In this document: positions 1 to 47,081 of the stretch, piece after piece | How the letters are laid out: every line of letters begins with the position of its first letter | Numbering within the stretch: the first letter of the stretch is position 1 | Assembly: GCA_048884785.1 (NCBI GenBank) | Contig: JBHLQM010000021.1 | Location: 1-47,081, forward strand | Direction: 5' to 3' | Length of the DNA: 47,081 bases | Source: Candidatus Thorarchaeota archaeon | GTDB lineage: Archaea; Asgardarchaeota; Thorarchaeia; Thorarchaeales; Thorarchaeaceae | Position numbers and translations under genes: made by a program | The notes under the pieces: model-generated | What the model was told of the DNA's origin: nothing | Seen by the model: the letters and a program-made list of their open reading frames with translations, nothing else | Database searches by the model: none

Positions 1-99
1 CTTCGCTAACCCTCCTCCAAGCCCTAGTACGCTTTAGATACAACGGTGGATGACCTCGCGTCATTGTTCCTCGAATTCCTTCCTCGAAACCCACATCTT
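1..99 (-). repeat. Most diverged displaced copy of the actin 3' end (R3), with partial terminator; truncated by the window edge
   Basis: 34-99 on the minus strand reads [20 protein letters not shown]-stop, versus actin [21 protein letters not shown]-stop. There are 13 nt differences in 66, with 9 codons changed synonymously. CTAGTACGC motif at 24-32. Confidence 0.92.
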
Positions 100-155
100 A
101 CGTCGTTGCATATACTTTTCTTATTCATTCCAAGGCGGGCTCTGAAGATAGATTA

Positions 156-1985
156 TTGAAGGGATTGATAGTGAAAGAGTATTCAACGGTTGTAAAATGT
201 CTTCGAGCAAAGATGGAGAGGTGGACTGAATCAGGTCCTGCAACAGGTGCAGCTTTCTCTGTAGTTGCAACAGATGGCCCAATATTCTCAGAAGGTTATG
301 GCTACAGAAACCTTGCTAAGTCTGCAAAGGTCGATAGGGAAACCATCTTTCAAATTGGGTCCACCACAAAAATATTCACGGGACTTGCATTCATGCTTGC
401 TGTTCAGGACGACCTAGTGGCTCTAGATGATAGGCTTGTGGATCATTGGCCTGAGTTCACAATACATAGTCGATATGGGGAGGCTGAATTTCGTAAGATT
501 ACATTCAGGCATCTTCTATCACACCGCTCAGGACTCCCTCGAGATCCGAGAGTAGGAGGTATCTTTGGTTGTCATAAGAAGTACACATTCGAAGAAATGG
601 TAGAGAGCCTTAAGGACTGTTGGATGGTTGCTCCAGTTAACGATAGGTACTATTATTCCAATGTCGGTATGGATACAGTGGCTTACGCACTACAGAAGAT
701 AACTGGAATGAAATATCCAGAATGGGTCAAACAGAAGCTGGGTAGACCTTTAGCGATGTCAACTCTTAGATATGGAGGTGCTGAGGCACTCCAAGAAGAC
801 AATGTTGCCATTGGAAGTGAAGACGGAGTTCATGAAATCACATTTGCTTCATCAGAAGATTATGGTTGTGGTGACGTCTGGATTGGGAATATTGACCTTG
901 CAAAGGCATTGAACCTACTTTTGAACGAAGGTTCCTATGAAGGAGAGGAAATACTTGAGAAACAGCTATTTCGTGAGATCACTAGGCCTCACTTTGCGAG
1001 AGAAAAAGGACACCAGTATGGTCTTGGTGTAGATATAATGAATGGGTTTACTCCTATGATTCTAAGTCATGGGGGAGGGTCACTTGGTTATGCATGCAGC
1101 CTTTACTGGATTCCAAAGTATGGCTTCGGAGTCTGTGTCCAAACAAACTGGGAATCGCTTGGTGGCAAGAAGAATCCCCATACTCTGGCTACAGATGCCC
1201 GTGAGGATTTACTAGGAGTGCATGGTGCCTCATTGGCTAGGCCGATTCCTGATGGATTTCTTGCTGAAGATGTTGTGAGGCCAGCTGTTACAGATCCTTC
1301 TAATCTTGTTGGTTTCTATGCAGGTCTCTGGAATGCATCTGTCATAGTTTCATTTCGGGAAGGTAGATTGTATTGGCATGATAGATGGGAGATGACAGCA
1401 AAGGGGAACGGATACATTCTCCCATCAGGAAATGCAGTTCGATTCAATTTCAAATCAAAGAAATCGAGGACCCCCTATTATCTTACTTACGTGAATCCGC
1501 GTTATCCAGTAGCCATGTTGAATATGTACCGCGTGAAACCTGTTGAACCTCCTTCCCAGCTACAGTTTATCGATGAGAGTACCTCAGAGCAATTGACTGG
1601 AATCTACAAGGCAATATATTATGGAGGCGAGTTTACTTTCAACTTAGCTCTTGTCAAAGAAGGACAGCTCTTCATCCAAACAGACTACGGACTAAGACCC
1701 GTCTACCCTCATGAGTCTAAAGAAGGACTCTTCTTTTTAGGGTACGGGGAAACGGTGCTCTTTGAAGGTGATGAGTTGAGTGTGGGGAATGTACGAGGTG
1801 TGAAGTGGCTGAATCCAGTCGAAGAGTTGGATGACCTTGCAAAGAATAACACAAATCATAGACTCTTGGTCAAGTGGCGACTTGACCAGGTTGCTTCACA
1901 CTTGAAGACTCTAGGAAGAACTAATGAAGCAAAGGAGGTCCTCAAAATCAAGAAGGAGCTCTATCCGCCAAAGAAGAAGAGATAA
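156..1985 (+). CDS. Serine hydrolase, beta-lactamase class C/PBP-like family, with C-terminal extension (cassette gene)
   Basis: SxxK (GSTTK), LLSHRSGL, YxN (YYYSN) and HGG motifs; no obvious signal peptide; the start may be GTG at 171. Confidence 0.88.
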   Translation: MKGLIVKEYSTVVKCLRAKMERWTESGPATGAAFSVVATDGPIFSEGYGYRNLAKSAKVDRETIFQIGSTTKIFTGLAFMLAVQDDLVALDDRLVDHWPEFTIHSRYGEAEFRKITFRHLLSHRSGLPRDPRVGGIFGCHKKYTFEEMVESLKDCWMVAPVNDRYYYSNVGMDTVAYALQKITGMKYPEWVKQKLGRPLAMSTLRYGGAEALQEDNVAIGSEDGVHEITFASSEDYGCGDVWIGNIDLAKALNLLLNEGSYEGEEILEKQLFREITRPHFAREKGHQYGLGVDIMNGFTPMILSHGGGSLGYACSLYWIPKYGFGVCVQTNWESLGGKKNPHTLATDAREDLLGVHGASLARPIPDGFLAEDVVRPAVTDPSNLVGFYAGLWNASVIVSFREGRLYWHDRWEMTAKGNGYILPSGNAVRFNFKSKKSRTPYYLTYVNPRYPVAMLNMYRVKPVEPPSQLQFIDESTSEQLTGIYKAIYYGGEFTFNLALVKEGQLFIQTDYGLRPVYPHESKEGLFFLGYGETVLFEGDELSVGNVRGVKWLNPVEELDDLAKNNTNHRLLVKWRLDQVASHLKTLGRTNEAKEVLKIKKELYPPKKKR

Positions 1986-2020
1986 CCTAATGCTTTTGAG
2001 ATGATTTGGTCAGGATTGGC

Positions 2021-2137
2021 AAAAGGGAGAGAAAGAAGGGAGCCTTGCTGGCTCGCCTTCGTTTACTAGTACGCTTTAGATGCAGCGGTGGATGACCTCG
2101 GGGCCTTGCTCTTCAAACTCCTTGCGTGAGACCCACA
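2021..2137 (-). repeat. Displaced copy of the actin 3' end plus terminator (R2)
   Basis: 2076-2137 matches actin 4514-4575 with 2 synonymous changes. CTAGTACGC at 2066-2074, hairpin at 2035-2060, AAAAGGGAGAG tract at 2021. Confidence 0.97.
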
Positions 2138-2168
2138 AACTCGATTTCGAGCAATTTGACATAGATTA

Positions 2169-2369
2169 TCAATCAGCTGAAGTGGATTCTTGTTCAATTC
2201 GCATGAAAAGAATCCCTGTAAGAAAGGCAATTGCTCCAAACGGAAAAATGACGAAGGGGAGGTGAGCAAAAATCCAAGGATCAATATCATAAAATGGGTT
2301 ATGAAGCTGCAAGAGTAAAGCCAAGAATATGACAAACGCACCACCCATCGCTAGGTGCTTGCCGGTCAT
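2169..2369 (-). CDS. Small two-TM membrane protein (cassette gene)
   Basis: 66 aa with two hydrophobic segments; GGAGGT Shine-Dalgarno just upstream of the ATG. Confidence 0.6.
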   Translation of the reverse strand: MTGKHLAMGGAFVIFLALLLQLHNPFYDIDPWIFAHLPFVIFPFGAIAFLTGILFMRIEQESTSAD

Positions 2370-2539
2370 TTAGAAACCTCCGATTCCTCTAATATCATCG
2401 TTTTCACATAATCATACTGGTGCAAACAATATAGCTCCCATTTTTCGTATCCAAGGTAGGACCACCATTCTTTGGATATCAATACGCACTCAATCCAGCG
2501 AAAGAAAAGAAATAGGATTGAATCAAGATGTGTTCTCAT
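2366..2539 (-). CDS. Possible 57-aa peptide (MRTHLDSILFLFFRWIECV...EESEVSK)
   Basis: Translated manually; below the ORF-track cutoff. Its stop overlaps the start of the 66-aa ORF (ATGA). Confidence 0.3.
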   Translation of the reverse strand: MRTHLDSILFLFFRWIECVLISKEWWSYLGYEKWELYCLHQYDYVKTMILEESEVSK

Positions 2540-2563
2540 AAGAAGAGATGATTGAAATGCCTC

Positions 2564-2676
2564 AAAGGGAGAGATAGAAGGAGAACTCTGCTAGTCCTCC
2601 TTCGTTTGCTAGTACGCTTAGATACAGCGGTGGATGACTTCGGGGCCTTGCTCTTCAAACTCCTCGCGTGAGACCC
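2564..2676 (-). repeat. Displaced copy of the actin 3' end plus terminator (R1)
   Basis: 2618-2676 matches actin 4514-4572 with one change (AAG to GAG, K to E). CTAGTACGC at 2609-2617, hairpin at 2577-2603, AAAGGGAGAG tract at 2564. Confidence 0.97.
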
Positions 2677-2736
2677 GAGGTAAATCGACAACTATTTGTT
2701 TGATATGGGTTCCTCTCAAGAATAAGGGGATTAGAA

Positions 2737-4452
2737 ATGGGAGTTAGATTACTATCTAAATGGGTGGTATGGTCTGGGACTAAACAAAATGAAAGCCTGA
2801 ATTTCTCAGCTGAATCTGACACACAATATGCAGTTCATATTCTTGGCTTTGCTCAGAGAGCATTCTCTGGTAATTATACAATTCTTGTGAATGATAAGAA
2901 GATAACCACTTCAAAGGTGTCCGGTAATTTTGTAGATACAATCAGCATAGGACATCTTGAAGCTGGAAAGGGGTATAAGCTAACAACAGAATTAGAATCT
3001 AAGAAAGGTGAATGGCAAGTCACACTTTATCTTACAGACAGATTCCCTAACGGAAATGTGCCTAGCAGGGCATCTAAAGAAAGAGATCCTCTTCGTCTAA
3101 TTAGTCTAGTTGCTCAATTGAAGAGAGATCGAAGACTTCACGAAGCAAAATATCTTCTTCAAATAATGAGGAAGAAAGCACCTACTAACAATATGATAGC
3201 GCAAGCTTTAGATGAATTGAAGGATGTTGACATATCATTTCAAGAACATTCACCAGAACCAGAGTATGAGGGGATATTTGACCCGAGATTGCTAATCGCA
3301 GCAGGAGATAATTTCCATCGGGAAGGAAACTACTCTGCGGCAGAATTTGCATATAAACAAGCATTGGAGAGAGATCCTTCTAATGCAACAGTCTGGGTTA
3401 ATCTAGGTGTAGCACTTGCTAGACAAGGACGCCCAAAAGAAGCGGAAAATGCATACCGTACAGCAACTGAACTGGATTCTAAGTATCTTCTTGCGTTCAA
3501 TAATCTTGGTGCAATCCTAATAGAGCAAGAGAGATTTGAAGAAGCTATTATTCCAATAGAACATGCAATTTCTCTCGATAAGAATAATCATATTTTATGG
3601 CATAGTCTAGGAATGGCATTCTTCCATCTCAAAAGACACTCTGATGCAAAGGAGGCGTTTGAGAAAGCTTTGATAATCGATCCAAGAAGTGTTCCAACTT
3701 TGATTTCACTTAGTCTGGTCTTCAGAGAGTTAAAGGAATTCAAAAGAGAAAATGAAGTGTTGCAACAAGCAGTTGCATTAGATCCAACACTGATTCAGAA
3801 ACTCAAACTTGGTGCATTGGAATTGGATGATAAGTTGGTAGAACTTAAGGAGATGTTTGCAAAGAGTCAAGAATTGATATCTCTGAAGGAATTCGATAAG
3901 GCATTTGATATTCTAGTTAAAGCAACCAAGAAATTCCCTGAATCTGGCGACATACTTGGAAATATAAAGAATATACTTCCACAGACTAGGCTGAAAGAGT
4001 TCACATACAATTGTCCTACTTGCAATTTCACTAGCAAAGTTCAGCTTCAGCCATCACTTGGTCCAGATGTTGCAATTCTTCAAATTGGAATACATGCCAA
4101 GATGTTTGCAGAAGTTCCAGATAGTATTAAACAGGTTACATGTGGTGCATGTAAAACTCCTGGAGGAGTTACAATTTCACTATGTTTGGATTGCTTTGAT
4201 GGGTTTAAGGGAGTGCTTCATGAACAAACAAGTCGAAAAAATTACTCCTACAACTGTGATAAATGCAATAAACCACTGACAACTAGGGCTGAGAAATCTG
4301 AAACACAATTGAAGCAATTTGAAGAATTGAGAAGAAGAGCTGAGGTAGTCAGCATTGCTATTCAGCGGGTTGATTCTATATTTCCTAAATTCCAATATGA
4401 GAGAGTGCCAATATCAAATCAATCCTATTCATTGTTGAAAGAAAAGAAATGA
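2737..4452 (+). CDS. TPR-repeat protein with N-terminal beta-rich domain and C-terminal Zn-ribbon region (cassette gene)
   Basis: Several TPR motifs (e.g. AEFAYKQALERDPSNATVWVNLGVALARQGRPKEAENAY) and four CxxC motifs (CPTC, CGAC, CLDC, CDKC); visibly more AT-rich than actin. Confidence 0.85.
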   Translation: MGVRLLSKWVVWSGTKQNESLNFSAESDTQYAVHILGFAQRAFSGNYTILVNDKKITTSKVSGNFVDTISIGHLEAGKGYKLTTELESKKGEWQVTLYLTDRFPNGNVPSRASKERDPLRLISLVAQLKRDRRLHEAKYLLQIMRKKAPTNNMIAQALDELKDVDISFQEHSPEPEYEGIFDPRLLIAAGDNFHREGNYSAAEFAYKQALERDPSNATVWVNLGVALARQGRPKEAENAYRTATELDSKYLLAFNNLGAILIEQERFEEAIIPIEHAISLDKNNHILWHSLGMAFFHLKRHSDAKEAFEKALIIDPRSVPTLISLSLVFRELKEFKRENEVLQQAVALDPTLIQKLKLGALELDDKLVELKEMFAKSQELISLKEFDKAFDILVKATKKFPESGDILGNIKNILPQTRLKEFTYNCPTCNFTSKVQLQPSLGPDVAILQIGIHAKMFAEVPDSIKQVTCGACKTPGGVTISLCLDCFDGFKGVLHEQTSRKNYSYNCDKCNKPLTTRAEKSETQLKQFEELRRRAEVVSIAIQRVDSIFPKFQYERVPISNQSYSLLKEKK

Positions 4453-4457
4453 TTTAG

Positions 4458-4513
4458 AAAAGGGAGAGAAATGAAGGAGGGGAACGCTCCCACTCCTTCA
4501 GATACTAGTACGC
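4458..4513 (-). terminator. Actin 3' UTR: GCGTACTAG motif, hairpin and pyrimidine tract
   Basis: Inverted repeat TGAAGGAG-GGGA-acgc-TCCC-a-CTCCTTCA (4472-4500), followed on the minus strand by TTTCTCTCCCTTTT. Confidence 0.75.
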
Positions 4514-5653
4514 TTAGATACAGCGGTGGATGACTTCGGGGCCTTGCTCTTCAAACTCCTTGCGTGAGACCCACATCTTCTGGAACGTCTTTAGCGAAGC
4601 AAGAATGCTTCCGCCAATCCAGACAGAGTATTGTCTCTCTGGAGGAGCGATGATTCGGACCTCGATGTTCTCTGGGACTAGCTCGGTGATCTCCTTGTGG
4701 AGCCTCTCCTTGAGTCCTGGGAACATGGTTGAACCGCCTGACAGGACAACGTTAGCGTATAGGTCACGTCGTAGGTCAACGTCACAAGCCTTGATGGACT
4801 CGACAATGTGCTCATCGAGTGGCATTGTGTCTAGGCCAATTGCACTTGGGTTGAAGAACAGCTCAGGTGCTTGGAAGCGCTCTGCACCGACTGTGATCAC
4901 CTCACCGTCTGGCAGCATGTAAGGCTTGTCAACACCAGCCTTGTCTGCAACGGTCCTCTCCCTCTCGGGGTCAAGGGCTACGTAGCAGAGTTTCTCCTTG
5001 ATGTCACGGACAATCTCCTTCTCTGCGCCGCTCACGAATGAGTAGCCTCTCTGTCTGAGAAGTCTGCGCAGATACTCGGTGATGTCACGTCCTGCAAGGT
5101 CAATTCTTCGAATGGCATGGTTGATTGAGAAGCCCTCGTACACAGGGACAATGTGGGTGACACCATCGCCAGAGTCAATAACTAGACCGGTCGTCCTACC
5201 TGATGCGTACAGTGATAGCACAGCCTGAGTCGCAACATATACAGCGGGAACGCCGAAGTTGTCGAACATCACGGATGCCATGCGTTCTCTGTTCTCTCTC
5301 GGGTTGAAGGGTGCTTCAGTGAGCAACACTGGGTTCTCACTTGGGTCGATCTTCAAGTCGTTATAGAATGTGTAGCTCCATATCTTCTCGATTGCGTCCC
5401 AGTCCTCTACAACACCGTGTGTGATTGGATACACCAAGCGTAGTACACCACGGAGGTTGATGGCCTCTTCTCCGATGTAGTAATCGCGAGTATAGTGGTC
5501 AACGTCTGTCATGATACTCTCATATCGGGGATAACCGATGAGAGTGGGCCAGACGCTTCGGGGCTGATCTTCGCCGGCATATCCGTTCTTGCTAAGGCCA
5601 GTGCCATTGTCGATGACAACTGGCTTTGTTCCAAGAAACTCGTCTTCAGCCAT
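4514..5653 (-). CDS. Asgard actin (eukaryote-like actin)
   Basis: [68 protein letters not shown] and [12 protein letters not shown] motifs; ends in HRCI. Likely start is MAEDEF at 5653. Confidence 0.98.
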
Positions 5654-5744
5654 TTTGATTCGGTCCTCTTTCAATGAATTATACAGAGAGTCTCGCGAGA
5701 AATGAATCTTCCAAAACTCTATGCTGACAATAAGTCCTGTTATT

Positions 5745-5765
5745 TGCTATTTAAGCGTTTATCGG
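5745..5765 (-). promoter_or_regulatory. Probable BRE/TATA promoter of actin
   Basis: Minus strand reads GATAAACG-CTTAAATA about 95 nt upstream of the ATG. Confidence 0.5.
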
Positions 5766-5987
5766 ATTTCGTCAATTAAATCAAACGAATATATTATATA
5801 TGTATATCATGTGGTTTAATTATGCAATAGGCTGTATGTGCCGAAAACAGGGTTTTGAACCCATTTTCGTTATTTCTGGAAGATTTTTCTATATCGGACA
5901 GTGGTGAATTTCGGACAAAAAAAGGGACAAGAAAGGATATCTACAAAGCATATATATATCATATATATATTAAATGAAGTGAGTACT

Positions 5988-6818
5988 ATGTTATACGAAT
6001 CGGCTGATGATATTGTCAAGAGAGAGATTGAGAGTGTGCGAGCCAGACGGATCATCTTGGACCAGCTTGAAGGAGGACCAAAGACAGGTACAGAACTCAG
6101 AGAGAGTATCAGGAAAGATATGGCTCTAACGCTCATAGATCAGAAGGGAAAGAAGACGGCCAAGGAGAAGAAGGTAGTAGTCACCGATCCCAAGCTCTAT
6201 CATAACACGTCGCATCTGGAATCACTTGGAATTATCAACAGCAGAAGAGAATCAAGGGAGAGAGTCTTCGAGCTCAGTCTGAGGGCGTATCATCCTGTAA
6301 GGCGCGCGCTTAAGGAAGTGGGTCTCATGGAAGTGAATAGACCAGTTGCATATGTCGCCTCCGTCAGACAACCAGACGACCAGAGACCGTTTGCAATCTG
6401 GCTACGTCGGGGAAAGCAGTTCAAGCCAAAGAAGCTTTTACTCTTCACTGAGAGCCGTGTCTGGAAACGTCAGACCCTGAGAAGTCTCGATCGATTCATG
6501 ACTGGCGAGTCCCGAGGGATGATGGACACAGAAACTGAATGGTATGACATTCCCGTAGAAATAACAAGTGATTCGGAGGACCTCCAACGTGGGAACCTTG
6601 AGGCGGTCTACAGTTTCATTCGGAATGAGGTTGTCAAAGTAATACCCACACACGAATTAGTTGTGGATTTATCAATGGGAACTCCACTCACAATTCTCGC
6701 ACTTGTTCGGTTGGCTGAAGAGTACTCTCTACGAGCCATTCACGTTGAGAGCTATGAGGATGAGAAGGGCAGGATCATCCAGTACTATCCACGAGGGAGT
6801 AGTAGTGAATCTTGGTGA
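5988..6818 (+). CDS. Winged-HTH regulator fused to a C-terminal CARF-like (Rossmann) domain
   Basis: N-terminal ArsR-like wHTH (ILDQLEGGPKTGTELR...LYHNTSHLESLGII); C-terminal LVVDLSMGTPLTILAL resembles the CARF D(I/L)(T/S)GG motif. Likely start is ATG 5988. Confidence 0.65.
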   Translation: MLYESADDIVKREIESVRARRIILDQLEGGPKTGTELRESIRKDMALTLIDQKGKKTAKEKKVVVTDPKLYHNTSHLESLGIINSRRESRERVFELSLRAYHPVRRALKEVGLMEVNRPVAYVASVRQPDDQRPFAIWLRRGKQFKPKKLLLFTESRVWKRQTLRSLDRFMTGESRGMMDTETEWYDIPVEITSDSEDLQRGNLEAVYSFIRNEVVKVIPTHELVVDLSMGTPLTILALVRLAEEYSLRAIHVESYEDEKGRIIQYYPRGSSSESW

Positions 6819-7497
6819 GTCAGGGCTACCTTGGCAGCGGATAGACGTCATGGGAAATTTACATAGAATCAGAACTGCCATTTCAGAAGACCTTGCATTG
6901 GTTCCGTCTATTAACACAAGGACAATAAGAAAGTTGAAGCGCTGGTTGGATGACTTGGATTATATCATGGATTGCGTAAAGTCAGCGGAGAACGATGTTT
7001 CTCCTAAACTTAGGCGTCTTCTGGGTTTGGACCTGAATGGCAATGGGCATCTTACAGTGCTACTCTTTCAACCCAGCACAAAGAACCTCTTTCTTGAGAT
7101 TCACACTCACTACTGCCAGAGGAAGAACTCCCATGTTGACTGTGGTGCATTAGATGATCTTGCATCTCTAAGTGAGATGAGTAAAATGCTGGCATTAATT
7201 GGCGATGCGGTGATCGATATGGCTATCCTTCATCACATTTGGACTCCAAAAATTGTGGGCGTGGGCACACTAACACAGGACAGGGCGGACCTTGTGAGTA
7301 ATGAGCACCTCGCAACTATATGCGACCAATGGGGACTCTATGATGCACGAATTCATTTTGACCCTCGAACTTCAACGAAGGCTGAGATAGAACATGACAA
7401 GGGAACCCTAGTTGAAGCGCTCTATGGAGCTATCTATATTGAAAAGGGTTTCAAGAAAGTACGCGAGCTGGTTGTACATCTTTTGAAGAGCAAGTGA
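6805..7497 (+). CDS. Ribonuclease III-domain protein (Mini-III-like, no dsRBD)
   Basis: LALIGDAVID, VSNEHLA and GTLVEALYGAIYIE motifs. Probable GTG start at 6805 after GAGGGAG, overlapping the upstream gene. Confidence 0.8.
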   Translation: MNLGESGLPWQRIDVMGNLHRIRTAISEDLALVPSINTRTIRKLKRWLDDLDYIMDCVKSAENDVSPKLRRLLGLDLNGNGHLTVLLFQPSTKNLFLEIHTHYCQRKNSHVDCGALDDLASLSEMSKMLALIGDAVIDMAILHHIWTPKIVGVGTLTQDRADLVSNEHLATICDQWGLYDARIHFDPRTSTKAEIEHDKGTLVEALYGAIYIEKGFKKVRELVVHLLKSK

Positions 7498-9006
7498 TCA
7501 ATACTCAGCAAAATCGTATTCATCCTCTCTATATGATTTGGGCTCTCTAGAGGGAAACAATTTCTCAAACTTTTTCCTAACAACGTCCCCGTTCTTTATG
7601 TCCGAATAGACTCTCACAGACGGAATTGTTCTGCTCTGTTGTCGTAGTGCTTTGCTTAAGGGGCCACCTTCTTCGGTTTCATCAAGCCTGACGAGATCAA
7701 AACCAGAATCACCTCCTATGAGTATAGGGATGTTTTTGACAAAGTCTTCACCTAATGGCGGCAGTACGACATCTATAATCACATTGCCGGGTGTTTCCAA
7801 CACTTCAAGTTCAGATTCAAGAAGGGCTTCAATGTCTTCAGTCATGTTCCGAAATCGAAGCTGGTCCTCTTGATTAAATGACGCGATTGGTTTTGAAACG
7901 ATGACCTTGAACAGCCTACGGTATCTTATTCTGGCAGCATACTCTCTGACAAAGGGTATCTCAGATTCGCCAAGCCACCGATAAAGATCAGCATCTGTCA
8001 TTCGTGTGAACAGGCCAATGCATTCACTCTTTGACAGATCTTCCTCTTTCATTCTGAAATACGAGGCCTTTGAAGTGAGAGCTTCGGCAACTCTAACTGC
8101 GTGATGAAGGTAGAGGTCAGCGAACATCCAAGACCTACTAAGAATCAGTGCTTCCAGAGAATGAATTGCCTTAATCATGAATGCGCGATGATATTGTCCC
8201 TTGTCATCACGAACGACTCTATTTGTCAGAAGAACACGCTCTGCTGGAAAAATACCCAACTCCACACCACTAAAATGGGCATCTCGAATCAGGTAGTCAG
8301 TCTTATCAATATCAAGTGGACTATCAACAAAATCCGATAGCAACTTCATCACAGGGTCAGATGATCTTCGTTTCAGTACATCAACGACGGAAGCAGGATC
8401 AATCCCATTCTCTTTCAATGTGTCAGCAAGCTTGCTGTGGAGAATCAAGAACATACCCAAATCAGTATGAGTAAGGCCTGCCCAACTCTCCAACGCAAAC
8501 TCAATGGTATGCGATGTGGGAGGATGTCCGACATCATGTAAGAGGGCCACGGCTCTAAACAACTTCTGATACTCCGCATCCAGTAACTGGGATAGGGGAA
8601 TAAAATGGGGACGATTCATGTCATCGCAGTAGTTGACCACTCGAATGCATTTCTGGGCAAGAAAATTGGTACCAATACAGTGTTCAAACCGAGTATGTGT
8701 TGCTCCTGGATAGACAATATGAGCTGGGCCAAGCTGCTTGACATATCTCAGTCGAAGCATCTCCCAACCTGAGATGATATCAAGCTCCCAAGGTTCCAGC
8801 AGGATGGCCCCGTGAACAGGATCCTGTATTGCCTTTTGCCGTGTATGACGTTCTCCAAGCGCCAAAATCCGATTGTGCTCGTCCAACATTCCAGAGATTT
8901 CAGACCAGTTATTGGCCTTTGCTTCACGGGATTCTCGTATGATATCTTCTCGTAGCCCTGTCAGTCGAATGAGGTTCACAATCTCAATATCAAGTTCCGG
9001 ATGCAT
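7498..9006 (-). CDS. HD-superfamily phosphohydrolase (SAMHD1/COG1078 dNTPase-like)
   Basis: DPVHG, RLRYVKQLG, YPGATHTRFEH, LLHDVGHPPTSH and DIDKTDYLIRD motifs. Confidence 0.92.
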   Translation of the reverse strand: MHPELDIEIVNLIRLTGLREDIIRESREAKANNWSEISGMLDEHNRILALGERHTRQKAIQDPVHGAILLEPWELDIISGWEMLRLRYVKQLGPAHIVYPGATHTRFEHCIGTNFLAQKCIRVVNYCDDMNRPHFIPLSQLLDAEYQKLFRAVALLHDVGHPPTSHTIEFALESWAGLTHTDLGMFLILHSKLADTLKENGIDPASVVDVLKRRSSDPVMKLLSDFVDSPLDIDKTDYLIRDAHFSGVELGIFPAERVLLTNRVVRDDKGQYHRAFMIKAIHSLEALILSRSWMFADLYLHHAVRVAEALTSKASYFRMKEEDLSKSECIGLFTRMTDADLYRWLGESEIPFVREYAARIRYRRLFKVIVSKPIASFNQEDQLRFRNMTEDIEALLESELEVLETPGNVIIDVVLPPLGEDFVKNIPILIGGDSGFDLVRLDETEEGGPLSKALRQQSRTIPSVRVYSDIKNGDVVRKKFEKLFPSREPKSYREDEYDFAEY

Positions 9007-9070
9007 GTAATGCCCACCAAGCACAAGAAAGAGTATCTCCTATTAAAAGTGTGATAAGAGGACTAGAATC

Positions 9071-9607
9071 TCATCGTGTCATCTTTGTGTGTTGGCGAGC
9101 CTTAGTATATTCTAGAAGATTGTCGGTCTGCATGTTTTTGCAGTACTCATCAGGACTGCAATAGCCCCACTTCTTCATATTTCCACATCGAGGTGTTGCC
9201 CGAGCCTTATAGAAGGGAGGGGACAGGAGATTGGCCTTCTTTAGATAATTGGCGACGGTCTTGATGCTCTTGCTTCGCAATGCATTCCTAATGCAAGGAG
9301 GGGCTCGCTGAACGCTTCTCCATTTTATCAAATCAAATAGCTGATACCATAGCCGACAATTCTTGGAGAGATATAGATCATCGCAGTTTCCGCATAGTTT
9401 CCCATAGATAGATACAGAGCAAAACTCATCGCGAGTCATGAGTGTAAGACCGGGCTCACGCAAGAGATGAAACTTGACCTCTGCAAACCAGTCTGGAGTG
9501 AAAGAACGAAATTCCTCAATGAAAGAATTGAGCTCTCGAAGCAATTCCTTAACATCACAGTTCCAGTATTCCTGACTGATATAGGGGGTATCTGGTTCGG
9601 AAGACAT
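9071..9607 (-). CDS. Cys-rich protein with a C-terminus resembling the primase large-subunit (PriL) 4Fe-4S domain
   Basis: PPCI...TPRCGNMKKWGYCSPDEYC...NLLEY mirrors the PriL-CTD pattern PPC...PSC.TM...G.C.PD..C...PL.Y. Confidence 0.55.
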   Translation of the reverse strand: MSSEPDTPYISQEYWNCDVKELLRELNSFIEEFRSFTPDWFAEVKFHLLREPGLTLMTRDEFCSVSIYGKLCGNCDDLYLSKNCRLWYQLFDLIKWRSVQRAPPCIRNALRSKSIKTVANYLKKANLLSPPFYKARATPRCGNMKKWGYCSPDEYCKNMQTDNLLEYTKARQHTKMTR

Positions 9608-9766
9608 CAGGCAATCACAGAATAGTCTACAATCCACCTCTTAAGCCCATCAGTTGATGCGATACAGGATAGATTCAAAGAGGGGATACTAACCGATAAA
9701 TCTTAAATTTCACTTACACAGGTTCAGCTTATACTCTGATGCTGCTTACACGAGGCCAAATATGCA

Positions 9767-10774
9767 ATGCCTTCATTGAAACTAACTGCAAGTGCACCTC
9801 AGAAAGAGGTAATTACTCATTTGGAAGTCCTGGATGTCACGGGTGATGGCAAGGACAATATTGTAGTTGGTTCAATAAGCGGAAGTATACGAGTGTTTGA
9901 CTATTTGGATGACAATGGTAAATTGAAGGAGCTTGCACATCTTTCTGACTTGATTCCCATATCAACCCTAGGAGTAGGTGATGTCACAGGGAACGGGACT
10001 CCTGATTTTGTTGTAGGAGGGCTCGATAATACACTAAAGGTTGTCAGTTTTGTGAAGAATAAGCTAGAGCTGAAGGGTGATACGCCTCTAGGAAATCTGC
10101 CGACAGCAATAGTTGTGGCAAATGTTATGGATGATAAGAAAGCAGAGGTCATTGTGGCAACTAACGACAAAGCATTGCGATGCTACGGCTGGTTTGGAAG
10201 TTTCCTTGACAAACTCGCCCACAAGGTTGTTGAGAGACCTGTGTTCTCGATGATGCCCTTGTATATGGAGGGAACCCCATACTCTCGTTTCGTCTTTGGC
10301 GATGATTCAGAAACCCTCTATCTGTACCAATATGCAGATGATAGATTGCATGAAATCGCAGATGCAAAAGTGAATGGAGAAGTCAATCTTGTTGCAGCAG
10401 GGCGTGTAACAGGAAATCGCCTAGATGAAGTTGTAACGGCGAGCAATGGAAGACACATCACTCTCTTCAATGTAGGTTCAAAACCAATTGAAACGCTCGC
10501 CAAGATTCGAGCACCAAATGATGTGACTTCTGTCAGAATGGGAAATATTCTGAAGAACAGCAAGTCTAGTGGTCAAATTCTTGTTAGCTTAGCAAACTCG
10601 AAACTATCAATACTTGCGCTTGAAGGAAAAGAGCTATTTGAAGAAGCGTCCCTGAAAAACACAGGCAAGAGTGCCGAGTCAATAGTTGCCTTTGGTGACA
10701 TCGATGCAGATGGCAATGTTGAGATTGTTCAAGCAGTAGGAAATATGCTTCATTTTGTTACCATTGAGCAATAA
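9767..10774 (+). CDS. FG-GAP/VCBS-repeat beta-propeller protein
   Basis: Repeated DVTGDGKDNIVVG, GDVTGNGTPDFVVG, NVMDDKKAEVIVA and GDIDADGNVEIV blades; no signal peptide. Confidence 0.8.
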   Translation: MPSLKLTASAPQKEVITHLEVLDVTGDGKDNIVVGSISGSIRVFDYLDDNGKLKELAHLSDLIPISTLGVGDVTGNGTPDFVVGGLDNTLKVVSFVKNKLELKGDTPLGNLPTAIVVANVMDDKKAEVIVATNDKALRCYGWFGSFLDKLAHKVVERPVFSMMPLYMEGTPYSRFVFGDDSETLYLYQYADDRLHEIADAKVNGEVNLVAAGRVTGNRLDEVVTASNGRHITLFNVGSKPIETLAKIRAPNDVTSVRMGNILKNSKSSGQILVSLANSKLSILALEGKELFEEASLKNTGKSAESIVAFGDIDADGNVEIVQAVGNMLHFVTIEQ

Positions 10775-10794
10775 AAGCGGCTGCATAGATCCAT

Positions 10795-11229
10795 CTATTT
10801 CATCGGTGGCATGTAGAGTTCAATTGCCTGGAGAACCTTTATTGTCTTGATAGGAGTTTTTCCCTGAATCTTCGGCACAATACTATTCTCAGCCCATTTC
10901 CTGACGAACTCTCTAGCATCCTCAATGTCAGTGCCTTGTGCATTTCGGTCCAGCCTTATGAAGAGATGATAGGGTTCTCTGTTTGAGAGTTCTCTCTTTA
11001 CCATTGCCCAGAATGCCCTTGAACCCTCAGGAACATCAATACTACCAACAATCTCCGACCACTGCCGCCCCTCCATCCTTTTCGAAACTATAGCAAGATC
11101 CTTTAACTCTGGAACCTCTCGCAAAGCTTGCAGGACCTTCTCTCCTGTTGCCATCACGTCAGATACTTCTTTGAATTCTGCCACAAGATAATGATCGGCT
11201 CTAAAAATGGCCATGTTTTGAAACTCCAT
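10795..11229 (-). CDS. Hypothetical protein
   Basis: 144-aa ORF filling the gap between genes; no recognised motif. Confidence 0.6.
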   Translation of the reverse strand: MEFQNMAIFRADHYLVAEFKEVSDVMATGEKVLQALREVPELKDLAIVSKRMEGRQWSEIVGSIDVPEGSRAFWAMVKRELSNREPYHLFIRLDRNAQGTDIEDAREFVRKWAENSIVPKIQGKTPIKTIKVLQAIELYMPPMK

Positions 11230-11290
11230 GAATTGAATGATGGCGGCCTGTTCTCTTCGACTCTTAAGTATAATGGTGAACGGTATCTAA

Positions 11291-11899
11291 CTACTCACTA
11301 GTTTGAGCGACAATTTGGTTTCTGTAGTGAGCTACTCTGTAGACTGCAGTTGCAATACCAACAATAGTAACAACAATGAGACCAATTATTAGTAAGGATA
11401 TGACAGAGAAGAGAAATAGAATGAACAACCGCTCTGATCGTGCACCCAGTCCGATATCAAGGTCCTGAACTCCGAGAGGTTCTGCTCTTGCACGAGAATA
11501 GCTAGTAAGCAGCCAGCTTGTGATACATGCAAAAGCCCACAGTTCGATATTTAGACCGAGTACCTCAATGGACGGGAAGGCTAGTGGAATTGCCAGAAGT
11601 ATTATACCTTCTGATAGCTTGTCAACTATTGAGTCAGTGAATGCACCTTTCTTTGATGCCTTATTCGTTGCCCTTGCTACTGCGCCGTCAACTCCGTCCA
11701 AAAAACCAACAGTGAACACAAGAACTCCAAAGATCATTTGATTTTGAGTGAATACCAGTATCAGAAATCCGAAGAAAGCAAAAAGAAGAGAAGTGTACGT
11801 TATTGTGTTTGGATGAACATCCCGTTTAATGAAGGGTCCTGCAGCCATGAGAACTGGCTTGCGGAACACTCTGCGAAGTCTAAATTTGCTTGGACTCAT
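11291..11899 (-). CDS. CDP-alcohol phosphatidyltransferase (archaetidylinositol-phosphate synthase-like)
   Basis: HPNTIT and the DGVDGAVAR...GAFTDSIVD signature; membrane protein. Confidence 0.92.
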   Translation of the reverse strand: MSPSKFRLRRVFRKPVLMAAGPFIKRDVHPNTITYTSLLFAFFGFLILVFTQNQMIFGVLVFTVGFLDGVDGAVARATNKASKKGAFTDSIVDKLSEGIILLAIPLAFPSIEVLGLNIELWAFACITSWLLTSYSRARAEPLGVQDLDIGLGARSERLFILFLFSVISLLIIGLIVVTIVGIATAVYRVAHYRNQIVAQTSE

Positions 11900-11905
11900 T
11901 AACAA

Positions 11906-12916
11906 TTACTCCGTAAACACTCGGTTGTTGCATACCACGGCTCTTGACAGACTTGTTCTTTCACGTATGGTTGTAGAGTCAAAAAGGACTGCGTCTGCAA
12001 TTGTACATCTCTCTCCTATGTAATTATTTCTGCCTAGACTCACATGAGGACCAATTGAAGAATTAGCTCCTATGGTAGATTGATGTGCGACGAAAACAGG
12101 ACCATTTATGGTGACTCCCACACCCATCTTAACATTCGCGTTCAGTTCTAGTGAGTCACCAAACTCAAGAGTGTCATTTAATGGCATATAGAAACCCGGA
12201 AATTGAGGGTGTTCTCTCTCAAGAAACACGCGATTTGCATCTAAAAGCGCTGATACCGTATCAATATCAAACCACGTTCCGGATATCTTCGCAGTCCCTA
12301 TTTCAATTCCTCTGAGCTGCATCTCTTTGAGCACCTGAACGATGCTCGTCACTCCTTCCTTCCTGCACTCTCGGCATAGTTTCAGGAAAGATGCTTCAGC
12401 AACCAAAACCATTGCAGAAGTGCCGCTGATTGACGACTCGTCAATATCATGTCCAATACCTGTCAAGCGGCCTTCTGAGTCTACTGAAACGGGCGTACCA
12501 GCCTCAAAAGAAGTGTCGATTCCAAGCGTTACGATTGATTCCGGCTGCTCATGGTGTACATTGATAACATTGCGCAAAACTGACGATTCTGCAAACATAT
12601 CTACGGGACAAATAAGAACACGTTGGTCGATGCCTGATGTTGACATGACCAATGTTTCTAGCGCACCAATCTCATAGCTTGGCACTTCTACCAAGGTTAG
12701 ATGTGTTGTTTGGAATCTTTTTTCAACAAAACTTGAAATTTTCTCATGTTTGTATCCAACGCCAAGAATGATTTCGTCTATGTTGTTTTGGCGTAAAATG
12801 TCCACTAGATGCTCAAGCAGAGTTGCTCCGGCACATTCCAGCAGTGCCTTTGGAATCATTTGAGTGATTGGGCCCATTCTATCTCCACGGCCAGCTGCGA
12901 GAATAACTCCGAGGAT
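11906..12916 (-). CDS. Sugar-phosphate nucleotidyltransferase with left-handed beta-helix (GlmU/GCD1-like); probable ATC start
   Basis: The conserved GVILAAGRGDRM..IT...PKAL motif extends upstream of the ATG at 12877; WFDIDT motif; hexapeptide repeats at the C-terminus. Confidence 0.85.
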   Translation of the reverse strand: MLGVILAAGRGDRMGPITQMIPKALLECAGATLLEHLVDILRQNNIDEIILGVGYKHEKISSFVEKRFQTTHLTLVEVPSYEIGALETLVMSTSGIDQRVLICPVDMFAESSVLRNVINVHHEQPESIVTLGIDTSFEAGTPVSVDSEGRLTGIGHDIDESSISGTSAMVLVAEASFLKLCRECRKEGVTSIVQVLKEMQLRGIEIGTAKISGTWFDIDTVSALLDANRVFLEREHPQFPGFYMPLNDTLEFGDSLELNANVKMGVGVTINGPVFVAHQSTIGANSSIGPHVSLGRNNYIGERCTIADAVLFDSTTIRERTSLSRAVVCNNRVFTE

Positions 12917-12990
12917 GAGAAAACCTCCTAGTATATAGGCAAAATAGAAGGTTCTTATGTATGTTTACCAAGTAGGAAATAAGTGAAGAA

Positions 12991-13695
12991 ATGGTGAGCC
13001 CACGAATACTCAGACTTGATACTTCTGAGGACTACCAGAAGGCGATTGACGAAGCGGCCCTAGTCCTAGGTCAGGGAGGTTTAGTCGCATATCCAACAGA
13101 CACTAGTTATGGTTTGGCTTGTGATCCTCGCCTGCCTGACGCGTTGGATCGACTATTTGATGTTAAGAAGCGTAGCAAAGAGATAGGTGTCCCTCTACTG
13201 TTTTCAGATATATCGCAGTGTGAAGGATATCATGAGTTCGGTGGTCTTGAGAAGATTATAACTCGACTATTCTGGCCGGGCTTCCTGACTCTTATCGTAA
13301 AACCAAAAGACTCAGTTCCAGATTATCTGACTGGAGGACGAGCTTCAATAGCTATTCGAGTGCCAAACCATGATTTACCTCGTGGGATTGCCAAAAAAAT
13401 TGGAGGGCCAATTGTAGGAACTAGTGCGAATCTCACAGGTGGAGCAAGTCCCTTTGAACTCTCAACTGCATTAGAGCAATTGGGAGATGGCGTGGATTTG
13501 TATATTGACGGGGGACCATCCAATGCTAGCAACAACTCAACAATAATTGGTGTTGAAGAAGAGATGGAAGGAACCTCTAGCATCAAGGTCTATCGTGAAG
13601 GAGCGCTTTCAATTGAGAAACTTACAGAAAGTCTACGAGTGGATACTGAGGCAGTTCGATTTTGGACAAGTAGAGTAATTTATGCTGAAATGTGA
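12991..13695 (+). CDS. sua5: L-threonylcarbamoyladenylate synthase (YrdC/TsaC domain only)
   Basis: YPTDTSYGL, KKR, FWPGFLT, IRVPNH and TSAN motifs. Confidence 0.93.
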   Translation: MVSPRILRLDTSEDYQKAIDEAALVLGQGGLVAYPTDTSYGLACDPRLPDALDRLFDVKKRSKEIGVPLLFSDISQCEGYHEFGGLEKIITRLFWPGFLTLIVKPKDSVPDYLTGGRASIAIRVPNHDLPRGIAKKIGGPIVGTSANLTGGASPFELSTALEQLGDGVDLYIDGGPSNASNNSTIIGVEEEMEGTSSIKVYREGALSIEKLTESLRVDTEAVRFWTSRVIYAEM

Positions 13696-14239
13696 GGTCG
13701 GTTTTCTGCAAGAATTTAATATCCTCGTGGGTTGTCCCCGTGAGAGAGAACAGGCAGCGAAATCTGAAGTTCGCTATTTCATTGGAGATCTCATTGGAGA
13801 TGATGAACTGAGAGTCCATAGCACAAGTGTGATTGGACTTATCACTTGCATGACGGCTTTGAACCCATTCGATGTAATCAAGAAGCTCAAAGAATTCGCG
13901 GATGAAAACCCCTACCAATTCAGGTATGCAATAAAATTCACTCCTCTGGAGCTTTGTGTTAAATCGAATATTGAAAGTATCGTTAAGGCGACAGAAACGC
14001 TAATTTCAAAGATTGAAGAAGATGAAACATTTAGAGTCACAGTTCGTCGAAGACACACAAACCTAGAAAATATGGAAGTCGTGGAGGCAGTTGCGGGGGT
14101 CATTTCACGCAAAGTGAATCTCGAAAATCCCGACAAGACCGTCTGGGTTGAAATTGTTGGCGAGCTAACAGGTATTTCAGTATTGAATCCTGAAGTGGAT
14201 ATTCTATCAATCATGACACTGCGAGATGACATCTATTGA
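13682..14239 (+). CDS. THUMP-domain protein
   Basis: TFRVTVRRRHT and KVNLENPDKTVWVEIVG motifs. Confidence 0.9.
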   Translation: MLKCEVGFLQEFNILVGCPREREQAAKSEVRYFIGDLIGDDELRVHSTSVIGLITCMTALNPFDVIKKLKEFADENPYQFRYAIKFTPLELCVKSNIESIVKATETLISKIEEDETFRVTVRRRHTNLENMEVVEAVAGVISRKVNLENPDKTVWVEIVGELTGISVLNPEVDILSIMTLRDDIY

Positions 14240-14241
14240 TA

Positions 14242-14823
14242 TCAAGTATCTAATGCTACCATAGACACTCGGCTTGCCACACATCGCGACAAGGCATTCT
14301 GCAGGTCCCTTGTATCTCCAGAAGTTACGAAAGAATTCAGCTCTCTCGGCTCAATCTCAAAATACTTCATTATCATCTCAAGCCGATCTCGGTCAGCGGG
14401 AAATGGATCCTCCAATTCGGCACCAATCTCTCGGACCAACGCCTCAAGACAACTCAAGACATTTTCTTCTCGCTCTGCAATAATAACAGCACCAATATCT
14501 GTGAGATTATTGGACACCCCTATGGATTCCAGTGCGCGGCCAATCTGACGTTGGCCTGATGCATATACTGCAATCTCAACATCTAAGGACCTGGATTTTG
14601 CATAATCTCCCCGCCATGCATTTAGTGCATTCTGAGATGCCGCTAAAAGGTGATGAACATCCACTATTTTGGAGGCGTTGAACAGCTGGACGGCGAGAAC
14701 TTCTTTGCTCTGGCTCACGCCAATGGCGATTAGCTGCTCACCATCCAATTCATGTTCATTCCTAACTGCTGTAATTCCAACACAAAGTGGGCCTTTGTCA
14801 GATAGCAGCGAGTCAATATACAT
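14242..14823 (-). CDS. cgi121: KEOPS complex subunit Cgi121
   Basis: VQLFNA...HLLAA...SRSLDVEIAVYASGQRQIGRALESIG. Confidence 0.88.
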   Translation of the reverse strand: MYIDSLLSDKGPLCVGITAVRNEHELDGEQLIAIGVSQSKEVLAVQLFNASKIVDVHHLLAASQNALNAWRGDYAKSRSLDVEIAVYASGQRQIGRALESIGVSNNLTDIGAVIIAEREENVLSCLEALVREIGAELEDPFPADRDRLEMIMKYFEIEPRELNSFVTSGDTRDLQNALSRCVASRVSMVALDT

Positions 14824-14842
14824 GAACCATGCCTCTCATTGC

Positions 14843-15439
14843 CTATAATCTCTGGAGAAAGTAGTCAGCCACAGTGGGTTCAAAACCCACTTCAAAGACC
14901 AGCTTGTTTCTGATCTCTTTCATATTGAGCGATCTATCTTCGTCTTTGAACTTCTTTACAAGTGCAATGATAGATTCCCGAATCTCCCAGGGATAGACCG
15001 TCCAGCTCTCAACCATTTGCATATAGAAATCCGGAATAACACGAGACGTTGGTTTGAGATGAAGGACTGCAGTACGGAGTTGTTTGGCTCCTAGGCTCTT
15101 AACATATTCAATTGCTTGGTATAGACTCTCTCCTGAGTCCGCAACTTCATCAATTATGAGCACATTCTTCTCTTCAATTGGGATTGAGAGTGGTTGTGTT
15201 ATCTTGGGTTCTCGCCCGTGGACACCTAGGTCTGTGTAGTACTCGATTCGAACATTAAACATCGCACTGGCATACAACACATCGGAGAGAATACGGGCAG
15301 GTATCCAGCCGCCGCGAGCGATTCCAATAATCAAATCTGGAATAAATCCACTCTCAACAATGCGTTCAGATAGCTGGAGAGTCAAATTGTATACATCACT
15401 CCAGCTTAAAATCAAGTACTTCATGTCAACCACTACCAA
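14843..15439 (-). CDS. Purine phosphoribosyltransferase (type I PRTase)
   Basis: IARGGWIPARILSD, PRPP loop VLIIDEVADSGES, and WTVYPWE. Confidence 0.92.
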   Translation of the reverse strand: MVVVDMKYLILSWSDVYNLTLQLSERIVESGFIPDLIIGIARGGWIPARILSDVLYASAMFNVRIEYYTDLGVHGREPKITQPLSIPIEEKNVLIIDEVADSGESLYQAIEYVKSLGAKQLRTAVLHLKPTSRVIPDFYMQMVESWTVYPWEIRESIIALVKKFKDEDRSLNMKEIRNKLVFEVGFEPTVADYFLQRL

Positions 15440-15532
15440 TCAGGCTTGACCTGTCCTCTCGTTACCACCTAATTAATTACACCATCAAGAAGAGCACAAT
15501 ATACAAGAAGCTAGATTCTTTATGATGCAGGA

Positions 15533-16804
15533 ATGCAGATGAAACCAGACCTTCTCCTTACCAATATTGGACAACTTGCCACATTAGCTAATACTGAAGG
15601 AAGACCAAAGACTGGCGAAGAGATGCGAGAACTCTCAGTTATCAATGATGGAGCAATCGCGATTAAGGACCGGTTAATAGCCGAGGTTGGCACAACCAAA
15701 CAGATCCTCTCAACAGTTGATGATGTTACAACAGTCCCTCAAATTGAACTCCCGCATATGTTAGTGCTACCGGGATTTGTGGACAGTCACACACACCTAG
15801 TCTTTGGAGGGTCTCGAGAGAACGACTTTGCGATGAAGCTCGCTGGCAAGACCTACATGGAAATCCTAGAAGCGGGAGGAGGAATTCTCAATACTCTTCA
15901 AGCCACAAGAAGTGCAAGTAATGAGGAGCTTGTCAAGAATGCTTTTTCAATCGCGCAACGCATGTTGAGTGAGGGCACAACAACTATTGAGTCAAAGAGT
16001 GGCTACGGACTGAATACTGAGCATGAACTAAAGATGCTTCATGCAATGAATAATCTAAGAGAGAAGATACCCACAGGCATTGTATCAACATTCCTCGGAG
16101 CTCATGCAATTCCCCCTGAATATTCTGGGCGTGTAGATGATTATGTTGACCTTGTCATCAATGAAATGATTCCTATAGTAGCATCTTCGAATCTCGCAGA
16201 GTTTTGTGATGTGTTCTGTGAAGAGGGAGTCTTTGATGTGGAGCAATCAAGGAGGATTCTCCTGGCTGCCAAAGAGGCAGGAATGAAAATCAAAATCCAT
16301 GCTGATGAAATTGTTCAGCTTGGAGGTACAGAATTGGCAGCAGAAGTTGAGGCTGTTTCTGCAGACCATCTCTTGATGGCGTCTGATGATGGCCTTGAAG
16401 CCATAAAGAAGACAGGAACTATCGCCACGCTACTTCCGGCAACGGCGTTCAGCCTTAATACAAACTATGCCAGAGCACGCGATATGATAGAGATGGATGT
16501 TCCAATAGCACTTGCAACTGATTTCAATCCTAACTGCGCAAATGAATCTCTCTTTTTCACAATTGCACTCTCCTGCTATAAGATGAAGATGCATCCAAGA
16601 GAAGTCATATCTGCCTTGACAATAAATGCGGCACACGCAGTAGATCGAGCAGATAGTCTGGGAAGCATAGAGGTGGGAAAACGCGCAGATATTATAGCAC
16701 TAGAGTGTCCTAACCCAGAATATCTTGCATATAGATTTGGTGTGAATCTAATACATACTGTCGTGTCAAATGGAGATGTAGTTCATACAAAATTGGGTCC
16801 GTGA
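15533..16804 (+). CDS. hutI: Imidazolonepropionase
   Basis: PGFVDSHTHLVFGGSR, KSGYGL, FLGAHAIP, DVFCEEG, HADEI and ATDFNP motifs. Confidence 0.96.
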   Translation: MQMKPDLLLTNIGQLATLANTEGRPKTGEEMRELSVINDGAIAIKDRLIAEVGTTKQILSTVDDVTTVPQIELPHMLVLPGFVDSHTHLVFGGSRENDFAMKLAGKTYMEILEAGGGILNTLQATRSASNEELVKNAFSIAQRMLSEGTTTIESKSGYGLNTEHELKMLHAMNNLREKIPTGIVSTFLGAHAIPPEYSGRVDDYVDLVINEMIPIVASSNLAEFCDVFCEEGVFDVEQSRRILLAAKEAGMKIKIHADEIVQLGGTELAAEVEAVSADHLLMASDDGLEAIKKTGTIATLLPATAFSLNTNYARARDMIEMDVPIALATDFNPNCANESLFFTIALSCYKMKMHPREVISALTINAAHAVDRADSLGSIEVGKRADIIALECPNPEYLAYRFGVNLIHTVVSNGDVVHTKLGP

Positions 16805-17251
16805 TCACTGCGATTGATACTCTGATAGTAGCTTTGATGCTTTTGCGTTATTTTGGACCCACTCTACAAATCCGGTTAGCTTATCGACTGTCGCTGGTCT
16901 TACGATGTGCTCTATCTCACATGCATCGTCATTGGCAATTTCTGAATCGAGCCCAATCATTTCGAAAAACCATTTCAAGGTTGCATGGGTCTTCTCGAGA
17001 CGTTCAGCAATTGCACGACCTCTGGCAGTAAGGGTGACTTCTCGAGAGTATCGTTCATAGTTTACAAGACCTCTGTCAGGCTTGGAGAGCTTTCGAAGAA
17101 CATAGGTAACACTGGGCAGCCGCACGCATTTTGCATCCGCAATATCAGAAACCGTTGGAGTTCTGCCATCTCGTTCAATTTCATATATTGTTTCTAGATA
17201 TTGCTCCATAGATTTTGATAGTTTTTCCAAGAGATATCCTCCTGCCTTCAA
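16805..17251 (-). CDS. DtxR/MntR-family metal-dependent regulator
   Basis: MEQYLETIY, PSVT, LTARGR and DACEIEH motifs; the start may be TTG at 17230. Confidence 0.92.
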   Translation of the reverse strand: MKAGGYLLEKLSKSMEQYLETIYEIERDGRTPTVSDIADAKCVRLPSVTYVLRKLSKPDRGLVNYERYSREVTLTARGRAIAERLEKTHATLKWFFEMIGLDSEIANDDACEIEHIVRPATVDKLTGFVEWVQNNAKASKLLSEYQSQ

Positions 17252-17260
17252 ATTATGTTC

Positions 17261-17274
17261 TTAGATTCATCTAA
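17261..17274. promoter_or_regulatory. Candidate DtxR-family autoregulatory operator
   Basis: Perfect palindrome TTAGAT-TC-ATCTAA immediately upstream of the DtxR gene; degenerate copy at 17337-17350. Confidence 0.55.
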
Positions 17275-17375
17275 CAATATTCAGCGTATTAACATAAAGC
17301 TTCATGAATGCACAAAGAAGCTGAACCTGCTTCAATCTAGATGAATATGACTGTCAAGAAGTCCATTGTCAAGTA

Positions 17376-18917
17376 TTATTCCTCAAGAAGAACACCAACC
17401 ACATTTGTAGCGTGCTCTAGGATGGAACCAGCCCTCATCATTTCCCTAACTGCCTTAATATCCCTATAAAATGCCCGATCTTCTTCAAGTGTTGGAATAG
17501 AACTTCTAATCAATTTGCGAACATTTTCTAATGGTTCGGAGGGTTTTAGTGGAGAGAGCAGATCAACACCTTGAGTTGCACAGAGGTATTCAACTGCAAT
17601 CACATTCGATACATTCTCAAGTATCTTCCAAGCCTTGCGTGCTGCAATTGTGCCCATACTAACATGGTCTTCTTGATCCGCACTTGTGGGAATAGAATCA
17701 ACACTTGCGGGATGCGCCAGTACTTTGTTCTCTGATACAAGTGAAGCAGCAGTATACTGAAGAAGCATCATCCCTGAATTCAATCCGCCGCTTTTGGTCA
17801 GGAATCCAGGAAGACCGCTTAGGTCCGGATTCTGAAGCCTATTGATGCGGCGCTCCGAGATGTTAGCTATCTCAGATAAGGCAATGCCTAGGAAGTCCAT
17901 CGCCAATGCAATTGGCTGGCCATGGAAATTGCCTCCAGATAGAACTGAGTCACTCTGTGGAAAGACCAGCGGATTATCAGTTGCAGAGTTGATTTCGGTT
18001 TCAATTATACTGCGAACATACCGAATTGTATCAAGAGAGGCTCCCAAAACTTGGGGAATGCACCTGAGGGAATATGCATCTTGAACCTTCCCGCACTTGG
18101 CGTGGGATTGATTAATTTCGCTATCTGGGAGTAATCTTCGCATTAGCTCTGCGACATGTACCTGCCCCTCATGAGGACGAACCTCATGTATCCTTGAATC
18201 GAATGCCACTCTAGTCCCGCGAAGTGCTTCAAGACTCATTGCTGCTGCGATAGCTGCTTCCTGAAGTACCAGAAATGCATCATGTACCACAAGTGCTGCA
18301 ATGGAAGTCATTGGTTGCGTGCCATTGATAAGAGCAACTCCTTCTTTTGCCTGAAGAGCAATAGGTGATATTCCGGCCTTCTTTAGGGCTTTTGGACCGT
18401 CGATTCGTCCCCCATTGAAAAATGCCTCACCCTCACCAATCATCACAAGAACCATATGTGCCAATGGTGCAAGGTCTCCACTTGAGCCAACGGAACCCTG
18501 TTCGGGCACAACAGGAACAACGTCCTTGTTCAACATTGCGAGTAGGGTTTCGACAACTTCCACTCTTGTGCCTGAGTAGCCTTTAGCAAGTGCATTGGCT
18601 CTAAGTAACATCATACCTCGGACTACTTCCTTTGGTAGAGGATCGCCAACACCAACACTGTGACTTCTTATCAGATTCACCTGAAGCGTAGCCAGATCAT
18701 TCTCATTGATGGACACATCTGCAAGATCGCCAAATCCAGTATTTACGCCATAGACTGTTCGTTTCTCCTTCAAAGCACGTTCAATTACAGCACGACTTTC
18801 TAGCATTTTCTTCCGAGCCATGTCATCTAGGACAATCTTTGACTTGTGCCGTGCAACACTAACCACATCTTCTATTGTTAGGCTCTCACCATCAATTGAA
18901 ACAACCACGAATATCAC
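17376..18917 (-). CDS. hutH: Histidine ammonia-lyase
   Basis: YGVNTGFG, GSVGSSGDLAPLAH, QDAYSLRC, SGGNFHG and QEDHVSMG motifs. Confidence 0.96.
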   Translation of the reverse strand: MIFVVVSIDGESLTIEDVVSVARHKSKIVLDDMARKKMLESRAVIERALKEKRTVYGVNTGFGDLADVSINENDLATLQVNLIRSHSVGVGDPLPKEVVRGMMLLRANALAKGYSGTRVEVVETLLAMLNKDVVPVVPEQGSVGSSGDLAPLAHMVLVMIGEGEAFFNGGRIDGPKALKKAGISPIALQAKEGVALINGTQPMTSIAALVVHDAFLVLQEAAIAAAMSLEALRGTRVAFDSRIHEVRPHEGQVHVAELMRRLLPDSEINQSHAKCGKVQDAYSLRCIPQVLGASLDTIRYVRSIIETEINSATDNPLVFPQSDSVLSGGNFHGQPIALAMDFLGIALSEIANISERRINRLQNPDLSGLPGFLTKSGGLNSGMMLLQYTAASLVSENKVLAHPASVDSIPTSADQEDHVSMGTIAARKAWKILENVSNVIAVEYLCATQGVDLLSPLKPSEPLENVRKLIRSSIPTLEEDRAFYRDIKAVREMMRAGSILEHATNVVGVLLEE

Positions 18918-19037
18918 TCAACCAAATGATAATTGACGGATTAGCTGTCCGTCAGGACAGTATCTAACCAGCAGCTGCGTGTTGCTTTAGTAATTATCGT
19001 TCATTCAAATGGTGATAGGTATTGACTTTCCTTAGTA

Positions 19038-21056
19038 CTAGGATTTCAGCTCTCGCTTGACCAAGTCCTCTACAAGTCCTTTCTTAGGAGTATAGGGTAG
19101 AGTGATTTGTCCAGCTTTGCCCATATTATCATTCCAGTTGATTGCTGTTTCAACAGCATGATCATTTCTTGCCCAGGCTCGTCTGGCGACACCGCACATG
19201 ACATCCCAGTCAATGGCTGACCGTATAATTCCATCAACTCTCTCGCTGCCATCCAACACGAGACCAAATCCTCCATTAATTGCCTTGCCCGTGCCTACTC
19301 CCCCACCATTTGACAGAACACATAGATTCATACCACGTGCAACATTCCCAGCCCAGCACTGGTGTGCCATATCACTTGTAATGTTGCTGCCATCATAAAT
19401 ATTGGCAGTTTCTCTGAATGGTGAATCAGTGCCGCCGGTATCATGATGGTCTCTCCCCAGCATGATTGGTCCTACTTTGCCCTCGCGTACCATCTCATTG
19501 AACTTGAGAGCTATATTGACCCTACCCTGAGCGTCTGCATATAATATTCGAGCTTGAGAGCCGACCACCAAGGCATTCTTCTCGGCGTTTCGAATCCAGA
19601 TGTAGTTGTCGCGGTCTTGCCCTCGCCTATTAGGATCTATGCAAGACATCGCCATTTTATCAGAAGCCACTAAATCTTCATGTTTCCCGCTCAGGCATAC
19701 CCATCTGAAAGGCCCGTATCCATAGTCAAAACAGATGGGGCCCATGATATCCTCAACATACGAAGGGAAGATGAAACCATCATTTGTATCCTCACCATTC
19801 TTGGCAATCTCCTTTGCTCCTGCATCAAAGACGGCTTTCAAGAAGCTATTACCGTAGTCCCAGAAGAAGGTGCCACGCTCTGTCATCTTTTTGATGAGTT
19901 TGAACTGTTTGATCAGCGACTTATCGACCAAATCCCGGAAGGTCTCACGGTCGCTCTTCAGGAGATCTCTGCCTTCATCAAAAGTCACTCCTTGTGGGGT
20001 GTACCCTCCACCATAGACATCATGACAGGAAGTCTGGTCGGAAGCAAGTTCTACCTTGAGACCCCTGTCTACCACATATTGCCATACATCTACAATATTA
20101 CCATAGTACCCAATTGATATTGCATTGCCGTTTTCTCGATGCTCTTGAACCCACTCGAATACCTTATCGAGGTCGGCAGACCATTTGCTTAGCCAACCTT
20201 GCTCACTCCGGGTATCAATACGGCTCTTATCAACCTCTGCGATTACTCCGATGCCACCTGCAATCTCTATGGCTTTAGCTTGAGCTCCACTCATGCCTCC
20301 AAGGCCAGAGGTAATGAACAACTTACCTCGCAGGTCTTGATTTTCTGGTAGTCCAAGGTATAAACGCCCAGCATTCAGCAGCGTGATATAGGTTCCGTGG
20401 ACAATTCCTTGGGGGCCTATGTACATCCAGCCGCCGGCAGTCATCTGGCCATAATTTGAATTTCCTAGGGCGGCTGACCTTCGGAAATCCTCAGGTGTAT
20501 CAAACATACCGACCATTAACCCGTTGGTTGAAATCACGCGTGGTGCTTCAAGGTTTGATGGAAAGAGCCCAACAGGATGACCTGAACTGACAACTAGAGT
20601 CTGATCCTCTTTCATGCTTTCTAGGTAGAGCTTGACCAATCTATACTGTAGCCAGTTTTGGCAGACCTGGCCTGATTCCCCATAGGTCACAAGTTCATAT
20701 GGATAGAGTGCGACATCGAAGTCAAGATTGTTATCAATCATGACTTGCATGGCTTTTGCTTCAAGAATTCCCTTGTATTCATTGATGGGTTTTGCCTTTA
20801 TTGCTCCTCTGGGTCTATACCTGTATGCATAGATTCGACCACGTGTCATTAACTCTTCAAGAAATTCAGGAGCAATCTTCTCATGGATCTCCAGGGGAAG
20901 ATAACGCAAAGCGTTTTTGACAGCAAGAACCATTTCTTTTTGGTCTAGTTGTAGGCCCCTATCAGGTGCTCTTCTATACTTAGGATCGAATTCAGGTTCC
21001 GGGGGCAGCTCGGATGACAATTTAATTGTCATTGCCTTGGAAACATTAAGTTCCAT
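19038..21056 (-). CDS. hutU: Urocanate hydratase, long (UROC1-like) type
   Basis: NNLD, YPYELVTYG, GQMTAGGWMYIGPQGIVHGT, GLGGMSGAQ, SDQTSCH and GRDHHD motifs. Confidence 0.96.
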   Translation of the reverse strand: MELNVSKAMTIKLSSELPPEPEFDPKYRRAPDRGLQLDQKEMVLAVKNALRYLPLEIHEKIAPEFLEELMTRGRIYAYRYRPRGAIKAKPINEYKGILEAKAMQVMIDNNLDFDVALYPYELVTYGESGQVCQNWLQYRLVKLYLESMKEDQTLVVSSGHPVGLFPSNLEAPRVISTNGLMVGMFDTPEDFRRSAALGNSNYGQMTAGGWMYIGPQGIVHGTYITLLNAGRLYLGLPENQDLRGKLFITSGLGGMSGAQAKAIEIAGGIGVIAEVDKSRIDTRSEQGWLSKWSADLDKVFEWVQEHRENGNAISIGYYGNIVDVWQYVVDRGLKVELASDQTSCHDVYGGGYTPQGVTFDEGRDLLKSDRETFRDLVDKSLIKQFKLIKKMTERGTFFWDYGNSFLKAVFDAGAKEIAKNGEDTNDGFIFPSYVEDIMGPICFDYGYGPFRWVCLSGKHEDLVASDKMAMSCIDPNRRGQDRDNYIWIRNAEKNALVVGSQARILYADAQGRVNIALKFNEMVREGKVGPIMLGRDHHDTGGTDSPFRETANIYDGSNITSDMAHQCWAGNVARGMNLCVLSNGGGVGTGKAINGGFGLVLDGSERVDGIIRSAIDWDVMCGVARRAWARNDHAVETAINWNDNMGKAGQITLPYTPKKGLVEDLVKRELKS

Positions 21057-21245
21057 ACTCTCACTTCCTCTGGTAAGTAGAAACTCTGGTGTCACAATTT
21101 ATGCGTTCCTCTCTCTGTTTTAATGTTCTTGAGAAAGAAATCACCAGAAGCTGGAATCTTGAATATAGGCCACCCTTCATGATTAAATGAGTCCAGAGAT
21201 TCATAGAGTTCATTAGCTTCGGTGAAGCAGCTTTCCTGTGATTAC

Positions 21246-21263
21246 TTGTGTACTGATACACAA
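21246..21263. promoter_or_regulatory. Palindromic candidate operator between hutU and the SBP gene
   Basis: TTGTGTA-CTGA-TACACAA, a perfect 7-bp inverted repeat. Confidence 0.45.
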
Positions 21264-21316
21264 AAGTGAAATTAATAGGCCGTAAATATTGAATTCAGAC
21301 AGAGGTTGGGTCAGGG

Positions 21317-23155
21317 TTGAGAGCTTGGACAATCGAATCGTCATTGATATCTCTTATTATCTTTACATCCATTGCTCAACCTATTGCAGCAAGTGTAGAC
21401 ATCTTTGAACATATATCCGAAACGTCGGGACCTTTCTTGGATTCGATCGAGTATCATGTCATCGAAAGCGATGAACAGCAAATCTTAGCCCTGTATGATG
21501 GTGAGATCGATCTAATTGGGGGTTTTGTTGATCCTATGACCATTCCGCCGTCGTTCAACCCTGATGCTAATATAGAAGTCGCCAACACTTTGAGAAATGG
21601 CTATGGTTATTTCACAATTAATTGTGAGAAGTATCCGCTGAATATCACAGCTCTCAGACGTGCCTTTGCCTTTGCACTTGATAAGCAGCGAATATCCGCT
21701 GAGGTCTGGGAAGGGCTTTCTCTGCCACTTGACTCTCCAGTTCCAGCTATCAATCCATATTCAATCGAGGGGCAGCTTCCATATAATTACTATGAGGCAA
21801 ATATTGCATACGGAAATCAGCTTCTGGATGTTGCTGGATTTCTTGATATTGATGATGATGACTATCGAGAGGCACCAGATGGTTCCGCATTTAAGATTCA
21901 GGTGGGGTGCAGTCAGGCAAGTCAGATTTATCTTGACATATGTACGGTTGCAGTAGAGGCATTGGAATCCCTGAGTATTGATGCAATCTCTTCAATTGAC
22001 GATTTCTATCCTTGGCCACCACCCTATAGTACAGACGATTATGATATCTGGTTGCTTGGAGCAACCTTTTCTGATTTTGATGTTGATTGGCTCGCCTACG
22101 AATACTGGTCCTACTATGCAGATGATCAATATCGGAACTTCCCCAGATGGAGTAACGCTTCATATGACTCTTGGCGAGAACAGCTCCTACACTCATTAGA
22201 CTATGATGAAGTCTACGAAGCTGCTGTAGAGATGCAAAAGATCTGGGTATATGAGTGCCCAGCTGTCATCTGCTATGAGAATATATGGCTATCAGCTTAC
22301 AGAACTGAAAAGTTGAGCGGATTTGTCAATGATGCACATAACGGAGTTTCATGCTGGTGGACAAATTACAGAGCACACTTGAAGGAGAGTGAAGGCGGTC
22401 CCTTTGGCGGCACCATGAGGATAAGCAATCCCCTAGATGTTGATACATTCAATTTCATGTCTAGTTCTTCTCAATATACTTGGAATGTGCTACAGATGCT
22501 CTATGATAGTCTTCTACGACAAGAACCTGGTGGAACAGATTTTCCTTGGTTTGCTGAGTCGTATTTCGTAGAAGCCCATGCTGACAATCCTGCTGTGACA
22601 GAAGGGCATACCAGAATCACATTCGAAATATTAGAGAACATAACATGGACTGATGGAAGTCAGCTAACTGCAGATGATGTGACTTTCTCTTTGAACTACT
22701 ATCATGAAGACGCTGAGAATCCATACGGACTCGACCTTGCTGACATGACTGCTGCATATGCCCCCAATCCCTATCAAGCAGTCGTTGAGTTTGAGAATGA
22801 ATCTTATTGGTACCTGCATAATGTGGGATATAAGCCAATCATCCCAAAGCATGTGTTTCAAGAGATTGGTTCTGAGAACTGGAACCTCTGGAATCCTATT
22901 CCCCCTAATGAAACTATGATCACATCAGGCCCTTTCAAGGTATCAAGGTATGAGCCGAGTGAAATCATCGAATTGACAAAGAATCTGGACTACTTCCGCG
23001 TCCTCAAGTTTGAAGATAATACTAATACGACCAACATCCAGCCAACTACTGATACTATATTTCCAATACCACTACAGCACATCTTCGTAACAATACCAAG
23101 TGTAGTTATTATTATAGTAGTGCTGGTGAAGTGGAGCTCTAGTAGAAGCAAATAG
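21317..23155 (+). CDS. ABC transporter substrate-binding protein, family 5 (peptide), with C-terminal TM anchor
   Basis: LRRAFAFALDK, YDSLL, TWTDGSQLTADDVTFS and SGPF motifs; N-terminal signal and C-terminal hydrophobic helix. Confidence 0.9.
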   Translation: MRAWTIESSLISLIIFTSIAQPIAASVDIFEHISETSGPFLDSIEYHVIESDEQQILALYDGEIDLIGGFVDPMTIPPSFNPDANIEVANTLRNGYGYFTINCEKYPLNITALRRAFAFALDKQRISAEVWEGLSLPLDSPVPAINPYSIEGQLPYNYYEANIAYGNQLLDVAGFLDIDDDDYREAPDGSAFKIQVGCSQASQIYLDICTVAVEALESLSIDAISSIDDFYPWPPPYSTDDYDIWLLGATFSDFDVDWLAYEYWSYYADDQYRNFPRWSNASYDSWREQLLHSLDYDEVYEAAVEMQKIWVYECPAVICYENIWLSAYRTEKLSGFVNDAHNGVSCWWTNYRAHLKESEGGPFGGTMRISNPLDVDTFNFMSSSSQYTWNVLQMLYDSLLRQEPGGTDFPWFAESYFVEAHADNPAVTEGHTRITFEILENITWTDGSQLTADDVTFSLNYYHEDAENPYGLDLADMTAAYAPNPYQAVVEFENESYWYLHNVGYKPIIPKHVFQEIGSENWNLWNPIPPNETMITSGPFKVSRYEPSEIIELTKNLDYFRVLKFEDNTNTTNIQPTTDTIFPIPLQHIFVTIPSVVIIIVVLVKWSSSRSK

Positions 23156-23242
23156 AGGTGTCTAGTGGAATGTTTCTGTCATAGAACAAGGTCTGAATTC
23201 CATTTTGATTTCAATATGCAGTACTATGGATTTATGATTCTT

Positions 23243-24151
23243 TTATTCACCAAATGCCCGGGCAACCATTTCTTCCAATCGTCGACGTCGAGGTGTTTTG
23301 AAGTAATGATGATGAGTGCCAATTGAAACCTTCGCTGTTTTTACATATTCGGAGCTTCTCACAGCTCGTACCAATGAATCGAGGTCTGGTAGGCTATCAA
23401 CAGCAAATAGGGCACCAACAATGGGTTCTGAAACTGAAACATAGACCTGCCATAACGGGTGGCTATAATTCTCCCATAACCATACTCGGAATTCTTCGGG
23501 GCCAATCTTACGTTCATCAAATGAGAACCATACAATGAACGGTATGCCACTCGCGGCACCAAGTTCCAAGTTTGCCGTGGCTCTAACACTGTTTGTTTCT
23601 TCCAAGTCTTGAAGGACTCTTCGAACTCTTCTTGCAGTCAAGCCTGTTTGATTGGCAATATCAACGATGGACATGCGAGCATCCTGAACTAGACAATGCA
23701 AGACTCGCAAGTGGAGATTTGTCAATTCGCACTCTCCACCCTTGTCTTGAAGGATCGTATGCATCACGACCTTCTCAACGCTTTGTAGTGCACGAAGATG
23801 CGTGCTGATAGACATCAACTCATTCGTATTGGTATATTCTCCCACAAGGTCATACGTTCCATCAGTATATGATGCAGCTGCAATTACATTCGGATTTGAT
23901 CCAATCTCAATAATCATTTCTTCCTCATCTCTGGATCCATCTGTTGAAACGAGACCAAAAGCAAACTCTGATCCGATCATCGCAGGGGAGAGCGCTATGG
24001 TATATTTATCGATCACACCGCTTTCTTCAAGCCGAATAATCCGTTTTCTTATTGCATTTGCCGATATTCCATGGCTTCGGGATAGTTCCTCATATGTCCT
24101 TCTGCAATTTCTAACTAGGTCAATGAGTATTCCCTTGTCTATTGTATCCAA
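23243..24151 (-). CDS. Tandem double Lrp/AsnC-family regulator
   Basis: Two Lrp-type HTHs (MDTIDKGILIDL...IRKRIIRLEESGVI; LHCLVQDARMSIVDIA). Confidence 0.88.
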   Translation of the reverse strand: MDTIDKGILIDLVRNCRRTYEELSRSHGISANAIRKRIIRLEESGVIDKYTIALSPAMIGSEFAFGLVSTDGSRDEEEMIIEIGSNPNVIAAASYTDGTYDLVGEYTNTNELMSISTHLRALQSVEKVVMHTILQDKGGECELTNLHLRVLHCLVQDARMSIVDIANQTGLTARRVRRVLQDLEETNSVRATANLELGAASGIPFIVWFSFDERKIGPEEFRVWLWENYSHPLWQVYVSVSEPIVGALFAVDSLPDLDSLVRAVRSSEYVKTAKVSIGTHHHYFKTPRRRRLEEMVARAFGE

Positions 24152-24277
24152 TTACACCATCACTCATGTAGCTATAGCCTAATCTGGGGGTAGAGAAGAA
24201 ATATATTCCAAATGAAAAACATGTCGCATTCAGTATAAGAAATATCATGAGAAACTAGAGGCGGAGAATTAGGGGAG

Positions 24278-24301
24278 GGGCCCACGCCTTGGGGTGGGCC
24301 C
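24278..24301 (-). terminator. GC-rich hairpin downstream of the small wHTH gene
   Basis: GGGCCCAC-N8-GTGGGCCC followed by a pyrimidine-rich tract on the minus strand. Confidence 0.5.
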
Positions 24302-24341
24302 AAGAGAGGAATAGTTAGCTAGAGATAGAAGGAATAAGCAT

Positions 24342-24638
24342 CTAAATCGTCTTGCGAAGATCCAAGAGAGTCGGAGGCATCTTCATCAGGTTGTCAGTCC
24401 CGAACTTGATAAGACGTCTTCGAACTTCATCTGATTCAATTCTATACAGTGGCTGCCTCATATCTTGGAGGTTGGGGACTCTGCGCAGGAGTTTGAACGC
24501 AGTCAGCTTCCGGAGTGCAAAGCTCACAGTTCGGAGAGGTAGGTCTGATTTACGACTTATTTCCTTTGGAGACATTGGCCCTCCTGTTGCAAGACTATGA
24601 AGGACAAGTCGTGCGCTCTTTGGAATACTTACACTCAT
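24342..24638 (-). CDS. Small winged-HTH DNA-binding protein (MarR/ArsR-like)
   Basis: GPMSPKEISRKSDLPLRTVSFALRKL...PNLQDMRQPLY. Confidence 0.85.
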   Translation of the reverse strand: MSVSIPKSARLVLHSLATGGPMSPKEISRKSDLPLRTVSFALRKLTAFKLLRRVPNLQDMRQPLYRIESDEVRRRLIKFGTDNLMKMPPTLLDLRKTI

Positions 24639-24869
24639 TGTAGGTCAAGCAAGTATGTAATGCAGAAAGAATATCTATTCGCGGGATTCAGCAAGTTCAG
24701 AAATGAGCTGTTGAGATATGCTCTACGCAAAAATACGAACCGAGAAGTTCGGAAAGTGTACAAGATGAGCATTTAGTCTGCTCTTGGGCATCAAAATAGG
24801 AATTTCACTGAAAAAGAATGAATGGGTTTCCATCTAGTTGGATGAAAATATGTGATTTTAAGGCCATGC

Positions 24870-25271
24870 CTATGGAGGGGTCAGTATTCTGAATATGTCT
24901 TCATCTGGTTGGCCTTCGAATTCTCTGTATGCGGTCCACATGCAATCTTGACCAATAATATCAAGTGAAAAATGGTTCCTTTGGAGATTAAGTAGGTATT
25001 CTAGAGTGCGGATCATGCCATTTAGTAGTGCAGTAGCATTTGGGTTCGCATCGTTTCTTGGCGGGTTTCCGTGCGCCATAACAGGCAGAGAAGATTCGAC
25101 TTCTATTGTTACTAGACTGGGATTCTCGACCTGTCTTATGACCAAAATTCTCAACCAGTCATCTTGGTAGAGTGTTGAGATGACCTCATCAACATCATTC
25201 AGATCCTCTGAAGTTGGCAACTTGGATGTTATTTCATGGAACTTTTGCTTAAGAGTGGTCTTTGAATGCAT
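24870..25271 (-). CDS. Hypothetical protein
   Basis: 133-aa ORF; no recognised motif. Confidence 0.6.
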   Translation of the reverse strand: MHSKTTLKQKFHEITSKLPTSEDLNDVDEVISTLYQDDWLRILVIRQVENPSLVTIEVESSLPVMAHGNPPRNDANPNATALLNGMIRTLEYLLNLQRNHFSLDIIGQDCMWTAYREFEGQPDEDIFRILTPP

Positions 25272-25439
25272 TGCCTTTCAAAATATTGTAGTATCAAGTG
25301 AATATCTATTCACGGTAACCAGCAAGTGCGGAAATGAGCTAATTAGCGCAAGTATTATACAAAAGCCAAGCATTCTATGAATGAAAGCAGCGACTTGGAT
25401 TCAAATCCATCCTGACTCATGAAAGGATAGTGCTATGAA

Positions 25440-25790
25440 ATGGGAGGTATTGTGTTCTTTCGTAGTTTGCATCTCAAGGAGATTGAAAAGTTCTATATCG
25501 AACGACTTGGAATGCAGTTATGGCTCAGGCAACAGGACTGCACAATCCTAAAACATGGAAATCTTATGCTCGGATTTTGCCAACGGGATGGGGCTGATGT
25601 TGATGCTATGATTACTTTTGTTCTCAATACCAAGGCCGATATCGATGAAGTGTATCTCAGACTTACCGACATTGCCGAAGAAGAACCCAAGGAAAATGCA
25701 AAATATGAAATCTACCAATTCTTCGGAAAAGATCCAGAGGGCAGAATACTTGAATTCCAAGTCTTTCTGAATCAATCCAATCTAAGATGA
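25440..25790 (+). CDS. VOC/glyoxalase-family protein
   Basis: FYIERLG...FFGKDPEGRILEF. Confidence 0.88.
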   Translation: MGGIVFFRSLHLKEIEKFYIERLGMQLWLRQQDCTILKHGNLMLGFCQRDGADVDAMITFVLNTKADIDEVYLRLTDIAEEEPKENAKYEIYQFFGKDPEGRILEFQVFLNQSNLR

Positions 25791-25829
25791 CAGAGTTGTA
25801 GGATATGTTATCCTAGTAATGAGGGTATT

Positions 25830-26411
25830 CTAGAGGCCGACAACAGAGGTCATCTCTGTGTTCCATCCAAACTTCTTCGCTTTCTGGAAGGCAGAACTTG
25901 AATCACTGAACTTGCCTTGAATCCAGAGCACAAGTCGAAGCTGATTCCAGAGGTCTGCATCCTCAGGGGCATCTTTGAGTGACTTACGCAAGCCGGATTC
26001 AATCTTTTTGAATTGTTTAATTTCCTGTTTCCTATTCTTTGCCGCTTCAACAAGAAGTGCATGAATGTAGTCGGGCGGCCGATCAAAGACGAAATTTAGA
26101 AACTCCTTGGGGCGGTTCTTCAGGAAATTGTTCAGGGCAACCTTTTGTGTATCTGACGCCCGCCAAAACTCACCGTTTACAAGTTGAAGCTCGTAGCCCC
26201 TCTGCATGAATTCCAACAGTTCATTGAAGTTCTTTGTGATAACGTGCGCATCACCATAAGATTGGATGCAACAATTCCATTGATAGTAGACTAGTCGATT
26301 CCCAACATCATATGTGATCTTTGGAGTCGGGTCTATTGTCTTTAAGTCGTTAAGTAAATCCTTAACGCTGTATTTCTTCCTTTTTGGGAAGCTCACCTCG
26401 GCATCACCCAC
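25830..26411 (-). CDS. Hypothetical protein with a C-terminal TPR-like motif
   Basis: PEDADLWNQLRLVLWIQGKFSDSSSAFQKA. Confidence 0.65.
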   Translation of the reverse strand: MGDAEVSFPKRKKYSVKDLLNDLKTIDPTPKITYDVGNRLVYYQWNCCIQSYGDAHVITKNFNELLEFMQRGYELQLVNGEFWRASDTQKVALNNFLKNRPKEFLNFVFDRPPDYIHALLVEAAKNRKQEIKQFKKIESGLRKSLKDAPEDADLWNQLRLVLWIQGKFSDSSSAFQKAKKFGWNTEMTSVVGL

Positions 26412-26482
26412 CCATCTAGACTATGCGTTCATCCCTGATAAATTATAGTTGGATGAGTGGTTTTTGATTGACATCATGGAAT

Positions 26483-27262
26483 CTAGAATGAAAGGTGCCA
26501 TTGCAACCATAGTGGGAGAGGTACAAACAGACGAACGTAGATGAGAGCAACGAGAATGACTAGGGAAAGGATTACCACCGCCCAATCACGTTTTCGAAAA
26601 GAGAGTGTTTCAAGATAGGTCCGGTTTTCAGAAGCTCCAAATCCTCTTGATTCCATACTCTCTGCAACGGAGAGGGCTCTTCTGATAGATACAATGATTA
26701 GAGGTACAATTATTGGAACAATGTTGCGTATACGCTTCAGAAGGTTACCTTTGTCTAGCTCAACTCCTCGAGCTCTTTGGGCATCCATAATTGCGTACGC
26801 TTCTTGACCTAGAGTAGGAACATATCTCATTGCCATACTCATTGCAAAAGCGAACTCGAATCTTACTCTCATCTGTATCAATGCTTGGGATAATTCATCA
26901 GGGTGCACGGTAAGGAAGAATAGAGAGAATGAAGTCATAAGAGCAATCAATCTGAGCGAAAGGGCAATTGAATAGGAAAATGGATACTCGGCTGTAGATA
27001 ATAGAGTGTTGAAAATAATTATGAATATCAATAAAGCTGCTAATCCTCTCATACTCTTTGCCCATCGTCGAAGGGACTTGGCGGCAGCTATCATTGGTAT
27101 TAGAAAGGTGAGTACAAGCAACAGTGGAACGATTTCTGAGAACATGAGAGAAATGGCCGCTAGAATGATGGAGAAAACAAGTTTTGCACGAGGGTCCAAA
27201 TCATGAATTATAGACTTCTGACGGGTATATTGAAACACTTCAAGAAACGAGATATCACCCAC
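26483..27262 (-). CDS. ecfT: ECF transporter transmembrane component T
   Basis: LDPRAK, MRYVPTL, AQRARG and MESRGF motifs. Confidence 0.95.
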   Translation of the reverse strand: MGDISFLEVFQYTRQKSIIHDLDPRAKLVFSIILAAISLMFSEIVPLLLVLTFLIPMIAAAKSLRRWAKSMRGLAALLIFIIIFNTLLSTAEYPFSYSIALSLRLIALMTSFSLFFLTVHPDELSQALIQMRVRFEFAFAMSMAMRYVPTLGQEAYAIMDAQRARGVELDKGNLLKRIRNIVPIIVPLIIVSIRRALSVAESMESRGFGASENRTYLETLSFRKRDWAVVILSLVILVALIYVRLFVPLPLWLQWHLSF

Positions 27263-28079
27263 CCCCTATGAATTCGGATAGTGTGTCTTCAAGCTCTTGA
27301 AGAAGAGTCAGTTTGTCGGATATCTCAGGAAATATATCATGCAATGCTCTTGATGCCTGTGTTAATTCCGGCGGGGTTAGGGAGCACATATCTAACACAT
27401 GATCATTTGTCAGGACCGTGTTTGTTGAGCCATCCGCTATGATTTTTCCGTCAGCCATGACTATGGTGCGAGGAAAATGCTCTATCACAAATTCAATGTC
27501 ATGTGTGACACAAATCACTGCACAACCCTTTGAGTTAAGCTCCAGCAGGAGTTCAGACAGGTTCTTTTTCTGATAGGCGTCTTGTCCAATGGTAGGCTCA
27601 TCTAAAACAAGAACATGAGGTTCAGTAGCGAGAACGGATGCAAGAGCGACGCGCTTTCGCTCACCGCCTGAAAGTGAAAAAGGCGAACGTTCAGTCATGC
27701 TCTCTATACCTAGTTTGGATATCGTTCTAGAATACTTCTCTTGTATCGTTTCTAAGGAATAGCCGAGGTTCTTTAGGCCAAAGGTTATCTCTTTCTCAAC
27801 AGTGTCAAGGAATAGCTGATGATCTGGATTTTGCCAGACCAGCCCAACGACCTTCGCAAGCTCAGCCACTGACATTTTTGAAGTGTCATGCCCATTCAGA
27901 AAGACTCTTCCTGCCTGTGGCCGCAGAAGACCATTCATATGTTTAACTAGAGTGGTTTTTCCTGCCCCATTGGCACCCATAATAGCGATTCTTTCTCCCT
28001 CGTCGATTTGAAGGGACACTCCTCTCAGGGCAGGATATATTCCATCATAGGCAAAGTAAATATCGTCAGCAATAATCAA
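27255..28079 (-). CDS. ecfA2: ECF transporter ATPase
   Basis: GANGAGKT, QNPDHQLF, LSGGE and LDEPT motifs. Confidence 0.92.
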   Translation of the reverse strand: MIIADDIYFAYDGIYPALRGVSLQIDEGERIAIMGANGAGKTTLVKHMNGLLRPQAGRVFLNGHDTSKMSVAELAKVVGLVWQNPDHQLFLDTVEKEITFGLKNLGYSLETIQEKYSRTISKLGIESMTERSPFSLSGGERKRVALASVLATEPHVLVLDEPTIGQDAYQKKNLSELLLELNSKGCAVICVTHDIEFVIEHFPRTIVMADGKIIADGSTNTVLTNDHVLDMCSLTPPELTQASRALHDIFPEISDKLTLLQELEDTLSEFIGGG

Positions 28080-28081
28080 AG

Positions 28082-28918
28082 CTAATGCACCTCCTTTACA
28101 AGGAGCGCTAGCTCTTCGCCTGTGAGAGGAATCCGAGGCAGAACAATTCCCTTCTTTTTGAGCCGTTTGTATATCTCTGTTGCTTTGGGTACTCCAATTC
28201 CAATGTCTTCACAGATGTTTAGGGCAAGTGTAGCACGTGGTTCTCCGTCTGCAACAATTGAACCCTTGTCCATAAGTATCACTCTGGAAGCGTTCCTTGA
28301 AACAAGATCAAGACGATGTTCGACCAAGACAACAGTCATACCATTTCTATTCAAGTCAGCAATAATCTTGATAATATTTTCAGCACTCTTGGGATCTAGG
28401 TTGGAGGTTGGCTCGTCGGCAACAAGTATCTTTGGTTTCAGAGCCAAGGTTGCTGCAAGAGCAACCATCTGCTGCTGCCCTCCAGACATCTCATGTGGAT
28501 GCTTATCTCGTAGATGCTCGATGCCTAGAATATCAATCAAGTATTCAACACGTTCTCGAATCTCGACTGGGTCTACACCTAGATTCTCAGGGCCAAAGGC
28601 TATCTCCTTCACGACATTCAAAGTGACCAATTGATTCGATGGGTTTTGAAAGACCATTCCAGCGATTTGAGCCAAATCAGCAACTCTGGCTTCTCGTGTA
28701 TCCCTGCCCTCGACATATACATGTCCAGCAATATATCCTCGATGGAACTGGGGAACGAGTCCGTTAATAGCTCTGCATAAAGTGGTCTTACCGCATCCAG
28801 AAGGACCGGCAACAACAACGTACTCGCCTTTCTCGATTTTTAAATTGATTTTACGCAACGCCAGGGAGTCTGCTCCAAGGTACTTGAAGCTGAAGTCATC
28901 AAACTCCACCAACGCCAC
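28082..28918 (-). CDS. ecfA1: ECF transporter ATPase
   Basis: GPSGCGKT, FQNP, MSGGQ and DEPT motifs. Confidence 0.92.
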   Translation of the reverse strand: MALVEFDDFSFKYLGADSLALRKINLKIEKGEYVVVAGPSGCGKTTLCRAINGLVPQFHRGYIAGHVYVEGRDTREARVADLAQIAGMVFQNPSNQLVTLNVVKEIAFGPENLGVDPVEIRERVEYLIDILGIEHLRDKHPHEMSGGQQQMVALAATLALKPKILVADEPTSNLDPKSAENIIKIIADLNRNGMTVVLVEHRLDLVSRNASRVILMDKGSIVADGEPRATLALNICEDIGIGVPKATEIYKRLKKKGIVLPRIPLTGEELALLVKEVH

Positions 28919-28933
28919 TATTTTGCACCACCT

Positions 28934-29935
28934 TTAATCAGATTCAGATAATCTCTTTTTCCTATCGATTGTTCTTCTTATGAGCTCAACTGCTTCAGAT
29001 AATGCCTTTTCTCGATTCTGGACGCCATTGGCACCAGCGGCATTGGGATGACCGCCTCCTTTCCCTGATATAATTTCTCCAATTGGTTCCATTATATCTG
29101 TGCCTAGATTTACACCTGTTTTCAAGTAGAATTCCTGCGTGCTCCGTGAACTAATTCGAACAACATCCTTGGAGGGTTTTCCACCGACAATTGCAACATC
29201 AGCTCCCAAGTCTATTAGACCCCGACATGCACTTGCTTCGTAGGCTCCTATTTTTGATGTGACAATTATCCAATCATCTATTAATTCGATTTTTACACGA
29301 CCGGCTGCTTTAAGGCGAGCTATCCGCTCAGACCTATCGGGCTGTGTCACCAAGGATTGTAGACAACGGGAATAATTGGCCCCCATTTTCAAGAGATGAA
29401 GAGCAATTTCCATGGTGAGTGAATCAGCATAGAAAAACCTACGAGAGTCAAAAAGAATCCCTGTCAGTAGGAGATTTGCGGATGCCTCAGTTATTGGAAT
29501 ATTAAGTTCCTGATGTAGTTGAACCAATATCTCACATGCAGAGAATCTATCAGATTTCACAAGAGTGTACTTAGCAAAAGAGGAAATGCCTGGATTTTCC
29601 TCATGATGATCAATGACAAGCACCTGTGCTGTACTGGTGGCATAATGTTCGAACTTTGGGCCGAGCTGAAGTGGACTGTTTGTGTCTAGTAGAACTATGA
29701 ATTCAAAATTCTTATTCAATTCCTCGTGAAACTGCACATCTGGTGAGAGTTCAGCAAGCACCTTTGAGGCTAATTTGCTGATATCATCACATGCCAATAC
29801 CGCATTTCCCTTGGGATTAATAGCCTTGTAGAGATGATAAAAAGCAGCCATTGAACAGACTGCATCAGGATCTGCGTTGTGATGTCCGAGAATTAAGACT
29901 TCATCGACATCGGAGAGCAGAGCCTGAATATTCAA
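28934..29935 (-). CDS. DHH-family phosphoesterase
   Basis: GHHNADPDA, DTN, DHH and GGGHPNAAG motifs; probable TTG start overlapping the upstream stop. Confidence 0.92.
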   Translation of the reverse strand: MNIQALLSDVDEVLILGHHNADPDAVCSMAAFYHLYKAINPKGNAVLACDDISKLASKVLAELSPDVQFHEELNKNFEFIVLLDTNSPLQLGPKFEHYATSTAQVLVIDHHEENPGISSFAKYTLVKSDRFSACEILVQLHQELNIPITEASANLLLTGILFDSRRFFYADSLTMEIALHLLKMGANYSRCLQSLVTQPDRSERIARLKAAGRVKIELIDDWIIVTSKIGAYEASACRGLIDLGADVAIVGGKPSKDVVRISSRSTQEFYLKTGVNLGTDIMEPIGEIISGKGGGHPNAAGANGVQNREKALSEAVELIRRTIDRKKRLSESD

Positions 29936-30243
29936 TCCGATTTCAACTCCAATAGTTTTCCCTCCAGCCACTTTGCGCCGTGTTCTGAGGCATTCTCGAT
30001 AATCTCCTCCAAATCTTGGCCGGTATCATACTTCTGGATAATGTCAACATCGATATTGACATTCAATTGCTCGTCCGCAATTTCGAGAACACACGAGATA
30101 GACATTTCTTCAATGCTCTTACTCGGGACAACACTCAGAATATAGTTGCTAATCTCTTGCTCACAGTTCTCGGCGAGCTGCCCAACCTTTTCTTCGTCGA
30201 GTTGGGGAAGTCCAATCTCAACAACTGGCGACATGTTTCTCAC
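29932..30243 (-). CDS. DUF3194-like acidic protein
   Basis: Typical position after prefoldin beta in the archaeal superoperon; VEIGLP motif. Confidence 0.65.
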   Translation of the reverse strand: MRNMSPVVEIGLPQLDEEKVGQLAENCEQEISNYILSVVPSKSIEEMSISCVLEIADEQLNVNIDVDIIQKYDTGQDLEEIIENASEHGAKWLEGKLLELKSD

Positions 30244-30602
30244 TGCAGGGTCAAATTGAGCTTGCCTAGCTCTATCTGGATTTCGTTCTTCATGGTTGTT
30301 AGTTTGGTTTCCAGTTCCGAAGTCTTTCTACCGGTTGATTCCAACCTTCTTTCAAGTGTCGACAAACGGTCATCGAAATCTGTGATGAGTTGAGCCTTAT
30401 CAACTCGAAACATTACAGTTCCCACAGCTTTGTATGTAACTGCATCATCGGGATACTTGCGTAGCTCTTCCAATGTCAGGCGTATCTCACTTAGTTCCTG
30501 CTGAGTCACAAGGTTTTGAGACTTGAAGGACTCGTAAATACGACGCTGGTTCTCATAATTCCGTATTTTATCCTCTAGTGCTGGGGGTAGCTTCTGAGCC
30601 AT
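30240..30602 (-). CDS. pfdB: Prefoldin beta subunit
   Basis: Coiled coils flanking LEEL...DDAVTYKAVGTVMFRVDK. Confidence 0.9.
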   Translation of the reverse strand: MAQKLPPALEDKIRNYENQRRIYESFKSQNLVTQQELSEIRLTLEELRKYPDDAVTYKAVGTVMFRVDKAQLITDFDDRLSTLERRLESTGRKTSELETKLTTMKNEIQIELGKLNLTLQ

Positions 30603-30661
30603 TATTATAACCACCGTCAAAAACTATGACTAATTCAAGTGGTGCGCCACAGGGTTCCCCC

Positions 30662-30937
30662 TTAAGGATTTTGGCCTGTGACCGAATCTACAGTTCTAAT
30701 ACTCCCTGAGATCCAGGCTAGGTACGAGTTCATGGATGCTCGTAGTGCAGTCAAATCATTTGCATCAATAGTCACAATTAGTCTGGAGCCTAGTTTCTCT
30801 AGCTTGACACTTGCTCTATCCGATGGAACTGATGCAGTCTCAGGTTCGAGTGCTTGATAGAGTATGTCTACTAATTCCGGAGAATCGAGATCAATGTGTA
30901 AAACAGCATGCACGTTTTCTATACCTCTGGATTCCAT
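30662..30937 (-). CDS. pcc1: KEOPS complex subunit Pcc1
   Basis: ALEPE...DANDLTALRASMNSYLAW. Confidence 0.9.
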   Translation of the reverse strand: MESRGIENVHAVLHIDLDSPELVDILYQALEPETASVPSDRASVKLEKLGSRLIVTIDANDLTALRASMNSYLAWISGSIRTVDSVTGQNP

Positions 30938-30938
30938 C

Positions 30939-31493
30939 TTACAACCTCCGAATACTGGAAATGCGTATTCTGGGGCCTATCTCTTCCCCATCCGCTGCAT
31001 TGTGGCATGTCCAGAGAATCCTATTATTCAGATTTCGAAGAAACATGAAGGCTTCTCCTGTGGATTCGGTTGATAGCTCTGAAACCTCCTTGATCAAAAT
31101 AAATCCGGTTTCTAGTAGCGACGCCAAATGCCTGGCAAAATCGATTGTGTTTTCATCACTGTCTTCACTAGCTGCAATGAAAGAGAGATTGCTGACTCTA
31201 TTCTTTCTGTTGGGATTGACTTCCTTCATAGGAATCCCACTCTCAATACGAATATCGTAGGTAGTTCGCCCATCAGGCATAACAATCTGCAGGACACCAG
31301 GATTTCCTTTAAATGATGTAATAATAAATGCGGCATTAGCATTTGCTTGGCCTATTCTAGATACTAATTCCGATATGCTCATTCCGCCTCTATTGAATCT
31401 ATGTCCACTAGGTATGACTATAGATAGATCACGTACAAACGCTCGAACTCTGTTGGAAGTTCGGCGGGAGGTTGTTAGCAGAACTGAAGGCAA
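30939..31493 (-). CDS. Brix/Imp4-domain ribosome biogenesis protein
   Basis: LLTTSRRTSNRVRAFVRDL, NRGG and GNPG motifs. Confidence 0.9.
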   Translation of the reverse strand: MPSVLLTTSRRTSNRVRAFVRDLSIVIPSGHRFNRGGMSISELVSRIGQANANAAFIITSFKGNPGVLQIVMPDGRTTYDIRIESGIPMKEVNPNRKNRVSNLSFIAASEDSDENTIDFARHLASLLETGFILIKEVSELSTESTGEAFMFLRNLNNRILWTCHNAADGEEIGPRIRISSIRRL

Positions 31494-31508
31494 TAGTATT
31501 CGCCAGAC

Positions 31509-31880
31509 TTATTCATCTGATAGATCTTCGTCTTCAGGCTCAACATCGGAGTGGTCAATATTTGGAAGAAATTCCAACTCCTCAAGATCTTCTTCATCCC
31601 TGAGTGCTAGAAAGTCACCTGCAACTCGCTGAGCGATAGCTCGCTTGGCTGCTTTCCCTGCATCAGTGTACGGAACGTAAGCACCGCCCGCGAAGAGAAG
31701 ACCACATTTGTTGCATGTCCAAAGACCAGCTGCTTCTCGCTTTAGCGCCCTTGTCGCACAGGCAGGACAACGATGAGGTTCGTTTCTCTTCTTTTCAATA
31801 TCAAGTACTCTTCTTCTGAGCTTGGCTCCATACCTTGGGCCAAATCGACCTGTGCTACCAACTTTCTTCATTCTCGCCAA
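31509..31880 (-). CDS. rpl37ae: 50S ribosomal protein L37ae (eL43) with acidic C-terminal tail
   Basis: KKVGSTGRFGPRYG, CPAC, GLWTCNKC and FAGGAY motifs; probable TTG start after GGAGG. Confidence 0.96.
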   Translation of the reverse strand: MARMKKVGSTGRFGPRYGAKLRRRVLDIEKKRNEPHRCPACATRALKREAAGLWTCNKCGLLFAGGAYVPYTDAGKAAKRAIAQRVAGDFLALRDEEDLEELEFLPNIDHSDVEPEDEDLSDE

Positions 31881-31991
31881 ATTACTGGCCTCCAAGTTAT
31901 CTTAATGCTCCAATTCAATGGCTACATTTGGGCGCTGTCGGAGTCAAACAGTCGCCCACCGGTTTCGCTTATTAGCGTATCTATCGGACAG

Positions 31992-32015
31992 AAAAGAGTG
32001 GGATAAATCCCACTC
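31992..32015 (-). terminator. Hairpin plus U-tract terminator after rrp42
   Basis: Minus strand reads GAGTGGGA-TTTA-TCCCACTC-TTTT. Confidence 0.65.
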
Positions 32016-32030
32016 AGATTTCCATGTCTT

Positions 32031-32855
32031 CTAGATTGATTTTGCGGCTTCCTTTATCAGAGATTGGATATCTCGGGCGCGTTCGATGGAAACACCTATC
32101 GCCCTGTCAATCTCGTCTAGTGTCATAGGACCAATTCCGCCGCCTTTTTGCATTGCAGTCAGATTATCTTTCTCATCTATTGCAACAGTTAGACGAGTAT
32201 TCTGGACCATCTCTTCCTTAAGGTTGGGGTCGGTCACGAGAAAATCGCCAATTTTGGCAAGTGTGACCTCCACAGCCATATTGGCTATTGGAACCGATAG
32301 AATTTTGCCGGTGGGAACTAGCTGCTTTTCCTCGATAGTCATCTCAGGAAACTTGGTTGTTGCCAATGCAGCATTGACTGCAATAGATGATGCATCGATG
32401 AGATTTCCATCGTATTCGAGTGGATACACATCAGCAAAGATTGTGTAGACATACTTCCCTTCTAAAACGCATAGTTTCTTGGTATCTACGGTTTCAGATT
32501 CTCGTACACCTCTATCCACAACTCTCGCGAGCTCGATTGCATCTTCTTTTGGCGGACCCAATTCAAAGAGAGGTGATGCCATTGGCGACATTTCTGCAGT
32601 GACCATTACGAAGCCCTCATCGGGGCTGTCGGGAAATGGTTCACCAACCAGCACTTTTACACCTGCTACAACGCTGGTGTCACCAAGACGAACAAGTGCC
32701 GATCCCTCTGCCTTTGCTGGCACAACACCAACTTCAATTTCAATGGGTCTGAACTCATCGAAAGCTCTTCCATCAATTCTCTGACCCTTGCCAAGCATAT
32801 CACGGATATACTCGTAGTCAATATGACTAATTACTTCAGAACTCCAATCTCCCAT
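32031..32855 (-). CDS. rrp42: Exosome complex component Rrp42
   Basis: RIDGRAFDEFR, AEGSALVRLGDT, ELARVVDRG and DGNLIDA motifs. Confidence 0.96.
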   Translation of the reverse strand: MGDWSSEVISHIDYEYIRDMLGKGQRIDGRAFDEFRPIEIEVGVVPAKAEGSALVRLGDTSVVAGVKVLVGEPFPDSPDEGFVMVTAEMSPMASPLFELGPPKEDAIELARVVDRGVRESETVDTKKLCVLEGKYVYTIFADVYPLEYDGNLIDASSIAVNAALATTKFPEMTIEEKQLVPTGKILSVPIANMAVEVTLAKIGDFLVTDPNLKEEMVQNTRLTVAIDEKDNLTAMQKGGGIGPMTLDEIDRAIGVSIERARDIQSLIKEAAKSI

Positions 32856-32857
32856 GT

Positions 32858-33676
32858 CTACTCATCTCCTGGAATATCAGCTTCCCCAAGGTCATGCTCG
32901 AGGTCATCATCATAGTCATCTTCGTCATCTTCGTCATCTCCTTCATCACCAGGTTTTCTGGCATAAGCAAGTTTCAGAGCGTCTTTTTGTATTTCATGCA
33001 GGTATTTGCATGCATTGATGCCCATTTGAGTTGCTTCTAGTACTTCTTCACGCGTGAAAGAACCGTCTTGCTGAAGTAGCACTATTTCATCTGTCTGAGG
33101 AATGATAGCAAGAGGGATATCGCCTTCACCGTATTTGTCCTCTTCATCACCGAGGTCCACAATGAGGTGGCCATCAGCCTTGCCGACAGCAACCGATGGA
33201 ACGAGGCTCCTCATTGGAATACCGGCATCGGCTAGTGCAAGAGATGCTGCATTGATTGCTGCACACCGAGTTCCACCATCTGCCTGAATGACAGTGATAA
33301 AGACATCAATGACTGCTCTGGGGTATTCTTCAAGGAATATAACTGGAGCAAGTGCATTCGCAATCACCATGGATATCTCCTTCTCACGTCGCGACGGCGC
33401 TGGGCGCTTCCTATCAGGAACGGAGAAAGTGGTCATTCGATAGACTACACGCAAGTATGCGCGGTCATTCAGCGTTAAGTGTCTTGGATGTAGCTCTCTG
33501 GGACCATAAACAGCGGCAATAATGTATGTCTTGCCCTGTCTTATTGATGCGGATCCGTCGGCCTGTTTCAAAACGCCGACCTTCATTTCAACAGGTCTGA
33601 GTTCATCAACTCGACGACCATCTACTCTCAGACCCTCTGGGCTAATAAGAAAGTCTGGTTTGACTTCAGGACTCAT
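32858..33676 (-). CDS. rrp41: Exosome complex exonuclease Rrp41
   Basis: RVDGRRVDELRP, AAVYGPRE, PSRRE, ADGGTR and EEDKYGEGD motifs; acidic tail. Confidence 0.97.
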   Translation of the reverse strand: MSPEVKPDFLISPEGLRVDGRRVDELRPVEMKVGVLKQADGSASIRQGKTYIIAAVYGPRELHPRHLTLNDRAYLRVVYRMTTFSVPDRKRPAPSRREKEISMVIANALAPVIFLEEYPRAVIDVFITVIQADGGTRCAAINAASLALADAGIPMRSLVPSVAVGKADGHLIVDLGDEEDKYGEGDIPLAIIPQTDEIVLLQQDGSFTREEVLEATQMGINACKYLHEIQKDALKLAYARKPGDEGDDEDDEDDYDDDLEHDLGEADIPGDE

Positions 33677-34665
33677 TCTTCACTCACTTCCTTTTCTTCG
33701 ATTATATCTTCATCTTCTTCATCTGCCTTTTCAACCGTCATTTCTTCAGTATCGTCAAGCTTTGATTCCTTTGCTTCGGGTTCTTCAGCAGACTCAATTT
33801 CCTCAACATCAGATTCGGTTTCCATTTCCTCCTCTGGCATTGATTCGAGTTCGGCATCGAGGTCTTCTTCCTCTGGTTCGATATCAGAGTCTTCAATTAA
33901 ATCATCATCAATGTCAGAATCTTCATCATCCAGACTCTCGCCATAATCAGCATCTTCTGTTTCATCATAATCTGTTACTTTGAGTTTTTCAAGCTCTGAT
34001 CTGATCATCTCATGCACACGGTCTGTGAGCTTTGATGTATGTGCCTCAGCCTCAATCATTTTGAATGCCTTCACAGCTAGGCGCATTATGTTAGGATTAC
34101 CCGACCGAATCCAGATGACACCATTCTGTCCCACGACTGTCTGAATGTGCAATGTATCTTTAATCATGTTAATCATTGATCCTCGACGACCAATTACACG
34201 TGGGACTTTTGCAGGACTGATTCTTAGAAGCATTCCACCTTCTAGCTTTCTTAGCCCTCTTCCTTTCATGTGAAGAAACGGGCCACTAACCCTATCAAAG
34301 GCCGACACCTCAGCAACAATAACATCGCCAATGTCCATGTATCTAGATATGTCGTCATCATATGGACGTCTAAGCGCGTTGTTTGCATGTAGCGAAGCCA
34401 AGTAGGGGCCGGATCTTAAATCAACCTTCCAGTTATTTCCTGCAACTATTGTAATTGTACCAATTACGAGGTCGCCCTCATGTGGAATGTAGACCCCTTG
34501 TAACGGGACTACTTTCACTGTATTCCCTCTCAGTTCAGCTAGACCGATTACGGCCGAAAACACTTTATCTCCTGAGCCATAGGAGCCTACAGAGGCTCTG
34601 TATCGACCCTCTGCGAGCAATTGGCCAGGCACGACGATCTCACGCTTTTGGAAATAGACCGCCAT
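33673..34665 (-). CDS. rrp4: Exosome RNA-binding protein Rrp4 with long acidic tail
   Basis: VVPGQ, S1 domain, KH domain KVPRVIGRRGSM, and GQNGVIW. Confidence 0.96.
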   Translation of the reverse strand: MAVYFQKREIVVPGQLLAEGRYRASVGSYGSGDKVFSAVIGLAELRGNTVKVVPLQGVYIPHEGDLVIGTITIVAGNNWKVDLRSGPYLASLHANNALRRPYDDDISRYMDIGDVIVAEVSAFDRVSGPFLHMKGRGLRKLEGGMLLRISPAKVPRVIGRRGSMINMIKDTLHIQTVVGQNGVIWIRSGNPNIMRLAVKAFKMIEAEAHTSKLTDRVHEMIRSELEKLKVTDYDETEDADYGESLDDEDSDIDDDLIEDSDIEPEEEDLDAELESMPEEEMETESDVEEIESAEEPEAKESKLDDTEEMTVEKADEEDEDIIEEKEVSEE

Positions 34666-34760
34666 CAGTCAGCCCTCCGAATTGATTCTTTAATTGCCAT
34701 TATTATTCACTCGTTTAGTTTCACTTTAGTTATACATATGCGATCGTAATGTGTCGACTT

Positions 34761-35492
34761 TTAGCTACGGACCAAATCCAGACGAATCTGGCCCTTTGTC
34801 AACTTATTGAGCTCATCATAGAGCTCCTGTCTCTTGGAAGCAGGAATCTCTACAAGGCCTGTCCAAGACCCATCATTCTCCCACGAATCAGTCTTTATCA
34901 CACCGGCGCTTGCGACCATATTGTAGCCTTTGCCTGCATACGCCGCTGGTATTGTGACCTTAATCTTAACACTCTCAAATGAGATAGGTATCACAACTCT
35001 CAATGCTTTTACAACTGTTGGGACTTGTTCATCAACACTGATGAACGGATCCACTCGAACCTTTGCTTCTCCAATGGCTTGACGTATTCTATCTGGGGGA
35101 TGAGGATGTCCAGTTTGAGGATTCATTGCTTTCTTGGCGATTTCATTGATGATTGCTTCTGTCTTTTCTTCTACTAGCTGGATTCTCTGTTCGTGTGTCA
35201 GCTTGAACTCACCATGCTTGATTATCTCCGGAGCAATATCAAATATGTCAGATGATCCAAACGCGTCCTGAACAATCATATCAGTTGCATGCTCGCCTCG
35301 TTTTGCATCTTCATAGATGTTATAGCTCTTGAGGATATCTTCCATCGGTATGGATTCTCCCCGACGATATTCGAATGCAAGAGAAGGGTCAACAAAGAGC
35401 TCGAATCTAAAATGCCCTTTTGATATTCCTATTACCACTGCATCAAGTTCTAGCCACTTTTCACCAGTCTTTCTCCCAGAACCACCAGTCAT
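34761..35492 (-). CDS. sdo1: Ribosome maturation protein SBDS/Sdo1
   Basis: FELFVDP, NPQTGHPHPPDRI and W.NDGSW motifs. Confidence 0.95.
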   Translation of the reverse strand: MTGGSGRKTGEKWLELDAVVIGISKGHFRFELFVDPSLAFEYRRGESIPMEDILKSYNIYEDAKRGEHATDMIVQDAFGSSDIFDIAPEIIKHGEFKLTHEQRIQLVEEKTEAIINEIAKKAMNPQTGHPHPPDRIRQAIGEAKVRVDPFISVDEQVPTVVKALRVVIPISFESVKIKVTIPAAYAGKGYNMVASAGVIKTDSWENDGSWTGLVEIPASKRQELYDELNKLTKGQIRLDLVRS

Positions 35493-35498
35493 TTAGAT

Positions 35499-36248
35499 TC
35501 ACTCCTCAGATTTCTTGGTGGGATCTTCTGCAGCCAGATATTTCTCAATCTCAGAGTAAGAAAGACGATTGAACTCGCGTGTCTTTGTGGTAATTTGCAC
35601 TATCTCTACATTGAATTTATCAAGGTCAGAATCTGTAGCTTGGCGAAGAGCATCTAATCCCAGTGTTATTGCGCCACCCAGTTTGATTGTGCGTTTGTAA
35701 TGCTTCTCTAGATATTCACCAGCTTGATTACTACCCCTTCCGATAACTGCAGCAAGATATCCCCAGTGATAGCCAACAGGATCTGTCATAAACAATCTGG
35801 GAGTCCCGTCGAAGTCGATTGAGCCAATTAGCATTGCAACGCCGTATGGACGTCCACCTTGTCTTGGATCAAGTGATAGGCGCGTAACTTTCACATTGCA
35901 GATGTGTTCTGCAAGGGCTTCACCAGGAATTGGTTCCTCGAATGTCAGCCAATACGATTGTGCCTTAATTCGAGCCTCTTGTATGAGCTGACGGGCGTCT
36001 GCCATGAAACCTGATGTGGCCACACCAATATGAGTGTCAATCTTTGATATCTTCTCAACACTATCTGGTTCTTGAAGAGGCATCACTCTTTTTTCTGCTA
36101 GAAGGACTATTCCATCTTTTGTCTGAACACCAATTGATGTTGCTCCCTGCTCCACTGCCTTCTTTGCATACTCCGCTGCAAAGATGCGCCCCTCAGGGCT
36201 AAAGATGCCTGTACTATGGTCATAGCCAGCACCTGAAATTCCGAACAT
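35499..36248 (-). CDS. psmA: Proteasome subunit alpha (diverged)
   Basis: GYD...FSPEGR...EYA, EKISKIDTHIG, SGFMADAR and RPYGV motifs. Confidence 0.93.
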   Translation of the reverse strand: MFGISGAGYDHSTGIFSPEGRIFAAEYAKKAVEQGATSIGVQTKDGIVLLAEKRVMPLQEPDSVEKISKIDTHIGVATSGFMADARQLIQEARIKAQSYWLTFEEPIPGEALAEHICNVKVTRLSLDPRQGGRPYGVAMLIGSIDFDGTPRLFMTDPVGYHWGYLAAVIGRGSNQAGEYLEKHYKRTIKLGGAITLGLDALRQATDSDLDKFNVEIVQITTKTREFNRLSYSEIEKYLAAEDPTKKSEE

Positions 36249-36449
36249 AGTAGTATCCTCCAAGCAAATTGCTGTGTGGCTTTAGGAAGTCAGAATGGAC
36301 CAATAGTTAGACTGCCTGACAATTCCTGAAGCCTGACAGGAAATCGCCCAATATTTGCCTATGGCGTTCTGCCATCTAGGCTTGAAGCGACTTACCTTGA
36401 CCTAGACACATAAAGCTTCTGGTGTAGTTCCCTTTTCGAATCTTGAAGC

Positions 36450-36842
36450 CTAATCCTGTAGCAGGTACATGTATGCTACAAATCCTAGAAAGAGAACAAA
36501 ACTCGCAGCTGCAACTTCTGCACCAAACATGAAATATGCAATCAAAACAGACAGGATAAGGAGCAATATAATCTCCATCCATCCAGCTCTTATACGGGTG
36601 AGATAGTGTCGCAGATTAATCACGGTCACTGTAAGAAAGACGAACATTCCAAACATGAAAATGACTTCAAAAATTATTGTTATGTATGGATTGATGTCAT
36701 TCAGAGCCGTTACAGGAGAGCCTCCCTCAAGTCCCGTCCAAGCCCAAAACAACAATCCAAGTATTATGAAAATACTGGTCATGACTACAGTAATGATTGT
36801 AGACCGAATAAGTTCCTCACGAGCTGGAATTTCATCACTCAC
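36450..36842 (-). CDS. Hypothetical membrane protein (about 4 TM)
   Basis: Hydrophobic 130-aa ORF. Confidence 0.7.
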   Translation of the reverse strand: MSDEIPAREELIRSTIITVVMTSIFIILGLLFWAWTGLEGGSPVTALNDINPYITIIFEVIFMFGMFVFLTVTVINLRHYLTRIRAGWMEIILLLILSVLIAYFMFGAEVAAASFVLFLGFVAYMYLLQD

Positions 36843-36918
36843 TGTCGTTCACACCGACCTTGGTTTCGTCGACTCTTACGTATCACACTTAAAGATACCG
36901 ACATAATCAGGAATGTAC

Positions 36919-37860
36919 TTAGTGGTGATGATGATCTCCATTCTGCGATATTTCCATCATTTGTTGAACCGTTTTTTGCTGTATTTCCTTTGGCTCTGGA
37001 AGTTCTGTATCTTTGCCCCGTTCTCGTAGCCTCTTGATCTGTAGGGCAAGAACATAGGACAATGCAGCCAGTATTCCTGCAATTGCACTTGGGGATGCCC
37101 GGATAGTGAAAGAAGAAATGAGTCCAAGAAGTTCTGAAGCAAAAGCAATTGCAAAGACTGCAAATATTACACCTCGTACTGATTTTACGATTTCATTGGA
37201 TGCGGCAGCAGGTGCCACCATAATGGCATAGACGAGAATCGCGCCCACGGCCTTTGTGGCAAAAGCAATCGCAAGGGCAGATGTAATTAGCATCAGATAA
37301 TGATATGCTCGAGAGTTTAATCCGTGCGCAGTTGCACCTTCCATATCAACACTAACGTATACAAACTCCTTATTGAAAAGAATAGTCAAGAACAATAGAG
37401 ATGCAGCCGTCATTGATAGCAGTGTCAAATCCAGATTATCAAGTAGAAGAATATCTCCAATGAGATAGCCCCATATTTGCGGAACCTCTGTTGGAGGAAT
37501 ATAGTACATGAGAAGAACAGCAATGCTCATTGATAGAGCAAAAGACACACCCACTGCTACTTCCATTTTCTGGGCAATGCCCTTCTCACCTGCATATCCA
37601 GTAATCAGAGCCACAAACACGCTGAAGAGCAATGCACCAATTATGGGATCAAACCATGGAGCCAGTCCAGAGTGCTGCAGAAATAGACCCAAGGCCGCAC
37701 CACCTAATGCTGCATGAGCTACTCCTGAGGTCATAAACGACAACCCCCTGAATACAAGAAAGGTCCCACTTGTGGCTGCAACAAGAGCAACCAGAAAAGC
37801 GCCTAACAATGCACGCTGAACAAAAGGCGCTGAGAGGATATTAAGAAGGGTATCAATCAT
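36919..37860 (-). CDS. Zn/Mn ABC transporter permease (ZnuB/MntB type)
   Basis: VAHAALGG and YLIGDIL motifs; ends in HHHH; probable start at MIDTLL. Confidence 0.92.
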   Translation of the reverse strand: MIDTLLNILSAPFVQRALLGAFLVALVAATSGTFLVFRGLSFMTSGVAHAALGGAALGLFLQHSGLAPWFDPIIGALLFSVFVALITGYAGEKGIAQKMEVAVGVSFALSMSIAVLLMYYIPPTEVPQIWGYLIGDILLLDNLDLTLLSMTAASLLFLTILFNKEFVYVSVDMEGATAHGLNSRAYHYLMLITSALAIAFATKAVGAILVYAIMVAPAAASNEIVKSVRGVIFAVFAIAFASELLGLISSFTIRASPSAIAGILAALSYVLALQIKRLRERGKDTELPEPKEIQQKTVQQMMEISQNGDHHHH

Positions 37861-38671
37861 GTCGATCCACTCCTGAGTCATGTGTAACACAGTACTTATG
37901 TCCTGCATATTCGACAACTCTGGCTGACGGACCATAAACCTTGGAGAGAAGCTCGGGCGACATCATATCACAGGGAGTACCCACGCCAACAATCGTGTTC
38001 TTGAGTAGCAGAACGTCGCGAACATATGTATGGATAGGATTCAGGTCGTGCGTGACCATTACTATGCTCACTTTGTTTTCTCTGTGATACTCACCCAACG
38101 CCTCAACAATTAGTGACTGACTTTCAGCATCTGTCCCGGCTAGCGGTTCATCTAACATAAGTAATGGACCATCACCTGCAAGCGCACGTGCAACCAGCAC
38201 TCGCTGACGCTGTCCACCTGAGAGCTCATTGAATGGCCTGTCCCAGAGACTATCCATATTCACCCTTTTCAGAGCTTCCCTTGTAATTGTCTTATCCTTT
38301 GAAGATGCAAATCGAGGAGGAGATTTTTTCAGTAGCCGGCCCATTAGTGCAATATCCTTCACTTTCATTGGAACCGTGAGTTCAATTCGATCTCTTTGGG
38401 GGACATAGCGAACTAGTTTCCGTATCTTTTGACTCTCCGAAACGGAATCGTAGCCCATAACTCTAATACTCCCCCTGATTGGTTTCATCATTCCAAGAGA
38501 GGTTTTTAGAAACGTACTCTTCCCAGATCCGTTCGGACCTACAATAGCCATGAAGGTAGGAGCTTTGACCTTGAAATCTACATTATGAAGAGCGATTTCT
38601 CCTCCGGGATAACGCACAGCCAAATTCTCAACCTCAAAGAGCATAGAGCCTGTCATCCTAGTTGCCTCCAT
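37853..38671 (-). CDS. Zn/Mn ABC transporter ATPase (ZnuC type)
   Basis: GPNGSGKST, YVPQ, LSGGQRQRV and THDL motifs. Confidence 0.92.
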   Translation of the reverse strand: MEATRMTGSMLFEVENLAVRYPGGEIALHNVDFKVKAPTFMAIVGPNGSGKSTFLKTSLGMMKPIRGSIRVMGYDSVSESQKIRKLVRYVPQRDRIELTVPMKVKDIALMGRLLKKSPPRFASSKDKTITREALKRVNMDSLWDRPFNELSGGQRQRVLVARALAGDGPLLMLDEPLAGTDAESQSLIVEALGEYHRENKVSIVMVTHDLNPIHTYVRDVLLLKNTIVGVGTPCDMMSPELLSKVYGPSARVVEYAGHKYCVTHDSGVDRHD

Positions 38672-38690
38672 TTTGCCAAAGCATATTACT

Positions 38691-38715
38691 TCCTAATACG
38701 GCGTCATTATTAGGA
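38691..38715. promoter_or_regulatory. Inverted repeat in the divergent znu intergenic region
   Basis: TCCTAATA-N9-TATTAGGA. Confidence 0.4.
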
Positions 38716-38752
38716 TGGTTTTGTTCCTTAATTATACGTCGGAAGTGACGTC

Positions 38753-39814
38753 ATGAAACTTGCCAAGATTGTATTCTTATCGGTTCTCCTAACATCTTCA
38801 AGCATTCTTGGGCTGGTATCATCGACAAGGGCTCAGGTAGAGCCTGTTTTAGAAATAGCTGTGTCAGTGGCGCCGCTGGGAGGAATTGTTGACGAAGTAG
38901 GGCAAGGGTATGTAAGTATTCATGTTATTCTGCCAGAGGGAGTTGAACCGCATGCGGCCCAGCTATCGCAGGAGGCAATTGAAGCAGCACTGGCTGCCGA
39001 TCTACTCGTTCTTACTGGACATTATCCATGGGAAGAGATGCTCGCGAATCAGACACAAACACCTCATATTACGCTAGAGGACTATGAGGCGGCAGGAGCT
39101 GTGCTATCGCCAATTCCAGGGAACCCGCACATCGGAGAATCTGAAGGCGACCAACATGAACATGGCAATGAGAACCTACATACCTATTGGTTGCTACCAC
39201 GGAATGCGTTGGCAATTGCCAATGCGACACTTAATGAGTTCGATATTCTAAGTCCTGACTACTCTGATTTCTGGCACGCCTCTTTTGAGCAGTTCCGCGA
39301 AGACATAGAGGCATTTCAAGACCTAGTACTGGAGGTTGATGAAGAATATCATTTCTCCGATTTATCAGCAGTTGTCGTATTTCCGGCAGAGGCGTATATT
39401 GCAGAAACCTTTGGCATTGAAGTCAGGGCGGTCTTGCAAGCGGGGGATAATATATTCATTTCAGGGTCAGAGCTCTTGGCTGTACAGACAGCTCTAGCAA
39501 ATGGTAGTATTGATGTGATTCTTGGTTCAGATATTGCACGACTTCAGGCTGGCGGTGAGTTTGCGGAACAACTTGCTGCCGACACAGGGTCTCAAGTCAT
39601 CTGGTGGAGAGCGATTTTCTTCTCAGGACTCTCAGACTTTGTGTCAATTATGACATACAATCTCGGAGTTCTCACGGCCTCACTTGGAGATAAGCCCCCA
39701 TCAGAAGTAGGGGATACTACGAATTACTTGGCAATAGGAGTGGCAGGTTTTCTCTCGGTTGTGGTACTGGTCGAAACAGTCCTTATAGTTCAGAGAATAC
39801 GGAGTGAGGAGTAA
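38753..39814 (+). CDS. Zn/Mn ABC transporter substrate-binding protein (ZnuA type) with C-terminal TM anchor
   Basis: PEGVEPH, His-rich loop and NLHTYWL motifs; signal peptide. Confidence 0.9.
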   Translation: MKLAKIVFLSVLLTSSSILGLVSSTRAQVEPVLEIAVSVAPLGGIVDEVGQGYVSIHVILPEGVEPHAAQLSQEAIEAALAADLLVLTGHYPWEEMLANQTQTPHITLEDYEAAGAVLSPIPGNPHIGESEGDQHEHGNENLHTYWLLPRNALAIANATLNEFDILSPDYSDFWHASFEQFREDIEAFQDLVLEVDEEYHFSDLSAVVVFPAEAYIAETFGIEVRAVLQAGDNIFISGSELLAVQTALANGSIDVILGSDIARLQAGGEFAEQLAADTGSQVIWWRAIFFSGLSDFVSIMTYNLGVLTASLGDKPPSEVGDTTNYLAIGVAGFLSVVVLVETVLIVQRIRSEE

Positions 39815-39827
39815 AGGGAGTGATTCT

Positions 39828-40148
39828 CTACATATGAATGTCAGTGCCCAATCTCATGTTGTATATTTGAAACTCTATCTCAGTTAATTCATCTTGGAGC
39901 TTTCTGTATTTCTTGTCGAAATCCTCTTGACCTATTGATCCGGCTTTTTTCTGTTGCACCAGGTCCTTCAGCGCCTTCTGTCGCTCCCTCATCTTGGTCT
40001 TGAGTTCTTGCCATTTGAGGCGATTGCTTGACATTGTAGCGCCCCAACTTCCACTTGATGATTGATCTTGCTCAAGTTTGTGCACAGTTTCATCAAGGGA
40101 TTCCTTGATTGCATCAGCATCTCTTTCGTCAGTCAAAGCTATACCCAA
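39828..40148 (-). CDS. Small coiled-coil protein (SHOCT-like motif)
   Basis: KKAGSIGQEDFDKKYRKL within heptad-rich helices. Confidence 0.6.
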   Translation of the reverse strand: MGIALTDERDADAIKESLDETVHKLEQDQSSSGSWGATMSSNRLKWQELKTKMRERQKALKDLVQQKKAGSIGQEDFDKKYRKLQDELTEIEFQIYNMRLGTDIHM

Positions 40149-40196
40149 GAGCTTTGAAATGCGGTTCCGATATATGGTTTCACATAGGGTACTTGA

Positions 40197-41123
40197 CTAC
40201 GTAAAGAGCAATGGCATCAGGGGAACGACTGGAAGCAATAGAATTGTTCCTAGTGTGACAACTGTTGCCGCGCTCTCAGCATCCAAACCAAGTCCAGATG
40301 CATAGATTACTGTGAAAACCGCCGGAGGCATCATTGCCTGCAAGAGTATCACATTTCTGGTGAGACTTGATAATCCCACAAAGAATAGCAGAAAGCCTAT
40401 GACTACAGGAACAGCAATTTGCCGAATCGCTATTGCTTCGTATGCCATTCTGTTTCTCCTCAAAACCGAAGGTGATCCGAGACTCAATCCGACTGCAAAA
40501 AGAGCTAGATATGTTGTAATCAGGCTATTTGTGTCCATGATAGACTCGAACTCGATGGGTATTGTAAAACCAGAAACCAGCAAGATCACTGCAGTCAAAA
40601 CTGCAATTAGCGGAGGAAACGTTAGTGCCTTTTTCATCATGGCTCTCCGATTCTCACCATTCTCGCTGTATACGGAGCCCATGAGCGTGCCAAGAGTCGC
40701 AAGCATTAGCATCTGAGAGATTGAATAAAGCGCTATAACCGGAATTGCGACTTCGCCTAGAAAAATCAAAGCAAGAGGTATGGGGAGAAAAATGGCGTTG
40801 TTGAATGTTACAGTGAGAAGATAGGTTCCTTTCTCTTTGTTTGGAATTGGAACGCTCCTAATCCGTGCGAACATTAGGCCAAATCCAAGTAAGTGAATCA
40901 AAAATGTAAATAGAATGGTTCCAGCCAGCTCAACAAATGAGGAGGGGGCCGCTGTTAGTAGGGTGTCTATAATGATTAGAGGCATCATGATGTATAGAAG
41001 AAGCAATGTTGTCCATCTATTCAGAGGGGCACTCATTCTTCTGATTCGAGCTGCAAGAAATCCAAATGCAATAAAGAAGTAAAACAGGCCCAATCGGACA
41101 ATAAGATCGCCTATCAACTGCAC
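40197..41123 (-). CDS. AEC (auxin efflux carrier) family transporter
   Basis: FNNAIFLPIPL, FPPLIA and QAMMPPA motifs; about 10 TM. Confidence 0.9.
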   Translation of the reverse strand: MQLIGDLIVRLGLFYFFIAFGFLAARIRRMSAPLNRWTTLLLLYIMMPLIIIDTLLTAAPSSFVELAGTILFTFLIHLLGFGLMFARIRSVPIPNKEKGTYLLTVTFNNAIFLPIPLALIFLGEVAIPVIALYSISQMLMLATLGTLMGSVYSENGENRRAMMKKALTFPPLIAVLTAVILLVSGFTIPIEFESIMDTNSLITTYLALFAVGLSLGSPSVLRRNRMAYEAIAIRQIAVPVVIGFLLFFVGLSSLTRNVILLQAMMPPAVFTVIYASGLGLDAESAATVVTLGTILLLPVVPLMPLLFT

Positions 41124-41187
41124 CTACTAGCACCCTATGGTGCGCAGTTCAGACCACGAAAGAACTTACCGGATAGCGCTAAATCAT

Positions 41188-42951
41188 TCAATCCGATTCC
41201 GACGTTTTCACCTGTGGTAGTCCTGTCTTTCGGTCCCATCCCCTGTAAACATAGTATTCTTTCAGTTGCATCTCTAAATTGGGGACTGCCCCTTCAATCA
41301 TGCTATCCGGCAGTGGCACGAACATAGAGGCGGGCAAAGTATCGTCTTTGGGTGATAACCCACAGTTCAGATTGAATTGTCTTTTCAGACCGACAATTCT
41401 CGACCCAATTTCCAGAATATCCATTGGAGAATATGAGGAGCCTGTTGCTAGGTTCAAAAGTGTGACCATAGTACTTGGCAGAACTTCAGGAAAGTGACAG
41501 AGAATCATGGAATCATGAAATGCTCTAAAGTCCTGACACTTGGCTGCGGTAAGGCCCTTTCCCACACTGGAAATCCTATCGGAGGAAAGAATACCCAATT
41601 CTGGAACATCAATACCAATATCGATGGTATGCATATCCGCTTCTGTATGACTTGCTCCTCTGGCTGAAATTGCATATACGGTTGCTAGACCTTGGTATGC
41701 CCGAGGGTCATGATTTGGTATTTCCATCCCCTTGACATGAAGCACCTTTTCTTCAGCATTGTGCTTCTTGGCAAATCGCAATGACCCCTCAGCCAGCTCA
41801 TTTCCTCGGCCATTCCTGTGAGCGATATCATGAATTAGACTTGCTACTGAATCCATATCACCCCACTCAACATTCCAATCAAGAAACCCCAGTTCACAGA
41901 GTTTCATCACTAGTGCAATTGTACTACCGCAGCTTATTGTATCAAGACCATAGATATTGCAGAGTCTGTTCATATGAGCAATTGCCCGGATTTCAGGGTT
42001 GAGCATGTTTGTACCAAAAGCCGCAATCGTCTGGAACTCCGGGCCTGCGATGTTTTTCAGGTCATAGTCTTCAACATCCACCACTCTGCCACAGGCGATT
42101 GGGCATGAATAGCAAGCTTTTCGACCGGTTAGAATTGCCTTCATTGCTCTTGCATTTAGCTTTGATACATCAAATTCTGCTCCCTGAAAATACTTGACCG
42201 GCATATCATTTGCAATCATACCTCGGTCAACATACATTGCTGTGCCCTCTTCCCCCAATATTCTGTGCCTTTCCCGTAGTTCTTTCGAAAGACCAGTAGC
42301 AAGTTTACGAAATCCATCTGAATCGTACAAGGATGGTTTCTTGGAACCTTTCACTGCAACTGCCTTTAGATTCTTTGAACCCATCACTGCGCCTATTCCA
42401 CACCTGGCTGCTATACGTTCCTCATTCACAACTCCTGCAAACCGAACAAGGTTTTCTCCTGCCTGTCCGATGCAGGCTGTTCTTACATCACCCAAATCAG
42501 ACCGAAGTTGCTTCTGCGTGTCTTGCGTATCAAGACCCCAAAGATGTCTAGCAGAAAGAATCTCAGCCCTTTCGTCATCAATATGAAGAGATACAGGCTC
42601 CTTTGCCTTTCCGAGAAGGACTATTCCATCGAAACCTGCAAATTTCAATTCAGCACCAAATAGCCCTCCAGAATTTGACTCGCCCCAGTATCCTGTCAAT
42701 GGAGACCTTGCACAAACCACATGTCTGCCAGTGCAGGGAGCAAGAGTTCCAGTCAAGGGCCCGGTCATGAACATTAGAACATTCTTTCCATCCAATGGGT
42801 CTACTGAGAAATCTATCAAGTCCAAGAGGATGCGGCACGCATAGCCACTCCCACCAACATACCTCCGAGCATGCTCTAGGTTCAAAGGGCGTATGTTGGT
42901 CTTCTCACGGGTGAGATCAACCACCAATAGTTTTCCAGCATATCCAGGCAA
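41188..42951 (-). CDS. aor: Aldehyde:ferredoxin oxidoreductase family (W-pterin)
   Basis: GYAGKLLVVDLT, SPLTG, GAVMGSKNLKA, CYSCPIAC, GPEF, GLDTIS and DPR motifs. Confidence 0.93.
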   Translation of the reverse strand: MPGYAGKLLVVDLTREKTNIRPLNLEHARRYVGGSGYACRILLDLIDFSVDPLDGKNVLMFMTGPLTGTLAPCTGRHVVCARSPLTGYWGESNSGGLFGAELKFAGFDGIVLLGKAKEPVSLHIDDERAEILSARHLWGLDTQDTQKQLRSDLGDVRTACIGQAGENLVRFAGVVNEERIAARCGIGAVMGSKNLKAVAVKGSKKPSLYDSDGFRKLATGLSKELRERHRILGEEGTAMYVDRGMIANDMPVKYFQGAEFDVSKLNARAMKAILTGRKACYSCPIACGRVVDVEDYDLKNIAGPEFQTIAAFGTNMLNPEIRAIAHMNRLCNIYGLDTISCGSTIALVMKLCELGFLDWNVEWGDMDSVASLIHDIAHRNGRGNELAEGSLRFAKKHNAEEKVLHVKGMEIPNHDPRAYQGLATVYAISARGASHTEADMHTIDIGIDVPELGILSSDRISSVGKGLTAAKCQDFRAFHDSMILCHFPEVLPSTMVTLLNLATGSSYSPMDILEIGSRIVGLKRQFNLNCGLSPKDDTLPASMFVPLPDSMIEGAVPNLEMQLKEYYVYRGWDRKTGLPQVKTSESD

Positions 42952-43080
42952 TAATGTGCACCTTCATGATTATCTGCGACGCTGTCCAGCACACTTGCTT
43001 GTATCGCAAACCAGATTGTAGTTCACGCTGAGTACCTGTATTATATACATTCTATGTAATTACAATACTCGTGATAAACA

Positions 43081-43827
43081 ATGTCTAGTAATGCGATAAT
43101 TGTTGAAAACGTCACCAAGAGATTCGATTCAGTGACTGCGCTCGAGGATCTGAGTCTAGAAATCAAATGGGGCGAACTCTTTGGTCTTCTAGGACCAAAT
43201 GGAGCAGGTAAGACAACTCTACTCAACATTCTTGCCACAATACTTCAGCCAACAAAGGGTGGTGCTCAAGTAGGTGGTTTTGATGTTGAGCATGATTGGA
43301 AGAACGTTAGAAAGATAATTGGAGTCTGTCCTCAAGAACCAGCATACTATGGTCATCTCACAGGCCGTGAGAACATCGAGATGTTTGGTGTATTCCATGA
43401 TATTCCAAAGGCAGAGCTCAAGGAACGTACTGATGACCTCATCAGGAAGATTGGCATGGAGGATCATGCAGACAGAAAAGCAAAGGAATACAGTGGTGGC
43501 ATGGTTCGTAGAGTCAGTACTTTAATGGCACTCATCCACAACCCAAAGGTTGCCCTTCTGGATGAGCCCACTGTTGCCATGGATCCTGTGTCCAGAAGAG
43601 CAGTTTGGGACTTCATCCGTGAGCTGAAGCAAAACGGAATGGCAATTGTCTTGACAACCCATTATATGGAAGAAGCCGAATACCTCTGTGATCGTGTGGG
43701 TATCATTGATGAAGGACGCTTGATAGCCCTTGGCACACCAAAGGAGTTGATTGAAACCCACGGTGTAGAGGACCTTGAAGGGGTGTTCATCAAAATGACT
43801 GGAAAGAAGCTCAGGGAGGGACTGTAA
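43081..43827 (+). CDS. ABC-2 exporter ATPase
   Basis: GPNGAGKTT, YSGGM and TTHYMEEAE motifs. Confidence 0.93.
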   Translation: MSSNAIIVENVTKRFDSVTALEDLSLEIKWGELFGLLGPNGAGKTTLLNILATILQPTKGGAQVGGFDVEHDWKNVRKIIGVCPQEPAYYGHLTGRENIEMFGVFHDIPKAELKERTDDLIRKIGMEDHADRKAKEYSGGMVRRVSTLMALIHNPKVALLDEPTVAMDPVSRRAVWDFIRELKQNGMAIVLTTHYMEEAEYLCDRVGIIDEGRLIALGTPKELIETHGVEDLEGVFIKMTGKKLREGL

Positions 43828-43829
43828 GA

Positions 43830-44993
43830 ATGAAAATCCGAATTATCACTTCCCTTACTAAGAAAGATTTGAAGATGTTATTTCGTGAGCCAGGCACACT
43901 TTTTCTGCTGATATTGTTCCCGCTACTAGTTTCTCTGGTCTTTGGCATTGCATTTGGTGCCATGGACTCCGGGGGCGAAACGCAATTCCACATTGGCATT
44001 GTGAATATGGATGTCGACTCGACCAACGCAGATTGGTCCAATTCGTTTGTTGGTAATCTGACGGAAGTAAATGGCACTCTTGTCGTACCCTATGCGTCCA
44101 ACGAAACAGGCCAGATGGATCTTCTCAATGGGATCCTTGACGCACTTGTGATAATACCAGAAGGATTTGGGAACAGTATTGATTCATATTGGAACTCACC
44201 CATTGATGGAAGCGGCTGGCAAAACTCCACTATAGAACTCTATCTTGACAGTGGCTCAATGATTGCTGCTAGTGCAGTGCCACCAATCATTCAGCAAGTT
44301 CTCTTCCGTACTATCTATGGAGAACAAGCGGGGTCAATGGAACTTCCAATTAGTATCGGAAGCCCTTCATTGGTCTATGTAAGCAACCTCAGTCAATGGG
44401 ACTATATGGCACCCGGAATGTTCGCTTTTGCTGGAATATTCGTAATAATGATTGTTGCTCAATCATTGGCCGTAGAACGCGACGGTGGATTGCTAAAACG
44501 CATGGCTACCACACCAGTAACTGCATCAGAGTTCATTGCTGCCAAGACCCTATCGTACATGATTCTGGGAGTTCTTCAGGTATCCTTAGTGTTTTTGGGA
44601 TCATTTCTTATAGGGTACCGACCAGACACTGATGCCTTAGGTTTGGCATTTGCCTTCCTGATTGTAGTGGTCTTTGCATTGGTATCCGTGGGAATGGGCC
44701 TAATAAGTGCAGTATTATCCAAATCAGCAGATGTGGCTACTGGACTATCGTTCATATTTATCATGCCACAGATGATGTTTGGAACATTCATGCCCTTAGG
44801 AGGTTTGTCTGAGGCCATTGGAACGTACATGCCGAGTAACTATGTGACTCATGCACTCACAACCCTTTTCCTAAGAGGAGCTCCCATCGGTACACTCTCA
44901 ATCTGGATAGACCTATTGCTGGTATCCATATGTGGTGTCTTGATGTTGGTAGTTGGTACTCTCTTGTTCGCTAGACAGAACGCAAAGCATTAG
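43830..44993 (+). CDS. ABC-2 exporter permease
   Basis: 6-TM ABC-2 pattern with an extracellular domain; ERDGGLLKR motif. Confidence 0.92.
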   Translation: MKIRIITSLTKKDLKMLFREPGTLFLLILFPLLVSLVFGIAFGAMDSGGETQFHIGIVNMDVDSTNADWSNSFVGNLTEVNGTLVVPYASNETGQMDLLNGILDALVIIPEGFGNSIDSYWNSPIDGSGWQNSTIELYLDSGSMIAASAVPPIIQQVLFRTIYGEQAGSMELPISIGSPSLVYVSNLSQWDYMAPGMFAFAGIFVIMIVAQSLAVERDGGLLKRMATTPVTASEFIAAKTLSYMILGVLQVSLVFLGSFLIGYRPDTDALGLAFAFLIVVVFALVSVGMGLISAVLSKSADVATGLSFIFIMPQMMFGTFMPLGGLSEAIGTYMPSNYVTHALTTLFLRGAPIGTLSIWIDLLLVSICGVLMLVVGTLLFARQNAKH

Positions 44994-45025
44994 TCAATCT
45001 CTGACTCGCTTGACTAGCTCAAATG

Positions 45026-45059
45026 GCGCGGGTTCTTTGCCCGCGCTATTTATTACTTT
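45026..45059 (+). terminator. Hairpin plus T-rich terminator after the ABC-2 operon
   Basis: GCGCGGG-N7-CCCGCGC followed by TATTTATTACTTT. Confidence 0.6.
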
Positions 45060-45104
45060 GAAACTCATCATTTGCTGGTCAAGCAGTCAGGGTAATTCAA
45101 GTAG

Positions 45105-45815
45105 GTGATAAGCATGAATAATGAATCAACCCCAAATGATGAAAAAGAACTGAGTCAGGAAGAATTGCTTGATAGAGCAAGGCAACTTCTCAAGTTGACC
45201 GATCTTGTTGACCGATACCCTGCTGTAGTGGAACGCCGTGTGACCGGACTCGTCTATGTACTGATAGGTGGAGGAGTTGCCCTTCTGACACTTTTCTTTA
45301 CATCATTAATGACAGCTCTAGAAAGCTTGGGACTACAGCTGATTAGTATTGTATTCTTTGTTATTGGCAGCCTGTCAATAGCGTTCATCATTACATTTAG
45401 ACTGGTTACTCCCTTGACTAAATCCTACACAAGCGTATCGACCAAGACTGAACCTATGAGCAATTTAATGAAGGCATTTTGGGGTGTGTTTTGCGTCATA
45501 ATTGTGATATCTGCCGCCTATTTCTTCGGAACTGGGCAAGCGAACCTCTTTCCAATTGTCATCCAAGCAATTCTAGGTTTTAGCAATTCTTTCATCTACT
45601 ATGGTGCTAGAAGTGATGCGAAAAATGCTGATTATGCGCATGCTCACCTGATTTTGGTGTTGCTTATCTTTGCTAGTCTTATTCCAATAGTCCTTTTCCC
45701 TGAGATAGCATTCGCGGTCATGATTCTTGTAGATATTGGAGGTCTCTATGGTTTAGGAATCTATATGCTGGTGACCGCAGAACGCATCCTGGTAAGAACA
45801 TTGGACAGTGAGTGA
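45105..45815 (+). CDS. Hypothetical membrane protein (about 6 TM)
   Basis: Hydrophobic segments; stop overlaps the downstream wHTH gene. Confidence 0.75.
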   Translation: MISMNNESTPNDEKELSQEELLDRARQLLKLTDLVDRYPAVVERRVTGLVYVLIGGGVALLTLFFTSLMTALESLGLQLISIVFFVIGSLSIAFIITFRLVTPLTKSYTSVSTKTEPMSNLMKAFWGVFCVIIVISAAYFFGTGQANLFPIVIQAILGFSNSFIYYGARSDAKNADYAHAHLILVLLIFASLIPIVLFPEIAFAVMILVDIGGLYGLGIYMLVTAERILVRTLDSE

Positions 45816-46162
45816 AGATGTCACTAGATGGGGATATACTCAACGTGCTAGTGGGCCTAATGGAAGAGGACCGCGAAACATTTGTCCCAGCTCGGTTGTC
45901 AATACTTGTATATCTCTACTTCACACAAAGTTCCCAATTCACACATCTTCAGAACAAGCTAAATCTCACCTCCGGGAACCTGTCGAGTCATCTCCGAAAA
46001 CTGCAGGAGATGGGCTATGTGAGAATAACAAAGCAGTTCATTGAACTGAAACCCACGACGATTGTTATAATCACAAAGGAAGGAATTGAGAAGGTTAAGA
46101 GCCAGCTAGTCAGAATGAGAGAACTGGTATCTGCAGCAATAAAGCAAGACAAGCCTGAGTGA
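45812..46162 (+). CDS. Winged-HTH transcriptional regulator (ArsR/MarR-like)
   Basis: PARLSIL...FTHLQNKLNLTSGNLSSHLRKL...ITKEG. Confidence 0.9.
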   Translation: MKMSLDGDILNVLVGLMEEDRETFVPARLSILVYLYFTQSSQFTHLQNKLNLTSGNLSSHLRKLQEMGYVRITKQFIELKPTTIVIITKEGIEKVKSQLVRMRELVSAAIKQDKPE

Positions 46163-46218
46163 CCAAAAACCAGTATATATTTAGTCAAGTTTTGACAACC
46201 ACGGTTGAGGTAGAGGAT

Positions 46219-47081
46219 TTGAGTCAAGCGAATTCAGTCACACCATATCGTATGTTGGGATTGTTCATTCTATTCTCTGTGGTATTTACCTTCCTGATCT
46301 GGCTTGCCGGACCCCTGATTCAACCGTGGTACGATCAACTAATTCCTGATCAAGGAGCTGATTGGTATTATTGGAAGCTGCCAACCAGAAATGATGTAGC
46401 AATGCTCATAGTTTGGGTGTTGTATCTCTCGCATCAATTCCTAATTTGGGGAGCGATATACTGGGCATCGAGGAATTTGACGTCATTCAAAACCACACCT
46501 AGTCCCAAGTTGACCAAATTCAACTACTTCGTGATTCTTGTAACTATTACATTCATGGCAATCCATCTTCTCAAGACTGTCTTCCTATTTGACGGACTTG
46601 CTCAGGATGTGCCAATCTGGACAAGTCAAGGCTCAGTGATCATCATGCTAGTCTTGGTACTTGTCATTGAGCATCCCAGAAGAGGTATCTTCCTTGGCAA
46701 GAAAATGCGAAAACCTCTAACAGCACAAGTCTCAGGGTTCTTCAGAAGGAATCATCAATACATCATTGCCTGGGCACTTGTGTATACATTTTGGTTCCAT
46801 CCTGCAGTTAATGATCCACAGCTTCTCTCAGGATTCTTCTATATGTTCCTCCTATTCACGCAGATAGCGCTTGCTTACACCCCAGTTCATATCGATAAGC
46901 GATGGATAATCACTCTTGAGAGCTGGGTCGCAATTCATGCGTTAATTGTAGCATACTTCAACACCGCGTTCCCTGATATTGCCAGCACCGACATGTGGCC
47001 GATGTTCTTCTCAGGATTTGCCTTCATGTTCGTCTTCACGTATATGTATGCCCTCGATGTCAAAAAGCAGTACAGATGGTT
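46219..47081 (+). CDS. Multi-pass membrane protein, partial (runs off the window)
   Basis: Manual reading from TTG 46219 after GAGG: MSQANSVTPYRMLGLFILFSVVFTFLIWLAG...PDQGADWYYWKLP...; absent from the ORF track, presumably because it has no stop in the window. Confidence 0.75.
   Translation, partial: MSQANSVTPYRMLGLFILFSVVFTFLIWLAGPLIQPWYDQLIPDQGADWYYWKLPTRNDVAMLIVWVLYLSHQFLIWGAIYWASRNLTSFKTTPSPKLTKFNYFVILVTITFMAIHLLKTVFLFDGLAQDVPIWTSQGSVIIMLVLVLVIEHPRRGIFLGKKMRKPLTAQVSGFFRRNHQYIIAWALVYTFWFHPAVNDPQLLSGFFYMFLLFTQIALAYTPVHIDKRWIITLESWVAIHALIVAYFNTAFPDIASTDMWPMFFSGFAFMFVFTYMYALDVKKQYRW

Follow-up and report, generated by a model that had tools for sequence, protein, structure and literature searches.

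Displaced copies of the actin 3' end punctuate a stack of cargo genes in a Thorarchaeota genome: a candidate for tail replacement by break and repair

Introduction

How does the actin gene of an archaeon come to be followed by a series of unrelated genes, each set off from the next by another copy of actin's own 3' end? The question arises at one end of a stretch of Candidatus Thorarchaeota DNA (47,081 nucleotides, here called the window). The original prediction, made from the letters alone, read this locus as an integron-like, non-autonomous cassette array, built by repeated insertion at the actin 3' end and served by a recombinase acting in trans. Here we analyse the locus in its host genome (G000, a 3.6-Mb MAG that is 91% complete) and in relatives of the same order, and we weigh the mechanisms that could have produced it. 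No account of arrays built on actin tails was found in the literature searched.

Results

Copies of the actin 3' end alternate with unrelated cargo genes

A repeat search recovered all four predicted copies of the actin 3' end in the window (Table 1). The copies are direct repeats on the actin strand and are 82-88% identical; BLAST of the tail copies against the 3.6-Mb genome returned E-values of 1e-13 to 1e-33. Every copy in the window runs from 48-72 nt of actin coding sequence through the stop codon and a short conserved motif into a GAAGG..CCTTC hairpin, which a T/C tract follows, and in a whole-genome scan the hairpin motif in such a context was confined to the actin-locus contigs, C21 and C140. 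Folded as single sequences, the hairpin of the working tail (a1) has a dG of -19 kcal/mol and a z of -5.5, and that of the first displaced tail (a2) a z of -4.2. Sequences were folded singly since indels had shifted the stems out of register in a MAFFT alignment of 46 terminators, from which RNAalifold predicted no structure. The gene itself is widespread, with actin orthologues in 126 of the 151 sampled Asgard genomes.

Table 1. Features at the actin end of the window, from the actin gene outward.
Feature	Position	Strand	Description
Actin gene, 386 aa	4514..5674	(-)	Pfam Actin E=8e-134; stop codon 4514-4516; target of tail replacement
Working (native) tail unit a1	4458..4579	(-)	final 66 nt of CDS, short conserved motif, hairpin 4473-4499, T/C tract 4458-4472
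Cassette 1, TPR and C-terminal Zn-ribbon protein, 571 aa	2737..4452	(+)	Pfam TPR families; convergent with actin
Displaced tail a2	2564..2676	(-)	~59-63 nt of CDS, hairpin, T-tract; left edge 59 nt from stop end
Cassette 2, hydrophobic two-helix membrane ORF, 66 aa	2169..2369	(-)	no family match
Displaced tail a3	2021..2137	(-)	62-66 nt of CDS; conserved part with synonymous changes only
Cassette 3, beta-lactamase-family serine hydrolase, 609 aa	156..1985	(+)	PF00144 E=2e-47; convergent with actin
Displaced tail a4	1..99	(-)	cut by contig edge; continues in contig C140 = L060 3930-4047

The three cassettes between these copies are mutually unrelated, and their contents are as predicted. The stop codon of cassette 1 abuts the T-tract of a1; its protein has no close orthologue in 40 relatives, and the best match of the cassette 3 protein among relatives is 33% identical and sits at another locus. 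Since the assembly broke there, the window begins inside the fourth copy. Contig C140 matches window positions 1-77 exactly; beyond this overlap it carries a prolyl-oligopeptidase cassette and the fifth tail copy, and C47 is joined to C140 through a second 77-nt overlap. Extension to the left, proposed as a way to count further copies and find a recombinase, yielded more copies and no recombinase. From actin to its ancestral neighbour, a 160-aa gene, the joined contigs (C21, C140 and C47) hold five tail copies, at least six cargo units and about 10.5 kb of cargo. The 160-aa gene directly follows the native terminator in relative G008 and stands after the last tail copy in G004 and G002.

The cassettes do not share one orientation: the TPR and hydrolase genes converge with actin, and the small ORF and the oligopeptidase gene are co-oriented with it. 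Across arrays, the cargo consists of ordinary accessory genes (TA modules, GNAT, TetR, hydrolases, nitroreductase, methyltransferase) packed tightly against the terminator. Family-less ORFs in the first slot gave no match in Pfam, NCBIfam or PHROGs; one of them, fam55, looks by eye like a glycosylated membrane protein.

The array is not an assembly artefact and differs between strains

A window that begins inside a repeat, and three contigs held together by 77-nt overlaps, could point to an assembly artefact, which the original prediction had named as grounds for its own refutation, or to a simple local tandem duplication followed by decay. The copies, 12-25% apart, are too diverged for an assembler to collapse or duplicate and are no artefact, and the cargo units between them share no relationship. 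The same architecture recurs in independent assemblies of about 30 related species, and contigs of an independent sample (run X2) tile window positions 1-9000. Most differences between copies are synonymous, a pattern that decay following a duplication cannot yield. We consider the artefact and duplication readings effectively refuted already.

Strain variation is visible in another metagenome. A contig of run X10 joins window position 2097 to 4536 over 40 shared nucleotides and skips 2438 nt including cassettes 1 and 2; in the X10 strain, therefore, actin is followed directly by cassette 3, with a3 as its working end. Cassettes are gained or lost at strain level with the breakpoint inside the repeat. 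Runs X6 and X10 were both without cover over window 2101-4500, and only the X10 joint was counted as evidence. None of the joints reported among aligned contigs (contigs only) was of the 'goes back' type. A single X6 contig has a 70-nt unlike loose end at 4458, hinting at a different neighbour there.

The corresponding locus of a close relative (G071, contig C267) matches the host genome at 96-97% in its flanks but not in its cargo; its GNAT unit is marked by a hairpin remnant of 25 nt. One exchange at this locus resembles a double crossover between flanking tails.

Arrays are variable within the order

Such arrays occur in about 30 of the 87 genomes of the order, with different cargo in each, as expected from the prediction that cassette content downstream of actin varies between related genomes. 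The stacks are polar: the fam38 cassette occupies slot 1 in G076 and slot 2 in G057 and G056, with both junctions conserved, and the genes adjoining actin ahead of fam38 in G057 and G056 differ.

We detected no tail repeats in the 20 kb downstream of actin in 20 Asgard genomes from 12 other families, using a search (seed 10-11, length at least 36-40) that diverged short copies could escape. When metagenome and genome collections were scanned for exact matches to the core from the host genome, none emerged. A hairpin-pattern scan returned nothing beyond the known relatives, chance matches in bacteria and L099, a 1.5-kb metagenome contig that bears two tails. Among viral contigs, a degenerate tail pattern produced one chance match, in an AT-rich phage, and no episome with a lone tail.

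Actin tails and actin bodies have separate histories

When 25 displaced copies were compared with the native tail of their own genome, we counted 106 synonymous, 50 non-synonymous and 3 stop codon differences; the fourth copy of the window contributes an example with 9 synonymous, 1 non-synonymous and 1 stop difference, its allele type being similar to the native tail of relative G005. One copy in G013 carries 14 synonymous changes and 1 non-synonymous change across 22 codons. The excess of synonymous differences indicates that the displaced tails once worked, which supports the predicted history of repeated insertion at the actin 3' end, with the gene restored and the old end pushed downstream.

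Native tails also part company with the genes they terminate. Between G003 and G006 the actin body differs by 2.7% and the tail at 11 of 66 positions (P=1e-6); between G024 and G098, the tail differs at 12 of 66 positions (P=1e-7), within a patch of about -25 to +51 around a site that we call K|MW, and the terminators are identical. The reverse is seen in G023 and G085, with a 6.9% difference in the body and 0/66 in the tail. Tail and body histories are discordant, and tails recombine independently of the body.

The K|MW site lies 66 nt before the end of the stop codon, between a Lys and a Met-Trp codon pair, and forms a hard upper bound for displaced tails. All 27 of the 27 displaced tails begin 19-73 nt from the stop end (with 240 nt of actin allowed), their left edges being ragged and clustered at 44-52 nt and 55-66 nt. 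These ragged, bounded edges and the recoded patches are more readily explained by break-induced gene conversion than by a recombinase with a fixed site. In five genera, K|MW also holds a 30-nt bulge-helix-bulge (tRNA-type) intron with covarying helices. Intron insertion sites classically coincide with homing-endonuclease sites.

Searches for a mobilizing enzyme

The recombinase in trans called for by the original prediction did not appear: neither the tyrosine-recombinase family PF00589 nor the serine-recombinase family PF00239 has a match in the host genome. PF00589 is present in 29 of the 87 genomes and never beside an array; its sole match on an array contig, in G009, lies 12 kb off with no tail copy beside it. 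The 58 genomes in which it was not found include the array-bearing G003, G005, G014, G056, G057, G069, G076, G085 and G098. About 40 arrays from the 87 genomes contain no tyrosine recombinase inside their units, and the 11 integrase loci of the relatives have neither flanking att-like repeats nor tRNAs. Reverse transcriptase and TnpB were likewise not found in the host genome, which removes support for a cDNA route. The arrays themselves yielded no serine recombinase or reverse transcriptase either.

A regex scan of the whole 10.8-kb array for attC-type R''(RYYYAAC)/R'(GTTRRRY) pairs found no pair at a cassette border; shuffled sequences led us to expect 2.5 sites, and the one site present lies apart from the repeats. 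What stands of the predicted integron-like array is that it is variable, non-autonomous and different between relatives and strains; the integron-like attachment site falls away.

Searches for homing endonucleases gave no LAGLIDADG_1, _2 or _3 and no HNH family in the host genome, and its sole GIY-YIG match is in a 604-aa frame elsewhere than the array. In the order as a whole, LAGLIDADG_3 matches are inteins or free-standing genes at other loci, without an actin tail nearby. A profile built from the order's LAGLIDADG proteins found no match in the six-frame translation of about 40 arrays. Ten free-standing LAGLIDADG loci were considered as drivers and rejected; they are small-ORF regions, often at contig ends, with no actin tail near.

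Other hotspots in the host genome

All hotspots found in the host genome are at 3' ends of extremely conserved genes, namely actin, uL2, the 16S rRNA flank and tRNA-Ala. The arrays of tRNA-Ala 3' halves have a constant left edge in the anticodon loop. Duplication of the uL2 tail is not shared by 40 relatives, each of which has a single uL2 tail. No paralogues were detected between the cargo proteins of different hotspots at E<1e-5.

Discussion

A proposed break-and-repair mechanism

Actin tails are replaced and displaced, and their order of insertion can be read from the stacks. The reading that we favour, with a probability of roughly one half, is that the actin tail has been replaced time after time by break and repair, cargo arriving with each event, on the pattern of the WHO elements of yeasts. 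The replaceable tail would be the last ~22 codons of actin with the terminator hairpin. A break at or near K|MW would be repaired through homologous recombination, with foreign DNA from another Thorarchaeota lineage as template, carrying its own synonymously recoded tail followed by cargo; homology on the left would come from the actin body and on the right from an older tail or terminator copy. The incoming tail would become the working end of actin, and the old one, trimmed to 19-73 nt, would move downstream with all earlier cargo. Repetition would stack units with the newest adjoining actin, and recombination between tails could later delete or swap cassettes. Repeated replacement of the actin end by incoming DNA explains why the site collects foreign genes. 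We infer that every such event begins with a site-specific cut, as it does for free-standing homing-endonuclease elements, WHO among them.

The architecture and polarity of the arrays, the recoding, the decoupling of body and tail, the upper bound on tail length, the intron, the strain data and the parallel with WHO clusters at the yeast gene FBA1 all count for break and repair. Against it count the finding of no endonuclease gene in the arrays and the nature of the cargo, which is accessory genes here and endonuclease genes or pseudogenes in WHO clusters. The two clusters of left edges could also reflect two fixed crossover sites of a recombinase, and the tRNA-Ala 3'-half arrays of the host genome, which also count against break and repair, look classical; in other organisms such arrays are made by tyrosine integrases. 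As the assembly is a MAG, enzyme-encoding extrachromosomal elements may be unbinned.

Those last observations lead to a weaker rival of break and repair, namely that a tyrosine or other integrase acts in trans on integrase-less modules or decayed elements whose attP carries the actin tail, tandem integration pushing older units outward as in tRNA-anchored islands. We regard this as possible and, on balance, unlikely. Its precedent is the tycheposon islands, in which partial target copies lie between cargo and older units are pushed outward (bioRxiv 10.1101/2020.12.28.424599), and it would accommodate the two edge classes, the constant left edge at tRNA-Ala, and the tyrosine recombinases that some relatives carry on short, poorly assembled contigs, which may be mobile elements. 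It has to contend with the failure to find PF00589 in the host genome and in two thirds of the order (58/87, many of them array-bearing), with the bare surroundings of the 11 integrase genes, and with the degenerate-pattern scan, which placed a lone actin tail on no viral or plasmid contig. A recoded patch beside an identical terminator in G024 and G098, and a GNAT unit bounded inside the hairpin, also misfit one fixed crossover point. An integron in the classical sense, with an IntI integrase capturing cassettes at attC sites, is far more remote and we give it almost no weight: mostly single-gene cassettes tightly packed between hairpin-forming repeats, TA modules and GNATs as typical integron cargo, and published archaeal CALINs, an array type reported as enriched in Asgard MAGs (PMC9668308), all recall such systems, but intI or any other PF00589 match is missing from the host genome, the scan for R''/R' pairs stayed below chance, orientation is mixed, and each repeat copies the actin coding end with preserved codons, unlike attC sites.

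The arrays might also have arisen with no dedicated enzyme at all. DNA taken up from diverged relatives would recombine by homology within the most conserved sequences (actin, rRNA, tRNA and r-protein genes), its other end being joined illegitimately or in an older tail, and spontaneous breaks at a highly transcribed hairpin terminator might start the process. The empty enzyme searches suit this scenario, as do the conserved genes at every hotspot of the host genome, the ragged left edges with one junction inside the hairpin, cargo that sits tight against the terminator like a natural neighbour, and the exchange resembling a double crossover. It is nevertheless improbable in our view, as random illegitimate joints should sometimes fall farther upstream and 27 of 27 end at or below K|MW, a point that coincides with the intron insertion point. 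Actin is moreover used far more than the equally conserved uL2, and the strong recoding right at K|MW suggests selection on that sequence.

Implications

The nearest parallel in print is a selfish element of eukaryotes (WHO/HO). If break and repair by tail replacement is correct, homing through exchange of a host gene's end would also exist in prokaryotes, where it would be tied to the capture of cargo. More speculatively, and with considerable doubt on our part, Thorarchaeota may possess an integrase-independent form of gene capture, in this order without a recognisable homing endonuclease, in which a site 22 codons before the actin end is repeatedly opened and repaired with a foreign recoded tail plus cargo. 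The terminators of the most conserved genes (actin, tRNA-Ala, the 16S flank and uL2) would then serve as accretion points, and the K|MW intron would be the scar of a cutting element or an immunity device. Such capture would be driven either by a host pathway or by an enzyme not yet described, which might be one of the family-less ORFs in the first slot.

The acquisition of foreign genes by Asgard archaea bears on models of eukaryogenesis, and here the accessory genome accretes at the end of actin, a eukaryote-like gene that is the signature of the lineage. It does so actively enough that strains differ, and the usual mobile-element enzymes were not found. The stacks constitute a chronological record of gene acquisitions and a source of natural 'landing pad' sequences, and the actin 3' end is a poor phylogenetic marker in the Thorarchaeota order. 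The coincidence of K|MW with a tRNA-type mRNA intron provides a testable hypothesis for the intron's place in actin.

Comparison with known systems

The actin arrays share features with four kinds of described elements. In Prochlorococcus, tycheposon islands arise by tandem integrations at one conserved target, with partial target copies between units, newer units proximal and strain-variable cargo, which in tycheposons is adaptive (bioRxiv 10.1101/2020.12.28.424599). Tycheposons have a tRNA target and an element-borne tyrosine recombinase, whereas the actin arrays have a protein-coding target, no recombinase that we could find, ragged edges and gene-conversion patches. Compact cassettes, hairpin-forming repeats, proximal insertion and a cargo of TA and GNAT genes are what the actin arrays have in common with integrons and CALINs, archaeal examples included (Ghaly et al. 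2022, PMC9668308). Unlike these, the actin arrays lack IntI, an attI/attC structure and a uniform orientation, and their repeats are the coding end of a host gene.

In fungal mitochondria, free-standing mobile endonuclease ORFs supply the host gene with a replacement C-terminus. As at actin, a new host-gene end is brought in and the old one is displaced downstream; unlike the actin arrays, these are single insertions with an endonuclease gene, and we know of no multi-cassette cargo stacks described for them.

The closest likeness is to the WHO elements of Torulaspora and Lachancea yeasts, which home into the aldolase gene FBA1 (Coughlan et al. 2020, eLife, PMC7282813). Each WHO unit includes a gene or pseudogene for an endonuclease, an intein-zinc-finger fusion, whereas none was found in the actin arrays, whose cargo is diverse and accessory; the tails measure 19-73 nt at actin and about 400 bp in WHO clusters; and the cleavage that we infer at the actin site would take place in an archaeon without meiosis rather than in a yeast. 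In both systems, clusters form downstream of a highly expressed, conserved gene, and the duplicated fragments represent only the 3' end of that gene, starting at about one position. In both, alleles differ much more at the working 3' end than elsewhere in the gene, the most recent unit is the one closest to the gene, and the content of the cluster is polymorphic within species.

Actin tails form an array behind the actin gene

The window is the opening 47 kb of C21, a contig of the Thorarchaeota metagenome-assembled genome G000 (3.6 Mb, 158 contigs, 91% complete). A repeat search of it recovered the four direct copies of the actin end that had been read from the sequence, namely the working tail a1 and the displaced tails a2, a3 and a4 (see table). 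In a BLAST search against the whole genome these copies gave E=1e-13 to 1e-33, with two further matches on contig C140. Since window positions 1-77 are identical to the last 77 nt of C140, the array carries on into that contig, and the proposed extension to the left of the window thereby yielded a fifth tail copy (a5) together with more cargo: a 701-aa prolyl oligopeptidase, then GNAT, a 102-aa ORF and TetR. On contig C47, joined through a 77-nt overlap at the start of C140, lie a gene of metallo-beta-lactamase fold, a second gene of 190 aa and a further ORF; the joined sequence then arrives, at position 14070, at a gene of 160 aa.

Four elements make up every repeat unit: a stretch of actin coding sequence (48-72 nt), the stop codon with a short conserved motif, a hairpin with a conserved outer and a variable inner stem, and a T/C tract, past which the likeness between units breaks off sharply. 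Folded one by one, 44 of 46 terminators, native and displaced, contain a stable hairpin (mean dG -17.5 kcal/mol; mean z -4.3 vs shuffles), with many different inner stems. Within G000 the motif occurs on C21 and C140, the contigs of the actin locus, and nowhere else; the hairpin is a component of the travelling unit. Separately, exact 77-nt repeats at 177-nt spacing occur in about 20 cases in G000 (C107, C12, C14, C15, C16, C17, C18, C19 and others) and are probably products of the assembler (k=77) rather than of the organism.

Positions of the actin locus, of repeat arrays elsewhere in G000 and of the 30-nt insert in relatives
Feature	Sequence	Positions	Strand	Remark
Actin gene	window (C21)	4514-5674	minus	Pfam Actin E=8e-134
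Actin ends, direct orientation (n=4)	window (C21)	4458-4579, 2564-2676, 2021-2137, 1-99		repeat search
tRNA-Ala(GGC) 3' halves	C9	34-84, 1165-1217, 5485-5536		three copies
tRNA-Ala(GGC) 3' halves	C99	47-99, 843-895		two copies
tRNA-Ala(CGC)	C29	23273-23317, 24812-24856		
16S rRNA 3' flank	C72	98-232, 839-962, 4850-4906		three copies
Ribosomal protein uL2 coding end + hairpin	C149	131-206, 3032-3103		two copies
End of unassigned gene + hairpin	C116	259-364, 3969-4073, 5019-5087		three copies
Repeats behind 354-aa gene	C67	12587-12669, 14716-14798		two copies
Mini-intron	L040	~1886-1915		relative G006
Mini-intron	L033	~17786-17815	minus	relative G013
Mini-intron	L135			relative G050
Mini-intron	L024			relative G020
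Mini-intron	L025			relative G018

As had been read from the sequence, the cassettes are unrelated to one another; the cargo in G000 comprises a TPR/Zn-ribbon protein, a 66-aa membrane ORF, a beta-lactamase-family hydrolase, the prolyl oligopeptidase and GNAT. Relatives carry toxin-antitoxin modules (HepT/MNT and DUF433) and proteins of the LRR, transglutaminase-like, ABC ATPase, HTH and metallo-beta-lactamase types; a nitroreductase, a methyltransferase and a deaminase-TPR protein also occur among their cargo. Recombinase, transposase and nuclease families were not detected in any cassette. The G000 hydrolase and TPR genes have no close orthologue among 40 relatives, where the best match (33-36% identity) lies at another locus. 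One relative, G046, holds a second actin-like gene as a cassette within its array (L130 6831-7952, contig C366; 42% identity to actin). It closes with the conserved tail and terminator of the main actin, so that conversion by this process may have reached its end as well.

New cassettes enter next to actin and vary between strains

The genes behind actin differ among related genomes, as the original prediction anticipated, and the upstream side is fixed, with an HD hydrolase, RNase III and a 280-aa gene syntenic in all relatives. In the window, the genes divergent from actin (5901-9024), likewise syntenic in all relatives, are a 305-aa gene without a Pfam match, an RNase III-domain gene and an HD-domain hydrolase. 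A tail match is present in 77 of the 87 genomes of the order Thorarchaeales, and about 30 of the 87 have 2-5 copies close together. In G008 the 160-aa gene is the first thing behind the native terminator, and in G004 and G002 it comes after the last tail copy; it is therefore the ancestral neighbour, and all DNA between it and actin has been inserted. A cassette family, fam38, occupies the first slot from actin in G076 and the second in G057 and G056 with both junctions conserved, the first slot then holding a nitroreductase in G057 and another gene in G056; G072 has no cassette, and its actin is directly followed by the usual neighbour of that genus. Because related cassettes sit in different slots in different genomes, new units come in proximal to actin.

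Cassettes are also gained or lost at strain level, with the breakpoint within the repeat. A contig from a run of another study (X10) joins window position 2097 to 4536 through 40 nt that the two sides share, which leaves out exactly the TPR and small-ORF cassettes and makes a3 the working end of actin in that strain. Over tail a4 and the 102-aa/TetR region, contig C267 of G071 matches G000 at 96-97% identity, and it carries a different 581-aa gene in place of the G000 oligopeptidase, a5 and GNAT; a 25-nt remnant behind the G000 GNAT gene, consisting of the hairpin 3' arm and T tract, marks where an older copy was cut. Contig C267 (L134, 3410 bp) is binned in another genus (g6); it probably stems from a close relative of G000 and was put in the wrong bin.

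Tails have histories of their own and left edges with an upper bound

Set against the native tail of the genome that holds them, 25 displaced tails carry 106 synonymous and 50 non-synonymous differences, plus 3 in stop codons; many non-synonymous differences fall at the left edge, which is not homologous. In one G013 copy, 22 codons show 14 synonymous changes and 1 non-synonymous change. Decay after duplication cannot yield this mostly synonymous pattern and was rejected. Every tail evolved in one lineage or another while serving as the end of a working actin. Allele types also cross genomes, a4 of G000 resembling the native tail of G005 and the displaced tail of G005 being of the G000 native type. 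The actin genes of G003 and G006 differ by 2.7% in the body and at 11/66 nt in the tail (P 1e-6), nearly all at third codon positions, and those of G024 and G098 by 2.6% and 12/66 nt (P 1e-7), the changed patch reaching from ~25 nt ahead of the K|MW site to 51 nt past it, with identical terminators; G023 and G085 differ by 6.9% in the body and 0/66 nt in the tail (P 9e-3). That tails are replaced and displaced, and that they recombine independently of the gene body, is shown directly.

When 27 displaced tails were each aligned to 240 nt of their own actin, the left edges fell 19-73 nt from the stop end, clustering at 44-52 and 55-66, and none lay further upstream. The Lys|Met-Trp junction (K|MW) stands at 66 nt, and exactly there the actin of five relatives in five genera is interrupted by an in-frame insert of 30 nt that closes with a stop codon, 22 codons before the actin end, at the upper-bound left edge of displaced tails. 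Its predicted fold opens with a 4-bp helix and a 3-nt bulge; a 9-bp stem capped by a 5-nt loop follows, then the other strand of the 4-bp helix and a second 3-nt bulge. Both helices show compensatory changes (for example CCAG/CTGG in three genomes to TCAA/TTGA in G006), and predicted cuts between the second and third bases of both bulges restore the FQKMW codons in 5/5 genomes. The insert is a tRNA-type (bulge-helix-bulge-type) intron; G000 actin lacks it.

Candidate mechanisms

Self-comparison of G000 revealed other hotspots with the same architecture (see table). Repeats of tRNA-Ala 3' halves enclose 0.8-4.3 kb of cargo (TPR proteins, FMN reductase) and are classical att-like arrays, though no integrase was detected in the genome. 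Across the hotspots the cargo again consists of TPR, GNAT and NosD-like genes, with no recombinase found among it. The uL2-tail duplication is private to G000 among 41 genomes; the recurring site is actin.

These tRNA arrays, with the left-edge clustering, are the chief support for an integrase acting in trans, as originally proposed, which we consider possible but rather unlikely: neither tyrosine nor serine recombinases were found in G000, and although 29/87 genomes of the order have a tyrosine recombinase, none stands beside an array, the nearest lying 12 kb off (G009) with no adjoining tail copy. As a side observation, 58/87 Thorarchaeales genomes gave no PF00589 match and no XerA-like tyrosine recombinase was found in the order; a ~300-aa match at E~1e-40 is present in most of the remaining Asgard families that were sampled. 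Searches of G000 for reverse transcriptase, LAGLIDADG_1, _2 and _3 and HNH were negative, TnpB gave nothing above the cut-off, and one GIY-YIG domain lies within a 604-aa frame elsewhere. LAGLIDADG matches in the order are inteins or free-standing genes in small-ORF regions without actin tails, and a profile built from these proteins had no match in six-frame translations of the arrays examined. In these Thorarchaeales arrays a homing endonuclease was not found in the first slot. Enzyme-free acquisition anchored by homology seems less probable again. A true integron is very improbable, and cassette borders show no attC-type boxes. We give an artefact hardly any credence; X2, an independent sample taken in the same study, has contigs that tile window 1-9000.

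We favour, at a probability of about 0.5, break-induced replacement of the actin tail from a foreign template, which a putative initiating nuclease would start, because the WHO homing element at the yeast aldolase gene FBA1, which shares all four points established here, is a published parallel. Predictions of the WHO model were examined here with the records of the tails, their histories against the gene body included, and with the left edges of displaced tails.

A full-text literature search found no description of actin-anchored arrays in Asgard archaea or Thorarchaeota. The attC-type CALINs reported from Asgard MAGs (Ghaly et al., PMC9668308) are a different structure from actin-tail arrays. 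The WHO system at FBA1 (PMC7282813) has the same feature set: tail replacement with displacement, proximal insertion, gain and loss between strains, and tails that recombine independently of the body.

Follow-up and report, generated by a model that had tools for sequence, protein, structure and literature searches.

What does a row of partial copies of a gene's own 3′ end record? In the window analysed here, the whole 47,081-nt stretch that makes up one contig (C21) of a 3.6-Mb, 91% complete Thorarchaeota assembly (G000), an Asgard-type actin gene is followed by displaced copies of its tail, with unrelated genes lying between them. An earlier note on this DNA had read the three copies in the window as a chronological archive, in which new cassettes are added next to actin, older ends are pushed outward and divergence from the native gene grows with distance, much as in an integron or at the leader end of a CRISPR array. 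We find that the order of the blocks and the divergence of the tails have to be considered separately. The interest of the locus lies in the underlying structure: arrays of tails of a eukaryotic-signature gene that appear to grow on the gene-proximal side and hold accessory genes and toxin–antitoxin pairs, and for which no recognisable recombinase was found.

Anatomy of the array

The recurring unit comprises the last ~66 coding nucleotides of actin, the stop codon, a 9-mer (GCGTACTAG), a 27-nt hairpin and a CT tract (Table 1). A BLAST search of the G000 genome with the live tail returns R1 to R3 at E = 1e-13 to 1e-32, and a repeat search recovers the same three copies. Together with R4 on a neighbouring contig, the live tail and R1 to R3 form a series of direct partial copies of the actin 3′ end that flank inserted DNA. 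The blocks between the copies are single genes of 0.4–2.2 kb that lie in both orientations (strands in Table 1). R2 contains one additional A past the stop, which it has in common with R3.

The window opens inside R3, where the assembly is broken. An exact 77-nt overlap joins its start to contig C140 (4047 nt), and a second one of 77 nt joins the start of C140 to the reverse complement of C47, giving the scaffold order rc(C47)+C140+C21, the joins of which rest on these 77-nt overlaps. Past R5′ on the C140 side, a short ORF is followed by a TetR gene and accessory genes.

Table 1. The actin gene, its live tail and the displaced tails and blocks behind it in G000; positions are those of the window unless C140 is named.
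Feature	Position	Strand	Description
Actin gene, 379 aa, Asgard-type	4514..5653	-	Pfam Actin PF00022, 447 bits; anchor of the array
Live tail module	4458..4579	-	From copy alignment and hairpin scan
Live tail, coding part	4514-4579	-	Last 63 coding nt plus stop
Live tail, 9-mer CTAGTACGC	4505-4513		
Live tail, 27-nt hairpin	4473-4499		From hairpin scan
Live tail, CT-rich tract	4458-4472		Read on the actin strand
Block A: TPR-repeat protein, 571 aa	2737..4452	+	Pfam TPR families; convergent on actin, ends at the tail hairpin
R1, displaced tail	2563..2676	-	57-59 coding nt, 1 non-synonymous difference (K to E); own hairpin variant
Block B: 66-aa ORF	2169..2369	-	No Pfam match
R2, displaced tail	2020..2137	-	60-62 coding nt, 2 synonymous differences; own hairpin variant
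Block C: beta-lactamase-fold serine hydrolase, 609-aa ORF	156..1985	+	Pfam PF00144, 162 bits
R3, displaced tail	1..99	-	66 coding nt, 13 differences; continues on C140 (3944-4047)
S9 prolyl-oligopeptidase block	C140	-	
R4, displaced tail	C140		More distal than R3; 2/48 nt differ from the live tail, both synonymous
GNAT block	C140	-	
R5′, partial tail copy	C140		3′ stem and CT tract only

The 27-nt hairpin is a perfect stem-loop, is terminator-like and represents actin's own 3′ element, being present in array-free relatives too. The variant found in the live tail of G000 is also live in G006 and sits in the first displaced copy of both G003 and G005. A reading of the hairpin as an attC-like recombination site was discarded: the actin of array-free relatives has the same element, and similar but different hairpins with CT tracts end other anchors in G000 (C116, C149).

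How common are such arrays? A tail-peptide scan that took one genome per species returned 73 stretches, nearly all of them from Thorarchaeota, and at least 20 Thorarchaeota contigs carry actin-tail arrays of two to four copies, those of G003 and G013 with toxin–antitoxin cassettes (HepT/MNT). On their left side, displaced tails end at 21 to 66 nt, with clusters at 48–52 nt (13 of 34) and at 59–66 nt, and several of these left boundaries lie just before or inside AAGATGTGGG. Remnants that retain only the hairpin or the CT tract also occur, and the displaced fragments measured reach at most about 70 nt. Metagenome scans with the tail plus 9-mer, and then with the live hairpin, found no strain-level relatives, and neither the literature on Asgard archaea, actin and attachment sites nor that on integrons of Thorarchaeota yielded a description of such an array.

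Polarity of growth

At which end does the array grow? The proposal of the earlier note that new blocks enter beside actin and push older tails outward is supported by the position of an ancestral neighbour and by comparisons that are all between species. A gene for a 155-aa protein, the ancestral downstream neighbour of actin, lies directly behind the tail in L081, L086, L092, L096 and L119 and almost directly in G004; its G000 counterpart is found 10.6 kb downstream, beyond the inserted blocks. In L091, actin is followed by a 0.96-kb block and then by a decayed tail, to which the 155-aa gene is still joined.

Four comparisons of related genomes place the extra block on the actin side, and variability is highest beside the anchor. 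Relative to L066, L118 and L100, L113 has an extra 404-nt block with a tail on that side, and what is the first block in L103 and L134 is the second in L066. An additional proximal block distinguishes L067, L135 and L105 from L088, with L105 showing, as compared to L067, a further 570-nt insert right behind the hairpin that leaves a CT-tract remnant alone. At the other end, a distal GNAT–TetR–MBL stretch is common to G000, G002 and G003, the proximal blocks of which differ. Together, this suggests that the array does seem to grow at its actin side. The order of blocks is not strictly chronological, however, because one internal gain or loss was observed: block B is present in L066 and absent from L113.

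Does such polarity make the array an integron? Integrons have an IntI-type tyrosine recombinase beside the array, their cassettes share a single orientation and a common promoter, and each cassette is bounded by attC sites, imperfect palindromes with R″/L″–L′/R′ boxes. The actin array resembles both integrons and integrase-less attC clusters in its stacked single-gene cassettes, in a hairpin repeat of conserved shape and variable sequence, in the presence of toxin–antitoxin cassettes and in a growth that appears to be polar. Unlike integrons, it comes without IntI, holds cassettes in both orientations and has repeats that include coding sequence of the anchor. Judged by eye, no attC features were found in the actin-tail repeat, which consists of a coding tail, a 27-nt perfect hairpin and a CT tract. 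The likeness to integrons and CRISPR arrays proposed earlier is thus one of pattern, which stands, and not of parts: an integron integrase, an attC site and a fixed cassette orientation were not found.

Candidate engines of growth

What, then, adds new blocks behind actin? Profile searches of G000 for tyrosine and serine recombinases (PF00589 and PF00239) gave zero matches, with control genomes all matching PF00589 at the same threshold (E ≤ 0.01); given that G000 is 91% complete, a recombinase could be absent from the assembly or belong to an unrecognised family. Fifteen of 26 genomes of the family are without PF00589, including the array-bearing G014. Within the blocks scanned against Pfam, no mobility, nuclease or integrase-fragment domains were found, several small ORFs being matchless. 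An integrase on the actin contig of G009 was considered and rejected as a candidate, since it lies 13.6 kb from the tail and has no tail copy beside it.

The same architecture recurs elsewhere in G000, namely at tRNA tails (C9, C99 and C29), at the tail of uL2 (C149), at other protein tails (C67 and C116) and at an RNA-like 3′ end (C72); in addition, there is one 5′-end duplicate (C12). Moreover, L066 and L113 have in common a unit made up of a hairpin, a block and part of a coding tail, in which homology stops at the stop codon. Such a unit would fit crossovers within the coding tail, which alone is conserved between lineages. It is this unit, together with the lack of recombinase matches and the recurrence of the architecture at other anchors, that leads us to favour host recombination, and we regard the array as somewhat probably an integrase-less additive genomic island, built by recombination in the actin tail.

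In such an island, each growth step would be a recombination event within the ~110-nt tail zone, by which foreign DNA lands directly behind actin and brings along the donor's tail. The former tail, displaced and variably cut, would remain joined to its old downstream DNA, and repeated steps would stack blocks such that the oldest material comes to lie farthest from actin. The engine would be host homologous recombination rather than an integrase. Here, the conserved actin body may serve as a long homology arm and any tail copy as a short one, which would explain a turnover that is concentrated next to actin, and new junctions could form within this zone, either through illegitimate joining as a rare event or through the repair of breaks. 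The clustering of left boundaries at 48–52 nt hints at a preferred cut or crossover site, clusters not being predicted by pure random-break recombination; a preferred break site or an unrecognised enzyme is possible.

Two further observations concern this recombination model. Longer homology should recombine better, yet the displaced fragments stop at about 70 nt, which counts against a homologous-recombination view; and the origin of the first tail–block–tail unit is left unexplained by the model. More tentatively, and with less confidence than we place in the island itself, Thorarchaeota might possess a general, integrase-free mode of gene capture, in which conserved and presumably highly expressed gene tails (actin, tRNAs, uL2) would provide portable homology for stacking, shuffling and exchanging single-gene blocks of diverged lineages, with a polarity like that of integrons, and the actin 3′ end would be swapped repeatedly between lineages.

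Site-specific integration is the rival to be weighed most seriously, even if we consider it unlikely. It would require an integrase that acted in trans from a virus or plasmid or has since been lost, with the actin tail as attB and the blocks as remnants of elements carrying an actin-tail attP, as in tRNA-targeting elements and tycheposon islands. In the latter, found at tRNA genes of Prochlorococcus, partial 3′-end copies of the target separate the insertions, and new material enters beside the gene and pushes older material outward (bioRxiv 10.1101/2020.12.28.424599). The actin array shares with these islands its partial 3′-end copies and a polar, additive growth, such that its polarity agrees with the published model. 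Direct-orientation copies of the 3′ end of a conserved gene, the same pattern at tRNA tails in G000 and the two clusters of left boundaries are likewise what integration would lead one to see, and that the tails remain translatable is expected if an attP must restore the gene. Tycheposon islands, however, owe their formation to tyrosine or serine recombinases encoded by the elements and still contain integrase remnants (10.1101/2020.12.28.424599), whereas the actin array, with its protein-coding anchor and single-gene blocks, has no detectable recombinase in either genome or blocks, and blocks can be as small as 0.3–0.4 kb. The distance of the G009 integrase from its tail, the many PF00589-free genomes, the spread of boundaries over 21–66 nt, the remnants reduced to a hairpin or CT tract and the existence of a 5′-end duplicate all fit poorly with integration as well.

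Could an endonuclease instead cut sensitive alleles of the actin tail, with repair from a donor bringing in a resistant tail plus the adjacent block and displacing the old tail? A pattern of this kind is known from the WHO clusters at FBA1 in Torulaspora and Lachancea, where the 3′ end of the gene has been repeatedly replaced and displaced 3′ fragments, which provide homology for repair, cluster with cargo, the newest lying nearest the gene (PMC7282813). As at FBA1, the anchor is a protein-coding housekeeping gene and displaced 3′ fragments come with cargo; tail differences that are mainly synonymous, the boundary hotspots and a live tail that is the odd one out in G013 would also be in line with homing. 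Each WHO unit carries an endonuclease gene of its own, and a single cleavage site marks the beginning of every fragment (PMC7282813). In the actin array, no endonuclease domain was found in the blocks scanned, which hold unrelated accessory genes, and boundaries are spread over 21–66 nt, with the hotspots named above. Sliding identity along actin between species shows the 3′ end to diverge no more than the rest of the gene, and many different anchors would each require a nuclease of their own. To us, homing of this type is improbable. The enzymes that define tycheposon islands, WHO clusters and integrons were sought and not found.

What tail divergence records

Does the divergence of the tails tell the order in which blocks arrived? 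The copies R1 to R3 and their coding-part differences from the native gene reproduce as 1/59, 2/62 and 13/66. When all copies are aligned, including those beyond the window, the coding series from R1 to R4 reads 0.018, 0.033, 0.197 and 0.042 and is not monotonic. R4, although it lies beyond R3, is near-identical to the live tail (2/48) and as actin-like as the proximal copies, the very observation that the earlier note had named beforehand as speaking against its gradient, which does not hold up as a chronological record: it rests on a single outlier, R3. In the first 58 nt past the stop, identity to the live tail amounts to 43, 43, 40 and 46 of 58 for R1 to R4 and shows no trend, in the non-coding half where neutral decay should be seen best.

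That copies decay once displaced, and that their divergence grows with distance and records the order of insertion, therefore appears to us to have a slim chance of being right. The rise over R1, R2 and R3 (1, 2, 13) is joined by second copies that are more divergent than the first in L066, L099 (G003), L113 and L135, and by more non-synonymous or stop-loss changes in distal copies. Pooled over the seven Thorarchaeota arrays with at least two displaced copies, though, divergence increases outward in 7 pairs of neighbouring copies and decreases in 3 (sign test p = 0.34), and two arrays run the opposite way: in G013, the nearest copy (18%) is about as divergent as the farthest (21%), and in L126 it is the farther copy that more closely resembles the live tail. 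Divergence may rise weakly with distance, but this does not amount to a usable clock.

If not age, what do the differences reflect? Over 36 displaced tails, which are non-independent although the bias is very large all the same, codon differences are synonymous in 103 and non-synonymous in 39 cases, i.e. 73% synonymous as opposed to the 19% given by random single-base changes. In every genome examined, translation of the displaced tails still yields the actin C-terminus (...KEFEE[Q/A/V]GPEVIHRCI*). From the translatability of the tails and their synonymous bias, it follows that they diverged while ending working actin genes. In line with this, all three displaced tails of G013 are 18–22% off the live tail and show zero non-synonymous changes. 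Of the differing codons of the outlier R3, nine are synonymous and two are not (Gly to stop, Pro to Arg), and R3 matches the live allele of another species: its coding part differs at 8 positions from the live tail of G005 as compared to 13 from that of its own genome, its downstream identity is 47/58 to the former and 40/58 to the latter, and coding part and hairpin are both nearer to G005. Reciprocally, the displaced copy in G005 has its hairpin and downstream sequence in common with the live tail of G000 (54/58 identical). Among the copies of G000, the live tail, R1, R2 and R4 are 96–100% alike in their coding parts, while their hairpins differ by about 20–25%.

Tail modules are mosaics, and tail types are shown to have been exchanged between species. 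Since the tails appear to stem from different lineages and to have recombined later among themselves, copy divergence would reflect the source of an allele and its exchange; on these comparisons, it most likely reports the source lineage and not the time since displacement. A local tandem duplication of the tail, with distance-dependent gene conversion from the live tail making near copies look young, is highly improbable: the similar coding parts next to dissimilar hairpins do look like patchy conversion, but R4 is no less similar than R1 at a distance of 6.8 kb, unrelated genes lie between the copies, and tail types are common to several species at different positions, with a grouping by type across species partly seen.

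Divergence should hence not be used as a clock along the array, given that it appears to report the donor lineage. If host recombination on conserved gene tails is indeed the engine, as favoured here, this would constitute a simple route of gene flow between diverged Asgard lineages, and would call for caution where the 3′ end of Asgard actin enters a phylogeny.

As a minor observation, a 33-nt insert was subjected to a folding test of the idea that it represents a spliced intron, in which one of the two sequences folded well (z = -4.3) and the other failed to do so (z = -0.6).

Recurrence of the array architecture at other anchors

The architecture of the actin array, in which displaced partial gene tails separate single-gene blocks, recurs within the same genome (G000) at tRNA 3′ halves, with copy numbers of up to 4, at the tail of ribosomal protein uL2, at two further protein tails and at an RNA-like 3′ end (see table). 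Blocks bounded by these non-actin anchors measure 0.5–4 kb and contain TPR, GNAT, ParE, NosD and flavodoxin genes; an integrase was absent from those on contigs C9, C99, C29, C149, C67, C116 and C72.

Coordinates of array-associated features in G000 and related Thorarchaeota genomes
Feature	Location	Genome	Remark
tRNA 3′-half arrays	C9:34-6457; C99:47-895; C29:23273-24856	G000	
uL2 tail array	C149:131-3103	G000	
Other protein-tail arrays	C67:12587-14798; C116:259-5087	G000	
RNA-like 3′-end array	C72:98-4906	G000	
HepT/MNT pair	L047:6090-7175	G003	with DUF433
HepT/MNT pair	L048:8539-9364	G013	
33-nt actin insert	L056:1888-1920	G006	
33-nt actin insert	L048:16786-16818	G013 (= L076)	minus strand
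33-nt actin insert	L108; L114		further cases
77-nt duplicate pair	C8:48270-48346 and 48447-48523	G000	example
5′-end duplicate pair	C12:1662-1792 and 3887-4017	G000	

Contents and junctions of actin-array blocks

In two genera (G003, G013), actin-array blocks are filled by HepT/MNT toxin-antitoxin pairs, a type of cargo that large chromosomal integrons carry as well. Plus-strand block genes in the window (TPR, beta-lactamase-fold; 4448-4475 and 1984-2025) have their stops 0–35 nt from the tail hairpin, so each hairpin may end transcription from both directions, as a terminator that convergent genes share. At a related actin locus (L101, E44_bin77), the first 322 nt past the live tail hold a fragment with homology to the beginning of the S9-peptidase block of G000. 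It is fused without a spacer to a partial tail of 37 nt, apparently an illegitimate junction by which a gene was cut short.

An insert near the actin C-terminus

In at least four Thorarchaeota genomes, 33 nt are inserted into the live actin gene precisely at the junction of ...TFQ(K/N) with MWVS, a position that is also the commonest long boundary among displaced actin tails. The insert encodes a conserved, AAPISVAAW-like peptide and closes with an in-frame stop directly, or almost directly, before the ATG of the canonical ...HRCI* tail. Two explanations present themselves: actin has another C-terminus in these genomes, its canonical tail being a displaced copy at zero distance, or translation gets past the stop by bypass or reinitiation.

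Other repeats in G000

Exact 77-nt duplicates, 177 nt apart, occur on ~17 G000 contigs and look like assembly artefacts, since contig overlaps are also 77 nt long. A 5′-end counterpart of the gene-tail copies is a duplication on C12, comprising a promoter-like upstream region and the first 20 codons of a gene; the intact gene lies 2.2 kb downstream of this copy, which continues into a dead-end ORF of 54 aa. Finally, a 19-codon unit (MAREIFGPDYLQYRQEKQM*) is dispersed in at least 15 copies over C116, C89, C100, C113, C96 and C109, and on C116 each is followed by a GAGAGAG hairpin and a CT tract.

What the first reader, a model, noticed from the sequence alone, without database searches (positions are those of the whole stretch)
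34..99. The oldest fragment diverged synonymously, so it once ended a functional actin
Seen: 9 codons differ synonymously (including CGC to AGG for Arg) and only 2 differ non-synonymously (Gly to stop, Pro to Arg). Neutral decay of a local duplicate would not be this biased toward synonymous sites. Inference: this end evolved under purifying selection in a different actin allele or lineage, then began to decay. That implies cassettes carry actin tails between fairly distant relatives.
Basis: partly seen in the sequence, partly recalled or inferred. Interest (0 to 1): 0.7.

Follow-up and report, generated by a model that had tools for sequence, protein, structure and literature searches.

The report
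Cast-off former end of actin gene
Bases 34-99 are a discarded copy of the last 21 codons of this Asgard (Thor-type) archaeon's only actin gene. It differs from the working end almost only by silent changes because it is a former working end of a type that still ends actin in a sister species, and it was pushed aside when gene cassettes were inserted behind actin.

Summary
Against the working actin tail (4514-4579, minus strand), 34-99 has 13 base differences in 11 codons: 9 silent, plus Gly to stop and Pro to Arg. Random change gives such a bias in fewer than 1 in 100,000 trials.

Its nearest relative is the working end of congener G005 (tree support 99/93). Ten of its 13 differences are states seen in other tails of the genus. 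Only three are private: one silent and the two disabling ones.

Three parts of the reading fail:
- It is not the oldest copy. Contig C140 continues the array with a more distal copy that is nearly identical to the present end.
- No distant relatives are needed. All units of the genus form one clade.
- The silent bias is not special to this copy. Across 21 displaced tails in 13 genomes and one co-assembled haplotype the count is 90 silent to 10 non-silent.

The closest analogue is the WHO homing elements behind yeast FBA1, but no nuclease or integrase was found here. This scan has already reported the same kind of actin-tail array on other Asgard DNA.

The parts
34..99 (-). Displaced actin tail 'c1': stop codon (34-36) plus 21 codons, with an in-frame stop replacing Gly and Arg replacing Pro
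1..33 (-). Start of c1's non-coding part (spacer and 5' arm of the terminator hairpin). The rest of the hairpin and the T-run lie on contig C140, which overlaps window 1-77 exactly
100..2020 (+). Cassette holding a beta-lactamase-family serine hydrolase gene (156-1985, antisense to actin)
2021..2140 (-). Actin-end unit 'c2': tail from about -60, stop, hairpin, T-run. 2 silent differences from the working tail, different hairpin loop
2141..2563 (-). Cassette with a 66-aa hydrophobic ORF (2169-2369), no Pfam match
2564..2679 (-). Actin-end unit 'c3': tail from about -57, stop, hairpin, T-run. One difference (Lys to Glu) from the working tail, different loop
2680..4457 (+). Cassette with a 571-aa TPR protein that has a Cys-rich C-terminus (2737-4452, antisense to actin)
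4458..4579 (-). Working actin-end unit: last 21 codons plus stop (4514-4579), spacer, hairpin and T-run (4458-4513)
4514..5674 (-). The only actin-family gene of the genome. It is Asgard, eukaryote-like; the best solved relative is 'HC1 actin' 9wc4

Best explanation
Window 34-99 is the coding part of one 'actin-end unit' of about 125 nt: the last codons of actin, the stop, a short spacer, the terminator hairpin and a T-run. Such units separate single-gene cassettes in a row behind the actin gene. This copy belongs to a tail type that is the working end of actin in the sister species G005. For most of its history it was, or descended directly from, a working end. Selection on the actin protein therefore allowed only silent differences from the tail type now in use. 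Recombination inside the unit then placed a new cassette, together with another end unit, between it and the gene body. Since then it has drifted freely and gained three private changes, two of which disable it. Shown: the repeats, the silent bias, the kinship to G005's working end, the three private changes, cassette polymorphism between co-occurring haplotypes, and body/tail discordance in close relatives. Inferred: the order of events, and that this copy was once joined to this lineage's own actin rather than a close relative's. Also inferred is the machinery. The likeliest is break-and-repair or plain homologous recombination between units, as in yeast WHO elements, because no integrase or nuclease was found.
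For: (1) 9 silent against 2 non-silent codon differences; fewer than 1 in 100,000 trials under random substitution. (2) The nearest sequence is the intact working end of G005, both in the coding tail (8/66, against 13/66 to G000's own end) and in the hairpin type. That hairpin type occurs in the family only in c1, in its haplotype variant and in G005's native unit. The unit tree places (c1, variant) with G005's native unit at 99/93. (3) The stop is one step from G005's Gly codon and two steps from G000's. (4) Only three c1 bases are absent from every other unit of the genus, one silent and two non-silent, which is about the neutral ratio. (5) Silent divergence between c1 and G005's end (6 differences on about 11.5 silent sites) is close to that of the two actin bodies (pS 0.41), and G000's body groups with G005. 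(6) Working ends do get replaced. G003 and G006 bodies are 96.6% identical but their tails only 84% (Poisson 8e-5), and the divergent block starts between -163 and -70. Among close pairs the tail window ranks 7th of 336 for silent divergence. (7) The pattern is general: 21 displaced tails in 13 genomes and one haplotype show 90 silent against 10 non-silent differences from their resident ends. (8) Cassettes turn over: C140 and G071:C267 are two branches of one assembly bubble between C21 and C47. They share the c1 tail, stop included, where the two contigs overlap it, and carry different cassettes behind it.
Against: (1) c1 is not the outermost copy. The more distal c0 on C140 is almost identical to the present end (2 silent differences in 15 codons). 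A simple stack, with the newest copy next to the gene and the oldest farthest and most diverged, does not describe the array. (2) The tails of c3, c2 and c0 are near-identical to the working tail while their hairpin loops differ. The units are therefore mosaics, and gene conversion blurs their history. (3) The two haplotypes start to differ in the 3' arm of c1's hairpin, and the GNAT cassette on C140 ends with only a 24-nt partial unit (3' arm plus T-run). This fits insertion after the terminator, a mode in which a tail need never have been joined to the gene in this genome. (4) No tyrosine or serine recombinase, Y1 transposase or reverse transcriptase was found in G000 (91% complete), and no nuclease domain in any cassette ORF tested. 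(5) The whole argument rests on 66 nt plus about 60 nt of UTR in a metagenome-assembled genome.
Confidence: 0.6

Rival explanations
1. One reading: the tail was copied from the working actin of another lineage and rode into this genome as the boundary of a mobile cassette. It was never joined to this genome's actin and has been decaying since arrival.
For: The haplotype breakpoints fall in the hairpin's 3' arm, and the GNAT cassette carries only a 24-nt partial unit. Both suggest that cassettes can insert behind the terminator with their own unit. Units are mosaic. The same tail type sits behind different cargo in G005, C140 and C267.
Against: No donor closer than the congener G005 was found. 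c1 is about as diverged from G005's end as the two actin bodies are from each other, which fits shared descent. All units of the genus form one clade, so no distant source is needed. No free element, virus or plasmid carrying an actin tail was found.
Confidence: 0.25
2. The silent bias reflects a constraint other than past service as an actin end. Examples are repeated gene conversion from working tails, or a role of the unit as a recombination site, terminator or antisense partner of actin mRNA.
For: The coding tails of c3, c2 and c0 look homogenised with the working tail although their loops differ. Units keep a foldable hairpin and a sharp T-run end.
Against: A nucleic-acid constraint would not spare third codon positions specifically. 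c1 has escaped homogenisation with the resident tail. Its states match those of working tails of other species.
Confidence: 0.08
3. Assembly artefact: the repeats or their order come from mis-joined strain variants in the metagenome.
For: The window starts at a contig break inside the repeat. Two alternative contigs join C21 to C47, and one of them was binned into another genus's genome.
Against: Four units with unique cargo lie within one contig. About 20 independently assembled genomes of the family show the same layout.
Confidence: 0.03
4. A local duplicate of the present tail that has simply decayed neutrally.
For: It is a direct repeat 4.5 kb from the gene.
Against: Under random substitution 9 silent against 2 non-silent occurs in fewer than 1 in 100,000 trials. 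Ten of the 13 differences are shared with other tails.
Confidence: 0.01

Closest known systems
WHO homing elements behind the aldolase gene FBA1 of Torulaspora and Lachancea yeasts (Coughlan et al. 2020, PMC7282813; read)
   Same: The target is the 3' end of a highly conserved gene. Polymorphic rows of genes are interspersed with duplicated 3'-end fragments, some intact and some with stops. Many fragments begin at about one position. The working 3' end is far more diverged between alleles than the rest of the gene (85% against 99% there; 84% against 96.6% for G003/G006 here), which gives discordant trees. Old ends are pushed outward and decay.
   Different: WHO units each carry an intein-type endonuclease gene, and cleavage was shown by experiment. 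Here the cassettes carry ordinary accessory genes and no nuclease domain was found. The fragments are about 30-66 nt plus the terminator, not about 400 bp. The host is an archaeon without meiosis. The most distal copy here is not the most diverged.
Tandem accretion of integrase-dependent islands at the 3' end of a gene or tRNA gene, such as ICESt1-type elements and their integrase-less derivatives at fda of Streptococcus thermophilus (from my own knowledge, not checked in a paper here)
   Same: Direct repeats of the host gene's 3' end bound each module. The incoming element restores the gene with its own copy of the end. Integrase-less modules can stack.
   Different: No tyrosine or serine recombinase was found in the array or anywhere in the 91%-complete genome. 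The 5' limits of the repeats are ragged (-66 to -33, and one inside the hairpin) rather than fixed.
Chromosomal integrons (IntI, attI, attC cassette arrays)
   Same: A row of mostly single-gene cassettes of accessory type (toxin-antitoxin, GNAT, hydrolases), each ending in a hairpin-forming repeat that varies in sequence but keeps its fold.
   Different: There is no IntI. Cassettes lie in both orientations. The repeat is a copy of a protein gene's end plus its terminator, and its coding part evolves like coding sequence.

Membership tests
WHO-type homing element array (host gene 3' end replaced at each homing) | Duplicated 3'-end fragments of the host gene interspersed with inserted genes downstream of the intact gene | tested here: met
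   Five units in G000 (C21 plus C140). Arrays in about 20 of 72 family genomes
WHO-type homing element array (host gene 3' end replaced at each homing) | Working 3' end much more diverged than the gene body between close alleles; discordant trees | tested here: met
   G003/G006: body 36/1065 differences, tail 10/63 (Poisson 8e-5). Unit tree against body tree. Among 11 close pairs the tail window ranks 7th of 336
WHO-type homing element array (host gene 3' end replaced at each homing) | Fragments begin at one position that marks the cleavage site | tested here: inconclusive
   No fragment reaches beyond -66, and three independent copies begin exactly there. Others begin between -60 and -33, and one partial unit begins inside the hairpin
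WHO-type homing element array (host gene 3' end replaced at each homing) | Each element encodes a homing endonuclease | tested here: not met
   Pfam scans of about 40 cassette ORFs from 14 arrays found no nuclease domain, even at E up to 0.5 for the unknowns
WHO-type homing element array (host gene 3' end replaced at each homing) | Newest element next to the gene, oldest and most decayed farthest away | tested here: not met
   The most distal copy c0 differs from the working tail at 2 of 48 bases. c1, one slot nearer, differs at 13 of 66
Integron | IntI-type tyrosine recombinase next to the array | tested here: not met
   No PF00589 match anywhere in G000, while the control genomes all matched. 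None in the arrays examined
Integron | Co-oriented cassettes each ending in an attC hairpin | tested here: not met
   Cargo lies on both strands. The hairpin is the actin terminator, and it is also present behind actin in genomes without arrays
Integrase-mediated island at a gene's 3' end (att duplication) | Direct repeats that include the host gene's 3' end flank each module | tested here: met
Integrase-mediated island at a gene's 3' end (att duplication) | A site-specific recombinase encoded by the element or the genome | tested here: not met
   No PF00589, PF00239 or PF01797 in G000. The genome is 91% complete, so absence is not proven
   Only one actin-family gene. All tail matches lie in the array. 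By contrast, the second 'tail' in G046 is a true 373-aa paralogue

The most novel reading that the evidence does not exclude
The end of actin in these Asgard archaea may be the site of a running conflict. An unidentified nuclease would cut the gene near 66 nt before the stop. Repair from another chromosome would give actin a silently recoded, cut-resistant end plus a new cassette. The 30-nt tRNA-type intron that four relatives carry at almost exactly that position would be another way of breaking the target site while keeping the protein. On this reading c1 is one fossil in a dated series of such replacements of a core cytoskeletal gene's end, collected without any integrase.
Probability: 0.15. 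Interest if true: 0.8.

Novelty: new variant of a known kind. Interest (0 to 1): 0.5.

Why it matters
The fragment is a small fossil, but it fixes a point of mechanism. The copies behind actin are not local duplicates that rot. They are former working ends, or direct kin of working ends. This means the last 21 codons of the only actin gene of a close prokaryotic relative of eukaryotes are exchanged as a module, while accessory genes pile up behind it with no integrase in sight. The three private changes give a rough measure of the time since displacement, and they predate the split of two co-occurring haplotypes. The finding also corrects two tempting shortcuts: divergence does not equal age or position in the array, and silent divergence does not imply a distant donor.

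Tried and rejected
- Public scans for a free element carrying an actin tail failed. One degenerate tail pattern in viral contigs gave a single hit, a chance 7-residue match in unrelated phage-like DNA. Two metagenome scans gave nothing and one chance hit in high-GC DNA.
- Recombinase families PF00589, PF00239 and PF01797, and reverse transcriptase PF00078, gave no match in G000.
- Pfam found no nuclease domain in first-slot or other cassette ORFs. The endonuclease-headed arrays noted earlier in this scan for Hermod-type genomes were therefore not reproduced in this family.
- I tried to link a unit to its cargo through cargo homologues. The hydrolase's 61-63% relatives lie on other contigs than the actin of those genomes. 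An S9 peptidase relative does lie behind actin in G067, after a degenerate unit, which is suggestive but not decisive.
- I considered an RNA origin of the units, because their limits lie near the intron site and at the transcript end. I set it aside: no reverse transcriptase was found, the cargo lies in both orientations, and the repeat limit is 2 nt off the splice site.
- An exact look-up of the actin protein found nothing under the ORF's TTG start.

Full report
**What is at 34-99.** The window is the first 47 kb of contig C21 of a 3.6-Mb genome that is 91% complete. A 386-codon ORF at 4514-5674 on the minus strand is the genome's only actin-family gene. It is a eukaryote-like Asgard actin whose best solved relative is 'HC1 actin' 9wc4. 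Earlier notes of this scan place look-alike loci in Thorarchaeota.

The last 21 codons of this gene, its stop, a short spacer, a hairpin and a T-run make a unit of about 125 nt. The unit recurs as a direct repeat at 2564-2679, 2021-2140 and 1-99. Window 34-99 is the coding part of the last of these copies, called c1 here.

**The observation.** Codon by codon, c1 differs from the working tail at 13 bases in 11 codons. Nine changes are silent. Two are not: Gly to an in-frame stop and Pro to Arg. When the same number of random substitutions was placed on the native tail, no trial in 100,000 left two or fewer non-silent codons.

**It is not the oldest or outermost copy.**
- Contig C140 (4047 nt) ends with an exact 77-nt overlap to window 1-77, a stretch specific to c1.
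- C140 continues the array in this order: the rest of c1's hairpin, an S9-family peptidase gene, and a further unit, c0. Then come a GNAT gene followed by only a 24-nt partial unit (3' arm of the hairpin plus T-run), a small ORF and a TetR gene.
- c0 starts at about -48 and differs from the working tail by two silent changes only.
- Divergence therefore does not track position in the array.

**A second haplotype.**
- Contig C267, binned into genome G071 of another genus, begins with the same 77-mer as C21 and ends with the same 77-mer as C140. That 77-mer is the start of C47.
- C140 and C267 are thus two branches of one assembly bubble.
- C267's copy of c1 matches it at all 44 tail bases the contig holds, stop and Arg included. 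Behind it lie a different cassette (another beta-lactamase-family gene) and a different second unit. C267 has no S9 gene and no GNAT gene.
- The two branches start to differ in the 3' arm of c1's hairpin.
- The shared flanks are 90-96% identical. These are diverged co-occurring populations, so c1's disabling changes predate their split.

**Where c1's sequence comes from.**
- Among the 24 native and 14 displaced units I collected from the family, c1's coding tail is closest to the working end of congener G005. It differs at 8 of 66 bases: six silent plus the same two disabling changes. It differs from G000's own end at 13 of 66.
- The stop is one step from G005's Gly codon.
- c1's hairpin type is found in the 86 family genomes only in c1, in the C267 variant and in G005's native unit.
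- A maximum-likelihood tree of units puts (c1, C267 variant) with G005's native unit at 99/93. All units of the genus, native and displaced, form one clade at 95/91. In other genera the displaced units also stay with their own genus.
- The actin-body tree groups G000 with G005 and G004.
- Silent divergence between c1 and G005's end (6 differences on about 11.5 silent sites) is close to that of the two bodies (pS 0.41).
- Only three of c1's bases are seen in no other unit of the genus: one silent change and the two disabling ones.

The nine silent differences are therefore standing variation among working tails. Only about three changes, in roughly the neutral ratio, have been added since selection stopped.

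**The pattern is general.**
- A degenerate search for the last seven codons plus stop found two or more matches in about 20 of the 72 family genomes that had any match.
- I examined 21 displaced tails in 13 genomes and the C267 haplotype. Within each tail's homologous part, differences from the resident working tail total 90 silent and 10 non-silent. This count excludes G046, whose second tail belongs to a true 373-aa actin paralogue.
- Some displaced tails, for example two in G013 with 11 and 13 silent and no non-silent differences, are more diverged than c1 yet intact.
- c1 is special only in carrying disabling changes.

**Working ends are replaced.**
- G003 and G006 have actin bodies that are 96.6% identical, but their tails are 84% identical (10 of 63 bases; Poisson 8e-5). 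The dense block of differences starts between -163 and -70.
- Over 11 close genome pairs, the tail window ranks 7th of 336 windows for silent divergence.
- The hairpin type now native in G000 and G006 sits in the second, displaced unit of G003 and G005.
- The units are mosaics. c3, c2 and c0 have coding tails nearly identical to the working tail but quite different loops.

**Mechanism.** Some features fit replacement of the tail at each insertion:
- the cap of all copies at -66, with three independent copies beginning exactly there;
- the body/tail discordance;
- the decay of a cast-off end.

Other features fit insertion right after the terminator without touching the tail:
- the sharp common 3' limit at the end of the T-run;
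- the 24-nt partial unit behind the GNAT gene;
- the haplotype breakpoint in the hairpin's 3' arm.

Recombination at varying points within the unit, between chromosomes or between units, would produce both kinds of outcome. G000 has no detectable tyrosine or serine recombinase, Y1 transposase or reverse transcriptase. None of about 40 cassette ORFs from 14 arrays has a recombinase or nuclease domain. The cargo found was beta-lactamase-family hydrolases, TPR, LRR, S9 peptidase, GNATs, MNT/HepT and DUF433 toxin-antitoxin parts, nitroreductase, methyltransferase, deaminase and unknowns.

I therefore favour homologous or break-repair recombination between units over an integrase. The enzyme and any initiating cut are not shown.

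**Comparison with what is known.** The closest described system is the WHO homing elements behind yeast FBA1 (PMC7282813). That paper reports:
- rows of inserted genes interspersed with duplicated 3' fragments of the host gene;
- many fragments starting near the cleavage site;
- alleles 99% identical upstream and 85% downstream of that site;
- discordant trees;
- old ends pushed outward to decay.

Four of these traits are matched here. The defining endonuclease gene is not found, and the order 'oldest farthest' is not met. The array works like WHO clusters in its outcome but cannot be filed as a member. Integrons and integrase-driven accretion at gene ends share the layout but fail on the recombinase.

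**Earlier notes of this scan.** Notes on other Asgard genomes describe the same kind of actin-tail arrays. For Hermod-type genomes they describe a homing-endonuclease-like gene in the first slot. For Thor-type genomes they describe no integrase and an unknown mechanism. I took the WHO comparison from one of those notes and checked it against the paper and my own data. The endonuclease was not reproduced in this family.

**Verdict.** Three additions do not hold. It is not the oldest copy. It needs no distant donor. Its silent bias is the rule for these arrays, not a peculiarity. Whether it once ended this lineage's own actin (my preferred reading, 0.6) or rode in on a cassette from a close relative (0.25) cannot be settled from 66 bases.

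Noticed in passing
Relatives: L014:1887-1916 (+), L017:1562-1591 (-), L018:1563-1592 (-), L023:1563-1592 (-): The actin genes of four relatives in four genera (G006, G013, G018, G020) carry a 30-nt insert with an in-frame stop. Removing it restores the normal Gln-Lys-Met-Trp junction. The RNA folds as helix, bulge, 4-bp helix, 3-nt bulge, hairpin, like a tRNA-type (bulge-helix-bulge) intron, and four pairs show compensatory changes. The site lies within 2 nt of the -66 limit of the displaced tails. Earlier notes of this scan report the same intron in Thor-type actin, one of them with RNA evidence of splicing.
   Followed up: partly
L054 (G071:C267, 3410 nt), with G000 contigs C21, C140 and C47: C267 shares exact 77-mers with C21 and C47 of G000, yet sits in the bin of a genome from another genus. 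It is an alternative branch of G000's own assembly graph (a strain variant of the array) and is probably mis-binned.
   Followed up: yes
L060:2832-3953 (+), genome G046: A second, diverged but full-length actin paralogue (373 aa, Pfam Actin 4e-91) lies 2 kb behind the main actin. It ends in the same seven residues, so it mimics a displaced tail in pattern searches.
   Followed up: partly
L034:1328-2325 and L046 (G013 downstream coordinates 7572-8572): A cassette with an MNT-type nucleotidyltransferase (with HepT in G013) is shared at 69% DNA identity between arrays of two genera. A further MNT plus DUF433 cassette sits in G101. Toxin-antitoxin parts are recurrent cargo.
   Followed up: partly
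L076 (G067:C83), reverse-strand positions about 1200-3560: A 61%-identical relative of the S9 peptidase cargo also lies behind actin in a genome of another genus. A degenerate unit with about 10 nt of tail precedes it, and a hairpin plus T-rich run with no actin tail follows it. The hairpin with T-run, not the coding tail, may be the constant part of a cassette boundary.
   Followed up: partly
window 5901-9024: Three genes lie upstream of actin: a 305-aa ORF without Pfam match divergent from actin, then an RNase III-domain protein (6661-7497) and an HD-domain protein (7498-9024). Earlier notes read the first as a wHTH-CARF regulator kept next to actin in many Asgard lineages.
   Followed up: no
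whole genome G000: No match to tyrosine recombinase, serine recombinase, Y1 transposase or RVT_1 reverse transcriptase profiles in 3.6 Mb (91% complete). This is unusual for an archaeal genome of this size, though mobile-element contigs are often lost from bins.
   Followed up: partly
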